Source of the DNA: Eledone cirrhosa
Lineage: Eukaryota
Assembly (NCBI GenBank): GCA_964016885.1
Contig: OZ024756.1
Location: forward strand, 43,772,001-43,836,000
Direction of reading: 5' to 3'
Length of the DNA: 64,000 nucleotides
Below are positions 1-64,000 of this stretch, in pieces; the stretch's first letter is position 1, and each line of letters starts with the position of its first letter. Below the pieces are notes generated by a model, which saw nothing but the letters and a program-made list of their open reading frames with translations, ran no database searches and had not been told where the DNA came from. Position numbers and translations under genes: made by a program.

Positions 1-28668: not shown

Positions 28669-29598
28669 ATATATATATATATAGTTCAAGAGCGCAAACA
28701 TAGAGATGCAAAAGTAGTCTTATTCCACACTTGGGAAGAAGTGTATATATATATGTGTGTGTGTGTGTGCGTATATATATATATAAATGTATAAGGAGTG
28801 AGAGAGGGAAAATATGTATTCCACATATATACATGCATAATGTGTTTATATTTTCATATTAAAAAGTACAGAAGACAAAAAAAAAAACTTAAATACATAT
28901 ATATATGTATATATATTTATATGTATGTATGCATATATTTGGTGATGGTATTTTTGCATATTCTTATTATTATATAATTTTTATTTGGGGTTGTGGAGTT
29001 GCAGAGTCTACTAAGTTCACAGGTCAAATAAGGGACCCGTGAACTCCTGGGCTTGTTATAATCAGCTAACCCCTATGAGCCCTTATAGGTAGACATCACT
29101 ATATGGTTGTGTTTTATTTTATTTTATTTCATTCCATTTTGTGATTTATTTTTGTCCTTCTTTTCTTCATATTCGAATTCTTTTCTTTTCTCTTTACCAT
29201 TCCAATGTCGATTTTTGAAATATTTTCCCAGTTTTACAAAATAGCGATATATTTTTCATATAATTTTATACTTTTTACATTCGCACACTCAAGTATTCCA
29301 TTCATCTTTATATGTTTATCGATAATAATTATATACATATTGTTGAAGTATAAAGGAGAAAAATACAGATATACAAAAACACAGTCTTGTATGTATATAT
29401 ATAGTGGTGGCCATAACTGGACTCCGAAACCTAAGGTTGCGTTACATGTTAAGTGCATGTATGAAACTTTATTTATGCTATAATATATATATATGTGTGT
29501 GCATATGTATGTATATATATATATATATCATATATATACATCATAGTTAACTAAACAGAATGACCAGTTTTATCCAGGGGTGAACCACCAAACTTAGA

Positions 29599-29633
<35 letters not shown>

Positions 29634-30145
29634 GACTACCAACAACACTTGCTTCTTCTTATATTTACATTACCCCCGTCTATTTTTTTCTTTTTGTTTC
29701 GTGCTCACATCCATCTTCCTTTTTCCTCTTCTCTCTCTATCTTTCGATGAAGGACTACCGTCCAAGATGTTATGCCTCTTTTACATCTATATCAGCAGTT
29801 AAACTTATATATATATATATATATCATCATTATACTGTATTGTTCTCTTGTGTTGTTTTTCAACTGCGGCCACACACTATATATATATATATACTCTTTT
29901 ACCTGTTCCAACCATCTGGCTGTGTTAGGACCAAATGCACCCAGTCAGTCCACGATGTGAAGTGGTAGTGCTGGAACCCTGAAAAAAGTTCACATTACAT
30001 GCAGTAAAGTTGTTGGCATTAGATAGAAAAACAATCAGAGAACAGAATACAGGAAGAAGGCAATCGCCATCACTGATCAGGCCACATATGACAGCCTGTC
30101 ATGAAAAGTAGACATTAAACAGTGTGATGATATATGTATGTATTC

Positions 30146-30189
<44 letters not shown>

Positions 30190-30283
30190 TACACTTCTAA
30201 TGTTTAAATCATTAGGTGCATCTGAGAAATATATAAAAAATATATAAAGTATATTTTTCCTTCATTCAGTTTATTCCCACCTT

Positions 30284-30322
<39 letters not shown>

Positions 30323-30330
30323 TTCTCTCT

Positions 30331-30391
<61 letters not shown>

Positions 30392-30469
30392 TACCTTCTT
30401 CCCTGTGCCTTTGAGCTTCAAATTACCTGACAGCCAAACAATCATGTTCTGCTCCCTAGTTCATTGATT

Positions 30470-30534
<65 letters not shown>

Positions 30535-30686
30535 ATACATACATATATATATATACACACACACACATATGGTTAATATATGAAGTTTTAGTGTAATAGT
30601 TCACTATTTTCTTTGCTAAGATGAGTTAAGCTCTGTGGACTTTTTTTTACTCTGTATAAGTAAATAATAATAATATACCTTGGTCT

Positions 30687-30717
<31 letters not shown>

Positions 30718-30761
30718 AATAATATTAATAAATGGAAACTATCTTTATAAAACCATATTTA

Positions 30762-30818
30762 TTTTATTATACACATTTCAAGGGTACCAGTATTTTGGTA
30801 CCCTATCGTCAGATAAAA
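30762..30818 (-). ncRNA. hammerhead-like motif
   Basis: Minus strand ttttat-CTGACGA-t-agggtacca(aaatac)tggtaccct-t-GAAA-tgtg-TA-taataaaa. Same family as the 10.8 and 41 kb palindromes but with a different stem II sequence. Confidence 0.6.
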
Positions 30819-31539
30819 TACAAAAATTGGTTTACAGATAGTGACATATCTACATATGAACTTAATGTTATGAGTTCTATGTTAATAGGATGCAATATAA
30901 GGCGGGATTCGTTTGTATGTTCTATCACCTCTTAGTTCCGTTAAGTCCCGTCCATTGCTCTTGCAGAAAAATATCACATATCAACATATTTTATTATGCT
31001 TTGTTTTTTCTTTATTGTGTGATGGGACAGGTTGGAGTATTTATCTTTGCCATGATTCTCCATAACTCCCTCACCCGGCTACCCCCGTCCATAGAAACAT
31101 TCCGATGAAATATTTACATATCTCTCATCCACACCAAACCTCCATTAGTCCCTTGACTTTTTTTTAATAAATTTGGTGTGGAAAGGAGACTTTTTATCTT
31201 TTCTTCTTTTTTTGTAATTTTCAAAGAATTTATTTTGTTAATATATATGAAGGTAATTATAATAATATTCATGATAATGTTATTATTGTGTTAATTTTCA
31301 GTAAAAAAAAAATATTAAATAATATATAACAAATATGTATATATAAAACAAACATTGGTTTGTTGTTTGTTGTTATATTTCTTTATAATATACTGTATTT
31401 CCCAGCATCAAAGATGCTATATTTTTATTTCAGTCTAAACACCGAGGACTATAACTGGTATTGTACAGGCCTTAAGATGCTACAGTTTCTCATTTTCAGT
31501 TGATATACTGTGCTTTCTGAACTCTTTCAAGATGTTACG

Positions 31540-32228
31540 ATTGGCAGTATCGGTAGAGTTGGACACCCATGCTTTGCAGCATAGTGTTACGGCCCTTTAC
31601 GGTCTGAGTTCAAATCCCGCCGAGGTTAACTTTGCCTTTCATCTTTACAGGGTCAATAAAATAAAGTACCAGTAACATACTGGGTTCGATTTAATCGACT
31701 TTCTCCTCCCTCAAAATTATGGCCTTGTGCCTATATAAGAAATCATTATTATTAGTACCAGTAATGTACTGGGTAATTGCTGGCCTTGTGCCTAAAGTAG
31801 AAACAATTATTATTAATATGGTGGATTGGCAGTATCGGTAGAGGGTTTGATGCATAGAGTTACGGCCCTTGCCATTCTGAGTTCAAATCCCGCCGAGGTT
31901 AACTTTGCCTTTCATCCTTACGGGGTCGATAAAATAAAGTACCAGTAATGTACTGGGATAATTGCTAGCCTTGTGTCAAAAGTAGAAACAATTATTATTA
32001 TTACTATGTCGGTGGTTTGGCAGAATCGGTAGAGCGTCAGACACTATGCTTTGCAGCATAGTTATAGCCCTTTATGATCTGAGTTCAAATCCCACCAGGC
32101 TAACTTTGCCTTTCATCCTTACTTAGGTGTCAGTAAAATAAAGTATCAGTAATGCAGTGGAGTCGATTTAATCGACTTTCCCCTCCCCCCAAATTGTTGC
32201 TTTTGTGTCAAAATTAAAACATTATTAT
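31540..32228 (+). mobile_element. cluster of 3 full and 1 partial tRNA-derived SINEs, head to tail
   Basis: A box TGGCAGTATCGG, B box GAGTTCAAATCC, core gcctttcatccttacggggtcgataaaataaagtaccagt, (ATT)n tails. Confidence 0.9.
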
Positions 32229-34428
32229 TGTGTGTACGTCATATCTAAGAAGATAATTGTGGTTAAAACAAAGTGTTTACTTCTGGCAGCCATATCTAGT
32301 TTTAAATAAGTTAACCGTCTCTTTATTTCATTTTTCATTTATTTATTAAGTCTTTTTAAATGTTTTCAAAATATTTTCCAATGCCTTTTTATTATTTACT
32401 TTCTCGATTTCGATATTATTTCTTAAGAAAACATATTTCCCATAATAAACAGGAATAAAAATAATAAAAAAAAAACAACTTAAAATTTAATGGTTTGGGA
32501 GTGGGGGTGAAAGAGCAATGCTGTGGAGATGAGTCAGCTATACCTGCTTTTGCTCTATATTTTCACATCCTCTTTAAGTTCTCTCTATACTTCAACACCT
32601 TCCAATCGTAGGTGGGGTGGTTGGCTCCCGTCAGGTGCCACTCACACCTATCAACGTCACAAGAATAAGATGGAAGCTGTAAAATTAAAATACCACTTGG
32701 CGGGTTTCTTCGGTGGATTTTGCTGCTGACAATCAGGCACTTGAAACAGTAGCAATAAAACTATCCCAGCTAATCAAGTAAGGTTTAGTGTCCTAGGTCA
32801 GCACCTATCGTTACTAACTCTCATTATCGTTAATATTTTTATTGCTATGGTTATTAATCTCCCATCTGTCGCTGTAACATTTTTATCACCCTCAATAAAT
32901 AATAAAAGAAATAACAATAATGATTAATGTCATCATCATCATCATCATCACCACCCACACCATTATTATTATGGCATAAAGTTACAGTCCTTTTCGTACT
33001 GAGATCAAATCCCATCAAAGTTAGCTTTACCTTTCATCTTTACAGTGTCGAAAAATAAAGTACCAGTAACGCACTAGGATCGATTTAATTGACTTTCTTG
33101 TTATTGGCGAGTCTCTTATTATACGAGAACTCGTTTGAAAAGTTTTAAAGCTGACCAAGATACCCTCATGGAATGACCAAATGAGGTTTATTTTCCAACA
33201 TGATCCCCAGTAAAAAAAAACAATGCAATTATTGATGAGAAGAGTTGAAATCAATTAATGCAAAATTTCACGGCACAAACAAACCATTCATAGTTAACCG
33301 ACCCTTGTAGACGTCATTATTCGGTAGAGGGTCGGATGCCATGCTTTGCAGTAAAGAGTTACGGCCCTTTCAGGTCTGAGTTCAAATCCCGCTGAGGTTA
33401 ACTTTGCCTTTCATTTTTACAGGGTCGATAAAATAAAGTACCAGTAATACACTAGGATAATTGCTGGCCTTGTGCCAAAAGTAGAGACAATTATTATTAT
33501 TGCATTTTTAAAAGGGTAATTTAAGCCGAAATCGATAAAAAGCCGGAAATATATATTGTGTGGTTTTAAATAACGTTTGTTTGGTTTCTACGTTTTGGTG
33601 TCAAAAACTGAATAACAGACTTGTTCCAAGACACGGGATTCATTCTATAGGTGTACAACTTTATGGCAAAGTAACCTATTCACATCTCCCTCTTTCCTCA
33701 TCATCATCAGCATATAGATGAACAACATAAGAGATTATATATATAGAGAGAGAGAGTGTGTGTAGCTTGTTTGTAAACTTTACAAATGTATATATACATA
33801 TATATATATAAATACATATATATACATACCTATATATATATACATCATCATCATCGTTTAACGTCCATCTTCCACGCTTGCATGGACATACATATATATA
33901 TATACATATACATATATATATATACATATATACATATATATATATATACATACATATATATATACATACATATATATATACATACATATATGATGTGACG
34001 ACAAGTGCAGAGAGATCTCCAGATATAAAGCAATGCCTGTGCCGTGAAGCTTTTATAGTGAGCAAAGGCACTGCACAAAGCCAGTCCCACTCTCTTAACC
34101 AAGATGATATTTACCAAAAACAATAACAAGTCAACATCATTGGATACCATCAGGGCTGCAGGTGTTATATCAGAGTTTTCCTTCTCCTAGAATTCTGCCT
34201 TGACAAAGGCTAAGGGGGTCATCTCTCTCGCTGATTTTGGATGGCCATTGACTCTTAAGAGCTCCTTTGCCCTTTGACAGGTTTTGTTTTTAGTCCTGCA
34301 GGATGTCCAAAGTCACCCTCCTCACCAAGAAACCTTGGTGGGGTTGCCAGTTTAGTCGCCAACGACCCGACCATGGGACAGGTTGTACTGGGATACATGT
34401 TACCAGTAGCACCAACTGGTGACCTGAC

Positions 34429-34464
<36 letters not shown>

Positions 34465-35994
34465 CATTATACATATATATATATATGGAATTTATCAACC
34501 GAATTTGTTTGTTTACTAATCTCAATCTTTTTAGAACTATTTAGGTCAAATATGGACAATAATAGGTTTTTAGTATTAAACAAACTAATGTTTGCACACA
34601 TGTTTACAGCCGCACCCACACACATATATACACAGCCACATACACACACATATATACACAGCCACATACACACACACACACACACACAGCCATACACACA
34701 GCCACACACACACGTAGCCCCAATCAATTAGAGAGAAGCTGGGGTGGGGAGGATGGAAGATAAGTAGAGGAATTTCTGTTACTTGGGAGGTGGTGTAGTG
34801 GTGGTGGTAGTGATGGTGGTGTAGTGGTAGTGGCTGTGGGAGGTGGTGACGGTGGGAGTGGTGTAGTGGCGGTAGGAGGTGGTGTAGTGGTAGTGGCGGT
34901 GGTGGTAGAGAGAGGATTAAAGATGCTTCATCCGCGATATAAATACTATCAGATATATCTGTTACATGCGTAGTGATAAGACACTCCCAAACACTTAACG
35001 TTACCACTACCACTACACCACTACCACCACCACTACACCACCACTACACCACTACCACTACCACTACACCACTACCACCACCACTACACCACTACCACCA
35101 CTACCACTACACCACTACCACCACCACTACACCACTACCACTACACCACTACCACCACCACTACACCACTACCACCACCACTACACCACTACCACTACCA
35201 CCACCACTACACCACTACCACTACACCACTACCACCACCACTACACCACTACCACTACCACCACCACTACCACTACACCACTACCACCACCACTACACCA
35301 CTACCACTACACCACTACACCACTACCACTACCACTACACCACTACCACTACACCACTACCACCACCACTACACCACTACCACTACACCACTACCACCAC
35401 CACTACACCACTACCACCACCACTACACCACTACCACTACACCACTACCACTACCACTACCACTACCACCACCACTTTACAAATTAGTTTTCGTTTTTTT
35501 ACACAAGTCAGTCAAATATATAAATATAGAGGAAGTTAGCTGTTTGTCTCTCTCACTCTCCCTCTGTCTCTCTCTCTCTCCCTCTGTCTCTCACTCTCTC
35601 TCTTATTGACACAGATCAGTCAAATATATTATATATTACAAACAGGAAAATACCGCTCTCCCTTTCTCTCTCTCTCTCACTTGGGAAGCCGGATCAGTTG
35701 GAGACGGATGCTTGTCATCACGGCCCACCCAGGAAGAAGATAAGGAGTAACATGATTCTATAAACACACATATATATATATATATATACACACAGATAAA
35801 TCTACCAATCAATGGTAGGGTCTAAACCGTCTGAAGAACACATACGGGGCACTACCCCCCAGAAACGATCGTAAAATAATGAGTTTTACTATGAATTAAC
35901 CGTTTTTTGTTTAATTTCATTGTTTTAATCTCTCTCTCTCTATATATATATCTATATATATATATATATATATCTATATATATATATATATATA

Positions 35995-36039
<45 letters not shown>

Positions 36040-36558
36040 TAATATATATATATACACATATATATGTGTGTGTGTGTGTGTAATCTTTTAAAACTAACAT
36101 ATTTCCTGTTGGTGAGAAGATTCGTTTAATAACAAAACAAGAACAACAATGTATTTTTGTTCTACTTGAGTTAACAATGTCCGTGTATGTGACAGTAGTA
36201 GTGGTGGTGGTAGTAGTGTTGTTGCTGGTGGTGGGGTGGTGGCGGTTGTAGTGGTGGTGGGAGGTGGTGTAGTGGCGGTGGGAGGTGGTGTAGTGGTGTT
36301 CTTGCTGGTGGTATGCGTGGTGGTGGTGGTGATGGTGGTTTTGTTGCTGGTGGTGGTGGTGGTGGTGTTGCTGTTGGTAGTGGTGGTGCTGGTGTTGATC
36401 GTGGTCGTAGCAGTAGTAGTAAGAGTGACAGTAGAGGTAGTAGTAGTACATCTTATGGATGTTATCCAACCATCTTGGGGGAGGGGGATCTACCGCTGGG
36501 CAGATAAAATATGGCTGGTGTGTGTGTGTGGTTGTTATAGTGGGACCATGGTGTAGAC

Positions 36559-36845
36559 CAGTCACGGGCAACCTGCGGCCCGCCTAAGTCACCTAAGTGA
36601 AATCTTTCTATCATTTTTACGATCGAGGAAAACAACATGTAGGAATTCTGAAGAAACAAATCAAAATAACCTGAGTTATCCCCCCTTTTTTTAATGTAGG
36701 CACGAATGTAAATTAGCGCTTGCGGCCCGCCTGAAGATGTGCCATATCTCATGTGGCCCGCCTGGTGATGTGTCATATATCATGTGGCCTGCCTAGTGAT
36801 GAGCTATATCTCATGTGGCCCGCCTGATGTGCCATATCATGCCCG
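36559..36845. mobile_element. hAT-type MITE
   Basis: Starts CAGTCACGGGCAACCTGCGGCCCG. TSD gtgtagac / gtgtagat. Internal tgtggcccgcct repeats. The right TIR is imperfect. Confidence 0.6.
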
Positions 36846-37177
36846 GTGTAGATGTTGGCAGTAAGGGAATGTTTAATGGTGGCATAATGTGTGTGTATAT
36901 GTGTATGAGTGTGTGTGTGTGTGTATGGAATGTGGGGTGGAAAAAGAAGCAGAAACATTAAAACCGAGCGTGTCACGCTCGGGTGATTCTCAGGTATTGT
37001 TCCACCCACCACCACCATCATCATCATCCCCGTTAACTGCCGAACCATGACGTTCATGTACCCCCCCCCCCTCCGACACACACTTGCTGCCCCCATCTAC
37101 ACCCTGGCCCTACTACTACAACCATACACACACACACATACCACGCATAAACCTGTCCACACTCAAACACTCCCAGT

Positions 37178-37560
37178 TGAGATCCTAGCAACTGTTGAGT
37201 CCGTCCTACTTTATGGCAGTGAAACGTGGACCACTACAAAAGTGCCATGGAAGATACTTGTCGGATGTTACACCAGGATGTTGAGAAGCTGACTAGACAG
37301 ATCACTACACCAGTCTAAAAATAAGCTGCCTGCAGACAAATGAAACTGGCTGGATACTGCATCCGGCATCCAGAAGAGATAGCATCACATCTTGTGCTCT
37401 GGAAACCACCGGTCGGGCGAAGAAGCGTGGGAAGACAGGCCGTCTCATTTATTGATACCCTGCTGAGAGATGCCAACATTGGTAACATCGACGAACTGAG
37501 AAATGTCATGCTGGACCTAGATGATTGGAAAGAAACCGTGCTGAATCTTTGCGAAGGTAA
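37178..37560 (+). mobile_element. decayed RTE-like LINE fragment
   Basis: ATVESVLLYGSETWT..GCYTRMLR, then MKLAGYCIRHPEEIASHLVLWKP..GR..FIDTL. Internally deleted. Confidence 0.8.
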
Positions 37561-38439
37561 ACTCGGCCGAAGAAGAAGATGGCCAAGTGGACGTCGTAAA
37601 CATTCGGCCAGGCTATGCCCATTTATGGACAAAAGAAACACACACACAAGAATAAATAAATAAATAAATAAACGAACAAAGGAAAGAAAGAAATAATAAA
37701 CTCTGAGTAATAAAAATTACCGTACCGGACATTTAAATTAAAATTTTTAGTAAACAATTGTTTCTACTTTTGGCACAAGGCCATCAATAACCCAGTACAT
37801 TACTGGTACTTTATTTTATCAACCCTGTAAAGATGAAAGGCAAAGTTAACCTCGCAGGATTTGAACTCAGACTGTAAAGGGGTGGAACTCGATGCTGCAA
37901 AGCATATCGGCCGACCCTCTACCTATACTGCCAACCCCCCCCCCGTTTTGTTCATACATTGTTTCACCTTTCAAGAATCAGTTGGCCAGTGTATCCTAGC
38001 AACAAGCTATGACCCCCCCCCCCCTTCACTCCTCTCCTATCTTATACTTCACTACAGAAGTATTTCTTACTAAGATAAAATAATAAATATGAGGTCATCA
38101 GATTAAATAGAAGAAAAAGGAAAAATAAATTTAATCCTCCGATAATATTATTTCACAATACTATGGTAATAAATCTCTAGGTGCGGTCGATCGACCGGTT
38201 AGAAATAGCAGCCTAATCTTCCTTTAAAATCACATACACACACATATACATTTAGACACAGGCACAAGCTGAGAGAGAGAGACAGAGAGGTAACGTCACA
38301 CACACACATTTATGTATGTATGTGTGTATGTATATGTGCGTATGTATGTGTGTAAGTATGTGTGTGTGTATGTGTGTATGTACGTAATGGTGGTATATAA
38401 GGATTGTGTCACCACAGGGTGACCCCCCCCCCCACTGGT

Positions 38440-38620
38440 CCTGTGGAGAGCACAGCTCTCTTCTGTCAACTGTGTCATAAAACCTTACAGATCTACATCT
38501 GGCCTAGAGAGTCATCTACGAAGTCATGGAAGTGGATGGGATGATACATGGGAACATATAGTGCCGTGACTCTATGCTCCAAAGATATTCAGATTTGGGG
38601 GACAACATGATGTCGACACG
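38440..38620 (+). mobile_element. RTE-BovB-like 3' end relic with C2H2 finger
   Basis: Frameshifted LFCQLCHKT..RSTSGLESHLRSH. Confidence 0.5.
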
Positions 38621-38631
38621 GCCTATGTTAA

Positions 38632-38909
38632 CCCTTTATCATTTACATTACTCTATATTTACTATTGTACTTTTGTGGTAAACACTTTATCTCATAATTA
38701 TCTCACATAAAGAAATCATTATTATATAATAAATAAATCATAATTATCTCACATAATATCGAATCTATGATATTTTGATATTATTTATTTTGACTATACT
38801 ATATTTTAACTATACGTTAACATCAGTATGAGTGACTGGTTACAGCCAGTTTGAACAGAAAGAGGTGAGAGAATTCTGGCCAGATTTTCCCGGTTTAAAT
38901 GCTAAAGGG
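38632..38909. mobile_element. piggyBac-like MITE
   Basis: TTAA|CCCTTTATCATTTA ... TAAATGCTAAAGGG|TTAA. A second copy lies at about 24675-24879. Confidence 0.85.
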
Positions 38910-39370
38910 TTAAAGATAAAGAGATTTCGTGATGTTCACATGGGGGGGGGGGGGGGGGGGGGGGCAACATGATGTCAACACGGCCTACATTAAAGATGAA
39001 AAGATTTCGTGGACAGAAATCTAAACAGGTGACAAACAAAGAATGTATGTAATTAATATTTGTAGCCATTCCTAGATACGAGGTGTGATAATATTAAAAT
39101 GTGAAAGGTAGTGTTAGATTCCAAGAAATCTTCTTTAAATACAGAGATTAATGTTATCGTCAACAATTAAACCTTTATTTGTCTATATCTCTCTTACATA
39201 TAGGTACACACACATCCATATACACATACACACATATACACACACATCCATAGACACAGCCATACACATACACACATATACACACACAGCCATACACATA
39301 CACACACATATACACACACTCACACCATAGCTACACACACACTGACACAGCCATACACACATAGCTATAA

Positions 39371-39413
<43 letters not shown>

Positions 39414-40117
39414 TATATATATATATAAACACAGATATACATGTTTGTGTGCACGTATTTATATACACACATATATATATATACATATACACATACATAT
39501 ATACATACATCTATATATACACACATACATATATACATACATAGATCTATACATACATCCATATATATATATATATATACATACATAGATCTATATGTAC
39601 ATATATATACATACATATATACTTACATACATACATCTATACATACATACATATATATATATATATACATACATCTATATATACATATATATATATATAT
39701 ACATACATCTATATATACATATATATATATATATACATACATCTATATATACATACACCGACAGTTCTCTCTTGTTGCGATGTTTCTGTGAACTTTCATT
39801 GTTTACCTGAAAGAACTGTAAATCTTTTGTTATTAAAGTGTAAAGATGTGTACATGTGTGTGTATATATGTGTGCGTGTGTGTACATGTGTGACTGAGTC
39901 CGAGCGAGTATGTGTATAGGTGTGTATATGTGGTTCTCTCTGTAAGTGTGTGTATATATCTGTGTATGTGTATGTATGTGTGTATATGTGTATATGTATG
40001 TATGTATGTGTAGTCCTGTCTGTCCTTCACGAAAGTTTGTCATAGTTGGATGACATCCCACCACCAACAGCAATACCCCCCCCCCCCCCAACATCCCCAC
40101 CACCACCACTAACACCC

Positions 40118-40157
<40 letters not shown>

Positions 40158-40303
40158 TTTTGAGTTTATGTTGGTTGTATACCAACACCTCAGTATGCAG
40201 GCTGGAGCACTCGACGAAGTGCGCAGGTTGGTTTGGTTACTCCGGAGAAGTGTAAAATAAAGTTAAATAAAAGTCAAATGATTAAAATTTAGCTTCGTTT
40301 ATT

Positions 40304-40358
40304 ACTGCTATATATATTTCAGTGACAGCCATCTTTGGCTGTGACCTCTTCAGGCAGT
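40304..40358 (-). ncRNA. type I hammerhead ribozyme (Penelope-like element terminus)
   Basis: Minus strand actgc-CTGAAGA-ggtcacagcca(aaga)tggctgtcact-GAAA-tatata-TA-gcagt. Stem I 5 bp, stem II 10 of 11 pairs, palindromic stem III. Confidence 0.85.
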
Positions 40359-40699
40359 TTGAATTAGTATGGTATAGACAAGTACATATGTTGTTGAGGT
40401 GTATAACTTTGTCAATACTCTGATATGCCCAGTTCCTTGTTGGGTTGTTAATTCACTGAGGAACTAGAGTCATATATATAATTCAATATCTTCACACAAA
40501 CATATATAAACTTATATATCTGTGTATGTATGAATGTGTGAATGTATGTATATGTATAATCTGTTATTTTAATAAATATTTGCTCTACGGTTCTTATATA
40601 TTTGATATATATTTATCCTTATCGAGCCCTCTTTGAATTTTAGTCTTCAAATTTATTATTATTACTATATATATATATATATATATACTTGTATACTTG

Positions 40700-40735
<36 letters not shown>

Positions 40736-40747
40736 TTGTATACTTGT

Positions 40748-40786
<39 letters not shown>

Positions 40787-40871
40787 AAAAGTTCTATTTA
40801 AATTGTTGGGATACAACAAGCAAATATTTTTATAACTGATATAAAGCACTCAACAAATAATTGGAGTAAAA

Positions 40872-41239
40872 ATACGATATTAACAAATGGAAACTATATT
40901 TATAAAACCATATTTATTTCATTATACATATTTCAAGGACACAAAGTTAAATTATGGTGTGCTTTCATCAGATAAAATATAATATAGATCAGTTTTATAA
41001 ATAAAAATAAATATTGACATACCCTTAAAAAATGCAACCATTTCTGTTGGAAGCTCCCGGGAGCTTCCAACAGAAATGGTTGCATTTTTTAAGGGTATGT
41101 CAATATTTATTTATAAAACTGATCTATATTATATTTTGTCTGATGAAAGCACACCATAATTTAACTTGGTGACCTTGAAATATGTATAATGAAATAAATA
41201 TGGTTTTATAAATATAGTTTCCATTTGTTAATATCGTAT
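40872..41239. repeat. about 370-bp loopless palindrome, same family as 10764-11158
   Basis: Centre agctccc|gggagct at 41057/41058. CTGATGA 41140-41146 ... GAAA 41177-41180. Confidence 0.9.
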
Positions 41240-41248
41240 ATATATATA

Positions 41249-41316
<68 letters not shown>

Positions 41317-42047
41317 TGTATACTTGTTATATATATATACTTGTATATTTTTAGGAAGGGGAAAGTCAATTAAATCGACCCCAGTGCATTACTGGCATTC
41401 TATGTTATCGACTCCGTAAGGACGAAAGGCAAAGTTAACTTCGGCGGGATTTGAACTCATACGTAAAGGGGCGTAACTCTTTGCCGTAAAGCATTTTGTT
41501 CGACGCTCTACCGATTACTGCTCTTCCACCGAATACAATATAAGTAAATCTATCCCGCATACTTCTACATTACTCCGGGGGAGGGAGGCGCTGGAACAGT
41601 CACTCCACCTCGTAACATTTATTCAAATAGTTCTTACTACATTCCATACGTTCTATCATCCTCACCTTCCCCCTCACACACTCATCCATGGTTCAAGGGA
41701 GATCACTCTAAATTGCATACAGAGTTATCTCCCTTGTATATTTCAGCAGATTGAGTTGTCGTAAGCAGCTCTTACTGATACCAACATGCGTTGCCGTCAT
41801 CCATCTTCTTCTTCTTCTTCTTCTTCTTCTTCTATCTTCTTCTCCTCCCCCTTCACTGTGTATGTGCGCGCACGCGCATCAGTGTTAATCTGTACTTGGA
41901 TGTATATGTATGTGTGTGTGTGTGTGTGCATATGCGTATGTGTGTGCATGTGCGTGTGTGTGCGCGCGTGTGTGTGTGTTACCAATTTTCTTTTTACTAT
42001 AAACGATGTAAAGAGTACTCAATACACATGACAGAGTTGATAAATGC

Positions 42048-42053
42048 TTTATT
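42048..42053 (-). terminator. candidate polyadenylation signal of the channel gene
   Basis: AATAAA on the minus strand about 860 nt past the stop. An AATAAA on the plus strand is adjacent (42055-42060). No transcript evidence. Confidence 0.3.
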
Positions 42054-42801
42054 TAATAAAATTGTTTGTTGATGTAGACATTGATAAAGGTTTAGTCAGG
42101 GACACACGTTGTGAGCTCAACATTGACAGACACGAACACATATTATATAAAGGTTGATGTTTTAAATATTAATTATATAAGGCATTTAAATATATATTAT
42201 GTGCTACATGTTCTTATGTATGTGTATATATAGAGAGGTATGTATGTATGTATGTTATGTATATATGTACATGGATCAACGGCTACGGGGGACGATACAA
42301 TAGGTATTAGGCGATGGTAAATGGATGTAAGGGTGGTATGGTAGATCCGGGTTGTATAACCCCTGGTAAGAAACGTCTAGGACTACACAACAACATTGAA
42401 ACAAACGAATACTAATGAGAGTTACAATGTAGGGGAAACAACTCACGATGTTTTCAGTTGAACATGGAAGAATATGTATTAACAAAAATATTCGTAGGAT
42501 TAAGACAGATGAAGTGACTAAAATCAAACTTCGAAGTCACTGCCACTTTCGTAAATAAAATGTTCACATTACTTACACGTATTGAGTTCTAACATACCTA
42601 TAGATACATACATACATATATAAATATAAACACACACACATAAGTTTATCCCGGGTTCAATCAGGGGTAACCACAGTAAGTAAGGTACTCAATACATAGC
42701 AGAGTATAAATATTTAATATAGAAATGGCTTCTACAGGACTAGAACTGTTTTATTCGGGGGAAATCATCAAGAAGCCCTGTAGAAGCCATTTCTATATTA
42801 A

Positions 42802-42907
<106 letters not shown>

Positions 42908-42911
42908 CCAG

Positions 42912-64000: not shown

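What the first reader, a model, noticed from the sequence alone, without database searches (positions are those of the whole stretch)
40157..40500. Complete hammerhead ribozyme next to a decayed GIY-YIG C-terminus: a Penelope-like retroelement end
Seen: a fully base-paired type I hammerhead on the minus strand (40304-40358). About 90 nt upstream on the same strand (40447-40490) the frame reads RY*IIYMTLVPQ*IN, and both stops are one base from W and G. The unit is bounded by (TA)n. Established: Penelope-like elements end their ORF with a GIY-YIG endonuclease (WI..L.T..P.GLN-like C-terminus) and carry minimal hammerheads with palindromic stem III in their pseudo-LTRs. Inference: this copy identifies the other hammerhead-bearing pieces in the window as PLE termini.
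Basis: partly seen in the sequence, partly recalled or inferred. Interest (0 to 1): 0.75.

Follow-up and report, generated by a model that had tools for sequence, protein, structure and literature searches.

The report
Hydra-clade Penelope end with hammerhead
This is the 319-base end piece of a young jumping gene of the known Hydra group of Penelope-like elements, present in thousands of copies in this animal genome; it carries a hammerhead RNA motif that likely cuts only weakly or as a pair, and the ends of its copies suggest that short and long copies are made from different RNAs.

Summary
The hammerhead is real (minus strand 40358-40304, intact core, cut predicted after 40309), but helix II has a family-wide C.C mismatch and Rfam does not detect it. 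The 'decayed GIY-YIG C-terminus' is not supported: it is the non-coding start of the terminal repeat plus flank. The overall inference holds by another route: full copies are a 4.1-kb RT plus GIY-YIG element with all Hydra-clade motifs, whose endonuclease ends 1.1 kb upstream. There are 5,033 exact copies of the hammerhead's 3' half. Copy ends are sharp: 85 of 86 pieces end at one of two sites 96 nt apart, none at the ribozyme cut, and 27 of 28 head-to-head pairs use one of each. Short copies pile up at one initiator-like 5' base with a conserved CCAAT box (32 of 86); ORF-start copies never begin there (0 of 30). This suggests uncut promoter-started RNA templates short copies, and longer or circular RNA templates long ones (inferred; no RNA data). 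The window's second hammerhead family is also a Hydra-type element. Known kind; this scan noted similar Penelope footprints on other DNA.

The parts
40157..40475 (-). Terminal unit (pLTR from the preferred 5' base to the end of the tail, 319 nt) of a Hydra-clade Penelope-like element; single arm, no ORF
   Evidence: 98-99% identical to the best-scoring genomic copies. Ends coincide with the family's preferred ends. Differs from the majority base at 5 of 319 positions, none in the hammerhead. The 7 bases TTGAATT just 5' of it (about 40480-40486) also match the family's upstream sequence, so the 5' boundary may lie there instead.
40304..40358 (-). Type I hammerhead: helix I 5 bp, helix II 10 bp with C.C mismatch and G.U closing pair, palindromic helix III; predicted cut between 40309 and 40308
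   Evidence: covariation across related families
40423..40475 (-). 5' hairpin starting exactly at the preferred 5' base (+1 = 40475). In long copies +1 lies in an initiator-like TTC/ATA with CCAAT boxes at -52 and -182; these upstream boxes are absent here
   Evidence: Hairpin z -4.0, 0 of 300 shuffles, folded on the L013 copy; CCAAT positions; 5' pile-up
40157..40252 (-). 96-nt tail between the two fixed 3' ends (40253 and about 40157); in tandem copies it is the 5' UTR leading to the ATG 56 nt further on
40123..40156 (.). (TA)n target at the 3' end
   Evidence: 84 of 86 sampled pieces are followed by (TA)4 or (CT)5 within 30 nt
40447..40490 (-).
40788..41239 (.). Second family: head-to-head pair of terminal pieces (arm with tail on minus, shorter arm on plus), with hammerhead cores starting at 40971 (minus) and 41140 (plus)
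   Evidence: the same unit runs into a related ORF in L130 (RT region 58% identical to family 1)
10713..11157 (.). Older head-to-head pair related to the second family (about 80% identity); hammerhead core at 10860 on minus
30722..30823 (-). Diverged hammerhead-bearing terminal piece related to the second family (83%)
61381..61471 (-). Tail-only piece of the second family (95%)

Best explanation
The piece is the 319-nt end of a young Hydra-clade Penelope-like retrotransposon inserted in a (TA)n repeat, and it is likely a complete reverse transcript of the first 319 bases of an uncut RNA that would start at the element's own promoter. Shown: the parent element is a 4.10-4.15-kb unit (ATG, RT, CxCX5C linker, GIY-YIG, about 1.1 kb of 3' UTR, hammerhead, tail); copies end at two fixed sites into (TA)n; head-to-head pairs use one site on each arm; short copies pile up at +1. 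Inferred: the endonuclease nicks both strands of a (TA)n repeat, and the RT starts inside the RNA at the two fixed sites, 56 and about 152 nt 3' of the ribozyme cut, as shown in vitro for the anole Poseidon element. A transcript with one hammerhead cannot close its palindromic helix III, stays uncut, and cDNA runs off its 5' end at +1, then joins the target or folds back through the 5' hairpin to give inverted pairs. Transcripts with two hammerheads (tandem copies) can pair their palindromes and cut, and read-through or circular RNA would give the ORF-bearing copies, which show no stop at +1. This copy lacks the upstream CCAAT boxes, so it is likely silent unless read through.
For: ORF link and motifs: (GIY-YIG E 8e-4, below the Pfam cut-off); Hydra diagnostics from PMC8557442 section 11. 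3' ends: 45 at +219 to +225, 40 at +314 or beyond, 1 other, 0 at the cut (+167), of 86 pieces in 60 loci. 27 of 28 head-to-head pairs are one short end plus one long end. 5' ends: 32 of 86 within -5 to +6, next best equal bin 7. Genome-wide, (TA)6 is joined at +1 in 331 places, at the helix III/cut in 21, and at a control ATAT palindrome in 5. Among copies that reach +1, 32 of 64 sampled pieces stop there against 0 of 11 ORF-start copies (Fisher p 0.0018), which argues for a template end rather than a sequence-imposed stop. A third, diverged family keeps CTGACCAATGAGA at -56 and TC/ATATG at +1 while the DNA between diverges, and 2 of its held copies are TA-joined at +1. PMC11167929 (parts 1-2 of 4): two internal RT starts define the tail, both strands are extended, and uncut RNA is the main substrate.
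Against: No RNA evidence of any kind: start site, cleavage, dimer and circle are untested. The 30 ORF-start copies are the best matches to one young copy, not a random sample; the pile-up does occur in both subfamilies of sampled pieces (16 of 24 and 14 of 35 that reach +1). ATAT microhomology with the target and the TCATATGA palindrome could raise stops at +1 on their own. In the second family the matching test is weak (11 against 2) and its CCAAT match is poor. The computed two-copy fold pairs the 8-nt palindromes but does not give the active double hammerhead. Only 1 of the 16 true starts near the cut runs into the ORF, so cut RNA as a template has little direct support; 5 of 19 ORF-start copies begin at +159 to +179 (p 0.014, window chosen afterwards).
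Confidence: 0.6

Rival explanations
1. All copies are ordinary 5'-truncated products of one template (for instance the downstream pLTR or a circle), and the pile-up at +1 is a sequence hot spot from the TCATATGA palindrome, the 5' hairpin and ATAT microhomology with (TA)n.
For: +1 begins with ATAT inside an 8-nt palindrome and at the base of a strong hairpin; many inverted junctions sit there.
Against: A second 8-nt palindrome with an ATAT core has 5 TA-joined starts against 331, and the 9-nt TA run of helix III has 21. 0 of 11 ORF-start copies that reach +1 stop there. The CCAAT box and TC/ATATG are conserved in a diverged family.
Confidence: 0.25
2. The 319-nt unit now spreads as its own non-autonomous, SINE-like or retrozyme-like element, transcribed from solo loci that kept the upstream promoter.
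For: Short copies far outnumber ORF starts (5,033 exact hammerhead words against 257 ORF-start candidates, which is a lower bound). Retrozymes as PLE derivatives are proposed in preprint 10.64898/2026.07.22.740005 (part 1 of 5).
Against: Short copies are 98-99% identical to ORF-linked copies and share their subfamily variants. No tandem arrays of the unit were seen in the 60 sampled loci. This overlaps with the best explanation and differs only in which loci supply the RNA.
Confidence: 0.3
3. One reading: a decayed GIY-YIG C-terminus lies directly upstream of the hammerhead (or the 3' UTR was once captured from another PLE clade).
For: A relaxed form of the motif, defined after the fact, occurs once in the six frames of the window, at this place.
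Against: Negative profile scores; stop fixed in 139 of 144 copies; wrong spacing; the real endonuclease ends 1.1 kb upstream; the diverged family keeps the DNA motif but not the peptide.
Confidence: 0.04
4. The hammerhead's cut makes the priming end: the RNA would end in (UA)n and pair with the nicked (TA)n target.
For: Helix III is itself a TA repeat ending at the cut.
Against: 0 of 86 pieces end at the cut, although the pattern used to sample them would have caught such ends. Related families have TGCGCA or TGATCA in helix III.
Confidence: 0.02

Closest known systems
Hydra clade of C-terminal EN+ Penelope-like elements (Craig et al. 2021, PMC8557442; passages, section 11 and supplement Files S1, S2 and alignment passages seen), including Hydra-1_Obim
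   Same: RWK, DKT, CxCX5C linker, no CCHH, CxxC before E and CxH after N, C-terminal GIY-YIG, hammerhead near the 3' end, (TA)n target, partial tandems and inverted 5' copies.
   Different: 4.1 kb against generally under 3 kb, owing to a 3' UTR of about 1.1 kb and low-complexity inserts (160 aa against 21-72 in the homologues measured). The 26 Hydra-type hammerhead rows of File S2 list uninterrupted helix II of 3-7 bp and helix III of 3-4 bp; here helix II is about 10 bp with a fixed mismatch and helix III is a pure palindrome. The Hydra-1_Obim hammerhead is a different sequence.
Minimal PLE hammerheads (Cervera and de la Pena 2014, PMC4209133; parts 1-2 of 4 read)
   Same: Type I, short helix I, long helix II, palindromic helix III, dimer expected, opposite-strand pairs 100-700 bp apart, mostly solo copies.
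   Different: No extra base between positions 9 and 10.1; closing pair G.U (G-C in a subfamily, A-U in family 2) instead of the conserved G10.1-C11.1; an unpaired C at the fourth position of helix II. The paper notes a bulge in helix II only for D. virilis.
Poseidon PAc of Anolis (Frangieh et al. 2024, PMC11167929; parts 1-2 of 4 read)
   Same: Two internal RT start sites that define the tail, both DNA strands extended, AT-rich targets, uncut RNA as template.
   Different: Tail 96 nt against 30-40. Both sites lie in the 5' UTR before the ATG, not inside the ORF. Different clade. Here the evidence is genomic only.
Penelope of D. virilis promoter in the pseudo-LTR (Schostak et al. 2008, PMC2377424; passages seen)
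   Same: [quoted passage not shown]
   Different: Here the candidate promoter has upstream CCAAT boxes that copies starting at +1 lose; no intron was seen; untested.

Membership tests
Hydra-clade PLE | Single ORF with RT and C-terminal GIY-YIG endonuclease | tested here: met
   814-aa open frame in L034 from the RT N-terminal region to the stop; N-terminus in L050; Pfam GIY-YIG E 8e-4, under the cut-off
Hydra-clade PLE | RWK motif near the N-terminus | tested here: met
   L050 frame, residue 39
Hydra-clade PLE | DKG changed to DKT | tested here: met
   HADKTNNLY; DK[TS] in 119 of 120 homologues
Hydra-clade PLE | CxCX5C linker | tested here: met
   CNCRNPESC; 116 of 120 homologues
Hydra-clade PLE | CCHH absent; CxxC and CxH flank the conserved E and N | tested here: met
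   One unconserved C between NLVY and YIG; CKLCLNE and CRH present
Hydra-clade PLE | (TA)n target and hammerhead near the 3' end | tested here: met
   84 of 86 pieces
Hydra-clade PLE | Placement inside Hydra in an RT tree with published references | not tested
   No reference set was available to the tree tools; compared by eye with published alignment passages only
Hydra-clade PLE | Generally under 3 kb | tested here: not met
   4,097-4,152 nt between successive +1 sites; a descriptive trait in the paper, not a diagnostic one
Nematis, Neptune or Penelope/Poseidon PLE | [quoted passage not shown] | tested here: not met
   my early label 'Nematis' was recalled and was dropped
Type I minimal hammerhead | Core CUGANGA, GAA and UH in three helices closed in helix I | tested here: met
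   core nearly invariant in 183 copies
Type I minimal hammerhead | Covarying helices and palindromic helix III | tested here: met
   16 helix II variants, three pair types at positions 3 and 5; helix III TATATA, TATGTA, TGCGCA, TGATCA
Type I minimal hammerhead | G10.1-C11.1 pair and extra base after position 9 | tested here: not met
   G.U in 164 and G-C in 19 of 183 copies; no extra base
Rfam hammerhead families | Match to a covariance model | tested here: not met
Type I minimal hammerhead | Self-cleavage as monomer or dimer | not testable with these tools
   Needs a bench assay
Non-LTR retrozyme | Tandem arrays of a short hammerhead-bearing unit, circular RNA | tested here: not met
   No tandem array of the unit in 60 loci; circular RNA not testable

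The most novel reading that the evidence does not exclude
The hammerhead works as a copy counter that splits one element into two replication routes. Single-hammerhead RNA from a CCAAT/initiator promoter stays uncut and is copied into thousands of promoterless mini-copies and inverted pairs. Two-hammerhead RNA is cut and circularised and yields long copies that regain their promoter. A fixed unpaired C in helix II, kept across at least ten Hydra-type families, is the contact for the element's own protein or a tertiary partner that licenses cutting.
Probability: 0.3. Interest if true: 0.68.

Novelty: new member of a known kind. Interest (0 to 1): 0.42.

Why it matters
What PLE hammerheads do is open: PMC8557442 calls their function unclear, and PMC11167929 found cleavage unnecessary in vitro. 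This young, abundant family records its replication in thousands of copy ends. It gives exact, testable positions for the RNA start (+1), the two priming sites (+223 and about +319) and the cut (+167), and shows that short and ORF-bearing copies differ at the 5' end. It extends the two-start-site mechanism from Poseidon to the Hydra clade on genomic evidence, and offers a hammerhead variant with a conserved helix II mismatch. The window copy itself is an ordinary, probably silent, insertion.

Tried and rejected
Rfam scans: no hammerhead family. PDB sequence search with the 814-aa frame: 0 matches at E up to 1. Pfam found no RT family for the long frames. Sequencing runs: no RNA holder listed; no reads or contigs were laid, so expression and RNA ends remain open. 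A tblastn of the family protein against the window found nothing, so no ORF remnant of this family lies in the window. The idea that the ribozyme cut makes the priming end was rejected. The idea that starts at the cut mark full-length copies of cut RNA was not supported: of 21 matches, 4 are TA expansions inside hammerheads, 1 is a fold-back, 16 start near the cut and only 1 runs into the ORF. A common fold for the tails of three families was not found (consensus -0.58 kcal/mol), although ACTCC and GTGCT words are shared. The label Nematis (recalled) was dropped. Apparent 5' ends at -62 are an artefact of a deletion in the reference copy. Lunse et al. 2016 (small PLE hammerheads that cleave as dimers) is not held; I saw only its citation in PMC6765202 (passages), and it may already describe the helix II mismatch. 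Literature searches: (listings); none showed a paper on this mismatch or on 5' pile-ups, but the library lacks most subscription papers. Supplements of PMC4209133 and PMC11167929 were not opened and may bear on both points.

Full report
Numbering. Positions are given as +n along the minus strand from window 40475 (+1), so +167 = 40309, +223 = 40253 and +319 = 40157.

1. The observation. The hammerhead is present at 40358-40304 with helix I ACUGC/GCAGU, core CUGAAGA and GAA, helix III AUAUAUAU and triplet AUA. The monomer fold gives helices I and II only (-16.7 kcal/mol, z -2.54, 4 of 200 shuffles). Helix II has a C.C mismatch and a G.U closing pair. Both are the family state: 182 and 181 of 183 held copies have the two Cs, and 164 have U against 19 C at the closing position (held loci include some overlaps). 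Rfam does not detect it. A core-anchored scan gives 5 hits in the window and 1 in total over 50 shuffles. (TA)n flanks the 3' end only.

2. The family. A genome search gave 1,584 candidates, of which 40 were scored; the best are 98-99% identical over +1 to +319. An exact 25-mer of the hammerhead's 3' half occurs 5,033 times, with 0 for the reversed control. Longer copies extend 5' through about 1.1 kb of non-coding DNA into a GIY-YIG endonuclease and an RT. L034 holds an 814-aa open frame whose stop lies about 1,100 nt before +1; successive +1 sites in tandem copies are 4,097, 4,134 and 4,152 nt apart. After +319 the sequence continues as a 5' UTR to an ATG at +375. The protein has 765 relatives at E up to 0.001 among 7,997 scored candidates. 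It shows RWK, DKT, CNCRNPESC, no CCHH, CKLCLNE and CRH, which are the diagnostics of the Hydra clade in PMC8557442 section 11. A Hydra element is already listed from an octopus, with a different hammerhead. No tree with references was built.

3. A profile from the family protein and 80 of the 120 listed homologues gives negative scores in the six frames of 40100-40700 and 135 bits on the true endonuclease end. The stop after PQ is TGA in 139 of 144 copies, AGA in 4 and ACA in 1. The family reads *IHMTPVPQ*IN; the closer spacing here comes from extra TA units at the junction, and it is still one residue short. A diverged third family keeps the DNA words around +1 but not the peptide. The relic is rejected.

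4. The other hammerheads in the window. The pair at 40788-41239 and the pieces at 10713-11157, 30722-30823 and 61381-61471 belong to, or are related to, a second family (1,498 candidates). In L130 its terminal unit runs straight into a broken ORF whose N-terminus and RT match family 1 (58% over 189 aa), with an inverted endonuclease piece beside it.

5. Copy ends. I fetched 60 regions in order along contig C1 from the first 100 listed matches, skipping one pair already held as L045. Of 86 pieces spanning the hammerhead, 45 end at +219 to +225, 40 at +314 or beyond, 1 at +254 and none at +167; 84 run into (TA)4 or (CT)5 within 30 nt. Of 28 head-to-head pairs, 27 have one short and one long end. 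This matches the two internal RT starts, extension of both strands and use of uncut RNA shown for the anole Poseidon element (PMC11167929, parts 1-2 of 4), with a 96-nt tail in place of 30-40.

6. The 5' pile-up. 32 of 86 pieces start within -5 to +6; the next best 12-nt bin holds 7. Genome-wide, (TA)6 joins +1 in 331 places, the helix III/cut in 21 and a control palindrome near +89 in 5. +1 lies in TTC/ATA, which fits the metazoan initiator consensus (recalled), with TGACCAATG at -52 and -182 and a strong hairpin from +1 to +53 (z -4.0). The third family keeps CTGACCAATGAGA at -56 and TC/ATATG, and 2 of its held copies are TA-joined there. The second family gives a weak parallel (11 against 2). 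In contrast, 0 of 30 ORF-start copies begin at +1: 19 begin at +36 to +301 and 11 extend beyond -70 (these are 30 of 40 scored, of 257 candidates). Stops at +1 among copies that reach it are 32 of 64 against 0 of 11 (p 0.0018). I infer that +1 is the end of a template, most simply a transcription start, and that ORF-bearing copies come from RNA that extends past it. Five of the 19 start at +159 to +179, near the cut (p 0.014, chosen afterwards), which is only a hint.

7. The ribozyme variant. Among hammerheads with a 6-nt helix III insert and a UA cleavage site in the held DNA, 16 helix II variants were grouped. Pair 4 is unpaired in 16 of 16 representatives (C.C 11, C.U 2, C.A 2, U.C 1), while pairs 3 and 5 pair in 16 of 16 with three pair types each. 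Over 280 copies, dominated by family 1, 276 are unpaired at 4; a few copies pair there. The variants are related, so these counts are not probabilities. Other hammerhead families with a shorter helix III insert and mostly shorter helix II were excluded by the pattern. Helix III stays self-complementary through double changes (TATATA, TATGTA, TGCGCA, TGATCA), including its centre, which fits dimer pairing as proposed in PMC4209133 (parts 1-2 of 4). The computed two-copy fold pairs the palindromes but is not the active form. The 26 published Hydra-type rows list uninterrupted helix II; a key paper on small PLE hammerheads could not be read.

8. Mechanism. Shown: identity, architecture, target, two 3' ends, one-of-each pairing, 5' pile-up and its absence in ORF-start copies. 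Inferred: nicking of both strands, internal priming, promoter at +1, an uncut monomer, dimer cutting and a circular or read-through template. Confidence is about 0.97 for a Penelope-like end, about 0.9 for Hydra, and 0.6 for the template model.

9. Novelty. A new member of a known clade with variant features. Earlier notes of this scan describe similar two-ended Penelope footprints in this and another genome; none was returned for this sequence or for the promoter point. These notes are leads, not support. Interest 0.42.

Noticed in passing
window 40915-40979 and 40304-40358, both minus strand: Hammerheads of two families lie about 600 nt apart on one strand; their helix III palindromes (AUAUGUAU and AUAUAUAU) could cross-pair with one wobble in a read-through RNA.
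   Followed up: no
L034:4944-7388, L045, L048, L050: The ORF carries long low-complexity inserts (160 aa after the RT thumb against 21-72 in homologues), and many copies shift frame in a G-rich run there.
   Followed up: partly
window 40157-40252, L055:6455-6575, window 40788-40871: Tails of three families share the words ACTCC, near the first priming site, and GTYGAGTGCT, possible protein-binding signals; no common fold was found.
   Followed up: partly
L042, L070, L044, L067, L093 and others: Several further hammerhead families with a different helix III insert (CTAG, GAAC, CCACTGG and others) and mostly shorter helix II occur in 1.1 Mb of held loci.
   Followed up: no
L123 (oriented 632-1144, minus): Endonuclease end of another Hydra-type family, 41% identical to family 1.
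   Followed up: no
window 10924-11001: Near-perfect hairpin at the centre of the older inverted pair; the Rfam microRNA hit there is below the gathering score and reflects the fold-back.
   Followed up: partly
window 13755-16051, 27244-27710, 51588-52682, 52802-53162: Long tandem repeats with periods of 9, 25, 31 and 55 nt.
   Followed up: no
L046:6004-9775 and L035:8094-9899: Open frames that look like a Helitron Rep/helicase and a LINE reverse transcriptase (labels from recall).
   Followed up: no
window 41345-41560: Non-simple sequence after a (TA)n run that looks like a dispersed repeat; not examined.
   Followed up: no
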